A DNA stretch of 62,735 bases from Ranitomeya imitator (lineage: Eukaryota). The first letter of the stretch is position 1. The number at the start of each line of letters is the position of its first letter. The DNA is taken from positions 183,210,001 to 183,272,735 of the forward strand of contig NC_091289.1 of assembly GCF_032444005.1 (NCBI RefSeq), written 5' to 3'. The notes beneath the pieces are model-generated. The model was not told the DNA's origin and did no database searches. It saw only the letters and a list, made by a program, of their open reading frames with translations. Shown piece by piece: positions 1 through 62,735 of the stretch. The position numbers and the translations under genes are program-made.

Positions 1-665
1 GCCGTACTATACTGCACTCTGCCGTAATATACTGCACTCTGCCGTACTATACTGGACTCTGCCGTACTATACTGGACTCTGCCGTACTATACTGGACTCT
101 GCCGTACTATACTGCACTCTGCCGTACTATACTGCACTCTGCCGTACTATACTGCACTCTGCCGTACTATACTGCACTCTGCCGTACTATACTGCACTCT
201 GCCGTACTATACTGCACTCTGCCGTAATATACTGCACTCTGCCGTACTATACTGGACTCTGCCGTACTATACTGCACTCTGCCGTACTATACTGCACTCT
301 GCCGTACTATACTGCACTCTGCCGTATTATACTGCACTCTGCCGTACTATGCTGCACTCTGCCGTACTATACTGGACTCTACGGTACTATGCTGCACTCT
401 GCCGTACTATGCTGCACTCTGCCGTACTATACTGGACTCTACGGTACTATGCTGCACTCTGCCGTACTATGCTGCACTCTGCCGTACTATGCTGCACTCT
501 GCCGTACTATACTGCACTCTGCCGTACTATACTGCACTCTGCCGTACTATGCTGCACTCTGCCGTACTATACTGGACTCTACGGTACTATGCTGCACTCT
601 GCCGTACTATACTGCACTCTGCCGTACTATGCTGCACTCTGGCGTACTATGCTGCACTCTGCTAC
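1..665. repeat. 20-bp minisatellite (gccgtactatactgcactct)n
   Basis: About 33 near-identical 20-bp units starting at the window edge. Confidence 0.97.
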
Positions 666-959
666 ACTACATGGTTGTATATTTTCCCTAAAGTCTTACA
701 TTTCCCACAATGTATCACAATCGCTGACCATTCTGTGAGTTACTGGGGAGATGGCAGGAATGTGTGGAGTTTTGCACTGTGAACCCTTACAGAAGACTAT
801 GGGGTGTATTACAGATCGGCACGGGGTTGTGATCACATTTTCTGTGCCTAAGTCTCTGCCAGTCCATTGTGCCTCCAGCAATGATCTCCTGTCCTGTGAG
901 TGGCTGTGTGATGATGGAGCAGCGTGTCCACCGGCCCAGTATTACAGAGGAATGATCAC

Positions 960-3900
960 CTTTGGAGTCTGCCAGGCTACTCCTGCGGTTCTTCCTTTCT
1001 ACCCCAAGCGCCACCTCCAGGTCATGGACCTTTGTACGACTGATCTTCAGCTCTCGACGTAACTCATTAATTTCCTTAATCAGTGTTACATTTTCCTGCA
1101 CAAGACAAAGCAGAGACGGTGGGCTCACCTGCACGCTGCGGTCACATGGACAGTTCTAATATTTCACCTCCGCAGCCAGATGTCACATTGTAGTGGATGG
1201 GATTGGAGTAAAAGAGCGATCATAAAATGCTGCAGAAAATCACAAGTCCCTGAGGCCAAAGCAATGCATCATGTGATCACAGCCCCAGGGACAAGGGCAG
1301 ACAGGGAAATGCATGTACTGTTGACGGATCTCCATCATGTGGTGCCTCTACCTGCATCACCCGGACGTTATCAGCACGGTGGATCTCTGTGTCCTTCACC
1401 AGCTTCTTCTGTAATGTGCTAAGGCTGCGCTCCAAGTGCTCCCGCTGCCGGGCAAACTCCCGCTGGATGTCCGCATCGATGCCCACAATCTCTGCCTGGA
1501 AGGAAGGAGAAGTACGAAACTTACAAGAAGATGCCCTGCTCTATGGCTCCACTGCGGACTGAGACGTCTGATGGGCACCAAGATGAGATAGTCAGGAAAA
1601 AGGATGAAAATCACGTTCTCAGCTACTGCCGGTGCTGGGAGCAATCCGGAGTCTTGTGTATAATGTAATGATTAACTGGAGTGAATAGCTGTTTATGTAA
1701 TGGATGTGATACTGAGCACCATGCAGGAGATATATACAGTATACAGGAGATATATACAGACCCCTATATACAGAGATATATACAGTATACAGACCCCTAT
1801 ATAGGAGATACATACAGTATACAGACCCCTGTACAAGTGATATATAAGTATACAGACCCCTGTACAGGAGATATATATATACTGTACAGTATGCAGACCC
1901 CTGCACAGGAGATATACACAGACTCCTATATCCAGATATATACAGTATACAGCCCTGTATACAGGAGATATATACAGACCCCTGTATACAGATATATATA
2001 CAGTATACAGCCCTTTATACAGGAGATATATACAGACCCCTATATACAATATACAGTATACAGCCCTGTATACAGGAGATATATACAGACCCTATATACA
2101 GAGATATATACAGTATACAGCCCTTTATACATGTGATATATACAGTATACAGACCCCTGTACAGGAGATATATATACTGTACAGTATACAGACCCCTGCA
2201 CAGGAGATATATACAGACCCCAATATACATATATATATACAGTATACAGCCCTTTATAAAGGAGATATATACAGACCCCTATATATAGATATATACAGTA
2301 TACAGCCTTTTATACAGGAGATATATACAGACCCCTATATACAATATACAGTATACAGCCCTGTATACAAGAGATATATACAGACCCTATACACAGAGAT
2401 ATATACAGTATACAGCCCTTTATACAGGTGATATATACAGTATACAGACCCCTGTACAGGAGATATATACAGGTCCTTCTCAAAAAATTAGCATATAGTG
2501 TTAAATTTCATTATTTACCATAATGTAATGATTACAATTAAACTTTCATATATTATAGATTCATTATCCACCAACTGAAATGTGTCAGGTCTTTTATTGT
2601 TTTAATACTGATGATTTTGGCATACAACTCCTGATAACCCAAAAAACCTGTCTCAATAAATTAGCATATTTCACCCATCCAATCAAATAAAAGTGTTTTT
2701 TAATAACAAACAAAAAAACCATCAAATAATAATGTTCAGTTATGCACTCAATACTTGGTCGGGAATCCTTTGGCAGAAATGACTGCTTCAATGCGGCGTG
2801 GCATGGAGGCAATCAGCCTGTGACACTGCTGAGATGTTATGGAGGCCCAGGATGCTTCAATAGCGGCCTTAAGCTCATCCAGAGTGTTGGGTCTTGCGTC
2901 TCTCAACTTTCTCTTCACAATATCCCACAGATTCTCTATGGGGTTCAGGTCAGGAGAGTTGGCAGGCCAATTGAGCACAGTAATAACATGGTCAGTAAAC
3001 CATTTACCAGTGGTTTTGGCACTGTGAGCAGGTGCCAGGTCGTGCTGAAAAATGAAATCTTCATCTCCATAAAGCATTTCAGCCGATGGAAGCATGAAGT
3101 GCTCCAAAATCTCCTGATAGCTAGCTGCATTGACCCTGCCCTTGATGAAACACAGTGGACCAACACCAGCAGCTGACATGGCACCCCACACCATCACTGA
3201 CTGTGGGTACTTGACACTGGACTTCAGGCATTTTGGCATTTCCTTCTCCCCAGTCTTCCTCCAGACTCTGGCACCTTGATTTCCGAATGACATGCAAAAT
3301 TTGCTTTCATCAGAAAAAAGTACTTGGGACCACTTAGCAACAGTCCAGTGCTGCTTCTCTGTAGCCCAGGTCAGGCGCCTCTGCCGCTGTTTATGGTTCA
3401 AAAGTGGCTTTACCTGGGGAATGCGGCACCTGTAGCCCATTTCCTGCACACGCCTGTGCACGGTGGCTCTGGATGTTTCCACACCAGACTCAGTCCACTG
3501 CTTCCTCAGGTTCCCCAAGGTCTGGAATCGGTCCTTCTCCACAATCTTCCTCAGGGTCCGGTCTCCTCTTCTCGTTGTACAGCATTTTCTGCCACATTGT
3601 TTCCTTCCAACAGACTTACCATTGAGGTGCCTTGATACAGCACTCTGGGAACAGCCTATTTGTTGAGAAATTTCTTTCTGGGTCTTACCCTCTTGCTTGA
3701 GGGTGTCAATGATGGCCTTCTTGACATCTGTCAGGTCGCTAGTCTTACCCATGATGGGGGTTTTGAGTAATGAACCAGGCAGGGAGTTTATAAAAGCCTC
3801 AGGTATCTTTTGCATGTGTTTAGAGTTAATTAGTTGATTCAGAAGATTAGGGTAATAGGTCGTTTAGAGAACCTTTTCTTGATATGCTAATTCATTGAGA

Positions 3901-6900
3901 CAGGTTTTTTGGGTTATCAGGAGTTGTATGCCAAAATCATCAGTATTAAAACAATAAAAGACCTGACAAATTTCAGTTGGTGGATAATGAATCTATAATA
4001 TATGAAAGTTTAATTGTAATCATTACATTATGGTAAATAATGAAATTTAACACTATATGCTAATTTTTTGAGAAGGACCTGTACAGTATACAGCCCTTTA
4101 TACAGGAGATAAATACAGACCCCTATAAAGCAGATATATAAAGACCTATGTAAGCAATAAATACAGACCCCTGCACAGGAGATATATACAGTATACAGAC
4201 CCCAGTACAGGAGATACATACAGTACACAGACCCCTGCACAGATATATATATATACTGTACAGTATACAGACCCCTGCACAGGAGATACATACAGTATAC
4301 AGACCCCTGTACAGGAGATATACACAGTATACAGACCCCTGTACAGGAGCTATATACAGTACACAGACCCCTGTACAGGAGATACATACAGTATACAGAC
4401 CCCTGTACAAGTGATATATAAGTATACAGACGCCTGTACAGGAGATATACACAGTATACAGACCCCTGCACAGGAGAAATACACAGTATACAGACCCCTG
4501 TACAGGAGATATACACAGTACACAGACCCCTGTACAGGAGATATACACAGTACACAGACCCCGGTACAGGAGATATATACAGTATACAGACCCCTGTACA
4601 GGAGATATATACAGTATACAGACCCCAGTACACGAGATATACACAGTATACAGACCCCTGTACAGGAGATATATACAGTATACAGACCCCAGTACACGAG
4701 ATATACACAGTATACAGACCCCTGTACAGGAGATATATACAGTATACAGACCCCTATATAGGAGATACATACAGTATACAGACCCCTTGTCACGATTCCC
4801 CTGACCGCTGTCACCAATGGGTCAGGATTCACACCGTGACCGTCACCCCTACGTCACGGATTGAGGTGACTTTAGGCCAACAGACGGCTATCACATGTGC
4901 AGGGGGGCTTATCTTGGTTATCCCTCCACTCCACGATGTGATGAAAAACCACACACAAGGCTATTGACCTCTTAGTTTACAGCAGGGGCTTATTCTAGGT
5001 ATCCCACTGCTTTCAATATACCACAAACTTCAGGGATTTATGTATATCCCGCTTACAGTTCCACTTAACACTTGCAGTTCTCTGGCGCCCCCTTACTCTC
5101 AGGTCAGATTAGGTACTGCACCCTGGGTAATTAGTCGCCAGAAAGGCTGCCTGCTATGTACTGGCTATTGGGCACGCTGCAGCGACGCGATAACTACTCC
5201 CACTCAGGCAGGAACAATAATTATTAACCCCGCAGCCGCTTCAGCATCACCCAAAAGTCTGCACACTATCGGTATCACTGCCACCAGCTTCGATTAAACG
5301 GGTCCGAAGCTAACCCAACACAACAGTAACAGTAGTGTATTTTCCCTTCAAGAGACTTAGGGTACGGTTTAGAACAGGAGAACGGACTAATATATAATAT
5401 TATATCCCATAAAAAATTAGGCAGTGCTTTATCAAAAATATTTTATAAAGATGTTATAAATGAGACAATTGCAAATATGTACATGGGTAATTATAACATA
5501 AAGGGAATAAATGAGAAAAGATAACACTCACATGTTAAAAGCATGGCGGACACCCCAGGCTAGTGCAGTTTCCATACATCCCAGTCCATGGGATGTACTC
5601 AGCTCTTCCAGGACCATAGGACAAGAAGTCCAGAAGAAGAAATCAAGCAGAGAGACTGAGCTAGGGAGCCTGCCACAATTTAATACCTTAAGGCTTTGAC
5701 ATCACAGAAGGGCTGGCTTATCCAGACCCTCCTCTCTCTACATTCTGAGTACTTCAATCTTAAATTTATCTACTTGCTATAACTTCGCTACAAAACATGA
5801 CAGAGTCAGACTCAACCTATCATTCATCTCGGATTAACGTGAGCATTCTAATGAGATCAAATATGTCCTATCTGGGATACATATTTACAGAGAAAACCCT
5901 ACTTCTTTACCAGACGGAGTTAGAAGCCCGAGTTTCAAGGGATGGGTAGATACACCGAGTGAGGATACGAATATATATTTTCGTATTTCTAGCTTAAATC
6001 GTTTGCCTAATATCTAACAAAAACTAAACAAAGAATCTTTCATGAATTTTTGGAGCCACTTTTCCAGTTCTAACTGGTGAAAGTGGGAGGGGTGAGGGAC
6101 TTTCCTCTGAGCCTGGAATTTACGACCCCAGGGCAATAAAAACCCCTTCTAGCATACAGTCTGTAGCCCAGAGAGAAACAAGTAGAGTCAGCTAGTGAAG
6201 GGGGGGTTTAGCCCACCTCATGAGCTGAAGAGCAACTAAACTTATATGATATTTCATACCATATCGTGACACCTCACCCTTTTGGTGTGCGCTAGGGAGG
6301 CAGTACCCCACGGTATGCCTCCATGGGCACCTCAGTAGGTTCACCCTGGCGGGAGAGTCCATCTGCATTCCCATGCTCCCTGCCCGTTTTGTGTTCAATG
6401 GTGAAGTCAAACTGCTGAAGGGCAAGGCTCCAGCGTAGCAACCTGCCGTTGGTTCCACACATGGCATTTAGCCAGCGCAGAGGGTTGTGGTCGGTCACCA
6501 CAGTGAAGGGGTGACCGTACAAGTAGGGCTGCAAGCGCTGCAGGGCCCAGACTATGGCCAGGCACTCCTTCTCGATGGTGGAGTAGGCCACTTCCCTCGG
6601 CAAAAGTTTCCGGCTCAGGTATAACACGGGGTGCTCTTGGTCCTCCGAGTCAACCTGGCTGAGCACAGCACCAAGGCCAAACTCGCTGGCGTCGGTCTGC
6701 ACCAAGAACGGTCGACTGCTGTCGACTGCTTTCAACACAGGGGCGTTGCACAGTGCGGTTTTCAACGCCTGGAAGGCCCCCTCACAGCCATCTGTCCAGA
6801 TGACGATGTGGGGTAGCTTCTTCCTGGTGAGGTCCGTCAAAGGTTTTGCCAGGCTACTATAGTGCTGTACGAAGCACCTATAGTACCCTGCAGTGCCCAA

Positions 6901-9900
6901 GAAGGACATCACCTGTTTCTTGGTCACGGGAGTGGGCCAGTTCACGATCACTCCCACTTTGTCAGGCTCTGGCTTCAGGGTGTTCCCGCCTACCCGGTGC
7001 CCCAGGTAGTGAACCTCCCTCATGCCCATCTGGCACTTTCCCGGCTTGATAGTCAGTCCTGCTTGGTCAATTCGCCTGAGCACCTCCTCGAGATGCTGCA
7101 GGTGTTCCTTCCAGGAGGGACTGAAGATGGCAATGTCATCCAAGTACGCCACGGCGTACGTCTCCAGTCCCTGAAGCAGGAGGTTGACCATCCGCTGGAA
7201 AGTGGCAGGGGCATTCTTCATGCCGAAGGGCATGACCGTGGACTCGTACAGTCCAAAGGGTGTGATAAAGGCGGACTTCTCCTGCGCCTCGGGGCTCAGG
7301 GGAATCTGCCAGTATCCTCTACTCAAATCCATTATTGTCAGATATTTTGCGCCAGCTAACTTCTCAAGCAGCTCCTCGATGCGCGGCATGGGGTGCGCGT
7401 CAGAGGCTGTAATGGCGTTGAGCCCCCTGTAGTCCACGCAGAACCGGGTGGTCCGGTCCTTCTTTGGCACGAGAACTACAGGTGAGGCCCACGCACTCTT
7501 TGACCGTCGAATCACCCCCAGGTGTAACATCTCATCGATCTCTTGGCGCATAATCTGCTGCACCTGGTCAGAGATTCGATAGGGTGTTCGCCGTAGTGGG
7601 GCGTGATTCCCGGTGTCCACCTCGTGGACTGCTAACTGAGTCCTCCCAGGTCGGTTGGAGAACACAACCCGGAAGGGTTCCAGGGTGGTTTGCAACTGCA
7701 CCCGCTGGGGTTCAGTTAACGAGGCGCTTACCTCCACATCCTCGATGGACCCATTGGCCTTGGCTTGGGCCAGCAAGTCCAGGAGGGTGTCTTCCTCACC
7801 GTCTTCGGGCAAGCTGCAGACCGGTAGGACGAAAGGTTCACGTTCGTGATGAGCCTTCATCATGTTGACGTGAAAGGCCTTTCGCCTACCCCGAGCGTGG
7901 TCAAGCGTGACCATATAACTGACCGGGTTGAGCTGTTGATGGATGACGTACGGGCCCTCCCAGGGGGCCTGAAGCTTATCCGTTGGTACGGGGACCAGCA
8001 CCCACACCTTTTGACCCACGTGGTAGGTCCGCTCCCGGGCGTTCTGGTCGTACCAGTGCTTCTGATCAGCCTGAGCCTGCGTCATGTTGTCATGCACCAA
8101 CTGCGTCAAGGTCTGCATCTTGTCACGGAAGCGCATGACATACTCCACTATGGACACTTCAGAAGGGTTCGGCTCCTCTTCCCAGGATTCTCTTACCAAC
8201 CCAAGGGGTCCCCGAACTCGCCTGCCGTACAGGAGCTCGAAGGGGGAGAACCCCGTCGAGGCCTGCGGAACCTCTCGGTAAGCGAACAGCAGGTGTGGGA
8301 GGTAACGCTCCCAGTCGCGCCCTTGAGTCTCAACCAGCATGCGTAGCATCTGTTTGAGGGTACCATTGAAGCGTTCACACAGGCCATTGGTCTGTGGGTG
8401 ATACGCACTCGATACCAGGTGCTTCACCTGCATTCTCTTACAGAGAGCCTCCATTAGGCGAGACATAAATTGGGTCCCTTGATCAGTAAGCATTTCCCTG
8501 GGAAACCCTACACGTGAAAAGATGGCCAACAGGGCATCTGCCACCTTATCTGCCCTAGTTGAGGACAGAGCTACTGCCTCTGGGTACCGGGTAGCGTAGT
8601 CTACCACAGTAAGGATGTATTGCTTTCCAGAGCTGCTGGGGACGGCCAGCGGGCCCACAATGTCCACCGCGATCCTCTGGAAAGGCTCCTCTATCACTGG
8701 CAAAGGGATCAGGGGAGCCTTAAGAGCAGGCCCCGCCTTCCCCACTCTTTGACAAGTTATACAGGAGCGGCAGTAGTTTGACACATCTGTCCCCATCTTA
8801 GGCCAATAGAAGTGTTGAGACAGCCGGGCCTTAGTTTTGCTGATCCCCAAGTGTCCAGCTAGCGGGATCTCATGGGCAATCCGCAACAACTCACCACGGA
8901 ATTGCTGCGGGACGACCAGCTGTCTTTCCCTCAACCACTCCTTTTGTGATTCTCCGGGTACTGTCTCCCGGTACAACCTTCCTTGTTCCCAGAACACCTT
9001 CTCCTTATCAGTCTCGGAGAAGCGCGTCCCGGCGAGTTGTCTCAAACTCTCTAGGCTCGCATCTGTGTGCAGAGCGGCCTGAAACTCCTGGCTAGGGGAA
9101 GCCAGAAGCGATGTCAGGGTCCCTTTCCCACGGGAACCCTCTTGGACCTGCTCTGGGTCCACCTCTGGTTCAGTCACAGTAATGACTGAGGAGGGTCCGG
9201 AAGGCAGACAGTTATCTGCGTTCCGGGCACTCTGACTGCGGGTGACAGCAGCTACGTAGGCTGTCTCCCTGGGGGTTTCTACAGTCCCATCAGCCGGCGC
9301 TGCTATGGGCTCTACCTCCCCATCCACCCCCAACACTTCAGGGGCAGTGCTACTTATGGGCCAGTTACCTTCCTCGGTGGCACTGGTCACTTTCATGGCA
9401 TCACCTTCCTCACGGTTCCCATGCATCTCCCCATTTCCTGTAGCACCGACACTTGCCCCTGTTAGGGGTTCCTCAGCCGTCTCACTCCGCAGAGCGACGT
9501 GGCTGGGCACGCCTGTACCTATGGACACATTAACCTTCACAGAAAAATCATTATCAGGTTCAGCTGGCACAGGTACAACATTTTCACCATCAATCCTAGG
9601 GAAAAAATGGTTATTAGATGCATCATTACAAGATAAAGCATGGTCAGGTAACACATGCGATCTCCCATCATCATCATCAGGGTTAACGTTACCCTTATTA
9701 GTAGATTGGGGAGGGGTATCAGTGACGTAGTATGCAAACATCCTCCCCAAATCAGTCCCCAACAAAACATCAGTGGGCAAATTATCCGACAGCCCCACTT
9801 CCTTCACCCCGCTCCCAGCACCCCAATATAAACCCGGGCCATCGGTAAGGGACAGCTGATGCCCCCAATCCCAGTGACAGTTAGGGTTTTCCCCGGAATG

Positions 9901-12900
9901 ATTTCTTCAGGGGCCGCCTGTTCGGGTCGGATGAGGGTTCGTTCAGCCCCGGTGTCCTTGAGGCCTGTAGCAACATGGCCTCCCACAGTGACGGGCTGTA
10001 CGTTGTCACACACCCTCCCAACCACACCACCCACCAAAAGAACTGCTGCATTAGGCCCTGGGGCCTTGGCTGGGGGGTTCTTCGGCCTGTCTGGACAGAA
10101 GGTACTGATATGCCCAGGCCGCTTGCAGTAGTAACACTGGCGAGGTTCGGTGGTAGGTCTGGTGTTGTTGGCCACAGGGCCAGGACCTCTGGTGTGCTGG
10201 CTGGCAGGGGTACTGGCGTTGGTTGCAGGCTTACCCCCTCTCCAGCTGGTGGTGACTGGCTTCCGCACTTCCGATCTACGGTTGGCCTCATAGGCATCGG
10301 CAATCTGCGCTGCTTTCGTCACGTCTTTGGGTTTTCTGTCCATCACGAACTGTCGCACCTCAGCTGGGCAAAGATGAAAGAACTGGTCTTTGATCATCAG
10401 GTCTCGCAGCTGTACAAAGGTGGTCACTGACAGTCCTTGGGTCCACTGGTCAAAGTGGGTCCCCAGTCCATGCACCACATCACTGTAACTGTCGTGTGGG
10501 CCACGTTGGAGGGTCCGGAACTTTCTACGGTACACCTCGGGTGTAAGCTGGTACTTGGCTATCAGAGCCTTTTTGATGGCCTCATAGTCACCATCTTGTT
10601 CTTGAGGGAGGGCAGCAAACGCCTCCAGAGCTTTACCTCTCAGCCCTGGTGTCAGGTATCGTGCCCATTCATCTGTAGGCATCCGGTACTGTCTGCAGGC
10701 TTTCTCAACGGCCCGCAGAAAAGTGTCCAAGTCCCCGTCCTTCTCCATAACAGGGAAGTGATCTGGCCGGGGCTTAGGTATCTGAGCGCTGCTGGGCTCA
10801 CGTCTCTGGGCGGTGGAGGGCATCCCCCCTTGCCGGAGCATCTCCAGTTCATGTTCTCGCTGGGCTTGGCGCTCGGCTCTCTCAGCCTCCCGCTCGGCTC
10901 TCTCAGCCTCCCGCTCGGCTCTCTCAGCCTCTCGCTGGGCCTCTCGTTCGGCTCGGGCCTCCTGCCGATACTGCTGAATCAGCCGTAGGCGTCCCTCATG
11001 GTCATCAGTGGGGAGTTCTTCCAAGGCCGCCTGCAGGTGGGGGTCCAATTCGCCCGGATTGCTAACAGGGCCAGCATTCAGTGGTTGGACCTCTGCTGCA
11101 GCACCATGTTCGCTGGTGCTGGCTTCTGCGGCCTCTGCGCTCTGAGAGCGGTCTCGAGCGGCTTCCCATTGCACCAGATCTGCGACCAGTTGGGCTTTGT
11201 TTTTGCTTGCAAAGTCAATGTGCTGTGTCTTGCATAAGGCAACAAGGGTGTCTCTGATCTGCTGCTCATAAAAGGTTTCTCCCAGCACAACCATGGTTGC
11301 CAAATAAAAGATAGGATAGAAAAACGAAGAGAAAGGGAGGGGATAATTACCAGTACGCAATTGTCTCAAGACTAATAAAACACTGAGTTCGTTCTCCAAA
11401 CTTATTTGCGAAGAGTCCTCGCAAGAACTTTCTGCAAGTTTTTAGTGAGAGGAATGATTACTCAAACCAAATCACTAATGCTCTAAGATATCCCACCGCC
11501 TTGCCACCAATTGTCACGATTCCCCTGACCGCTGTCACCAATGGGTCAGGATTCACACCGTGACCGTCACCCCTACGTCACGGATTGAGGTGACTTTAGG
11601 CCAACAGACGGCTATCACATGTGCAGGGGGGCTTATCTTAGTTATCCCTCCACTCCACGATGTGATGAAAAACCACACACAAGGCTATTGACCTCTTAGT
11701 TTACAGCAGGGGCTTATTCTAGGTATCCCACTGCTTTCAATATACCACAAACTGCAGGGATTTATGTATATCCCGCTTACAGTTCCACTTAACACTTGCA
11801 GTTCTCTGGCGCCCCCCTTACTCTCAGGTCAGATTAGGTACTGCACCCTGGGTAATTAGTCGCCAGAAAGGCTGCCTGCTATGTACTGGCTATTGGGCAC
11901 GCTGCAGCGACGCGATAACTACTCCCACTCAGGCAGGAACAATAATTATTAACCCCGCAGCCGCTTCAGCATCACCCAAAAGTCTGCACACTATCGGTAT
12001 CGGTACCAGCTTCGATTAAACGGGTCCGAAGCTAACCCAACACAACAGTAACAGTAGCGTATTTTCCCTTCAAGAGACTTAGGGTACGGTTTAGAACAGG
12101 AGAACGGACTAATATATAATATTATATCCCATAAAAAATTAGGCAGTGCTTTATCAAAAATATTTTATAAAGATGTTATAAATGAGACAATTGCAAATAT
12201 GTACATGGGTAATTATAACATAAAGGGAATAAATGAGAAAAGATAACACTCACATGTTAAAAGCATGGCGGACACCCCAGGCTAGTGCAGTTTCCATACA
12301 TCCCAGTCCATGGGATGTACTCAGCTCTTCCAGGACAATAGAACAAGAAGTCCAGAAGAAGAAATCAAGCAGAGAGACTGAGCTGGGGAGCCTGCCACAA
12401 CTTAATACCTTAAGGCTTTGACATCACAGAAGGGCTGGCTTATCCAGACCCTCCTCTCTCTACATTCTGAGTACTTCAATCTTAAATTTATCTACTTGCT
12501 ATAACTTCGCTACAAAACATGACAGAGTCAGACTCAACCTATCATTCATCTCGGATTAACGTGAGCATTCTAATGAGATCAAATATGTCCTATCTGGGAT
12601 ACATATTTACAGAGAAAACACTACTTCTTTACCAGACGGAGTTAGAAGCCCAAGTTTCAAGGGATGGGTAGATACACCGAGTGAGGATACGAATATATAT
12701 TTTCGTATTTCTAGCTTAAATCGTTTGCCTAATATCTAACAAAAACTAAACAAAGAATCTTTCATGAATTTTTGGAGCCACTTTTCCAGTTCTAACTGGT
12801 GAAGGTGGGAGGGGTGAGGGACTTTCCTCTGAGCCTGGAATTTACGACCCCAGGGCAATAAAACCCCCTTCTAGCATACAGTCTGTAGCCCAGAGAGAAA

Positions 12901-15900
12901 CAAGGAGAGTCAGCTAGTGAAGGGGGGGTTTAGCCCACCTCATGAGCTGAAGAGCAACTAAACTTATATGATATTTCATACCATATCGTGACACCCCTGT
13001 CCAGGAGATACAGTATATACAGTATACAGACCCCAGTACAGGAGATATACACAGTATACAGACCCCTGTACAGGAGATATACACAGTACACAGACCCCTG
13101 TACAGGAGATATATACAGTATACAGACCCCAGTACACGAGATATACACAGTATACAGACCCCTATATAGGAGATACATACAGTATACAGACCCCTGTACA
13201 GGAGATATATACAGTATACAGACCCCTGTACAGGAGATACATACAGTATACAGACCCCAGTCCAGGAGATATATATGCAGTATACAGACCCCTATATAGG
13301 AGATATGTCTATGTGGACTCACTGCGTCACTCTCTTGCACGTATTTTGTATACAGCTCCCGGATATTGTCCTTCAGCTTTTTAGGCTCCTGGATGAATCC
13401 GACACAATTGTGCAGATCGGTCTTGAAGCGTTTAACCAAGGCTTCCACGTCACGGACCTGCGGACAGGGCAGAATCCACGTCACATGATAATGAGGGATC
13501 CAGGGATCTTATATCCAAATCTTTAGAGAAGAAAACCCGCCATCATTGTAAACACCACTGGTTACTGCTAGTGCTGCAATGTGACAATCTGGAGCCTGAG
13601 AGTTAACAGATATTCTGTACGCAGCTTTGGATGTGAATGGAGTAGAGCACATGATGTGAGTACGGGGTCTAGATGTAATCCTCACCTTCTGCCTCTCCTT
13701 CTGCATCTCCCGCTCGGTGGCTTTCAGCTTCTGCTTCAGTTCTGTGATGTTCAGATCCAGCTGTGTGTTCTGCTTATGGAAACGCTCCAGTTCTGCCTCC
13801 ATCTGATGCAGAGACCATCAGAAATAGACAATTATTCTGATATCAAATATTATGGGGAGGAATAAAAAAACATGACATCTCACAACTGAAGGGGGTGACA
13901 GAAGGAGCCCCTTATATGCTTAGATGTCAATATAGACCATGGTATCTAAAGGGTTAAACCGAATGGATAATTGAGAATGCAATGCTTCATTTCCCCAATA
14001 GAGGCGCTGCAAGAAATTAAACACTAGTCATGTTTCCCCCCAAATTATAGATAATCACGAAGGGGTGCCAGAAGTTTGATTAACTTATCTTTATCGGACC
14101 TTTCCAATAAAACAAAATTGTATAAAAAGTGGGGGATCCCTTTAAAGGACATGGATACCTTCGGGAACATTTTCATATTGTACTTAAACGGATGAATTTT
14201 TGGCTAAAAGTAATTTGTGCAAATAGGTTTCATGCAAAAATGTAGCACAGTTTGGGTTTTACGTGCTTTTTTTTGCATCTCTGCACATTCATGGCTGCGT
14301 AATGAGCTAACCGAGAATCCATCAGTGAGCTTGTCCTAATGGGGAGTCTGGAACTCTGTCTTTTTATGAACTCTGTGCTGATTCATGGTCACATGACAAT
14401 TGAGCTGATCTTTGATGTTGTGATATATTAAGCTGAGAGGAGCTTAGAAAAAAAAGATAAATGAATTAGAAACTCCCCGTGAGAACGAGCTCACTGATGG
14501 ATTTTCAGTTAACTCATTCTGCAACCAGCAATGTGCAGGGAAACAAAGAGCCTGTAAAAGCCAAGCGATGGAACATTTTTTAATGAAACCGAACTGCAAA
14601 AGCAAAAAAATGTGCTTATTCTAAAATACATGTATTTAAGATAAAAAAAATGCTGGTTTTAGCCAAACAGAGGAGTGGAAATAATTGCTTCCTGATCATC
14701 TGAAGGGAGATGGTCGGTGCTGTGTCACCTCCTGGATCTGCTCCTTCATCTCCTTGATGTCGTTTTCTCGCGGCTCGATCTGCTTCTTCAGTTCCTTGAT
14801 TTTATAATCCAGAACGAACTTGAATTTCTCCAGCTCCTGATTCTTCTTTTTCAGATCGTAGATTCTCTTCTCCTGGAAATCCCAGAGATATCGAGATGTG
14901 AGCTCCAAAATGTTCCTAAAACGACCTCAATACACCGGCGACTCATTATGACAACCTGTGTGAGCAGTTTCCATTCATTGGCAGTGCGCAGAGTTCTTAC
15001 CTGTACCGCGCTGGGGAAATCTGCTCATCATCTGCTGTCCAGGCCTCACCTTGTCCTGTATGGTCTCATCCCTCTCCTGAATCTCTCTCTTCAGCCCCTG
15101 AATGTCCTTATCCAGAGACTTGATCACTCCCTGCAGCTTCTGCTCCTCCGTCTTCAGTTTCTCAATGTCTGCCGCCCGCTCCTCAATGTCTTTCTGTAGA
15201 CTGCTGAACTACAGCGGGAGACATGGAAGAGGATTACACCTGTCATTTCCTTGCACGGTTAGATTTCAGATATTTCAACAAATTCAAATCTGCAGCGGAA
15301 AAATCTGCACAAAATTGTTCATTTCTTTCTGTGGATTTAACTGTGGACATTCTGCAGGTTTCACTCTCTGCATTGCATCCACACAAACGATCGTCCTGGC
15401 AGCTGCTGCTGGCTCCGGACTTTATGCACAGTATAATATGTCAATGTTTCACCTTTTTTCTCATAATTCCACTCTCCCCCTTCAGTCGCAGGGAATTCTC
15501 CCTCTCCTCCCGCAGTCGCCGCTCATATTTTATCTTGATGTCCTGGATCTCTCTGTCTCCATCCTCTTCTATCTGCTTCTTTGTTTCTTCAAATTCTCTC
15601 AGCTGCTGACGAGCTTCATCCTGAGTCTGAGAAAAGTGGGAAATGTTTTGTAATTCTCCGGCCGGGTGGCGTTGGCCGTCATCGTCCTCAGTACCAGACA
15701 TGGATGGCATTCTCACCAACCCCGTCTGCAAATGTCGGTCCTGACTTATAGGATATGTCCAGTCCCATCACTAACTCCCTGATCGCTGGGGATCTAAAGC
15801 AACTTCTGCTTTCATATTTTCAACATTTCTGTTTGCTGTCACTGAATGTTTCTACCATGAATTGTCTTCTGTCACTGCATTCATCTCTTATATGACAGGT

Positions 15901-18900
15901 GCCATCTACCTGGCTGTTTCATGCAACCCAACTCTTTTATGAAACAGCACAAATTTCGTCCTGGCACTGCGACCCTCCAGTAAAAAAAATATGCAAATTA
16001 TTACCTATCCACAGGGTAGGTATTAACTTGATTTTTGCTACTAGGACCCCCAGCGATCCTGAAAACAAACTGTGGAGAGCTCCATTTTAATGGGTCAATA
16101 GTTCTGTACACACACCAGCGCTCCCTTCATTTCCTCAGATAGCGATTGTGTTCAGCTGCGGCTGCCAGTCACATAGACAATGAATGGAGCGGTGGTCTGC
16201 GGATGGGAGCATTGCTCCATTCACATGATATCTTGAACTTATGATACAACCCCTTTAAACTTGGTGCAAATCCAAACACAGCGCCTGATAATGAGTGGTG
16301 CAAGATGTACTGTAGGTCCTTTGTTTTAGATACTGGAGATGGTTCCAGATGCCAGACCCCATGATTAGACATATAGTTATCATAAGAAAACCCTTAAGCC
16401 CCCATACACTTTAGATAACTGAGGGTCACTATCTCGCCCAACTCTCCGCCTGCTCTGCTGAGCGCTCCTGTGTTCCCTATGATAGGGCCACTGTCGAACA
16501 TCTCTGAAGGTAGCTTATCTCCAGAGAGCACAAAGACGGTCGGTCAGAAATTCTTATCCTCCACACTGGTATCAACGGGTCTATCGGTCATAAGACTAAA
16601 GGTACCGTCACACATAGCGACGCTGCAGCGATACCGACAACGATCCGGATCGCTGCAGCGTCGCTGTTTGGTCGCTGGAGAGCTGTCACACAGACAGCTC
16701 TCCAGCGACCAACGATCCCGAGGTCCCCGGTAACCAGGGTAAACATCGGGTAACTAAGCGCAGGGCCGCGCTTAGTAACCCGATGTTTACCCTGGTTACC
16801 ATCCTAAAAAGTAAAAAAACAAACGCTACATACTTACCTACAGCCGTCTGTCCTCGGCGCTCTGCTTCTCTGGTCTGGCTGTGAGCGCCGGGCAGCCAGA
16901 AAGCAGAGCGGTGACGTCACCGCTCTGCTTTCCGGCTGACCGACGCTCACAGCCAGAGCAGGAGGAGTGCAGAGCACAGCGCTGGAGGACAGACGGCTGT
17001 AGGTAAGTATGTAGTGTTTGTTTTTTTTACTTTTAGGATGGTAACCAGGGTAAACATCGGGTTACTAAGCGCGGCCCTGCGCTTAGTTACCCGATGTTTA
17101 CCCTGGTTACCAGCGAAGACATCGCTGAATCGGTGTCACACACGCCGATTCAGCGATGTCTACGGGGAGTCCAGCGACGAAATAAAGTTCTGGACTTTCT
17201 TCCCCGACCAGCGACAGCACAGCAGGGGCCTGATCGCTGCTGCCTGTCACACTGGACGATATCGCTAGCGAGGACGCTGCAACGTCACGGATCGCTAGCG
17301 ATATCGTCTAGTGTGACAGTACCTTAATGTGTATGTAGGAGAGTAAAGGTACCGTCACACATAGCGACGCTGCAGCGATACCGACAACGATCCGGATCGC
17401 TGCAGACACAGACACACAGACAGCTCTCCAGCGACCAACGATGCCGAGGTCCCCGGTAACCAGGGTAAACATCGGGTAACTAAGCGCAGGGCCGCGCTTA
17501 GTAACCCGATGTTTACCCTGGTTACCATCCTAAAAAGTAAAAAAACAAACGCTACATACTTACCTTCTGCTGTCTGTCCTCGGCGCTCTGCTTCTCTGGT
17601 CTGGCTGTGAGCTCCGGGCAGCCAGAAAGCAGAGCGGTGACGTCACCGCTCTGCTTTCCGGCTGACCGACGCTCACAGCCAGAGCAGGAGGAGAGCAGAG
17701 CACAGCGCTGGAGGACAGACAGCGGTAGGTAAGTATGTAGTGTTTGTTTTTTTACTTTTAGGATGGTAACCAGGGTAAACATCGGGTTACTAAGCGCGGC
17801 CCTGCGCTTAGTTACCCGATGTTTACCCAGGTTACCAGCAAAGACATCGCTGAATCGGTGTCACACACGCCGATTCAGCAATGTCTACGGGGAGTCCAGC
17901 GACGAAATAAAGTTCTGGACTTTCTTCCCCGACCAGCGATCTCCCAGCAGGGGCCTGATCGCTGCTGCCTGTCACACTGGACGATATCGCTAGCGAGGAC
18001 GCTGCAACGTCACGGATCGCTAGCGATATCGTCTAGTGTGACAGTACCTTAAGGGGTCCTCACCTGCTGAAGCTGAGACGTCTTCTCGTGGAGTTTAGCC
18101 TCATAGTGTTCGGTCAGTTCCTCCAAGGCCTGGGTCTTACTCTCCTCCAGCTCATGCAGCTGCCGCTCATCATCCTCCTGCATCCGCTGAGATTTTACCT
18201 GTAGCTCCTGATACTTCTCATACTCCAGCAGCAACTTCTGGTTATTTGCTGCCTCTACAAGAAAAGTGAGGAATCCCCAAAGTCAGCCAAAAACGAGAGG
18301 ACAAATGACTGACGACGACCAGCTCCAACCTCAGATCATCATCTGCGCTTAAGACTCATTCAGAAGTCAATGATTTCTCTCAGACGCAAAAAAAAAAACA
18401 GTGGACGGGAATATTGTTGTTTAGATCCATCCTTTACAGACTTATTACTTCTCACATCGGAGGCTTTACTACTATTGCATCCAGTCTAGATCATTCTCTG
18501 TGAGCTATAACCTGGACCTATGATGCCAGGCTATACTGGCAGCCATATTGGTTGTCACTAAGCTAAGATATAAGTAAGAAAACAAATTAAACAATTTAAA
18601 GAAAGAGAAAATACTTACAAATGTACAGTTACAGATGACCTTCTCATTTTAGAGGGAATTCACAAAAACTACAAAAAGATATGTGATGGCAAAATCTATC
18701 TATCTATCTATCTATCTATTATCTATCTGTCTATTATCTATCTATTATATGTTATATATCTATCTATTATATATCTATCATCTATCTATCTATATATCTA
18801 CTATGTATCTATCTATTATGTATCTATTACCTATCTATCTATCTATTATCTATCTATCAGTCTATCTATCTATTACCTATCTATTTATTTATTATCTATA

Positions 18901-21900
18901 ATCTATTTTTCTATCTACGTAAAAAACCCAACAATACATATCTGTGTGACTGCTTTTGTCTTCAGATATCTGATGTACATGCACCACCCTGTACCTAGAT
19001 CCTGCAGCTCTTGGGAATGTCTTTCTATGACATCAGCTACATCTTCCTGATGTTTCAGGTCCTGTTTCTCGGCTTCAGCCTTCAATACCTGAATGATGGG
19101 AATGATGGTGATCATTGAGCTTCCATCAGAGGATGAGAATTATTGGGTGCGGGTCACAATTTTCATACCTGGTTTGTTGTTTTCAGAACCTCCATTTCCT
19201 GGATGAACTTCTCCGTTAATTCCTTTAATTTCTCATTGTAGTTCATGTCTTTCAGTCGGAGCTGATACTCGCTCTCCATCTTCAGCTCCTCCACACGTGT
19301 CTTCAGCTCCAGCATTACCTGGTTCTATATCCAGTGATGCAAATACAATATATTATATATTATATGGCTCCACGTGCAACTGGGCATGAAGGGTATAGTA
19401 ATCGTAAAGGACGTATAGTAAAAGTAAGGACATATACTCCTATACTCCATCATGGACAATCTCTAGATCACAAAATGTCACGCTTCTTAGACCCCCAGAG
19501 ACCAGCTATAGTCTGACGGGAACCTGACAGCACGTATTCATTTTTTCCTGCAGCGCCACCACAGGAGAAATTCAGTATTAGGCCACGTCACACATTCAGT
19601 ATTTGGTCAGTATTTTACATCAGTATACAGTGGGGCAAAAAAGTATTTAGTCAGTCAGCAATAGTGCAGGTTCCACCACTTAAAAAGATGAGAGGCGTCT
19701 GTAATTTACATCATAGGTAGACCTCAACTATGGGAGACAAACTGAGAAAAAAAAATCCAGAAAATCACATTGTCTGTTTTTTTAACAATTTATTTGCATA
19801 TTATGGTGGAAAATAAGTATTTGGTCACAAACAAACAATCAAGATTTCTGGCTCTCACAGACCTGTAACTTCTTCTTTAAGAGTCTCCTCTTTCCTCCAC
19901 TCATTACCTGTAGTAATGGCACCTGTTTAAACTTGTTATCAGTATAAAAAGACACCTGTGCACACCCTCAAACAGTCTGACTCCAAACTCCACTATGGTG
20001 AAGACCAAAGAGCTGTCAAAGGACACCAGAAACAAAATTGTAGCCCTGCACCAGGCTGGGAAGACTGAATCTGCAATAGCCAACCAGCTTGGAGTGAAGA
20101 AATCAACAGTGGGAGCAATAATTAGAAAATGGAAGACATACAAGACCACTGATAATCTCCCTCGATCTGGGGCTCCACGCAAAATCCCACCCCGTGGGGT
20201 CAGAATGACCACAAGAACGGTGAGCAAAAATCCCAGAACCACGCGGGGGGACCTAGTGAATGAACTGCAGAGAGCTGGGACCAATGTAACAAGGCCTACC
20301 ATAAGTAACACACTACACCACCATGGACTCAGATCCTGCAGTGCCAGACGTGTCCCACTGCTTAAGCCAGTACATGTCCGGGCCCGTCTGAAGTTTGCTA
20401 GAGAGCATTTGGATGATCCAGAGGAGTTTTGGGAGAATGTCCTATGGTCTGATGAAACCAAAATGGAACTGTTTGGTAGAAACACAACTTGTCGTGTTTG
20501 GAGGAAAAAGAATACTGAGTTGCATCCATCAAACACCATACCTACTGTAAAGCATGGTGGTGGAAACATCATGCTTTGGGGCTGTTTCTCTGCAAAGGGG
20601 TTAGGACGACTGATCCGGGTACATGAAAGAATGAATGGGGCCATGTATCGTGAGATTTTGAGTGCAAACCTCCTTCCATCAGCAAGGGCATTGAAGATGA
20701 AACGTGGCTGGGTCTTTCAACATGACAATGATCCAAAGCACACCGCCAGGGCAACGAAGGAGTGGCTTCGTAAGAAGCATTTCAAGGTCCTGGAGTGGCC
20801 TAGCCAGTCTCCAGATCTCAACCCTATAGAAAACCTTTGGAGGGAGTTGAAAGTCCGTGTTGCCAAGCGAAAAGCCAAAAACATCACTGCTCTAGAGGAG
20901 ATCTGCATGGAGGAATGGGTCAACATACCAACAACAGTGTGTGGCAACCTTGTGAAGACTTACAGAAAACGTTTGACCTCTGTCATTGCCAACAAAGGAT
21001 ATATTACAAAGTATTGAGATGAAATTTTGTTTCTGACCAAATACTTATTTTCCACCATAATATGCAAATAAAATGTTAAAAAAAACAGACAATGTGATTT
21101 TCTGGATTTTTTTTTCTCAGTTTGTCTCCCATAGTTGAGGTCTACCTATGATGTAAATTACAGACGCCTCTCATCTTTTTAAGTGGTGGAACTTGCACTA
21201 TTGCTGACTGACTAAATACTTTTTTGCCCCACTGTATATAAGCCAAAATCTGGAATGGAACAATCAGAGGAAAAGTATAATAGAAACAAGTCACCACTTC
21301 TGCATTTATCACCCACTCCTGGTTTTGGCTACAAATACTGATGTGAGATACTGTCCGAATACTGAACGTGTGAACGTGGCATTATACAGCATCTGGTGCC
21401 CACATCAATTTAAGTATAACTCCTATCATTCACCTAGATGTACAAATAGATATAGTGAGCAGATGTATGTGGTGATGACGTGATCCCTCACCTTCTCCTC
21501 CAGGTCTGACTTGGTAATCAGGACTTCCTCTGCATATATCAAATCTTTATCCCGCTTCAGACCTCGGCTTTCTTTGTCGGATATTTTCCACACCATGAGA
21601 CACCCGTCTTCAGATATGGACAGGAGGTTCTGGTCATCGTATGTCACCATCAGCTGGAAGTCAAACAAGACCTTTATGTTGTAAAAATGCCAGCTTTCAA
21701 CAATGCAGTATAATGGGGTGAAATCCACAAACAAAACCTTATGTCCCTTTCATGCAAGGAAGGCCAAAAGATGAAGCCATGTGCCCAGACAGTGGAGGTA
21801 TCTGTCAGGAAATGCTCTCTACATATACGCTAAGCTAGAAAGTTTGCAACATTTTGCCTGCATGACGTACAATGGACAGAAGTCGACCTCTTACCCTGGT

Positions 21901-24900
21901 GACTGGAGCGGCGTGTGCCTGGTACTCGTTGTATTCCCTATGGAGAGGTAGCGGATATTTCATGGAGCGCACTGTCCCGGTGGACGTGCCAGTGAAAACC
22001 ATGCGTCCAGAATGAGAGATGGCAACGGCAGTATAGGTCACATCGAAGGAGGAGGCTTCCCGTGACACCTGAGATGGACAGAGACCAGCACAAGATGATG
22101 TCTATACCTCTATACATATTAATTCCTTTACACCAGGTCACGTTTCCTAGTACCCAGGATGTCAGGGCCATGATCACCATCACTCTCTACACCAGGACCT
22201 GTGTCCCTGATGATGGCATTGAGATGGTAAATCTTCCTGCCTTACTAATAGAGTTGATCCTAAGGATTTGCACTGCTTTGCTCTGGCATCCAGTCTGGAG
22301 CTCTGTGCCAACCACACTAGAGTAGCCTTCTCTTCTGTCTCAGCATGTCGGGGGTCTCTGACATCATGACATTGAGTGAAGTCTCATCACTAGGCCTCAT
22401 GCAACATCATAAAGTGATGTCATGACGTCAAAAGTCCTTCTAAATGCTGCAGGCTCCCATGATGGCAGGCCAAAAATACCAGCTGGAGAAGTGAATATCG
22501 CCCTGGTCAGACGGCCCCGGTGGACTGGATGTTGGATCAGGGCAGTGTGAACCATTTTGCTCAGTGAGTATCAGTTTTCAGGGCCTATGTCTACTGCATG
22601 GTCACCTGCGAGTCACTAATCTCCTTCAGCGTCTGGTCAGATCCAACAGCGAAGATGATTTTGGAGTCAGGGGACAGGGCCACGCTGCTGTAATTGCAGG
22701 ACTTCAGTACACACTCGGACTCCCTCTTTCCGGTCAGCGAGTTCCACTCATAAACTGCTCCATCCAGGCCGCAGGATACCAGCTTACTGTCATCGGCACT
22801 CCAGACCACTGAGCGCACCTGTCACATCAATGGCAGCATTCAGTGGAGTTATTGGCATTGGTGACGGCGACATCAGGATCAGACGCACCTTTCCGTTGTG
22901 GCCTTTCAGGTTGATCACATTCTCGAAGGTTGTTGTGGAGTAAATATGGATAACGTTGCCATTCACAGCAGCAAAGAGGTGTCCTCCGTGACTAAAGACG
23001 CACTGTAATGAGAGGGTAAGGTGAGACACAGAGGACCATGAATGGAGAATGTGGCTGGGACGGACTATAAAGCAATTTAATGTCATCGTTATGACTCTTT
23101 ACATGAGCGCTGGCACAAATCTGCGCTTCCGCATCACCCTGTGCATGTGTTGTAAGCAGATTGTGCTTCAGAATTTATCTTAGAAATTAAAATAGAAGAC
23201 AGAATAAGAATACCGCAGACCCGATACCTGCAGCATGTTCATTTTTCAAATGGATGCAAAGTTTCTATTTTTAATGCCATCCTGACACTTTCTTTCAATC
23301 AATCTGTAGATGTGGATAATTTTAGAACCACGAAGACAAATAGACCCCTAAAAATTAACTTTTATTAGACAATTAAAAGTGTACGACTCAAAACAATCTT
23401 CTAAAAATAGTGTTCAAGAAGGTGTAATCAATCGGGGCAAATGAGCTAAGGTCCAATTCATTGCAATCGATTCGGATGACAAGTTATGGACACCAAGTCT
23501 TCAAAAAAGCCTCAATGTTTGGTAAATAAAGTGATACATGTTGAGTAAGGCATCAATTCACACGTAAGGTGCCTATAAGTAACTCTGAGAATCAAGGAAA
23601 CATGCAAGAAAATAGAAGCCGGGACACAGCCCAGACGGGTCACTCCTTCAGAGTCTAAACATGGGTCAGTGTAAAGCAGCACGCCCTAATCAAATGCGGG
23701 TCGCAAATATATATTCCTCATATCACACCTGATACTCAACCTGTTCAGCAAACTATACACACAGTGTTTAGACAATCTGATATTGTCCCATAATCAGGGG
23801 CACATGTCCATCACAGCCATTAATCTGGAGTTAATACTCCATGATACTCATCAGCCGTCAGTAGAAACCATTCCTTCATCCCGACGTGTTTCGCCCTGTA
23901 GCTCTCAGGGTTCATCAGGGGACCCATAAAGGATGACAATGTCCTTCATGAGGCCAAAGAAAGATGCTGTGTGTGGCGTCTTACTAAGGGGCGCCACCAT
24001 TTCCTCCGAATCGATACATGGCCTTATATGAATGCAGCCTTGTATAGGGCTAGACACGTACATTTGTGAGCAGCTCGTCTTCTGCAGAACCTTATTCTCT
24101 TTTTCCCATTACGGATATATATACCGTGCTTGCTTTTCACCATTGTGCTTTTTAAAAATAGTATAGGGGTCTAATAGGGCTTTCAAGACTACTGACGTGG
24201 AGCGGGGCGCCATATCGCCAACATTAGGGTGTCAACCTCAGGTAGGATGATCATTAGGGACTCAATAGCCCTTGTAATTAATCATTTATATGGACCTTGG
24301 TTCATTTGTGACTATGCCCTGATCTGCTCCGATTGGTTACACCTTCTTGAATTGGATTTTTAGAAGATTGTTTTGAGTAGTACACTTTTAATTGTATAAT
24401 ACAAGTTAATTTTTAGGGGTCTATTTGTCTTTGTGGTTCTAATGATATTGAGGCCATGTCGTTCTATCTATTCTTAGGTTTTCTTTCAGATGTGGATAAC
24501 CCCTTTAAGTGAATGATCAGATGCCGCATACATCTGAAAAAGGTCTACAAAAATGCTGACGATTCACAAACAAGTGCATTCATATGTTCGGAAACGTACT
24601 GTAACCGTTAAAAATAATAAGGTGGTGACGTATTTGTCACTTTTGCAAAAATAATTACTGCAATATAATACAAATATTTCTGTAAGAAAAGAAACATAAT
24701 AGCTAAAACCTAACTGTGCGCCACCATGTACAGAATATGCTTCACCTCTTTACATCCGCGGACTGTGAATTCTTTGAACATCCGAATGTCATCAATCAGC
24801 AAATTCATTAGTCGTAACTTATCAGAAAATCCCACCAGCACATACAATCCAGACGGGTGCAGCGAGATACTGTACGCCTCCTCCTGGAACTCCTTGTACA

Positions 24901-27900
24901 GATCCAGAGAGCTGAGAATCAACCGGACAGAATCATTCCAGCATGAAATTCACCTAAAACCTCCATAACATATCAACCTCAACCAGGGGCCATGTTATGT
25001 GTGCGCCGAGCGCTGATACACCAACTGGGCCCAGTAACTACACATGATCAGGAGCTGCCCCTGTATACTGCCCGGGGATTGTGCTCCAGTCTCCAAACCT
25101 ATCTCCACCATTATACATTTTATATCTTGGAATAATTCTACATAAAATATCGCTGAATAAAGTACAGATGCCAAGTTACATCCTGTATTATACTCCAGAG
25201 CTGCACTCACTATTCTGCTGGTGCAGTCACTGGGAATAAACCTCTGAGATATAATAGAGGCTGTAACCCAACCACAATACAACATAAATAACTTGACCAC
25301 AAAGTGACACAACTGTTTATGTAGATTGATACAAAATTCCATAAGTTGATAGGTAATAAGAAAAGAGTAGAACAGATTTATGTTCTATAAGGGGGCATGC
25401 AGAATCCATGGAGGGGTATATAGACAGTGACAGTACTTGCTCTCGTAGTTCCAGATGCGAACAGAGTGGTCCAGTGAGCAGGTGGCGATCAGAGGTTTGC
25501 GGATACAGACACTCAGGCCTGTGATGGCGGAGGAATGCCACGGCTCAGTCAGGTATTCGAAGTGAACGTCGTCACCCTGCAAGACAAGTGAATATCCAGG
25601 GGGTGATTCATGGAGCGGGAAAATGGACCGAAAAGAATCTCATTATTGGACTGTGGTCTGATGATTATTATATAATATATATCCATCAATATCTTCATCC
25701 TTCTTGACTCGATTGCTGGCAGCATCGATTGGATATTGATGTCGATGCTGATTGTTCCCCATTCACAACATTGCGCATGTCAGGAATTCTTCATGACCGG
25801 ATTCACTTTATGCCAATAGGCGCGGCGCACCATCTTCATCATTACAGAAGAGGACCACTATGAGGACTTATATGTACGGCACAGCCGCACCTTACCTTAG
25901 TGATGTCCGCCGAGGATAGCGCGATGCTGTAGAGCTGGCTCCTATCAGTGCTGACGATGACCGTCTCCTCGGACGGGCTCAGACACATGCACAGAATCTC
26001 CTGCTGGTCAGAAAGACCCGGGTCATTGTTATTCTTATCCTGCGGGATCTGCCGGAGAAAGATAATATCGTAAAATGTACAATATATGTCCCTCCGTCCG
26101 CCATAAGGGTCACCGGACACAGCCACGTCAGGCTCACCCTAATGTTTCGTCCTCTCTTATAAAATTCTCGATCTTCCACTTTCTCAAACATGCAGACAGT
26201 GCTGGGGCCGCCGGAGCACAGGAATCCCTTAGAATAGGGCAAAATGGAATTGATGCGTAATGGGGATGAGGTGCTGCTGCCAAACGCAGAAAGGGTGCTG
26301 CAGAAGAACGCAAAGGCCGATCAATAATCAGTTACCGGAAAATTCCTTTAATCTCTCATCAATAAAAGACAGATTAAAGAACATAATAACATAGAAAATA
26401 ATATGAAACTATTGTGCTCAAGAAATGCAGAGCCTGAAGCCAAATGTCATAGTACATACCCACCAAGGGCTGCCATCAGATGCCATCAGAGAGCGGCCAC
26501 ATACGTGTGGATCATTTCACTGAACTTTTTGGCCCAATTCATCAAATAGTTTTCAACAGACTTTTGGAGTAATACTGTTTGAAATGTCGCAAAATTTCTG
26601 CGCACCTCAACATTGCGAAAATATTTTCCAACTTTGGAGTTTTTACGCCACTCCCTGCTGGTTCAGTAAACTTTTTGAAAAGTGTATAAAGTCGTGTGAC
26701 CAAAGGCAGCCAACAAATCCATTATAATTTATGCTACAAAAGTGGCATAAATTACGGTAAAAATGTACTAGAGACATTGGGTGGAGAAAATATTTGCAGT
26801 GGCGCGCAGCAGCTGAAAGGTGCACCAAATTAATTAAGAGGTGTGCACCTTACTGCAGCGCACTGTCTATCATTGGTGGCACACATAGCTCCTGTCTTTA
26901 CGAATTCAAGCCTTGGTGTTTCAATAACCGACCCCTTATCAGACCTTTATGGCATATCTGGCAGCCTTTGGATGGAGTATCCCTTTAATTAGCCCGGCTC
27001 AGACTTTCATTGCTGAATCTTCATGTGACCACTGCAGCCAATCACTTTCCTCAACACTCAGTTAGGTTAGGTTTGAGATTGGCAGCAGTGGTCACACGCT
27101 ATACAGGCAGCAACAGCATAGCCACTGAGGTGGGGACTTAAAGGGACACTGTCACCTGAATTTGGAGGGAACAATCTTCAGCCATGGAGGCGGGGTTTTT
27201 GGGTGTTTGATTCACCCTTTCCTTACCCGCTGGCTGCATGCTGGCTGCAATATTGGATTGAAGTTCATTCTCTGTCCTCCATAGTACACGCCTGCGCTGT
27301 GCAAGATTGCCCTGTGCAGGCATGTACTACGGAGAACAGAGAATGAACTTCAATCCAATTTTGCAGCCAGCATGCAGCCAGCGGGTAAGGAAAGGGTGAA
27401 TCAAACACCTGAAAACCCCGCCTCTATGGCTGAAAATTGTTCCCTCCAAATTCAGGTGACAGTGTCCCTTTAACCGGTGAGAATTCTGCGTGTTTTATTC
27501 CATAACATTTCCTGCAGGGGATTTAGAAGCCTTGGTAATGGGACTGTTAATCTTACCGCCCGTCATCAGCAGACGCTCGCCGTTTTTCGAGATGCTGCTG
27601 TTGTATGTTGGCTCTCCCCCCGATGTTCTGCTCCCAGCGCAGCTCTCCAGACTCCCACAGACAGAGTTTCCCAGTGTCCGTTCCACAGATGACTCGGTCT
27701 TCGGACAGCCACGCGTGGCTCAGGAAGTGAGCATCCACTTTCTGAAAGTTTTGTTTCAAATTCCCATCTACATAGCGGAGGATTTTGAAGACCCCGTGTC
27801 CCGTGACGCAGATCTGGGAATTGTCTTGGGGGTTGAAGCTCACCTACAATATTAGGAGAAAAAAATCAGCTCCCCAGCTCCATTAAAGGTCCTGGGAACC

Positions 27901-29866
27901 TAATAAAGGGAAGATCTCGTACAATGTGAACCTAATAAAGTGGAGCGTCAGGCTGCAGTGGAAATGGACACAACTGAGCCAATCAGACAATTGGAGAATT
28001 TACCTGGTAAATGGGGCTATTCTGATTGTCCGCCCTCACGGTCGCCATCACTTTTTGTTTCTCCCACATCCATAGGATGATCTGCCACTCGGGAGAACCC
28101 GACAGAGCCACCAGGTACTTGGAGTCTGGCGAGAATGCCATGCTGACAAACTCGTGTGCGGTAAAGTCTGTAGCGCTCAGGACTTTGCGCTTCTTAAATG
28201 GCATGGACGCCAAATCATAGATGGTGATGGTAGCCTTGTCGGGGGTCTTCTCGGACATGGCGAGGTAACGGCGATTGGGGCTGATCGCTAACGCTTGCAT
28301 ACCCTGACTCTTCTCTGAGCCTGAAGACGAGAAGACAAGAATGTCATACATACACTTCTAAGCGAGGGAAAATGAACTGAAAGGGTAAGTCCATAAACCA
28401 CAATAGGGTGAAGGGGTCCCCGAACCATTCTCTGATGGGTGCTGGGCACCAATCCTAATAGCCCAGGGAGGGGGAACTAGCACCAGGGTCACGCTGTTTG
28501 CTCTCATCCGTGCAGTAGGAAGGAAGGTGAAAAAGTATTGGATACTTCTAATGTACCTGTCCCTTGTGTATACATTTTTTTGCACTAAATATCTTTATTT
28601 TAACTGATGAAATAATAGTATATTTCTATGTGATAATACATTATAATCCGTGTCTCTATGACAACAGTGTGAGTCCCAGTGACCTGATGAAAGATGGAAG
28701 CCCCCTTTAATTGCACCTTAGTCTCTCTTGACTTCTGCAATCAAAGGGTAAAATGAATGGGATGAGAGGTTGATTGGACAGACAACCCCCGCTGCAGGGT
28801 AACATGGGACGCCTGTGCAGGATGGAGAATAAATGCCAGGAAAGGCTGCTGTAATTGATTAGTGGGGTTGTCGTTAGGATAGGTTATTAATATAAGATTG
28901 GTGGGGGTCCGACACCTGGGATCAGGGGTCTGACAACCGGGACCTGGAGCAGCACAGTTACATAACCTGCGTAGTGGCCATTCCCAGGTTCTGCATTTCA
29001 GCTCCATTCACTTCAGTGGAAGCTAAACAACATGACCGAAGAGCAGTTACTGCGCCGTGTATATAACCGTGGTGCGCCAGCTCTGTACGCTGTGTACTTC
29101 TGATGGGGGAGATCGTGGGGCTGCCAGATGACAATGGGTCTGCTAAGGTATCATCCCAAGTCCTGGACATCCCTTTTAAAATCCACCTGTGTTTAGATGT
29201 TGTGTACACTTGTTATGGTGACCCCCTACTATTCTGCGGATTTCCCCTTGGAATGCCCACCTAATGTATCCCTTTCATGTTTGGACGAGTCTCCCTTTAA
29301 GGTCTCGCTCAGTCTGGCGTATAGCCGGTGTATAGCTCGGACGAGCGCTATGTGATGTTCCATGGGACGGCGCTCGTTCTGATCTTATACTATAGAGCAG
29401 TGAAGACTAGAGTTTATGGTATCATGTCGAGTCAGCAGCACGCACCCATACAAGCCTATACCTACATAGTGCAAAACATCGGAATCTCGGACATCGAACT
29501 GCAGTACGATTATACTACGGACACCAGCAATGGAGGAGATGGAGAAATGACTTTCTCCGTCTCCTCCGCACCTCTGATGGGATTTTCTCATGTGACAGAA
29601 TCAGATCACAGTGCACGGACATTGCGTCATTAGCACATTGCACCGGCTGCTATACGCTGATACGGCCTAACACCGGCGCAGACGACGCTGTGCCCTCACA
29701 GGCCCTGACCTGGAATAAACTTCTGCCATTTCTGATCCACGTTATACTTTATGCAGTTGTTTCCTGACGGGAAGATCACGTTTTGTTCATCAAAGTAACA
29801 GATGTTATTGGCGACTTTTGACCGGAGACCAAAGATATAATGAGACTGAGCCACGATTACAGACAT
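960..29866 (-). CDS. CFAP57: Cilia- and flagella-associated protein 57 (WDR65); 21 coding exons in window, 3' end probably outside window
   Basis: Exons (high-low): 29866-29710 ([22 protein letters not shown]...), 28320-28004, 27843-27557, 26297-26138, 26048-25896, 25576-25437, 24911-24746, 23002-22889, 22818-22606, 22068-21895, 21653-21492, 19324-19169, 19088-18995, 18254-18064, 15626-15453, 15208-15050, 14872-14729, 13802-13686, 13457-13323, 1495-1352, 1095-960. All introns are GT-AG and the phases join into one ORF of 3493 nt (1164 codons plus 1 nt). N-terminal WD40 repeats and a C-terminal coiled coil match recalled human CFAP57 (e.g. [33 protein letters not shown]). Confidence 0.95.
1724..2469. 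repeat. ~30-bp minisatellite (tatacagtatacagacccctgtacaggaga), segment 1
   Basis: Tandem units in CFAP57 intron 19, cut at a TA by the Tc1 insertion. Confidence 0.93.
2470..4081 (-). mobile_element. Full-length Tc1 DNA transposon (DD34E, IR/DR type), 1612 bp
   Basis: TA target duplication (2468-2469, 4082-4083). 200-bp TIRs at 2470-2669 and 3882-4081 starting CAGGTCCTTCTCAAAAAATTAGC, with 2 mismatches seen. Confidence 0.97.
2748..3752 (-). CDS. Tc1 transposase, intact, 334 aa
   Basis: MGKTSDL start. Catalytic [27 protein letters not shown] with 34 residues between the second D and E. Ends FPTKY. Confidence 0.93.
   Translation of the reverse strand: MGKTSDLTDVKKAIIDTLKQEGKTQKEISQQIGCSQSAVSRHLNGKSVGRKQCGRKCCTTRRGDRTLRKIVEKDRFQTLGNLRKQWTESGVETSRATVHRRVQEMGYRCRIPQVKPLLNHKQRQRRLTWATEKQHWTVAKWSQVLFSDESKFCMSFGNQGARVWRKTGEKEMPKCLKSSVKYPQSVMVWGAMSAAGVGPLCFIKGRVNAASYQEILEHFMLPSAEMLYGDEDFIFQHDLAPAHSAKTTGKWFTDHVITVLNWPANSPDLNPIENLWDIVKRKLRDARPNTLDELKAAIEASWASITSQQCHRLIASMPRRIEAVISAKGFPTKY
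4084..4787. repeat. ~30-bp minisatellite, segment 2
   Basis: Same unit as 1724-2469, lying between the Tc1 and the LTR element. Confidence 0.93.
4788..6271 (-). repeat. 3' LTR (1484 bp)
   Basis: TGTCACG...CGTGACA, a direct repeat of 11512-12993. A purine tract (AAAAGGGTGAGG on minus, 6272-6283) abuts it. Confidence 0.95.
6292..9807 (-). CDS. pol ORF: protease C-terminal half, integrase, reverse transcriptase, RNase H
   Basis: DVLLGTDL (PR end), [12 protein letters not shown] (HHCC), AVDIVGP / LTDQGTQF / LCERFNG (DDE), WEGPY, YLDDI (RT), QTDASEFG (RH). Uninterrupted for 1171 codons. Confidence 0.92.
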   Translation of the reverse strand: MKEVGLSDNLPTDVLLGTDLGRMFAYYVTDTPPQSTNKGNVNPDDDDGRSHVLPDHALSCNDASNNHFFPRIDGENVVPVPAEPDNDFSVKVNVSIGTGVPSHVALRSETAEEPLTGASVGATGNGEMHGNREEGDAMKVTSATEEGNWPISSTAPEVLGVDGEVEPIAAPADGTVETPRETAYVAAVTRSQSARNADNCLPSGPSSVITVTEPEVDPEQVQEGSRGKGTLTSLLASPSQEFQAALHTDASLESLRQLAGTRFSETDKEKVFWEQGRLYRETVPGESQKEWLRERQLVVPQQFRGELLRIAHEIPLAGHLGISKTKARLSQHFYWPKMGTDVSNYCRSCITCQRVGKAGPALKAPLIPLPVIEEPFQRIAVDIVGPLAVPSSSGKQYILTVVDYATRYPEAVALSSTRADKVADALLAIFSRVGFPREMLTDQGTQFMSRLMEALCKRMQVKHLVSSAYHPQTNGLCERFNGTLKQMLRMLVETQGRDWERYLPHLLFAYREVPQASTGFSPFELLYGRRVRGPLGLVRESWEEEPNPSEVSIVEYVMRFRDKMQTLTQLVHDNMTQAQADQKHWYDQNARERTYHVGQKVWVLVPVPTDKLQAPWEGPYVIHQQLNPVSYMVTLDHARGRRKAFHVNMMKAHHEREPFVLPVCSLPEDGEEDTLLDLLAQAKANGSIEDVEVSASLTEPQRVQLQTTLEPFRVVFSNRPGRTQLAVHEVDTGNHAPLRRTPYRISDQVQQIMRQEIDEMLHLGVIRRSKSAWASPVVLVPKKDRTTRFCVDYRGLNAITASDAHPMPRIEELLEKLAGAKYLTIMDLSRGYWQIPLSPEAQEKSAFITPFGLYESTVMPFGMKNAPATFQRMVNLLLQGLETYAVAYLDDIAIFSPSWKEHLQHLEEVLRRIDQAGLTIKPGKCQMGMREVHYLGHRVGGNTLKPEPDKVGVIVNWPTPVTKKQVMSFLGTAGYYRCFVQHYSSLAKPLTDLTRKKLPHIVIWTDGCEGAFQALKTALCNAPVLKAVDSSRPFLVQTDASEFGLGAVLSQVDSEDQEHPVLYLSRKLLPREVAYSTIEKECLAIVWALQRLQPYLYGHPFTVVTDHNPLRWLNAMCGTNGRLLRWSLALQQFDFTIEHKTGREHGNADGLSRQGEPTEVPMEAYRGVLPP
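9804..11294 (-). CDS. gag (coiled coil, SCAN-like capsid domain, CCHC knuckle) plus protease N-terminal half; frameshifted from pol
   Basis: ATG at 11294 in good context (GGCAACCATGG). [14 protein letters not shown] knuckle, [10 protein letters not shown] protease motif and SCAN-like [24 protein letters not shown]. Confidence 0.85.
   Translation of the reverse strand: MVVLGETFYEQQIRDTLVALCKTQHIDFASKNKAQLVADLVQWEAARDRSQSAEAAEASTSEHGAAAEVQPLNAGPVSNPGELDPHLQAALEELPTDDHEGRLRLIQQYRQEARAEREAQREAERAEREAERAEREAERAERQAQREHELEMLRQGGMPSTAQRREPSSAQIPKPRPDHFPVMEKDGDLDTFLRAVEKACRQYRMPTDEWARYLTPGLRGKALEAFAALPQEQDGDYEAIKKALIAKYQLTPEVYRRKFRTLQRGPHDSYSDVVHGLGTHFDQWTQGLSVTTFVQLRDLMIKDQFFHLCPAEVRQFVMDRKPKDVTKAAQIADAYEANRRSEVRKPVTTSWRGGKPATNASTPASQHTRGPGPVANNTRPTTEPRQCYYCKRPGHISTFCPDRPKNPPAKAPGPNAAVLLVGGVVGRVCDNVQPVTVGGHVATGLKDTGAERTLIRPEQAAPEEIIPGKTLTVTGIGGISCPLPMARVYIGVLGAG
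11490..11509 (-). promoter_or_regulatory. Primer-binding site, tRNA-Leu-like
   Basis: TGGTGGCAAGGCGGTGGGAT immediately inside the 5' LTR. It is complementary to the recalled tRNA-Leu(AAG) 3' end ATCCCACCGCTGCCACCA except for a 2-nt insertion. Confidence 0.7.
11512..12993 (-). repeat. 5' LTR (1482 bp)
   Basis: Direct repeat of 4788-6271, about 15 differences counted by eye. Confidence 0.95.
12999..13310. repeat. ~30-bp minisatellite, segment 3
   Basis: Same unit, ending about 13 bp from the CFAP57 exon 19 donor. Confidence 0.92.
14140..14660. mobile_element. Degenerate palindromic MITE remnant (T2/Kolobok-like)
   Basis: Starts TTAAAGGAC. Internal inverted repeat AATCCATCAGTGAGCT / AGCTCACTGATGGATT. 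Right boundary is uncertain. Confidence 0.4.
16600..17324. mobile_element. PIF/Harbinger-like MITE, copy 1
   Basis: TIR AGGTACCGTCACAC / GTGTGACAGTACCT, TAA on both sides, internal nested palindromes. Confidence 0.8.
17347..18049. mobile_element. PIF/Harbinger-like MITE, copy 2 (tandem, same orientation)
   Basis: Same TIRs with TAA at 17344-17346 and 18050-18052; highly similar to copy 1. Confidence 0.8.
18695..18917. repeat. Imperfect (TCTA)n / GATA microsatellite
   Basis: Direct reading. Confidence 0.92.
19628..21234 (+). mobile_element. Full-length Tc1 transposon, Passport-like, 1607 bp
   Basis: TA TSD. TIRs of about 200 bp (19628-19827, 21034-21234) starting CAGTGGGGCAAAAAAGTATTTAG, with 2 substitutions and 1 indel seen. 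Confidence 0.97.
19995..21017 (+). CDS. Tc1 transposase, intact, 340 aa
   Basis: [10 protein letters not shown]..., [27 protein letters not shown] (DD34E), ends YITKY. Resembles recalled Passport transposase. Confidence 0.93.
23320..24442 (-). mobile_element. Penelope-like element remnant with inverted terminal duplication
   Basis: Inverted repeats 23322-23455 and 24291-24442. AATAAA on minus at 23365-23360. Internal hammerhead motif. Candidate flanking duplication AGATGTGGATAA at 23308-23319 and 24488-24499. Confidence 0.65.
23879..23922 (-). ncRNA. Minimal type I hammerhead ribozyme
   Basis: Minus strand UCCC-CUGAUGA-A-CCCUG(agagcua)CAGGG-C-GAAA-C-AC-GUC^GGGA. Full catalytic core, 4-bp stem I, 5-bp stem II and minimal stem III. 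Confidence 0.75.
25170..25230 (+). repeat. Single partial monomer of the 86-bp repeat family
   Basis: AGTTACATCCTGTATTATACTCCAGAGCTGCACTCACTATTCTGCTGGTGCAGTCACTG matches the arrays at 32778, 38310 and 47872. Confidence 0.85.
27142..27469. mobile_element. T2/Kolobok-like palindromic MITE (TTAA TSD)
   Basis: TTAA-AGGGACACTGTCACC ... GGTGACAGTGTCCCT-TTAA with arms of about 150 bp. Second copy at 45338-45667. Confidence 0.85.
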
Positions 29867-30390
29867 GATTGAGGAGTGCGGAGGGTTAATCTGCAGAGGA
29901 AAAACGGGAAGAAGATTATTATTATTATAGTCAGATTCCTCTAATCCTGAGTATTATGTACAGTCAGTGTAATGTCAGATGTTCTATGGCGGCACCCCGA
30001 CTAAGGATGGGGCAGGTCCAGGATCCGGTGATTATAGGAACTCGGAACTCACCAGATGCAGCCGCACTGCGGATACTGCGGATTGTCAGCACTCACTGGA
30101 TCATTTACTAGTGGAAGGATGAATCTGTGATTAACAAAACGTCTGGGCTTTATCAATATCCTGTGGCTTAGTTACAGCACCAGCACGGCAGACACGGGGG
30201 GCCAGGGGTAACAGAGACCGGCCGCCCAAAGGTGGATGCCTTAGGCTACATTCACACAAAGCTTCAGTGGGACATTTAAATTAGACAAGTTGTCACCATT
30301 GCAGCAAACGCTCCGTCATTGCAGAGATTTTGAAGGAGTTTTTATAGTCCTGAAGTGTTTTTTGCAGCCTCTTCAAAGAACAGCGCCTAC

Positions 30391-30586
30391 TGGGGCAGAT
30401 TCCATCAGGAGTTTTCTGATTGGACAGCGCCTGGTTGGGGCAGATTCCATCAGGAGTTTTCTGATTGGACAGCGCCTGGTTGGGGCAGATTCCATCAGGA
30501 GTTTTCTGATTGGACAGCGCCTAGTTGACATAGATTCCATCTGGAGCTTTCTGATTGGACAGCGCCTGGTTGGAGCAGATTCCATT
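30391..30586. repeat. ~45-bp tandem repeat, 4 copies, inside a MITE-like region
   Basis: GGGGCAGATTCCATCAGGAGTTTTCTGATTGGACAGCGCCTGGTT repeated. Confidence 0.85.
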
Positions 30587-30920
30587 AGGTAACATGTATT
30601 CTCTTTTTTTCCACCAAGAGTTTTTCAAAACCACTTCAGGTAAAAAAAAAAAAAAAGCTAAAAAAACTCTTATGAACAGTAAAGTAGACTGACCAGACAT
30701 GAACGGGAAGGGTTTTTCCAACACCTCTGAACTGATTTTTGCGGCGTTTTCTTTTTTTTTAAATCTTCTAAAAAACCTTCAGTGTGAACACAACCTCGGG
30801 CTGCGTTCACATGGAGCTTCCTGAGGTTTGTTTTTTAAGAGAATCTTCTCCACAATTATCTGCCAGAAACCACTTTAAAAACACTTCCGTTCACAAGAGT
30901 TTCTTTTATTTGGCTTTTTA

Positions 30921-31301
30921 GGCTACTTTCACACTAGCGTCGGGCCGACGTACCGACGCATCCTGTGACAACGCAGCACAACGGGGGCAGCGGATGCCTT
31001 ATTACAACGCATGCGCTGCCCCATTGTGAGGTGCGGGGAGGAGGGGGCGGAGTTCCGGCCGCACATGTGCGGTTGGATATGGCGGACACGACGCACAAAA
31101 AAACATTACAAGCAACGTTTTTTGGTGCCGACGGTCCGACGCAGCATGACGGTTGCGACGTGTGGCGATACATCGCAATGCGTCGCTAATACAAGCCTAT
31201 GGAGAAAAAAACGCATCCTGCAGACAACTTTGCAGGATGGGTTTTTTCTGCACGACGACGCATTGCGACGTGCGCCGTACGACGCTACTGTGAAAGTAGC
31301 C
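30921..31301. mobile_element. PIF/Harbinger-like MITE
   Basis: TTA-GGCTACTTTCACACTAGCGTC ... GACGCTACTGTGAAAGTAGCC-TTA. Confidence 0.8.
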
Positions 31302-31619
31302 TTATTTGGCTCCTGATGGAGAACGCCCCAAACCAAGTGAAGTCCAAGCAGAAAGCTGCAAAAAAAAAAAAAACATTTTAGGAAGAAAAAACTTCCAAAA
31401 CTGCTTCAGAAATAGACAAACTTCCTCCGAAAGGAGAGATTTCTGCAGCGGTTTCTGTCATATATAACCTCTGTGTGAACAGAGCCTTAGATGCCGCGGC
31501 CACTGCTGCACACAGATATACCCGGGCGGCACCACACACCTGCACATAGGGATACGTATATTTAACCCCTCCATACCGAGGTCTAACATCATCACACACA
31601 GCAGGACCGCGCACTGCAC

Positions 31620-31860
31620 TCACCCGGCTCCGCTCACTGTGTACCACCAATCACCATAGCGACAGGACGCTCGGTCGCGTGGAACGCTGGGCGGCCGCGG
31701 AGGATGATGGGCAATGTAGTTCCGGCTGAGCGGCTCCTGTAGTTTCGGTCGCAGAAATGATGACGTCAGCGGATGTGAGCTGTAGAACACTTCCGGGAGT
31801 CTCCACGTGTGGACGGTGGGTGCAGTGTGCGGGTTCTGCTTCTGAGGAAGGGGGAGGTAG
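31620..31860. promoter_or_regulatory. Bidirectional CpG-rich promoter for CFAP57 and EBNA1BP2
   Basis: X-box-like ATCACCATAGCGAC (31650-31663), ZNF143/SBS-like GGGCAATGTAGT (31709-31720), perfect CRE TGACGTCA (31761-31768), ETS ACTTCCGG (31789-31796), E-box CACGTG (31804-31809). Confidence 0.7.
31624..31680 (-). other. CFAP57: Probable non-coding first exon of CFAP57
   Basis: Minus-strand donor CGG|GTGAGT at 31624/31623 in a CpG-rich region next to an X-box. The first coding exon has an acceptor 24 nt upstream of its ATG (exon begins at 29890). The 5' limit is approximate. Confidence 0.55.
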
Positions 31861-32203
31861 AGGTTTTATTTGGGGGGGCTCAGGCGCTGCAGTATTCCCG
31901 GAGTCATTTACTCTGGGTTATGTCTTGGTTGCTCAGTCGCGGACGCTGAGTTTCTCTCCTAGTGTGATTTTGTTGCAGTTGTACATCAGCGCATTCTTGT
32001 AGCCTGATGGTGGTTGTAGTTCCTGGACTGGTAACACATAGTGATTGCTGCAGCATTTCTGGGGTTAGTACCATATTCAGGAATATCTCACTGGGGGGGT
32101 CACTTAATTTCTCACTGTAAAGTCACAGATTTCCATCGCTGTAGATCTCGTCGCCACCAATTTGACCGAACCCTTTGTGATTGCTCATAGGAGACGAGCC
32201 GCC

Positions 32204-35200
32204 ATGTTGGAGCACGATGAGGACAGCTCCTCGGAGCCGGACTCTGACCTGGACCCTTCAGAACTGACAGATAAAGAGGTGCTGTGATGGGGGGTTATAC
32301 ATTGCGTTCCCTACTGGGAGACCGGCGAGAGCGTCTCCTATTTTTCATTCTCAGGATCACTGAAAAAGGGCGCAAGCGGGTGAGGGGGCCACAGACCAGA
32401 GCCCCAGTGATCATGAGATGTGGGGAATAACTTTTGAGTACTAAAATCTTGATCAACCAGATCTTAGATAATCTATAATCTGTTATTACATATGTGGTAA
32501 CTTTCCTCTATTTCTCTTGTAGCTGCAAGAAGCCTTCATTCAGGGGAAGCTGAAACCTGGACTAAATCTAGTACTGGATGCAAAGAAAAAGCCGCCTAAT
32601 GATGTGGTGAGTCCAGGTACAAATCCATCCAGAGCTAAAGGTGTCTGCACTGAAGATTTACTGTAATTACCTATATAGAACTAAAATAAACATCTGCTCC
32701 ATAAAGTCAAAGTAAAAATCAATGTAACTCATTGCATATCACATAATGCATATTCTAAGTTGCATCATGTATTTTAATTCAGAGCTGCACTCGCTGTTCT
32801 GCTGGTGCAGTCACTGTGTACATACATTACATTACTGATCCTGAGTTACATCTTGTATTATACTCCAGAGCTGCACTCACTATTCTGCTGGTGCAGTCAC
32901 TGTGTACATACATTACATTACTGGTCCTGAGTTACTTCCTGTATTATACTCCAGAGCTGCACTCACTATTCTGCTGGTGCAGTCACTGTGTACATACATT
33001 ACATTACTGATCCTGAGTTACATCCTGTATTACACTCCAGAGCTGCACTCACTATTCTGCTGCTGCAGTCACTGTACATACATTACATTACTGATCCTGA
33101 GTTACATCCTGTATTATACTCCAGAGCAGCACTCACTATTCTGCTGGTGCAGTCACTGTGTACATACATTACATTACTGATCCTGAGTTACATCCTGTAT
33201 TATACTCCAGAGCTGCACTCGCTATTCTGCTGGTGCAGTCACTGTGTACAGACATTACATTACTGATCCTGAGTTACATCCTGTATTATTCTCCAGAGCT
33301 GCACTCACTATTCTGCTGGTGCAGTCACTGTGTACATACATTAAATTACTGATCCTGAGTTACATCCTGTATTATACTCCAGAGCTGCACACACTATTCT
33401 GCTGGTGCAGTCACTGTGTACATACATTACATTACTGATCCTGAGTTACATCCTGTATTTTACCCCAGAGCTGCACTCACTATTCTGCTGGTGCAGTCAC
33501 TGTGTACATACATTACATTACTGATCCTGAGTTACATCCTATATTATATCCCAGAGCTGCGCTCGCTGTTCTGCTAGTTATTGTAAAGTTTCTGTGATTT
33601 TGTCAGCAGATAAGCACTAGCAGTCTGACTAAGCTCTTGTAATGCAGGTGACTGTACAGTGTCTGGTGCACAGACAACATTTCCACAATGTCTTTTGACA
33701 GCGTGTGCTGTGTGCAGAGGCTAATCAGTCAGGAGATGCTCTGAAGCTTGCAGAGTTATCGCTGCTGATCTGGAGTATAACAAACACAAGCTTTAACTTT
33801 TTGAAACTTGACAACATTTTTGTGTTAGTAAAATTTCTATGTAAAATACCAGAGTCTACTGTTAGGTTCACTAAAGTTTTCAGAGGTTGGGACAAATGTT
33901 AATTCTGGGACTGTCTGTGCAATAATATCTTATTTTTGATTCAGAATGGCCTGAAGCAAAGTCTGAAGGATCTGAAGAAAAACCTGTCCTGGGTGGAGCG
34001 TCTGGATGTAACTACGGCCCCTGTTCCAGACCCAGCACTGCAGAGCAGAGATGAGACACAAGACACTGATGTGGACGCAGAGGACGATTTCAAAAGAGAG
34101 ATGAGCTTGTAAGTGATCTCTGCCGGTGACGGGGACTAATCGTGTGTCTGGACGCGGATGGACTATAGAGATTCACATTTCAGCTGAAACAGTCAGCAAG
34201 CCGATCTACAGAGACACCCCACCATCATAGCTGAGTACTGACAGTGTAGGAGACAGATTATTTTTATTGTCAAATAAGTGATGTAAAGCAACAGACACTG
34301 GGAGGCGTTGGGAACTCCGGGAGATTACCGCTGAAGTGCAGCTCTGGAGTATAGTACAGGATCAGTAATGTATGTACACAGTGACTGCACCAGCAGAATA
34401 GTGACTACAGCTCTGGACTATAATACAGGATGTAACTCAGGATCAGTAATGTATCTACACAGTGACTACACCAGCAGAATAGTGAGTGCAGCTCTGGGGT
34501 ATAATACAGGATGTAACTCAGGATCAGTAATGAAATGTATCTACACAGTGACTACACCAGCAGAATAGTGAGTGCAGCTCTGGGGTATAATACAGGATGT
34601 AACTCAGGATCAGTAATGTATCTACACAGTGACTACACCAGCAGAATAGTGAGTACAGCTCTGGGGTATAATACAGGATGTAACTCAGGATCAGTAATGA
34701 AATGTATCTACACAGTGACTACACCAGCAGAATAGTGAGTGCAGCTCTGGGGTATAATACAGGATGTAACTCAGGATCAGTAATGTTTGTACACAGTGAC
34801 TGCACCAGCAGAATAGTGAGTGCAGCTCTGGGGTATAATACAGGATGTAACTCAGGATCAGTAATGTTTGTACACAGTGACTGCACCAGCAGAATAGTGA
34901 GTGCAGCTTCTGTTGTGATTTTTGTATAATTTCTGTCCTCTGTCCTCAGTTACCGCCAGGCTCAGGCTGCAGTTCTCTTCGCTTTGCCTCGTCTTCAACA
35001 GCTGAAAGTGTCTACAAAACGACCTGAAGATTATTTTGCGGAGATGGCCAAAACTGACCAGCACATGCAGAAGGTTAGTGGATCCCCTCCCAACAGTGTG
35101 AGCAGATTTGGAAGTTTCGTAGAGTTTTATTTTTGCTTTCTGTGTATAAATCGGAGTCAGAGTATAATGGAAGATTCCACAACAGTCCTTTACATTTTGT

Positions 35201-38200
35201 GTTGATTCTTATTAGTTTTCAATATTTCTGCTTGCTGTAAGTGAATGGCAAATTACTAATTGACTTCCTGAGGATGAGAATCTGCCACATGATGGGCACA
35301 CAGGTATTTGGCTCATTGTTGTGCAGGCATCGGAGCTCTCCCTTTATAACAAGCGGTGACCAGGCTGATACTTTGGAAGTAAATCACTGGCTGCAATTGG
35401 AGATACTGAAAACCGTAAGGTTTACAATTCTATTTACTGAGATTTGTTTGCGCAAAGGAGAAAATCTCTGGAAATAACGTGGTGGTGAGGATGTTGTAAT
35501 GTCCTGTATTCATGACGAGGAATAGGTGATGTTTACGTTTAAAGAAGATAAATTACATTTTTGTTACTTTGAGTCTAAGAACTAACAGGCAGTGAGTTAC
35601 TCCGTACCTATCTGTTGTGCCCACCGCCGATTTCAGCTGTCACAGAGCGCTCCTTCAGCAAATGTCACATTGACGAGCAGCGGCTTCTCATCTGCTCTGT
35701 TGACATTGTGTGACTGCCAATGTCACGGTGATGGGCAGCAGGGTGCCAGCTGTCAATTAACGTGATGCCGGCAGGAGCGTTGGGTAGAAAAAAAAGAATA
35801 TAATGGTCATGGACAACCCTTTTAAGATCTTGTGCCTTTGTGACACAACACCCCCTTTTATTCTGTAAATCGGTAGTGGACGAGATGAAACTTTAACCTG
35901 TAGAAATCTCATGCTTTCTTACAGGAACAAGAGACCTGATTGCTGAACAGATTAATTCATTCTATTGCTCCCTGTTATCAGCCACTTCAGATTTTTTTTT
36001 TTCTTCCCCCCCCCTTTTGTTTTCTAGGTCAGGAAGAAACTTCAATCCAAACAGATCTCAATGGAGAAATCTGAAAAAGCCAAACAGCTGAGACAACTGA
36101 GGAAGTATGGGAAGAAGGTGAGCGTGCGCGCCGGGTGTCTTGCTGTGACTGAGGCTTTGTTGTCCGTGCGCACTCGTCTGACATTCTGCTGCTCATACTC
36201 GTCTTGTTTGCTGCTATCATCTGTAGGTGCAAGTTGAAGTCTTACAAAAGAGACAGAAGGAGAAATCCAACATGATGCATCAGATCAAAAAGTATCAGAA
36301 AGGTAAAGATCTGTGCGGACACAGTGTGAGCAGGAAGAGTCTGATGCGGGTCCTGGTGGTGGGACCTCAGTGTGGCCCCGTATCACACAGCAGGGCATTC
36401 ACATAACTATCAACTTCTATGGTTCTTTCAAACGTTTTTGAAACCTGTTTAAAAGTGGAGAGAGTCACAAGACCTCAGCTACTCTGAGGCCTATTACTGG
36501 GCTTTGCTCATTCACATTCATAGACTTCTGTGGGCTCCATTGACAACACAAGTAATGCCTCTCTTGAGCAAAGGCAATATAGAATGAGATTGGGGAGAGC
36601 ATGCTCTGTTCTTGAAGCTCCCACTGACATAAGTGGAGAGAGCAGTGTTTGCTCCACCACCTTCTCATTCTTTGATCGGTCGGGGTCTGACGCCCATCAC
36701 CCCGTCCGATCAGCTGTCCTCTTTGTCTGTGGCCGCAATTGCGTGATTGCAGAGCTGCTCAGTCTTCTGATAGGGGCTGGGTACGACACATCCACATCCT
36801 ATTCAAATAAACAAGAGACAAATGTGCAGTACCCTGCCGCGGCCACTACCAAAAGACGCAGCAGCTCCGCAATTGAGCAGTTGTGGCTGCTGACCTTGTG
36901 GACTGCGGATTGGCGGGGAAGCTGGGTGTCAGACCCCGACTGATCATTTATGACGTATCCTAAGGGATATGTCGACAATGAAAAAATAGTGGACAACCTG
37001 TTTTGTCTAGTGGTGTCTGTATAAATCTATAAGCAGTGAGCTCTCCCTAGTGGTGGCTCTATAAATCTATGCAGTGAGCTCCCACTGGTGGCTCTATAAA
37101 TCTGCGTGCAGTGATCTCCCCTAGTGGTGCTTGTAGGCACAACATTTTCTTTAAATGAATGTATCCAGAATGTCCAAAAAATAAGGTTATGGATGCTATT
37201 TGTAATCTCTGTGCTTCACTACTGCAGATCCTTGACATTATTTTATTTTTAAGGTCTTTCTGATAAGCTGGATTTTCTAGAGGGCGATCAGCATCAACAG
37301 AAATCTGATGGAGTACAACGGAAGGGTAAAAAAGGGTGAGTGTCCCTAGACCGAACAAAAATATCTGCAGGTTGTATTTAGACATGAGCGAATATGTTCG
37401 GCTCGCGCTTTATTCAGCGGGCTATAGCGCTTACCGAAGAAGCTGCAGCGGGAACCCGGATGCCTGGAGCGCTACAATAATCGCATGTCCGGCACCACAG
37501 CTGCATGTGTCGCGGCTCTGTGATAGTCACAACACACAGGTTCTCCATGCATGTACTGTGACTGTCACACAGCCGCCGGACATGCGATTATTGTAGCGCT
37601 CCAGGCATCCGGGTTCCCGCTGTAGCTTCTTCGGTAAGCGCTATAGCCTCCTGAATAAGGTGTGAGCCGAACATATTCGCGCAACTCTAGTTGTAATAAC
37701 TCTGCTACTTGTGGCGCCTCAGTAGTTTACAGCCTGAGGCGCCACAAGTTGTACAGTACAGAATTTGACCACGTTCTTCTACATTGCATTCTCTAGTGGC
37801 CAATGTGAACATGCACTTACATGCTGCATGCACACCAACCTACATTCCAGTTCATTGCTTTGGCTTTCTATCTGCTGGGTGACTGTAGCTTCCAATTTTC
37901 TGGTATTTCTGGCTTTACAGCAGCTATTGAGCCGCAGGTGGCCGATCAATGGGGGTTCTGGTTTAGATATATTTTACCCCTTGTGAGGTACTTGTAGATG
38001 AAAAACATAATATATAGGATTGTCTTTGTGTAAAACTAATGGATGACTTTTTTTTTTCCCTCACACAAAGACCGAACGCTAAGAGAAAATACAAAGACCA
38101 GAAATTTGGATTTGGAGGAAGGAAAAAAGGATCAAAGATGAACACAAAGGAAAGTTTTAATGATGTTTCCGGTTTCCGAGCAAAAGTAGCACATGGACGA

Positions 38201-39161
38201 GGTGGCAAAAGACCCGGGAAGAAGGGAGGCAAGAACACAAATGTAAGAGAAGGAACCTACAGTACATACACAGAGCAGACACCATAGATATATCATACAC
38301 TATTTTATTCTCCAGAGCTGCACTCACTATTCTTCTGGTGCAGTCACTGTGTACATACATTACATTACTAATCCTGAGTTACCTCCTGTATTATACCCCA
38401 GAGCTGCACTCACTATTCTGCTGGTGCAGTCACTGTGTACATACATTACATTACTGATCCTGAGTTACATCCTGTATTATACCCCAGAGCTGCGCTCACT
38501 ATTCTGCTGGTGCAGTCACTGTGTACATATATTACATTACTGATCCTGATTTACATCCTGTATTATACCCCAGAGCTGCACTCACTATTCTGCTGGTGCA
38601 GTCACTGTGTACAGACATTACATTACTGATCCTGAGTTACATCCTGTATTATACTCCAGAGCTGCACTCACTATTCTGCTGGTGCAGTCACTGTGTACAG
38701 ACATTACATTACTGATCCTGAGTTACATCCTGTATTATACCCCAGAGCTGCACTCACTATTCTGCTGGTGCAGTCACTGTGTACAGACATTACATCACTG
38801 ATCCTGAGTTACATCCTGTATTATACTCCAGAGCTGCACTCACTATTCTGCTGGTGCAGTCACTGTGTACATACATTACATTACTGATCCTGAGTTACAT
38901 CCTGTATTATACCCCAGAGCTGCACTCACTATTCTGCTGGTGCAGTCACTGTGTACATACATTACTGATCCTGAGCTACATCGTGTATTATATTTCAGAG
39001 TGGCTGGGGGGCTTTTATTACCCATCTATGGTGTAACCCTTTATATGCTGCAGTGCTTCACAATAATAAATGTGATTATTCTTTTTTTTTTATTTTCTCT
39101 TTTTATGCAGAAGAGACCGGGTAAGAACGTTCGGCAGAAGATGAAGAATAAGGGACGATGA
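32204..39161 (+). CDS. EBNA1BP2: EBNA1-binding protein 2 (rRNA processing protein EBP2), 305 aa, 9 coding exons
   Basis: Exons 32204-32278, 32523-32606, 33945-34108, 34950-35073, 36028-36117, 36227-36302, 37254-37335, 38071-38242, 39111-39161 total 918 nt, all GT-AG and in phase. Motifs: LSWVERLDVT, EDDFKREMSFYRQAQAAV, KRPEDYFAEMAK, KFGFGGRKKGSK. Confidence 0.96.
32778..33577 (+). repeat. 86-bp tandem array, EBNA1BP2 intron 2
   Basis: About 9 units of CAGAGCTGCACTCACTATTCTGCTGGTGCAGTCACTGTGTACATACATTACATTACTGATCCTGAGTTACATCCTGTATTATACTC. Confidence 0.95.
34335..34908 (-). repeat. 86-bp tandem array in reverse orientation, EBNA1BP2 intron 3
   Basis: About 7 units, reverse complement of the intron 2 array. 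Confidence 0.93.
37377..37689. mobile_element. Palindromic MITE
   Basis: TAGACATGAGCGAATATGTTCGGCTC ... GAGCCGAACATATTCGCGCAACTCTA with long internal inverted arms. Superfamily not assigned. Confidence 0.75.
38310..38998 (+). repeat. 86-bp tandem array, EBNA1BP2 intron 8
   Basis: About 8 units of the same family. Confidence 0.95.
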
Positions 39162-40232
39162 GACTGATGTGCTGATTTCGGACATTGTCATCCTGCCGAT
39201 CTCCTTTTGGTGGAGCTGTATATTCTCAGACTTTCTCGTGGCTGTGGATAAAGCGCCCGGCTGCGCCTGTTATGCCATTTTTATAGATTAAGTTTTATGA
39301 TTCTATTAAATACGACAGGTGGAATCTACAGCTGCTTTAGCACTTTACTGTAAATTCGTCTGGAACACTGAGGGCCCCAAGTGACTGAGGGCCAACACTG
39401 GAGCTGGTCTACATATTGCTGGTACTGGTGAGGAGGGCTGGGTGCATTATGAGCAAGCTTAAGATGGTGCTGTTCTTCCTCCATTCTTTATACTGCAGGT
39501 TTTTCCCCATTCCCATATTTAAAGAGAGATTCTATTCTCAGTAAGTGGAGAATTGTTAGGATAAGAATCGCTGGAAGTCCGATCAGTTTAGGGACTTTCA
39601 AGGATCCTAAACATGAAGGGGGTGGTGGGGTCTTTAAGTGAACGCAACAGGCTCCAGATCTTTCAACAGCCGGGTGGCCTGAAGAGAAAGGCTGAAGTGG
39701 TTGCTAGTAATGATGTATCCCAGCAATATGTTTAATCTATGTAAGAATGGAGCAGCCCTCGAAGACCGAAACCGGCTACACAAGATTGTTTGGTTCTTCC
39801 TCGTACCAGATCGACCCTGGTTTTCTGTGCATCCCTCTTTTTTTAATCTTAATGGGGCTTTCCCAAGATTTAATCTAATCAGACTATTGGAAAAGGCATA
39901 TTAAACTAATCACTGGCGTCTGGCTGGACCACCAGTGATTCCCAGAACGGGGTTCTGCAGACTGTTATTTAGTTCTAGTGTATAGACTGATACTTCACAG
40001 GAACAGGAGGAAACACAACTCTGAGGATTTATATTCATGGCTTTATCCGATGCAAGTGGTCATATGGAGGAACTATAAGTCTCAGCCTATCATACCCTCA
40101 CACACAGGATATAGACAGCACAGGTATTTACAGGTTGTATATCAGAATCTGCTCATTACTGGTGAGAAACCTCTGGTCTGCAATGAAAGTGAATGTGTCT
40201 GTATTCCCAGACACTGTGGTCTGGCAGGACCT

Positions 40233-42661
40233 TCACTGCAGATTGACGCTCTGTTCTTTAAGTTTCCACGCCGTCTCCATGTACGCTGTGATCTCTGTCT
40301 TCTGGCGATGATAATGCAGCCGCCTGTCTGTCCAGTCAATGCCGATCTGTAGGGGAAGAAAGAGGTGAATGTCTGACTCTCAGTCCTGGCGGTAACTGAG
40401 CTGATACGTGTAACTCCCCAGGTAACCGGCTGTTACAATGGTGTTGCCTTCTTTTTGGGGAGGGAGATGCCATGCTTGGAAGCGAGGAAGGATCCCTTTA
40501 ACAGATAACTAGTACATGAAACACTGTTCTGAGAGCAGGCCAGAAGGGGGAGCTCTGAACCTGGTTTCAGGGGAGCTTCCCTAGATAAATATTGTGGCTT
40601 GGAGGAGGAGTTAGTCAGTTCAGTCTGACAGAGGAGAGAGGAAGCAGACAGAGTCTGAGAGAGGAAAGCTGGGGCCGTGCAGACCAATAGTGCGGCAGCT
40701 CCTGGAAGGAGCCATACCATCCTTGCTGCAGTGCCATCACTCCCCAGAGGACCTCTTTAAGCAGCATCGGTCACCTCTGACCGAATACCACAGGTGATGT
40801 CATGAACATTCTTATTTCTAATAACCCCTTTAAAGACCTGTCCTTTAATTTGGACGGCCACGGACTGGGTCGCTGCCACTGTGACCACCCCTTTAATGAT
40901 GACCGGACCCGGTACCGAGTAACCCCTTAGGCCCTGTCGGGCGTTCCATACGCACCAGAGGTTGAGTTATCCAGCCGATCTCTTGGCTCGTGGTTTGTGG
41001 CTCCGTATACTTTTTGGTTGGTTCCAAAGCTGCGTGATGGATTATATTCAGGAAGTTTTCTGTCCATATGTTAAAAGAAAACAAAAGTCAATGTATTAAA
41101 AATATTCATTCTCTGATGGCTGTCAGTGAATAGAAACATTGCCTATCCTAATGCAATTCTTCCCGTAACTGGTGGCTACAGTACAGTCACACACCACCAG
41201 TATATTTACACGTTGTAATCACACAATTCCCTAAATTACATTTTCAGGGTAAAATCAATAGCAACGTCCATCCTGAGCCTCCTGCCCCCGGTCCAATGAA
41301 GATGTGATGTGCCTAATAACTGCAAGGTTGGTGTCCCCAGGAACAAAGGTCAGTGACCGGGGACAAACCTGCTCCCTTCCGCTGCCCCATGGAGCCCAAT
41401 CTGTAAAGAAACTGGTGACTTCTGCATTCCAGGAAACCAGCAGCTTTAATACTCACCGTCGGCGGTCTCGTTCTGGTTCTCGTGCCACGCCATTGGCTTC
41501 CCTGTCACTGCATGCACTATAAAAAAAACAAAAAAAAAACAGTGGGGTCAGAATGGTGTCGGAGAGATGTCTTTAGGGACATTTGCTTCACATTTATCAA
41601 AATGGTGAAATCTACATCCTGATCATGAGACTAGAGGTCCGTGCTGGGGAGGAGGCTGCGCAGAATAGGCCATAAATCTCTCAGACTGTATCTAGCCGGG
41701 GACCCGTGCGGCGACCTCAGATGGACTAGAGGGTCTCCACGCTTCAGATCAATGTGTGCGCCACAGAGGTGAGACCCCCCGTCTATGGGCCATACTATCA
41801 ACGTCCAAGGCGGAATCCCCTGTATAACTCCTTATGTGTGACAGACTATTAGATCTATGGAGCGAGCGCATGAGGACAAATGCCGGCTGTGTTACACTGC
41901 CAGCACTGGCCTCACAGCAGCAACTGGAGGTTGGTCTCTGTTGTCACTACTTAAAGGTACTTTGTTCGCACAGAATGACTGTTCTAACCAGGTCCTGGTG
42001 CTTGAGGTATCATGGTGGGGCCAATCATTTACCTGCACCTTCCCAGGGTCCCTTTAAGTGGTCAATCATTCACCTGCACCTTCCCTGGGTCCCTTTAAGT
42101 GGCCATTTACCTGCACCTTCCCAGGGTCCCTTTAAGTGGCCAATCATTCACCTGCACCTTCCCAGGGTCCCTTTAAGTGGCCATTTACCTGCACCTTCCC
42201 TGGGTCCCTTTAAGTGGCCAATCATTCACCTGCACCATACGATCATGGGGGGCTGATCTGTTGCTATGACAGCCGAGACCTTGGACCTCATAGGAGCCTG
42301 TGACTTTTACTACATTACTATGGCATTGTGGGTGCGAGTCTCCTTGTGACTAAAATAATGAGAAGTATTAAAAAGTATTATTTAATATTCAAAACAATAA
42401 AAACAACATTTTAATTAATCCCCTTTTCCCAATACAGGAAAAAAAGCATATTGGGTATTGCTGCATCCTGGGCACAGTTCAGACCCTGCGGCAGAGCCGC
42501 GCACAGCAGGATACGTTACTCCTGTGATGCGGGTTGATGCTGTACTCGGTGACCAGTCTCTGGCTGCGGTTCTCCTTGCGGATCGTCTCCCGGTGGATGG
42601 CGTTGAGTGACACCTCGTCCCGCGGAGCTTTCTCGCGCTGTCCCGTCGCTGTGGCCGCCAT
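40233..42661 (-). CDS. CFAP144: CFAP144 / FAM183A ciliary microtubule inner protein, 139 aa, 4 exons
   Basis: Exons 42661-42520, 41516-41457, 41059-40956, 40346-40233 total 420 nt. Translation includes [20 protein letters not shown] and [33 protein letters not shown], matching FAM183 family motifs. It also neighbours EBNA1BP2 as in human. Confidence 0.9.
42021..42236. repeat. 35/39-bp tandem repeat in CFAP144 intron 1
   Basis: CCAATCATT(T/C)ACCTGCACCTTCCC(A/T)GGGTCCCTTTAAGTGG, about 5.5 units. Confidence 0.9.
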
Positions 42662-42693
42662 ATTAGGGGTTACTTGTTGTGGTTTTGCGTCCT

Positions 42694-42762
42694 GTTTCCA
42701 AGGAAACAGTTAAGGCTGTCCTTTGCGGCGCCTGAGTGGATGTGGCCCGTTACCACAGCAAC
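42694..42762. promoter_or_regulatory. Two RFX X-boxes upstream of CFAP144
   Basis: GTTTCCAAGGAAAC (42694-42707) and GTTACCACAGCAAC (42749-42762), 33 and 88 bp upstream of the ATG. Confidence 0.75.
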
Positions 42763-43622
42763 CAAGGACCCCGCGGTCTGGCCACAGCTGTGCCTGAGCT
42801 GGTGGATACTGGAGGCGAGAAGGGTCAGATTCGGGAGAGGTTTCTATGGCGACTGTATGACCATATATGGTTGTGTGGGGAGCGGCTCCCTGCGCTGTTG
42901 GAGCCATAATAACCGCTCATTATATATTTACTCATCAATGATTTGTTCTTATTTAACATAATAAAGCGTTTTAATTTGAGTTTGTTTTTTATATCTTAAA
43001 TAATGTAGTAAGCATTTTTTTGTATTTTTCAGCCACGTGACGTACATGAGCCTGAGCAATGGTATAAGAGTGCAGTCCTCCACCACACAGTGTATGAGTA
43101 TCTGTCAGGGATTAATGGGTGTACTAAGATGGCCGACCGGGGGCCATTACTGCACTTTGATGATTTATCAGCCCAAATAAACACGGCAGCGACCCCACAG
43201 AATCATTATCTGCAGCAATAGCTGGGTGTGCACAGTGCTGTACAGGGACCGGGCAGCGTGGGAGCGACTTGTGCCCCCATCATGGGCGCTCAGTCTGTGC
43301 TGCTGGGTCTACAGCTGGCATCACATTGCAAATAACAGAAGAAGCCGCGGCACTCACTCGTAAGTCTGCAGAATTTGTAGAATTTATTCCGTTGTCTTCA
43401 AAAGACAAACGTTCCGCGTGCGGGAGTAATCCCGCTGTTTGAGAAAGGCTGGTGCTTGGGCCGATCTGCGGAATATTTGTCTTTTGGAGACCATGGAATA
43501 AATTTGACAAATTCTGGAAACTTACAAGTCAGTATCGGGCTTATGTGACTTGCTGGTTGGCCAGTAACGAAGCGCAGAACAACTTGTATATACAGATCCC
43601 AAACCTGAGATGGACACCCCCA

Positions 43623-45110
43623 GAGTATAACATCCCCACTACCACCACACAGTATAACATCCCCACTACCACCACACGGTATAATGTCCCCACTACCACA
43701 CAATATAATGTCCCCACTACCACACAGTATAATGGCCCCACTACCACCACACGGTATAATGTCCCCACTACCACCACACAGTATAACATCCCCACTACCA
43801 CCACACGCTATAATGTTCCCACTACCACCACACAGTATAATGTCCCCACTACCACCACACGGTATAATGTCCCCACTACCACACAATATAATGTCCCCAC
43901 TACCACAAAGTATAATGGCCCCACTACCACCACACAGTATAATGTCCCCACTACCACCACACAGTATAACATCCCCACTACCACCACACGCTATAATGTC
44001 CCCACTGCCACCACACAGTATAATGTCCCCACTACCACCACACGGTATAATGTCCCCACTACCATACAATATAATGTCCCCACTACCACCACACGGTATA
44101 ATGTCCCCACTACCACCACACGGTATAACTTCCCCACTACCACCACACAGTATAACATCCCCACTACCACCACACGCTATAATGTCCCCACTACCACCAC
44201 ACAGTATAACTTCCCAACTTCCACCACACGGTATAATGTCCCCACTACCACACAATATAATGTCCCCACTACTACCACACAGTATAATGGCCTCACTACC
44301 ACCACACGGTATAATGTCCCCACTACCACCACACGGTATAATGTCCCCACTACCACCACACGATATAATGTCCCCACTACCACCACACGGTATAATGTCC
44401 CCACTACCACCACACGGTATAACGTCCCCACAACCACCACACGGTATAACGTCCCCACAACCACCACACGGTATAACGTCCCCACAACCACCACACGGTA
44501 TAACGTCCCCACTACCACCACACAGTATAACGTCCCCACAACCACCACACAGTATAACATCCCCACTACCACCACACAGTATAACGCCCCCACAACCACC
44601 ACCACACAGTGTAATGGCCCCAACAGATGCCTCCACACAGTATATTGTCCTCCACACAGTGTAATGCCCCCTCTGCCCCCACACAGTATAACGTCCTAAA
44701 TACCACCACACAGTATAATGGCCCCAATAGATCCCCAACACAGTATAATGCCCTCATTGCCCCCCACACAGTATAATGGCCCCCACAGATCCCCCTAAAA
44801 AATATAATGGCCTCCACAGTTCCCCCCACACAGTAAAATGGCTCGCACAGATCCCCCCACACAGTATAATGGTCCCCAAAGATGCCACTACACAGTATAA
44901 TGACCCCAACAGATACCCCCACACAGATCTCTCTAGACCGTATAATGGCCCTCCACAAATCCCCCCACACAGTATGATGCCCCCATTGCTACCCACACAG
45001 TATGATGCTCCCACAGCTCCCCTCCACATAATATGATGACCCCAATGTCCCCTACACAGTATAATGTCCCAACGGCTCCCCCCATATAGTATGATAAGCC
45101 CAGTCACGCA
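43623..45110. repeat. 24/27-bp C-rich minisatellite (TATAATGTCCCCACTACCACCACAC), homogeneous to about 44640 and degenerate beyond
   Basis: Direct reading. It explains the spurious long ORFs in several frames. Confidence 0.92.
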
Positions 45111-45337
45111 CCCAGTATGATGTCCCTTTACGCCAGTGGAAATAAAAAAAAAACCCTAGCCTAAAAGACGCAGATATAATTAAATACAGGTAGACAGCCC
45201 TGAACCTGGCAGTGAGACTGGGGTGAATTCATGAAAGGGGGCAGGCGGATGAAGATACAGTCCGTCATCGCCCATTTAATGGCTCGGGATCGGTCGGTGT
45301 CACGCACCATCAGGCGCCTTCACATGTCCGTTTTTAA

Positions 45338-45667
45338 AGGGACACTGTCACCTGAATTTGGAGGGAACAATCTTCAGCCATGGAGGCGGGGTTTTTGTGT
45401 TTTTGATTCACCCTTTCCTTACCCGCTGGCTGCATGCTGGCTGCAATATTGGATTGAAGTTCATTCTCTGTCCTCCGTAGCACATGCCTGCACCAGCAGC
45501 AATCTTACCTTGTGCAGGTGTGTACTATGGAGGACAGAGAATGAACTTCAATCCAATATTGCAGCCAGCATGCAGCCAGCGGGTAAGGAAAGGGTGAATC
45601 AAACACCCAAAAACCCCGCCTCCATGGCTGAAGATTGTTCCCTCCAAATTCAGGTGACAGTGTCCCT
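45338..45667. mobile_element. T2/Kolobok-like palindromic MITE, second copy
   Basis: TTAA TSD (45334-45337, 45668-45671); near-identical to 27142-27469. Confidence 0.87.
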
Positions 45668-46119
45668 TTAAGCAATATCTGACACTACTGCTGTGCTGTG
45701 AATTAGGAGCCTGAGCTCCGACCGCTTTTCGGACACCCGGTGTGTAAGGCAGTGACGGCGTAAAATTGGCAAAATTTGTAACACTTTACACTGTAATTCT
45801 GTTAAAAACTGCCGGGTCCCATGGGTGTGACAGACATTGCCGTTATCAGACTGAGCAGGGCCCATTGGGTTCTCTTCGGGCTGATCCCACATTGGAAAGA
45901 GTTGGATGACCCCACCACCCACCACCCAATTAACTTTCAACATTCATGATCTTTTTATTTTATAGACATTGAAAGTCACAAAGGATTGTCTGCAGCGTTT
46001 TCTACAAGAATCTGCTCAGCGCCACGAGGATTTGTGCTTTTTCTTTGCCAGCAGCTGTCACGTTAAACACAACCATGACTTTCCCTAAACAAAGATGGAC
46101 GCCGCGACTTCCGAGGAGT

Positions 46120-46250
46120 GAGCACGTGACCAAAACATCCAGGGCTTTAACGGACCGATAGCGTTCACGTCACTGGAACGCGATTGGTTGATTCTTTAAA
46201 TGTCTAGTTTCTGATTGGTTGAATATCTGAGCCGGCGAATTTGAACTTTA
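46120..46250 (+). promoter_or_regulatory. PIF1 promoter with G2/M-type elements
   Basis: E-box 46123-46128, MYB-like TAACGG 46148-46153, two reverse CCAAT boxes 31 bp apart (46183-46187, 46214-46218), CHR TTTGAA 46240-46245 preceded by a GC-rich CDE-like element. Confidence 0.65.
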
Positions 46251-46261
46251 TATCACGTTTG

Positions 46262-46390
46262 ATGCAGGGATCCGGGGAATCAGAGCCGGAGAGAGAAAGA
46301 AACGAGGCGGCAGCGGGCGGCGGAGCCGGGGACAGGGCGAGACCCGCGGGGCTGATCCGAGTGTGCGAGCCGCCGCGTACAGAAGCCGAG
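46262..46390 (+). other. PIF1: Probable non-coding first exon of PIF1
   Basis: CpG-rich segment just downstream of CCAAT/CHR motifs, ending in donor GAG|GTAAAG at 46390. The coding exon has an acceptor 4 nt before the ATG (47271). The 5' limit is approximate. Confidence 0.55.
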
Positions 46391-47274
46391 GTAAAGCCGC
46401 TGCCAGCAGATCTGTGCATGTAGTGACTGGTGGGGTGTAATGTATCTGTCAGTGCTGGGATGTGACGCCATCAATGGCTCACTGTGGCCACCAGATCTGA
46501 TATGAGCCATGTACATGTCATAGTAAAATTCCTTTCATCCGGCACTTACAGGGATTAATTTGGTAATTGATTAATTTGTCTTTATTTTTAGTGGCATTTC
46601 TGGATTATTAAAGGGGTATTCCACTGTTATGAGTGACCCACTGCTGAGGGTCCCACCACTGGGACTCCAATGGTTCCTGAGATCGGGGCTCTGCAGTGTC
46701 CCACCTGAATGAAGTGATGGTTGGGTATATTCAGCACCGTCCGCTCATTCATTGTCTTTCGGACAGCTGGGAATGGCCGGTGGTCTCCTCAATCCCAGGA
46801 TCCATAGGGACCCAATGGTGGGACCCTCAACAATAGGCCACAACTTACTGTTATTGGAAAGACCCTTTAATAAGACAGAAATTCCACAACAAATGAAGCA
46901 TAAAATGCCGGTAACTTATCTAATTTTCCATCTCTGGTAGAAGCTGCTGTAAAGCCCTCAGAGCACAACTCTGTGATTGATGTGGATGTTGACAGCGGAA
47001 AAATACTGCGTTACTGGGATCTGCCCCTATTAGCTGGTGTTGGTGGTGGGGGTCTCCTTTTGATCATGGTGCCCACCTATTTCTCACTGGACAATTTATC
47101 TATTTTACTCCCTTATATAGCGCCATCATATTCCGCATCACTGTCCCCATTGGGGCTCACAATCTAGATTCCCTATCAGTATGTCTTTGGAGTGCGGGAG
47201 GAAACCCCCAAGGCCATGGGGAGAACACACAAGCTCCTTGCTGAGTGACAACCTTTGCCTCCTCTTTCAGGAAG

Positions 47275-50200
47275 ATGAATCTGGCCGACCACCTGTCCCC
47301 GGAGATCCAGAGCAGCGTCGCCATCGAATATCTGAATGCATCTGGACAGACACTGAAACGTAAAGTCATTCGTAACGCCTTCACCTCGCTGGGACGTAAT
47401 GAATTTCGGGAGCTGGTGCTGAAGGTCAGTGATGGGAAGTTACCCCAAAACTTCATCCTGAGGCAGATCCAGATCTTCACCCGCTTCATTCAAGATGGGA
47501 AGAGCTCCATCGTGCTCCAGCCGGATAATGTCCAGCTGCTGATCTCCAACTGCCCCTCGGACAAACTGAAGCACTTTATGAAAATCTTAATGATTAAGCA
47601 CGAGGCGGGGAAGAGTGAGAAGCCGGTGAATGAGCGCATGCGTCTGCTGTCAGGGCTCCCACGTGTGTTCGAGACCATCAGTCCTGTACAGAAGAAGGAC
47701 TTGGAGCAAGCCAATGAAATGCGAGCAAAACTCAGCAGTCAGACGCCCTTAAAGGGGAAGGGGCTCAGTAACCGTGGAATCAACGCTGCAAACCGATGTC
47801 CACAGAAACGTCCAAGGACGGCATCATCCGAGAACAGTCTGGTAGGTTGCAAGACAGAGCGGCATTCCTTTACTGATCCTGAGTTACATCCTGTATTATA
47901 CCCCAGAGCTGCACTCACTATTCTGCTGGTGCAATCACTGTGTACATACATTACATTACTGATCCTGAGTCACATCCTGTATTATACTCTAGAGCTGCAC
48001 TCACTATTCTGCTGGTGCAGTCACTGTATACATACATTACTGATCCTGAGTCACATCCTGTATTATACCCCAGAGCTGCACTCACTATTCTGCTGGTGCA
48101 GTCACTGTGTACATACATTACATTACTGATCCTGAGTTACCTCCTGTATTATACCCCAGAGCTGCACTCACTATTCTGCTGGTGCAGTCACTGAGTACAT
48201 GCATTACTGATCCTGAGTTACATCCTGTATTATACTCCAGAGCTGCACTCACTATTCTGCTGGTGCAGTCACTGTGTACATACATTACATTACTGATCCT
48301 GAGTTACATCCTGTATTATACTCCAGAGCTGCACTCACTATTCTGCTGGTGCAGTCACTGTGTACATACATTACATTACTGATCCTGAGTTACATCCTGT
48401 ATTATACCCCAGAGCTGCACTCACTATTCTGCTGGTGCAGTCACTGAGTACATGCATTACTGATCCTGAGTTACATCCTGTATTATACTCCAGAGCTGCA
48501 CTCACTATTCTGCTGGTGCAGTCACTGTGTACATACATTACATTACTGATCCTGAGTTACATCCTGTATTATACCCCAGAGCTGCACTCACTATTCTGCT
48601 GGTGCAGTCACTGAGTACATGCATTACTGATCCTGAGTTACATCCTGTATTATACTCCAGAGCTGCACTCACTATTCTGCTGGTGCAGTCACTGTGTACA
48701 TACATTACATTACTGATCCTGAGTTACATCCTGTATTATACTCCAGAGCTGCACTCACTATTCTGCTGGTGCAGTCACTGTGTACATACATTACATTACT
48801 GATCCTGAGTTACATCCTGTATTATACCCCAGAGCTGCACTCACTATTCTGCTGGTGCAGTCACTGAGTACATGCATTACTGATCCTGAGTTACATCCTG
48901 TATTATACTCCAGAGCTGCACTCACTATTCTGCTGGTGCAGTCACTGTGTACATACATTACATTACTGATCCTGAGTTACATCCTGTATTATACCCCAGA
49001 GCTGCACTCACTATTCTGCTGGTGCAGTCACTGAGTACATGCATTACTGATCCTGAGTTACATCCTGTATTATACTCCAGAGCTGCACTCACTATTCTGC
49101 TGGTGCAGTCACTGTGTACATACATTACATTACTGATCCTGAGATTAAAATGTTACTTTTCAGCTTCTTCCATAAACACAAGACACTGGACACCAAGTAC
49201 ATTTATTTACTGTCTGATGAGTAGAATTCCAGAACTGCAGTGCATAGTGTCACCTCTATCTGTTTCATGTCTCGGACCTCAGGAAAGGTCAGAATTGGCT
49301 GTGAGTAGATCTATTGATCTATGTTGTATTTTACATAACTTCAGTATTTGATTTGTAGATTTCTGAGCTCCGTCCCAGTAAGAAGCCGACTCTGACCATG
49401 CCCCGCCAGCTGCATCTCTCCACTGAGCAGTCCATGGTTCTCAGCACCGTCCTCAGCGGGAAGAATGTGTTCTTCACAGGAAGCGCAGGTCGGTGCAGAC
49501 GACTTCTAATTATTGATTTATAGCAAAGAAATATATCACCAACTACTTTTAGATATAAATATTATTTTTATTTTGTATATTTTTTTCTAGTTGTCTTGAT
49601 TCGTCCTGCAGTGTGAAGAATGGAGGCTTTTATTATATCTTGATCTGTGAACTTCTGATCCATTCTTAATATATTATCTTTCTCCTTATTTCCAGGCACA
49701 GGAAAGTCTTATCTGCTGAAGAGGATTATCGGGGCTCTGCCCCCTAAAAGCACTTATGCCACAGCAAGTACCGGGGTGGCAGCCTGTCATATTGGCGGCA
49801 CCACATTACATGCCTTTGCAGGTGAGAATTAACCTAATAACTGGTGCATCAATCCATTAGAGGTTTTTTTTTAATATATATATCTCAAACACACATATAT
49901 CTGCGATGGCCTATGGGGGGAGCTATCCTGGTGCATCACTGAAAGGTCTTCATGGCATCTACAATGGCCTGCATCAGCTATAGAGACACATGATAAGATT
50001 GGTTCCACCTGCAGCAACACTAGGGGGAGCTCTTTGCATACATCTAAATGTGTACATTTTTGCTCCCCCTAGTGGAGCCTTTTATATTACTGTTTTAGCA
50101 ATGATGAATGATGGTAGTTGTCTTCTATGGTCAGATCTTTCCTATGTTTTATCTTGGTTTTAGGGATCGGTTCAGGGAAGGCTCCACTGGAACAATGTGT

Positions 50201-53200
50201 AGACTTGGCCAAGAGGCCGGGGGTCCGTCAGCACTGGATAAGCTGCCGACAGCTGATCATAGATGAGATCTCCATGGTGGAAGGGGAGTTCTTTGATAAG
50301 CTGGAGGCTGTCGCCAGGTATGGAGGCTGCTCTGGTGGGCAGTTTCTGTGTGGGTCGTGTCGAGGCTGAATACTAAGCCGTATTGTCGTCCCTCGCAGGG
50401 CGGTCCGCGGGCGGGATGAGCCTTTCGGTGGGATCCAGCTCATCGTTTGTGGAGACTTTCTGCAACTTCCACCAGTGACTCGGGCCTCAAATCAGACCAA
50501 GTTCTGCTTCCAGGTAGGAATCTTCATTACCATCAATTGGCAGGTTCCAAAGTTTCATCACCCCTCAAAATGTTGCCCCTGACGGGAGCTGAAGTGATGC
50601 ATTGGGGTCCAGTGTCTTTTGTGTTTACGGACAAATGGAAGAAGCTGAAAAGTAACAATTTGTGCCTCTCTGCTAATAACCGGCATCTTGCTGCTCCACA
50701 GACCAAAAGCTGGAGGAGATGCATCAACCTGACCATGGAGCTGACGGAAGTGCGGAGACAGACGGACAAGAAGTTCATCGCTCTGCTGCAGTCGATTCGT
50801 CTGGGCAGGTGAGGGGGAACGGGTCGCTGGGTGCATTGTCGGGGCAGGTGACGGCAAACGGGTTCCTGTGTGCATTGTAGGGGAAGGTGAGAGCAGATGG
50901 GTCCCTGTGTGCATTGTAAGGAGAAGTGAGAGCAGGTGGGTCACTGTGCGCATTGTGGGGGCAGGTGAGGACGGACAGGTCACTGTGTGCATTGTAGGGG
51001 AAGATGAGAGCAGATGGGTCGCTGTGTGCATTGTAGGTGTAGGTGAGGGTGGATGGGTCGCTGTGTGCATTGTGAGGGTGGACGGGTCACTGTGTGCATT
51101 GTGGGGGTAGGTGAGGGTGGATGGGTCCCTGTGTGCATTGTAGGGAGAAGTGAGAGCGGATGCGTCACACTGTGCATTGTGGGGGAAGGTGAGAGCAGAT
51201 GGGTCGCTGTGTGCATTGTAGGGAGAATTGAGAGCAGATGGGTCCCTGTGTGCATTGTAGGGAGAAGTGAGAGCGGATGGGTCCCTGTGCGCATTGTAAG
51301 GAGAAGTGAGAGCAGGTGGGTCACTGTGCGCATTGTGGGGGCAGGTGAGGACGGACAGGTCACTGTGTGCATTGTAGGGGAAGATGAGAGTGGATGGGTC
51401 GCTGTGTGCATTGTAGGGGTAGGTGAAGGTGGATGGGTCGCTGTGTGCATTGTGGGGGTAGGTGAAGGTGGATGTGTCCCTGTGCGCATTGTAAGGAGAA
51501 GTGAGAGCAGGTGGGTCACTGTGCGCATTGTGGGGGCAGGTGAGGACGGACAGGTCACTGTGTGCATTGTAGGGGAAGATGAGAGTGGATGGGTCGCTGT
51601 GTGCATTGTAGGGGTAGGTGAAGGTGGATGGGTCGCTGTGTGCATTGTGGGGGTAGGTGAAGGTGGATGGGTCGCTGTGTGCATTGTGGGGTACGTGATG
51701 GCGGATGAGTCACTGTGTGCGTTGTGGGGACATGTGAGGGTTGACAGGTCTCTGTGCATTGTGGGGGGCAGGTGAGGGCGGACGGGTTACTGTGTGCATT
51801 GTTGGAGGAGGTGAAGGCAGATGGGTTGGTGGGCATGGTGGCGGCTGGTGCATTTTGCAGGGCTAAGACTCAGTTTGCTCTGACAACGTTTCGCTTTTGT
51901 GGCATGCTGGGATTTGTAGTTGCAAAATATTATGATGATGTAGAACCTTTAGAGCCAGACAGACCTATTATTAATCACGATTTTCCAGGTAGCTGTCTCG
52001 AAGTTCGCTCCACACCCATAGGCTGTTCCGTCATGTCAGTGGCAGCAGCGCTTTACTAGTCCGTTTATAAATCCTCATGCTGCCTCGCTATGTTGACTTC
52101 CCCATTAACTGCCCTAAGTGAAGTCTGTATTGTGGCCTATATTAATAGGGACTGAAAAAGATTAAGAATTTTGTAAAAATAGCGCCACCCTCATCAACAG
52201 GTTGTGTATGATACTGCCATTCGTTGCAATGGAGCTGAACTGCAGTACCTAACTCAACCAGTAGATTAAGGTGGTGCTGTTTCTAGAAGAAAGTGGTCTT
52301 ATTTTGCTAATTCTGTACAATCCCTTTATATCACTGGGCACTGAACATTTTGCCATCAGATGCACTGAAGAGGTGACGAGGCAGCTGTTACTGACGGGGA
52401 ACCACAAAATCGAACGGGACGGGATTCTGGCGACGCGGCTCTGCACCCACAAGGACGATGTTGACCTGACGAACGAGCGCAGATTACAGCAACTACCTGG
52501 TATGGATGGGACCCTGATACAGCTGATGGTGGAGCACATGCTGATCAGCCCTTTGTGGGCCACTATCATGGCTGCTGCTTGATAGTGGAGTAACACATGA
52601 CTGCAGGGTCTGACTACACAGTGTGTTAGTAGTCTGTTACCATGGTTACCTTCACAGTTAGTTCATTTTTTTTTTTTTAACTTTGGCTGCGCAATAAGTC
52701 TGCATCGCCTTTTAAGGAACGGGCTATGCGGAGCAGTCCTCCCATCCCCCCTCTGATTGCAGTGATACATGGCGCTCTGTTCTGTCTGCAGGGGAGATGC
52801 ACAAGTACGACGCCCTGGACAGTGACCCGATGCTGGTGAAGACTGTGAACGCGCAGTGTCCTGTCGGGGAGCAGATCCTGCTGAAGAAAGGGGCGCAGGT
52901 GAGCGGACGGCGAGGGCCCCTTCCTGTGCTGGAGCCTTGTCCTTGTGCAGATGCTAAAATCTCTGTTGTCCATGTTGTGGGAGATCAGACTGTAAGCAGG
53001 GACGATCCGAGCTTTACTCTAGGGTCTTCCTTAAGGGTCTCCTGCGGCGCTGAGGACGGCAGATATGTGCACGATTGTCAGGGTTCTGCCGACACAACTC
53101 CCCGTGTGAAAGAAACTGACGCTGGAGATCCCTTTAAAATGTCCATATTCCCACTATATTCTTCTTGTAATGATGGTGTCTTCTACTCCACTCAGCTCCA

Positions 53201-56200
53201 GAGCAGCATTCACAATTCTGCTGAGTACCATTTGGAATTTGTGATGGCCTGTCAGTTTGGTGAACATCCCATAATGCACCATGTGATCTGAATGGGTCCG
53301 TGTTTTCCATTATCAGTACAGACCCCGCTCTCAATCCCCCCCGACCCATACTGTGACTAATCATTCCCACCATGCAATGCAACAGCGCACGCTCTGCAGA
53401 TGCTGAACCAGCAGAGGGGGCAGCAGTAGAATATCCAATATCTGTGGGCCAACAGGAAATCGGCAAAACTGACCGCAGATCTGGTTGTGACTGGAGTATA
53501 AGGCCTCATCAATTTCGTCTGAAGACTTCGCTCCCTTAATTCTCTGATTGCAGGTGATGCTGGCCAAGAATCTGGACGTCGCCCGCGGTTTAGTGAACGG
53601 AGCGCGAGGAGTCATCGTTGGGTTTGAAGGGACAGAAAGACGTAAGTGATAAAGCAAATGCTGAGAATCCATAAGATAATAGTGACACCTGCCCCCAGTT
53701 CTAAAGCGCAGACTGTACTCCCTTCCCTTCCATTACTGAGATAGAAGATTACAGTTGGTGCTTTTAGGATTCTATGGAAGGAGGAGCGAGAGGCCGACAG
53801 ACATTCCGCTGCAAATTCTAAAGCGTCAGTTAAACTTTGAATGACTGGATACAATGTATCTATTCTGGTCGGAGAACACGTCCTATCCATACTGGAGGCC
53901 TCGTCACTAAACTGTCCGTTACCCCACTGCAGCCCTAAATCCAGGCTTCTTGATCCCCTCTGACCTACTGTGTTCAGTCTTCTTTGATTTTCTCATCTTT
54001 TGCTCACAAATTGGAACTTCTTGTTCCTCTCTTCAGCTTTGCCCAAAGTGCGTTTCCTGTGTGGGGTCACGGAGGTCATGAAGCCGGAGCGCTGGGTTAT
54101 TAAGGCTCACGGCGGCGTCCTCCTGAGCCGACAGCAGTTACCTCTGAAGCTGGCGTGGGCCATTTCCATACACAAGAGTCAGGTACGTCGTCCTGCGCCC
54201 AAGGAACGTCCGGTGTGCTGCTGTGTGGCCAATGTCTGATTCGGGATGTTTCTGCAGGGGATGACGCTGGACTGTGTGGAGATCTCGCTGTCCCGTGTGT
54301 TTGAGAGCGGACAGGCGTATGTAGCGCTCTCCAGAGCTCGCAGCTTAGAGGGGCTACGGGTCATGGATTTTGATCCCAAAGCCGTAACTGCCAATCCCTA
54401 TGTTCTCCAATTCTACGCCAGACTGAGGAAGGAGCGAGCGCTGTACCAGGTGAGGGGTAGAAGGACAAGGTGGGGGTATGATCGGGATAGGCTTGCATTA
54501 TAGTAGTTATATTCTTGTGCATAGTGGCAGTATTATAGTAGTTCTATTCTTGTACATAGGGGCAGTATTATAGTAGTTATATTCTTGTACATAGGAGCAG
54601 TATTAGGCCGGAGTCACACTACTGCGAGATACGGCCGAGTCTCGCTGGTTAAAAGCAAGCTCTGGCACCGGAACTCCGGAGCCGAGCGTGCAGCTCCATG
54701 TATTGCTATGCAGCCGCATGCTCCGCTCCGGAGTGCTGGTGCCAGAGCTTGTTTTTTTTTTAAATTCGTTTATTAATTTCAGAATAGACAAACATTGCAC
54801 ATATTACATTTATCATTATTAAACATACTCAGAGCTTGTTTTTAACCTGCGATACTGGGCCGTATCTTGCTGTGTGTGTTCCCGGTCTTAAAGTAGTTAT
54901 ATTCTTGTACATAGGAACAGTATTATAGTAGTTATATTCTTGTACATAGGAACAGTATTATAGTAGTTATATTCTTGTACATAGGAGCAGTATTACAGTA
55001 GTTATATTATTGTACATAGGGGCAGTATTATAGCAGTTATATTCTTGTACATAGGAGCAGTATTATAGTAGTTATATTCTTGTACATAGGGGCAGTATTA
55101 TAGTAGTTATATTCTTGTACATAGGGGCAGTATTATAGTAGTTATATTCTTGTACATAGGAGCAGTATTACAGTAGTTATATTATTGTACATAGGGGCAG
55201 TATTATAGCAGTTATATTCTTGTACATAGGAGCAGTATTATAGTAGTTATATTCTTGTACATAGGGGCAGTATTATAGTAGTTATATTCTTGTACATAGG
55301 GGCAGTATTATAGTAGTTATATTCTTGTACATAGGAGCAGTATTATATAGTTATACTCTTGTAAATAGTGGCAGTATTATAGTAGTCATATTCTTGTACA
55401 TAGGAGCAGTATTATAGTAGTTATATTCTTGTACATAGGAGCAGTATTATAGTAGTTATATTCTTGTACATAGGGGCAGTATTATAGTAGTTATATTCTT
55501 GTACATAGGGGCAGTATTATAGTAGTTATATTCTTGTACATAGGAGCAGTATTATAGTAGTTATATTATTGTACATAGGAGCAGTATTATAGTAGTTATA
55601 TTCTTGTACATAAGGGGCAGTATTATAGTAGTTATATTCTTGTACATAGGGGCAGTATTATAGTAGTTATATTCTTGTACATAGGGGCAGTATTATAGTA
55701 GTTACCGTATATACTCGAGTATAAGCCGAGATTTTCAGCCCAAATTTTTGGGCTGAAAGTGCCCCTCTCGGCTTATACTCGAGTCAAGGTGGGTGAGGGG
55801 GTGAGGGCGCTGAGGTATACTTACCGAGTCCCAGCGATCCTGGCTCTCCCCGCCTGTCCCACGGTCTTCTGTGCTGCAGCTTCTTCCCCTCTTCAGCGGT
55901 CACGTGGGACCGCTCATTAGAGAAATGAATAGGCGGCTCCACCTCCCATAGGGGTGGAGCCGCCTATTCATTTCTCTAATCAGCGGTGCCGGTGACCGCT
56001 GATAGAGGAAGAGGCTGCAGCACCGAAGACAGCTGTCCGGGACAAGGAGCGGGACACCGGGACCAGGTAAGTATGTAATATTCACCTATCCCCGTTCCAG
56101 CCGCCGGGCGCCGCTCCATCTTCCCGGCGTCTCTGCGCTCTGACTGTTCAGGTCAGAGGGCGCGATGACGCATATAGTGTGCGCGGCGCCCTCTGCCTGA

Positions 56201-57286
56201 TCAGTCAGAGCAGAGAGACGCCGGGACGGGACGCTGGGAGCTGCAAGCAAGAGAGGTAAGTATGGCTTTTTTTTTTTTATTGCAGCGGCAGTAGCGGCAC
56301 AGATTTATGTGGAGCATCTATGGGGAAATATGAATGGTGCAGAGCACTATATGGCACAGCTATGGGGCAATAATGAACGGTGCAGAGCACTGTATGGCAC
56401 AGCTATGGGGCAGTATGAACGGTGCAGAGCACTGTATGGCACAGCTATGGGGCAGTATGAAGGGTGCAGAGCACTATATAGCACAGCTATGGGGAAATAA
56501 TGAACGGTGCAGAGCACTATATGGCACAGCAATGGGGAAATAATGATCTATTTTTATTTTTGAAATTCACCGGTAAATGCTGCATTTCCACCCTAGGCTT
56601 ATACTCGAGTCAATAAGTTTTCCCAGTTTTTTTGTGGCAAAATTAGGGGGGTCGGCTTATACTCGAGGATATACGGTACATTCTTGTACATAGGGGGCAG
56701 TATTATAGTAGTTATATTCTTGTACATAGGAGCAGTATTATAGTAGTTATATTCTTGTACATAGGAGCAGTATTATAGTAGTTATATTCTTGTACATAGG
56801 GGCAGTATTATAGCAGTTATATTTTTGTACATAGGAGCAGTATTATAGCAGTTATAATCTTGTACATTGGAGCAGTATTATAGCAGTTATATTCTTGTAC
56901 ATAGGAAGTATTATAGTAGCTATATTATTGTACATAGGGGCAGTATTATAGTAGTTATATTTTTGTACATAGGAGCAGTATTATAGCAGTTATATTCTTG
57001 AACATAGGAGCAGTATTATAGCAGTTATATTCTTGTACATAGGAGCAGTATTATAGTAGTTATATTCTTGTACATAGGAAGTATTATAGTAGTTATATTC
57101 TTGTACATAGGAAGTATTATAGTAGCTATATTATTGTACATAGGGGCAGTATTATACTATATTGTAGTTGTTGGTACTGGCCTTATTAATAAGGTATACA
57201 TGTGTTTAATCTAAAAATTATGGTTCTTTGTTTTCCCCCTCTCGCAGACATGTCTGGATCCTTACCTGGTGGACAAGGAGAATTGA
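47275..57286 (+). CDS. PIF1: ATP-dependent 5'-3' DNA helicase PIF1, 636 aa, 12 coding exons
   Basis: Exons 47275-47841, 49359-49488, 49696-49821, 50164-50317, 50399-50513, 50702-50808, 52360-52499, 52792-52898, 53554-53641, 54037-54182, 54258-54449, 57248-57286 total 1911 nt. Motifs: Walker A GSAGTGKS, Walker [48 protein letters not shown], plus the N-terminal LGRNEFREL domain. The last exon ([12 protein letters not shown]) is less certain. Confidence 0.95.
47872..49143 (+). repeat. 81/86-bp tandem array, first coding intron of PIF1
   Basis: About 15 units alternating 86- and 81-bp variants, starting 30 bp after the donor. Confidence 0.95.
50809..51830 (+). repeat. 39-bp G-rich minisatellite beginning at a PIF1 splice donor
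   Basis: First unit is GTGAGGGGGAACGGGTCGCTGGGTGCATTGTCGGGGCAG; about 26 units. Confidence 0.92.
54606..54887. mobile_element. Harbinger-like MITE containing a short retro-insertion
   Basis: TTA-GGCCGGAGTCACAC ... GTGTGTTCCCGGTC-TTA. Confidence 0.65.
55705..56676. mobile_element. pogo/Tc2-like non-autonomous element (TA TSD) with an internal ~45-bp repeat
   Basis: TA-CCGTATATACTCGAGTATAAGCC ... GGCTTATACTCGAGGATATACGG-TA. Confidence 0.8.

Positions 57287-62735: not shown

What the first reader, a model, noticed from the sequence alone, without database searches (positions are those of the whole stretch)
50809..51830. A minisatellite made of amplified 5' splice sites inside PIF1
The 39-bp array starts at intron nucleotide +1. 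Unit boundaries read (c/a/t)AG|GTGAG, so the repeat appears to have amplified the exon-intron junction itself. The authentic donor 9-mer CAG|GTGAGG recurs exactly at GT positions 50965, 51345, 51540 and 51772 (spacings 4x39 and 5x39 in places), with many weaker variants. Reading past the authentic donor gives AGG TGA (stop at 50810-50812), so any downstream donor produces a truncated, NMD-type transcript. The array is therefore a copy-number-variable battery of poison donors, or AG|GT recursive-splicing-like sites, that could tune PIF1 dosage. The sequence facts are direct; the regulatory role is inference.
Basis: partly seen in the sequence, partly recalled or inferred. Interest (0 to 1): 0.7.

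Follow-up and report, generated by a model that had tools for sequence, protein, structure and literature searches.

The report
Splice-donor minisatellite in frog PIF1 intron
A 39-base repeat that grew out of an exon/intron boundary of the PIF1 helicase gene places many look-alike splice-start signals in the intron, but the transcripts I could see use only the first, genuine one, as in known human genes such as F7, so this is a new example of a known kind.

Summary
A 39-bp x ~26 minisatellite (50803-51826) fills the first kilobase of a 1,551-nt PIF1 intron. Its first unit spans the exon/intron boundary. The donor 9-mer CAGGTGAGG recurs exactly at the four places named, and an in-frame TGA follows the real donor.

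The regulatory reading is not supported:
- Spliced contigs from three RNA studies all join 50808 to 52360. None starts from an internal donor, although contigs hide rare isoforms.
- Three of the four exact copies lie in recently duplicated blocks (98% identical).
- The donor 9-mer is among the least conserved parts of the unit.
- The first pseudo-site is weak.
- The AG|GT sites lack a pyrimidine tract, so recursive splicing is unlikely.

A second frog carries the array at the same donor with a different unit arrangement.

This class is already described: human F7 intron 7 (37-bp VNTR, first monomer spans the boundary, pseudo-sites silent), IFI6, CBS, LMNB2 and PDGFA (PMC1557585). The scan has noted the same kind in other genes of this genome (EMC1, NECAP1, FLVCR1, MED21, ofd1, GALNS).

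Verdict: real, a new member of a known kind, most likely a silent by-product of tandem duplication.

One loose end remains: one RNA run holds about 117 nt from the distal array only.

The parts
50702..50808 (+). PIF1 coding exon (107 nt) ending ...CTG GGC AG|
   Evidence: Aligns to human PIF1 residues 161-195 (6hph, E 2e-9). Borders fixed by spliced contigs in X7, X8 and X18.
50806..50814 (+). Authentic 5' splice site CAG|GTGAGG (GT at 50809)
   Evidence: Joint 50808|52360 with GT..AG ends in contigs of three studies. Approximate PWM score 7.3 bits.
50810..50812 (+). In-frame TGA directly after the authentic donor
   Evidence: ORF 50447..50812 ends here.
50809..52359 (+). Intron, 1,551 nt, phase 2
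   Evidence: Joint 'skips 1551', GT..AG. Human residue 196 is split across it.
50801..51841 (+). 39-bp minisatellite of 27 units, including a 29-bp truncated unit and a degenerate last unit. The first unit is the last 6-8 nt of the exon plus the first 31-33 nt of the intron.
   Evidence: TRF 50803-51826. Unit alignment. Exon-tail homology. Base composition G 45.6%, C 11.9%.
50962..50970 (+). Pseudo-donor identical to the authentic 9-mer (unit 5)
   Evidence: Lies in the block 50918-51034, which recurs at 51298 and 51493.
51342..51350 (+). Pseudo-donor identical to the authentic 9-mer (unit 15, a block copy of unit 5)
51537..51545 (+). Pseudo-donor identical to the authentic 9-mer (unit 20, a block copy of unit 5)
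51769..51777 (+). Pseudo-donor identical to the authentic 9-mer (unit 26, an independent variant)
50845..50853 (+). First pseudo-site CAG|GTGACG, weakened at +5
   Evidence: Approximate PWM score 3.3 bits.
50884..50892 (+). Strong pseudo-donor AAG|GTGAGA (also at 51186-51194). TAG|GTGAGG lies at 51040-51048 and 51108-51116.
   Evidence: Approximate PWM scores 6.8 and 5.7 bits, against 4.5 for the real donors at 50318 and 50514.
51298..51687 (+). Two copies of a 195-bp (5-unit) higher-order block, 51298-51492 and 51493-51687
   Evidence: 98.5% identical. 50918-51034 is 98.3% identical to 51298-51414.
51623..51739 (.). Only part of the array seen in an RNA run: two adjacent unitigs of X7
   Evidence: table 8, records 15 and 16. 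No mismatches, depth 3.5-5.2. Unexplained.
52360..52500 (+). Next PIF1 exon
   Evidence: Aligns to human PIF1 residues 197-242 (E 1e-17). Contig borders. Donor CTG|GTATGG follows at 52501.

Best explanation
This is an exon/intron-boundary minisatellite of the F7-intron-7 type.

Origin (inferred): a 39-bp segment made of the last 6-8 nt of a PIF1 exon and the first 31-33 nt of the intron was duplicated in tandem. It then expanded by slippage or unequal exchange to about 26 units. The most recent steps were duplications of multi-unit blocks.

Consequence: every unit inherited a copy of the donor, so the intron begins with a row of pseudo-5' splice sites.

Splicing (shown): the mRNA is made from the authentic, most upstream donor.

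Why the pseudo-sites stay silent (inferred by analogy with the F7 experiments): in a run of neighbouring donors the spliceosome takes the first functional one next to the defined exon. The pseudo-sites are therefore silent or nearly so, and they are decaying by mutation.

The array is most likely a tolerated, near-neutral by-product of a genome very rich in minisatellites. It is not a dosage device.
For: - The array is real and local.
- The first unit spans the boundary.
- The canonical joint 50808|52360 appears in contigs of three RNA studies, one of them a 2,084-nt contig across four exons. No joint starts at an internal donor.
- Three of four exact 9-mers lie in blocks that are 98% identical.
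- The donor 9-mer window ranks 4th-5th least conserved of 39 circular windows. Conservation of the G at -1, +1 and +5 is 0.76, against 0.84-0.92 for other G columns.
- The first pseudo-site is weakened.
- No RNA structure hides the sites: the fold z-score is +2.1.
- A second organism has the array at the same donor with a different unit arrangement.
- Tandem arrays cover 17% of the window, 20 arrays in 62.7 kb.
- Precedent with 50 minigene constructs: F7 IVS7. Further listed cases are IFI6, CBS, LMNB2 and PDGFA (PMC1557585; PMC6627357).
Against: - Only contigs were available, not raw reads. Isoforms below roughly a tenth of the message, or ones removed by NMD, would be missed.
- Eleven internal sites score at least as high as other real donors of this gene.
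- In IFI6 and CBS the two nearest pseudo-sites are used (PMC1557585).
- One RNA run (X7) holds about 117 nt of the distal array at exon-like depth. The model does not predict this.
- The donor scores come from an approximate matrix recalled from memory, not from MaxEntScan.
Confidence: 0.75

Rival explanations
1. The pseudo-donors are used at a meaningful rate. Each use includes the TGA at 50810 and sends the transcript to NMD. Unit number therefore sets PIF1 dosage.
For: - Four sites are identical to the real donor, and seven more are stronger than other real PIF1 donors.
- The stop is in frame.
- Unit arrangement differs between two organisms.
- IFI6 and CBS use their two nearest pseudo-sites (PMC1557585).
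Against: - No such joint appears in contigs of three studies.
- The donor columns are the least conserved part of the unit.
- The exact copies are explained by block duplication.
- The nearest pseudo-site is weak.
- F7, LMNB2 and PDGFA arrays are silent.
Confidence: 0.07
2. The G-rich array acts as an intronic splicing enhancer or U1-recruiting platform. G triplets and U1-binding motifs downstream of the donor would reinforce use of the authentic site, or protect the transcript from premature cleavage.
For: - GGG runs number 4.6 per 100 nt in the array, against 0.95 in the rest of the intron.
- There are many U1-complementary motifs.
- G-triplet enhancers are an established mechanism (McCullough and Berget 1997 and 2000, cited in PMC1557585).
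Against: - The authentic donor is already strong.
- In F7 no autonomous intronic regulatory element was found (section heading; discussion).
- Nothing here tests function.
Confidence: 0.08
3. Part of the distal array is a cryptic cassette exon or a stable intron-derived RNA. One possible layout is an acceptor-like TTGTAG|G near 51611 and the donor at 51772.
For: X7 holds two adjacent unitigs, 51623-51739, at depth 3.5-5.2, like its exons. It holds nothing from the proximal array or from the unique part of the intron.
Against: - The signal is seen in one of three RNA runs only.
- No joint links it to either exon.
- A single PCR-duplicated pre-mRNA fragment would look the same.
- The contig runs past one candidate donor, at 51734.
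Confidence: 0.05
4. The G-rich minisatellite forms G-quadruplexes and is itself a substrate of PIF1, giving a self-referential link between the helicase and its own gene.
For: - Yeast Pif1 prevents instability of the G-rich minisatellite CEB1 (PMC2673046).
- The array is 46% G on the sense strand. 14% of 25-nt windows reach G4Hunter 1.2 or more, against 1.3% in the whole window.
Against: - There is no canonical G3 motif with loops of 7 nt or less, and only one with loops up to 12 nt.
- Mean G4Hunter is 0.81.
- The same kind of array is noted in unrelated genes of this genome.
Confidence: 0.03

Closest known systems
Human F7 intron 7 VNTR (37 bp, 5-9 copies); Borensztajn et al. 2006, PMC1557585
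   Same: - Unit length is almost the same: 37 against 39 bp.
- The first monomer is the last few nt of the exon plus about 33 nt of intron.
- The donor is reiterated in the following monomers.
- Only the most upstream donor appears in mRNA.
- Copy number varies.
   Different: - The array here is about 26 units rather than 5-9, and it has a 195-bp higher-order block.
- The pseudo-sites have diverged: 4 are identical, and 8 of 25 in-register sites are strong. In F7 they are strictly identical.
- The donor is strong (CAG|GTGAGG) rather than weak (TGG|GTGGGT).
- No minigene or mutant data exist here.
Human IFI6 (6-16) intron 2 minisatellite (Turri et al. 1995) and CBS intron 13 31-bp VNTR, as summarised in PMC1557585
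   Same: A minisatellite starts at the exon/intron border and supplies multiple donor sites.
   Different: In those genes the two nearest pseudo-sites are used constitutively. Here no pseudo-site use is seen, and any use would meet a stop codon at once.
Human LMNB2 (100-bp) and PDGFA intron 4 (81-bp) boundary repeats, as summarised in PMC1557585
   Same: The repeat reiterates the exon/intron junction, and only the authentic donor is used.
   Different: Their units are longer and their copy numbers lower (10-18).
Recursive splice sites (AG|GT ratchet points)
   Same: The AG|GT dinucleotide pair occurs at unit borders.
   Different: - There is no pyrimidine tract: 45-50% pyrimidine, with G5 directly before CAG.
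- The intron is only 1.55 kb.
- No intermediate is seen.

Membership tests
Exon/intron-boundary minisatellite (F7 IVS7 type) | Tandem array of 10-100-bp units inside an intron | tested here: met
   39 bp x 26.6 copies, 50803-51826, within intron 50809-52359.
Exon/intron-boundary minisatellite (F7 IVS7 type) | First monomer spans the exon/intron boundary | tested here: met
   Unit 1 is 50801-50839. The exon's last 8 nt match unit 2 at 7 of 8 positions. A 14-nt gapped match has p = 0.02.
Exon/intron-boundary minisatellite (F7 IVS7 type) | The donor sequence is reiterated in downstream monomers | tested here: met
   Four exact 9-mers, and 8 of 25 in-register sites read NAG|GTGAG.
Exon/intron-boundary minisatellite (F7 IVS7 type) | mRNA uses the most upstream (authentic) donor, and pseudo-sites are silent or only the nearest are used | tested here: met
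   Only the joint 50808|52360 appears in contigs of X7, X8 and X18. Minor isoforms are not excluded, because only contigs were available.
Exon/intron-boundary minisatellite (F7 IVS7 type) | Copy number is polymorphic | tested here: inconclusive
   A second organism's contigs show 'goes back 78' (2 units) and 'skips 466' (about 12 units) relative to the window. Variation within the species was not tested.
Recursive splice site | A strong 3' splice site (pyrimidine tract plus AG) fused to a 5' splice site, in a long intron | tested here: not met
   45-50% pyrimidine with a G5 run before CAG. Intron is 1,551 nt.
NMD-coupled regulatory alternative splicing (poison donor or exon) | A stop-containing isoform is detectable, and its splice sites are conserved | tested here: not met
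   No alternative joint in contigs (weak test). The donor columns are the least conserved of the unit.
G-quadruplex-forming minisatellite (CEB1 type) | Four or more G3 runs with short loops in each unit | tested here: not met
   No G3 motif with loops of 1-7 nt, and one with loops of 1-12 nt.
G-triplet intronic splicing enhancer | G triplets downstream of the donor that enhance its use | not testable with these tools
   The density requirement is met: 4.6 against 0.95 per 100 nt. Function needs mutagenesis.

The most novel reading that the evidence does not exclude
Donor-spanning minisatellites may be systematically generated or preferentially retained in this frog lineage. The scan has noted them in at least seven other genes. 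Some, like this PIF1 array with its X7 RNA signal, may yield array-derived RNA or low-level poison isoforms. The genome would then be a natural allelic series for testing how the spliceosome chooses among tandem 5' splice sites.
Probability: 0.12. Interest if true: 0.55.

Novelty: new member of a known kind. Interest (0 to 1): 0.3.

Why it matters
As a single locus it matters little. It adds PIF1 in a frog to the short list of genes whose splice donor has been amplified into a minisatellite, and it shows again that the first donor wins.

Its value is as material. With about 26 units, four identical pseudo-sites and a graded series of weaker ones, it is a natural test bed for the 'most upstream site' rule of 5' splice-site choice established on human F7.

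Together with the other cases noted in this genome, it suggests that junction duplications at donors are tolerated. The probable reason is that the first copy keeps working.

Tried and rejected
- **RNA test, partial.** The look-up of sequencing runs listed no holder on record as RNA. Three low-share runs proved to be RNA by their spliced contigs. Only Logan contigs were served, so starts, strands and rare junctions could not be read.
- **Homology deeper into the exon.** It was not significant against internal units further down the array (p 0.17-0.88). Only the first unit boundary gives p = 0.02.
- **Derivation from a dispersed repeat.** The unit core is absent elsewhere in the window. A 14-nt match, GTCACTGTGT[G/A]CAT, to the 86-bp family has p of about 0.005 per family. 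After about 12 family tests it is marginal. I rejected it as an origin.
- **Masking RNA structure.** Rejected: the fold z-score is +2.1, less structured than shuffles.
- **G-quadruplex reading.** Rejected on motif counts.
- **Recursive splicing.** Rejected on pyrimidine content.
- **Literature access.** The first paper search timed out. Turri et al. 1995 (PMC306954) is not held, so it is cited only through PMC1557585.
- **Not done.**
  - MaxEntScan and SpliceAI are not installed, so I used an approximate matrix from memory.
- I did not run the large protein searches.
  - I did not touch the N runs at 60662-60856 and 60988-61118.

Full report
**The observation**

Tandem Repeats Finder reports one array at 50803-51826, with period 39, 26.6 copies and 79% matches. 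I split it on the invariant GCATTGT anchor. This gives 27 units, one of them truncated to 29 bp (51074-51102) and the last degenerate. The 19-nt core GGGTCACTGTGTGCATTGT occurs 25 times at up to 3 mismatches, all inside the array, against 0.02 expected. The unit family is therefore local to this intron within the 62.7-kb window.

The 9-mer CAGGTGAGG lies at 50806, 50962, 51342, 51537 and 51769. The window holds 8 matches on both strands against 0.69 expected, and no shuffle reached 8.

The exon frame reads AGG TGA across the donor, so the stop is at 50810-50812 (ORF 50447..50812).

**The gene and the intron**

The translation of 50702-50806 aligns to human PIF1 residues 161-195. The translation of 52361-52498 aligns to residues 197-242 (PDB 6hph; E 2e-9 and 1e-17). 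Residue 196 is split across the intron. An upstream exon matches Pfam PF05970, PIF1-like helicase.

Spliced contigs fix the borders:
- Exon 50702-50808.
- Intron 50809-52359, 1,551 nt, with GT..AG ends.
- Exon 52360-52500.

I searched the exons one by one, by reference, and did not build a joined model.

**Anatomy of the array**

The repeat register begins inside the exon. Unit 1 (50801-50839) starts CTGGGCAG|GTGAGG, and unit 2 starts CGGGGCAG|GTGACG. The exon tail ATTCGTCTGGGCAG aligns to the unit 1/unit 2 boundary ATT-GTCGGGGCAG at 12 of 14 positions (shuffle p = 0.02). Units further down share only GGGCAG with the exon.

The exon end encodes the conserved RLGR of PIF1, so the exon sequence is the older one. 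I infer that the seed was a 39-bp segment spanning the junction.

The array is not a set of independent copies:
- 51298-51492 and 51493-51687 are 98.5% identical. This is a 195-bp block of five units.
- 50918-51034 is 98.3% identical to 51298-51414.
- Three of the four internal exact 9-mers lie in the same unit variant of this block. Only two independent unit variants carry the exact donor.

**Are the donor motifs maintained?**

They are not. In the unit alignment the base frequencies at the donor positions are: -3, 27%; -1 G, 65%; +1 G, 81%; +5 G, 73%; +6, 58%. The 3' half of the unit, CTGTGTGCATTGT, is 92-100% conserved.

Using only full-length units, the nine donor columns rank 4th-5th least conserved of 39 circular nine-column windows. 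The three critical G columns score 0.76, against 0.84-0.92 for other G columns.

The in-register sites fall into these classes:

| Site | Count |
|---|---|
| CAG\|GTGAGG | 4 |
| AAG\|GTGAGA | 2 |
| TAG\|GTGAGG | 2 |
| GAA\|GTGAGA | 5 |
| TAG\|GTGAAG | 4 |
| AAG\|ATGAGA (GT lost) | 3 |
| Singletons | 5 |

I scored the sites with an approximate donor weight matrix. Its frequencies are recalled from the textbook consensus, so they are my own knowledge and not MaxEntScan values. Four sites equal the authentic donor at 7.3 bits. Seven more score 5.7-6.8 bits, including three out-of-register CAG|GTGGGT sites. The real PIF1 donors at 50318 and 50514 score 4.5 bits. The first pseudo-site, 50848 CAG|GTGACG, scores only 3.3 bits.

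The battery of donor-grade motifs is therefore real, but it shows decay rather than maintenance.

**RNA evidence**

The run search listed no holder on record as RNA. Three low-share runs from three studies (X7, X8, X18) proved to be RNA, because their contigs carry GT..AG joints. All three show the joints 50513|50702 and 50808|52360. X8 has a 2,084-nt contig across four exons. No contig joins an internal donor to 52360.

Contigs drop rare variants. This shows that the authentic donor is the main one. It does not show that pseudo-sites are never used.

One result is unexplained. X7 alone holds two adjacent unitigs inside the array, 51623-51691 and 51662-51739. They have no mismatches and a depth of 3.5-5.2, similar to that run's exons. 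X7 holds nothing from the first units, nothing that fits two places (so the 195-bp block is not covered), and nothing from the unique 51842-52356. Read-through to a distal pseudo-donor would require the whole proximal array, so this is not that. Three explanations remain open:
- A PCR-duplicated pre-mRNA fragment.
- A cryptic cassette exon.
- A stable intron fragment.

**A second organism**

DNA contigs of a second organism label (X3) run unbroken from 50100 through the exon and donor to 50850, with 15 differences and 2 gaps over 751 nt. None of the differences listed (table cut to the best supported) lies between 50658 and 50864. Short contigs then continue inside the array.

A 2,005-nt contig joins a unit like 51245-51297 directly to 51764-52662, recorded as 'skips 466', about 12 units. 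Another contig 'goes back 78', which is 2 units.

The array therefore predates the split of the two organisms and begins at the same donor in both. Its unit arrangement differs between them. Variation within the species was not tested.

**Other readings tested**

- Recursive splicing. The 20 nt before each strong AG|GT are 45-50% pyrimidine and end in GGGGG. Real acceptors of this gene are 55-65% pyrimidine. The intron is short.
- Masking structure. The exon plus the first five units fold worse than shuffles, with z = +2.1.
- G-quadruplex. The array is 45.6% G and 11.9% C, with 4.6 GGG runs per 100 nt. It has no G3 motif with loops of 7 nt or less, and mean G4Hunter is 0.81. The link to PIF1's known role at the G-rich minisatellite CEB1 (PMC2673046) is best taken as coincidence.
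- G-triplet enhancer. The density fits, but function cannot be tested here.

**Comparison with what is known**

The class is described. Borensztajn et al. [quoted passage not shown]

In human F7 intron 7 the 37-bp monomer is the last 4 bp of exon 7 plus 33 bp of intron, in 5-9 copies. The pseudo-sites are functional but silent. In 50 constructs the most upstream functional site was always chosen.

The same paper lists further cases:
- IFI6/6-16: 25 pseudo-sites, of which the two nearest are used.
- CBS intron 13: 15-20 repeats, of which two are used.
- LMNB2 and PDGFA: only the authentic site is used.

A later review repeats the F7 picture (PMC6627357).

The PIF1 array meets the features that define this class (see the membership table). 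It differs in having more units, a higher-order block, diverged pseudo-sites and a strong authentic donor.

**Context in this genome**

Tandem arrays cover 17% of the window, 20 arrays in 62.7 kb. Another PIF1 intron has an 86/167-bp array starting 21 nt after its donor at 47842.

After I had found the F7 precedent, I looked up the scan's earlier notes. They list the same kind of array in EMC1, NECAP1, FLVCR1, MED21, ofd1 and GALNS of this genome. They name the organism as a poison frog, probably Ranitomeya imitator. I did not test those notes.

A rough inference follows. At 3.2e-4 array starts per bp, a 39-bp seed spans a given junction with probability of about 0.012. A handful of such cases among the windows scanned therefore needs no special mechanism. 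Duplications across a donor are also tolerated, because the first copy keeps working.

**Verdict**

The sequence facts are right. The origin from the junction is supported. The regulatory 'poison donor' role is not supported by the available RNA, by the pattern of conservation, or by the experimental precedent.

This is a new member of a known kind. Its interest is modest, mainly as a natural substrate for experiments on splice-site choice.

Noticed in passing
window 47245-47850 (+): The N-terminal coding exon of PIF1 matches Pfam PF25344, the LRR1 pleckstrin-homology domain (E 2e-17, residues 21-127). The non-helicase N-terminus of vertebrate PIF1 therefore looks like a PH domain related to that of the CMG-unloading factor LRR1.
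   Followed up: no
window 47863-49143; also 32758-33575, 34357-34908 (minus strand), 38305-38992: An 86/167-bp minisatellite family occurs four times in the window. One copy starts 21 nt after the donor (GT at 47842) of the first coding PIF1 intron. It shares a 14-nt core, GTCACTGTGT[G/A]CAT, with the 39-bp unit. This is marginal after multiple testing.
   Followed up: partly
window 51623-51739: RNA run X7 holds two unitigs from the distal array only, at exon-like depth. No other intron coverage and no joint to an exon is seen.
   Followed up: partly
window 52584-52645: A short stretch of the next intron is a highly repeated element. Depth is 57-66 in the DNA run of the second organism, and there are many different loose ends in all four runs, including the RNA runs.
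   Followed up: no
window 59017-59700 (+) and 61354-62390 (-): ORFs with the look of Tc1/mariner transposase remnants, for example ...VQMDNDPKHTSKATQEF...SPDLNPIEH.... The identification is from my own knowledge and was not scanned.
   Followed up: no
window 43624-45126, 54888-55704, 56680-57156: Further long minisatellites (27-bp x 43, 35-bp x 23, 35-bp x 14) flank PIF1. Tandem arrays make up 17% of the window.
   Followed up: no
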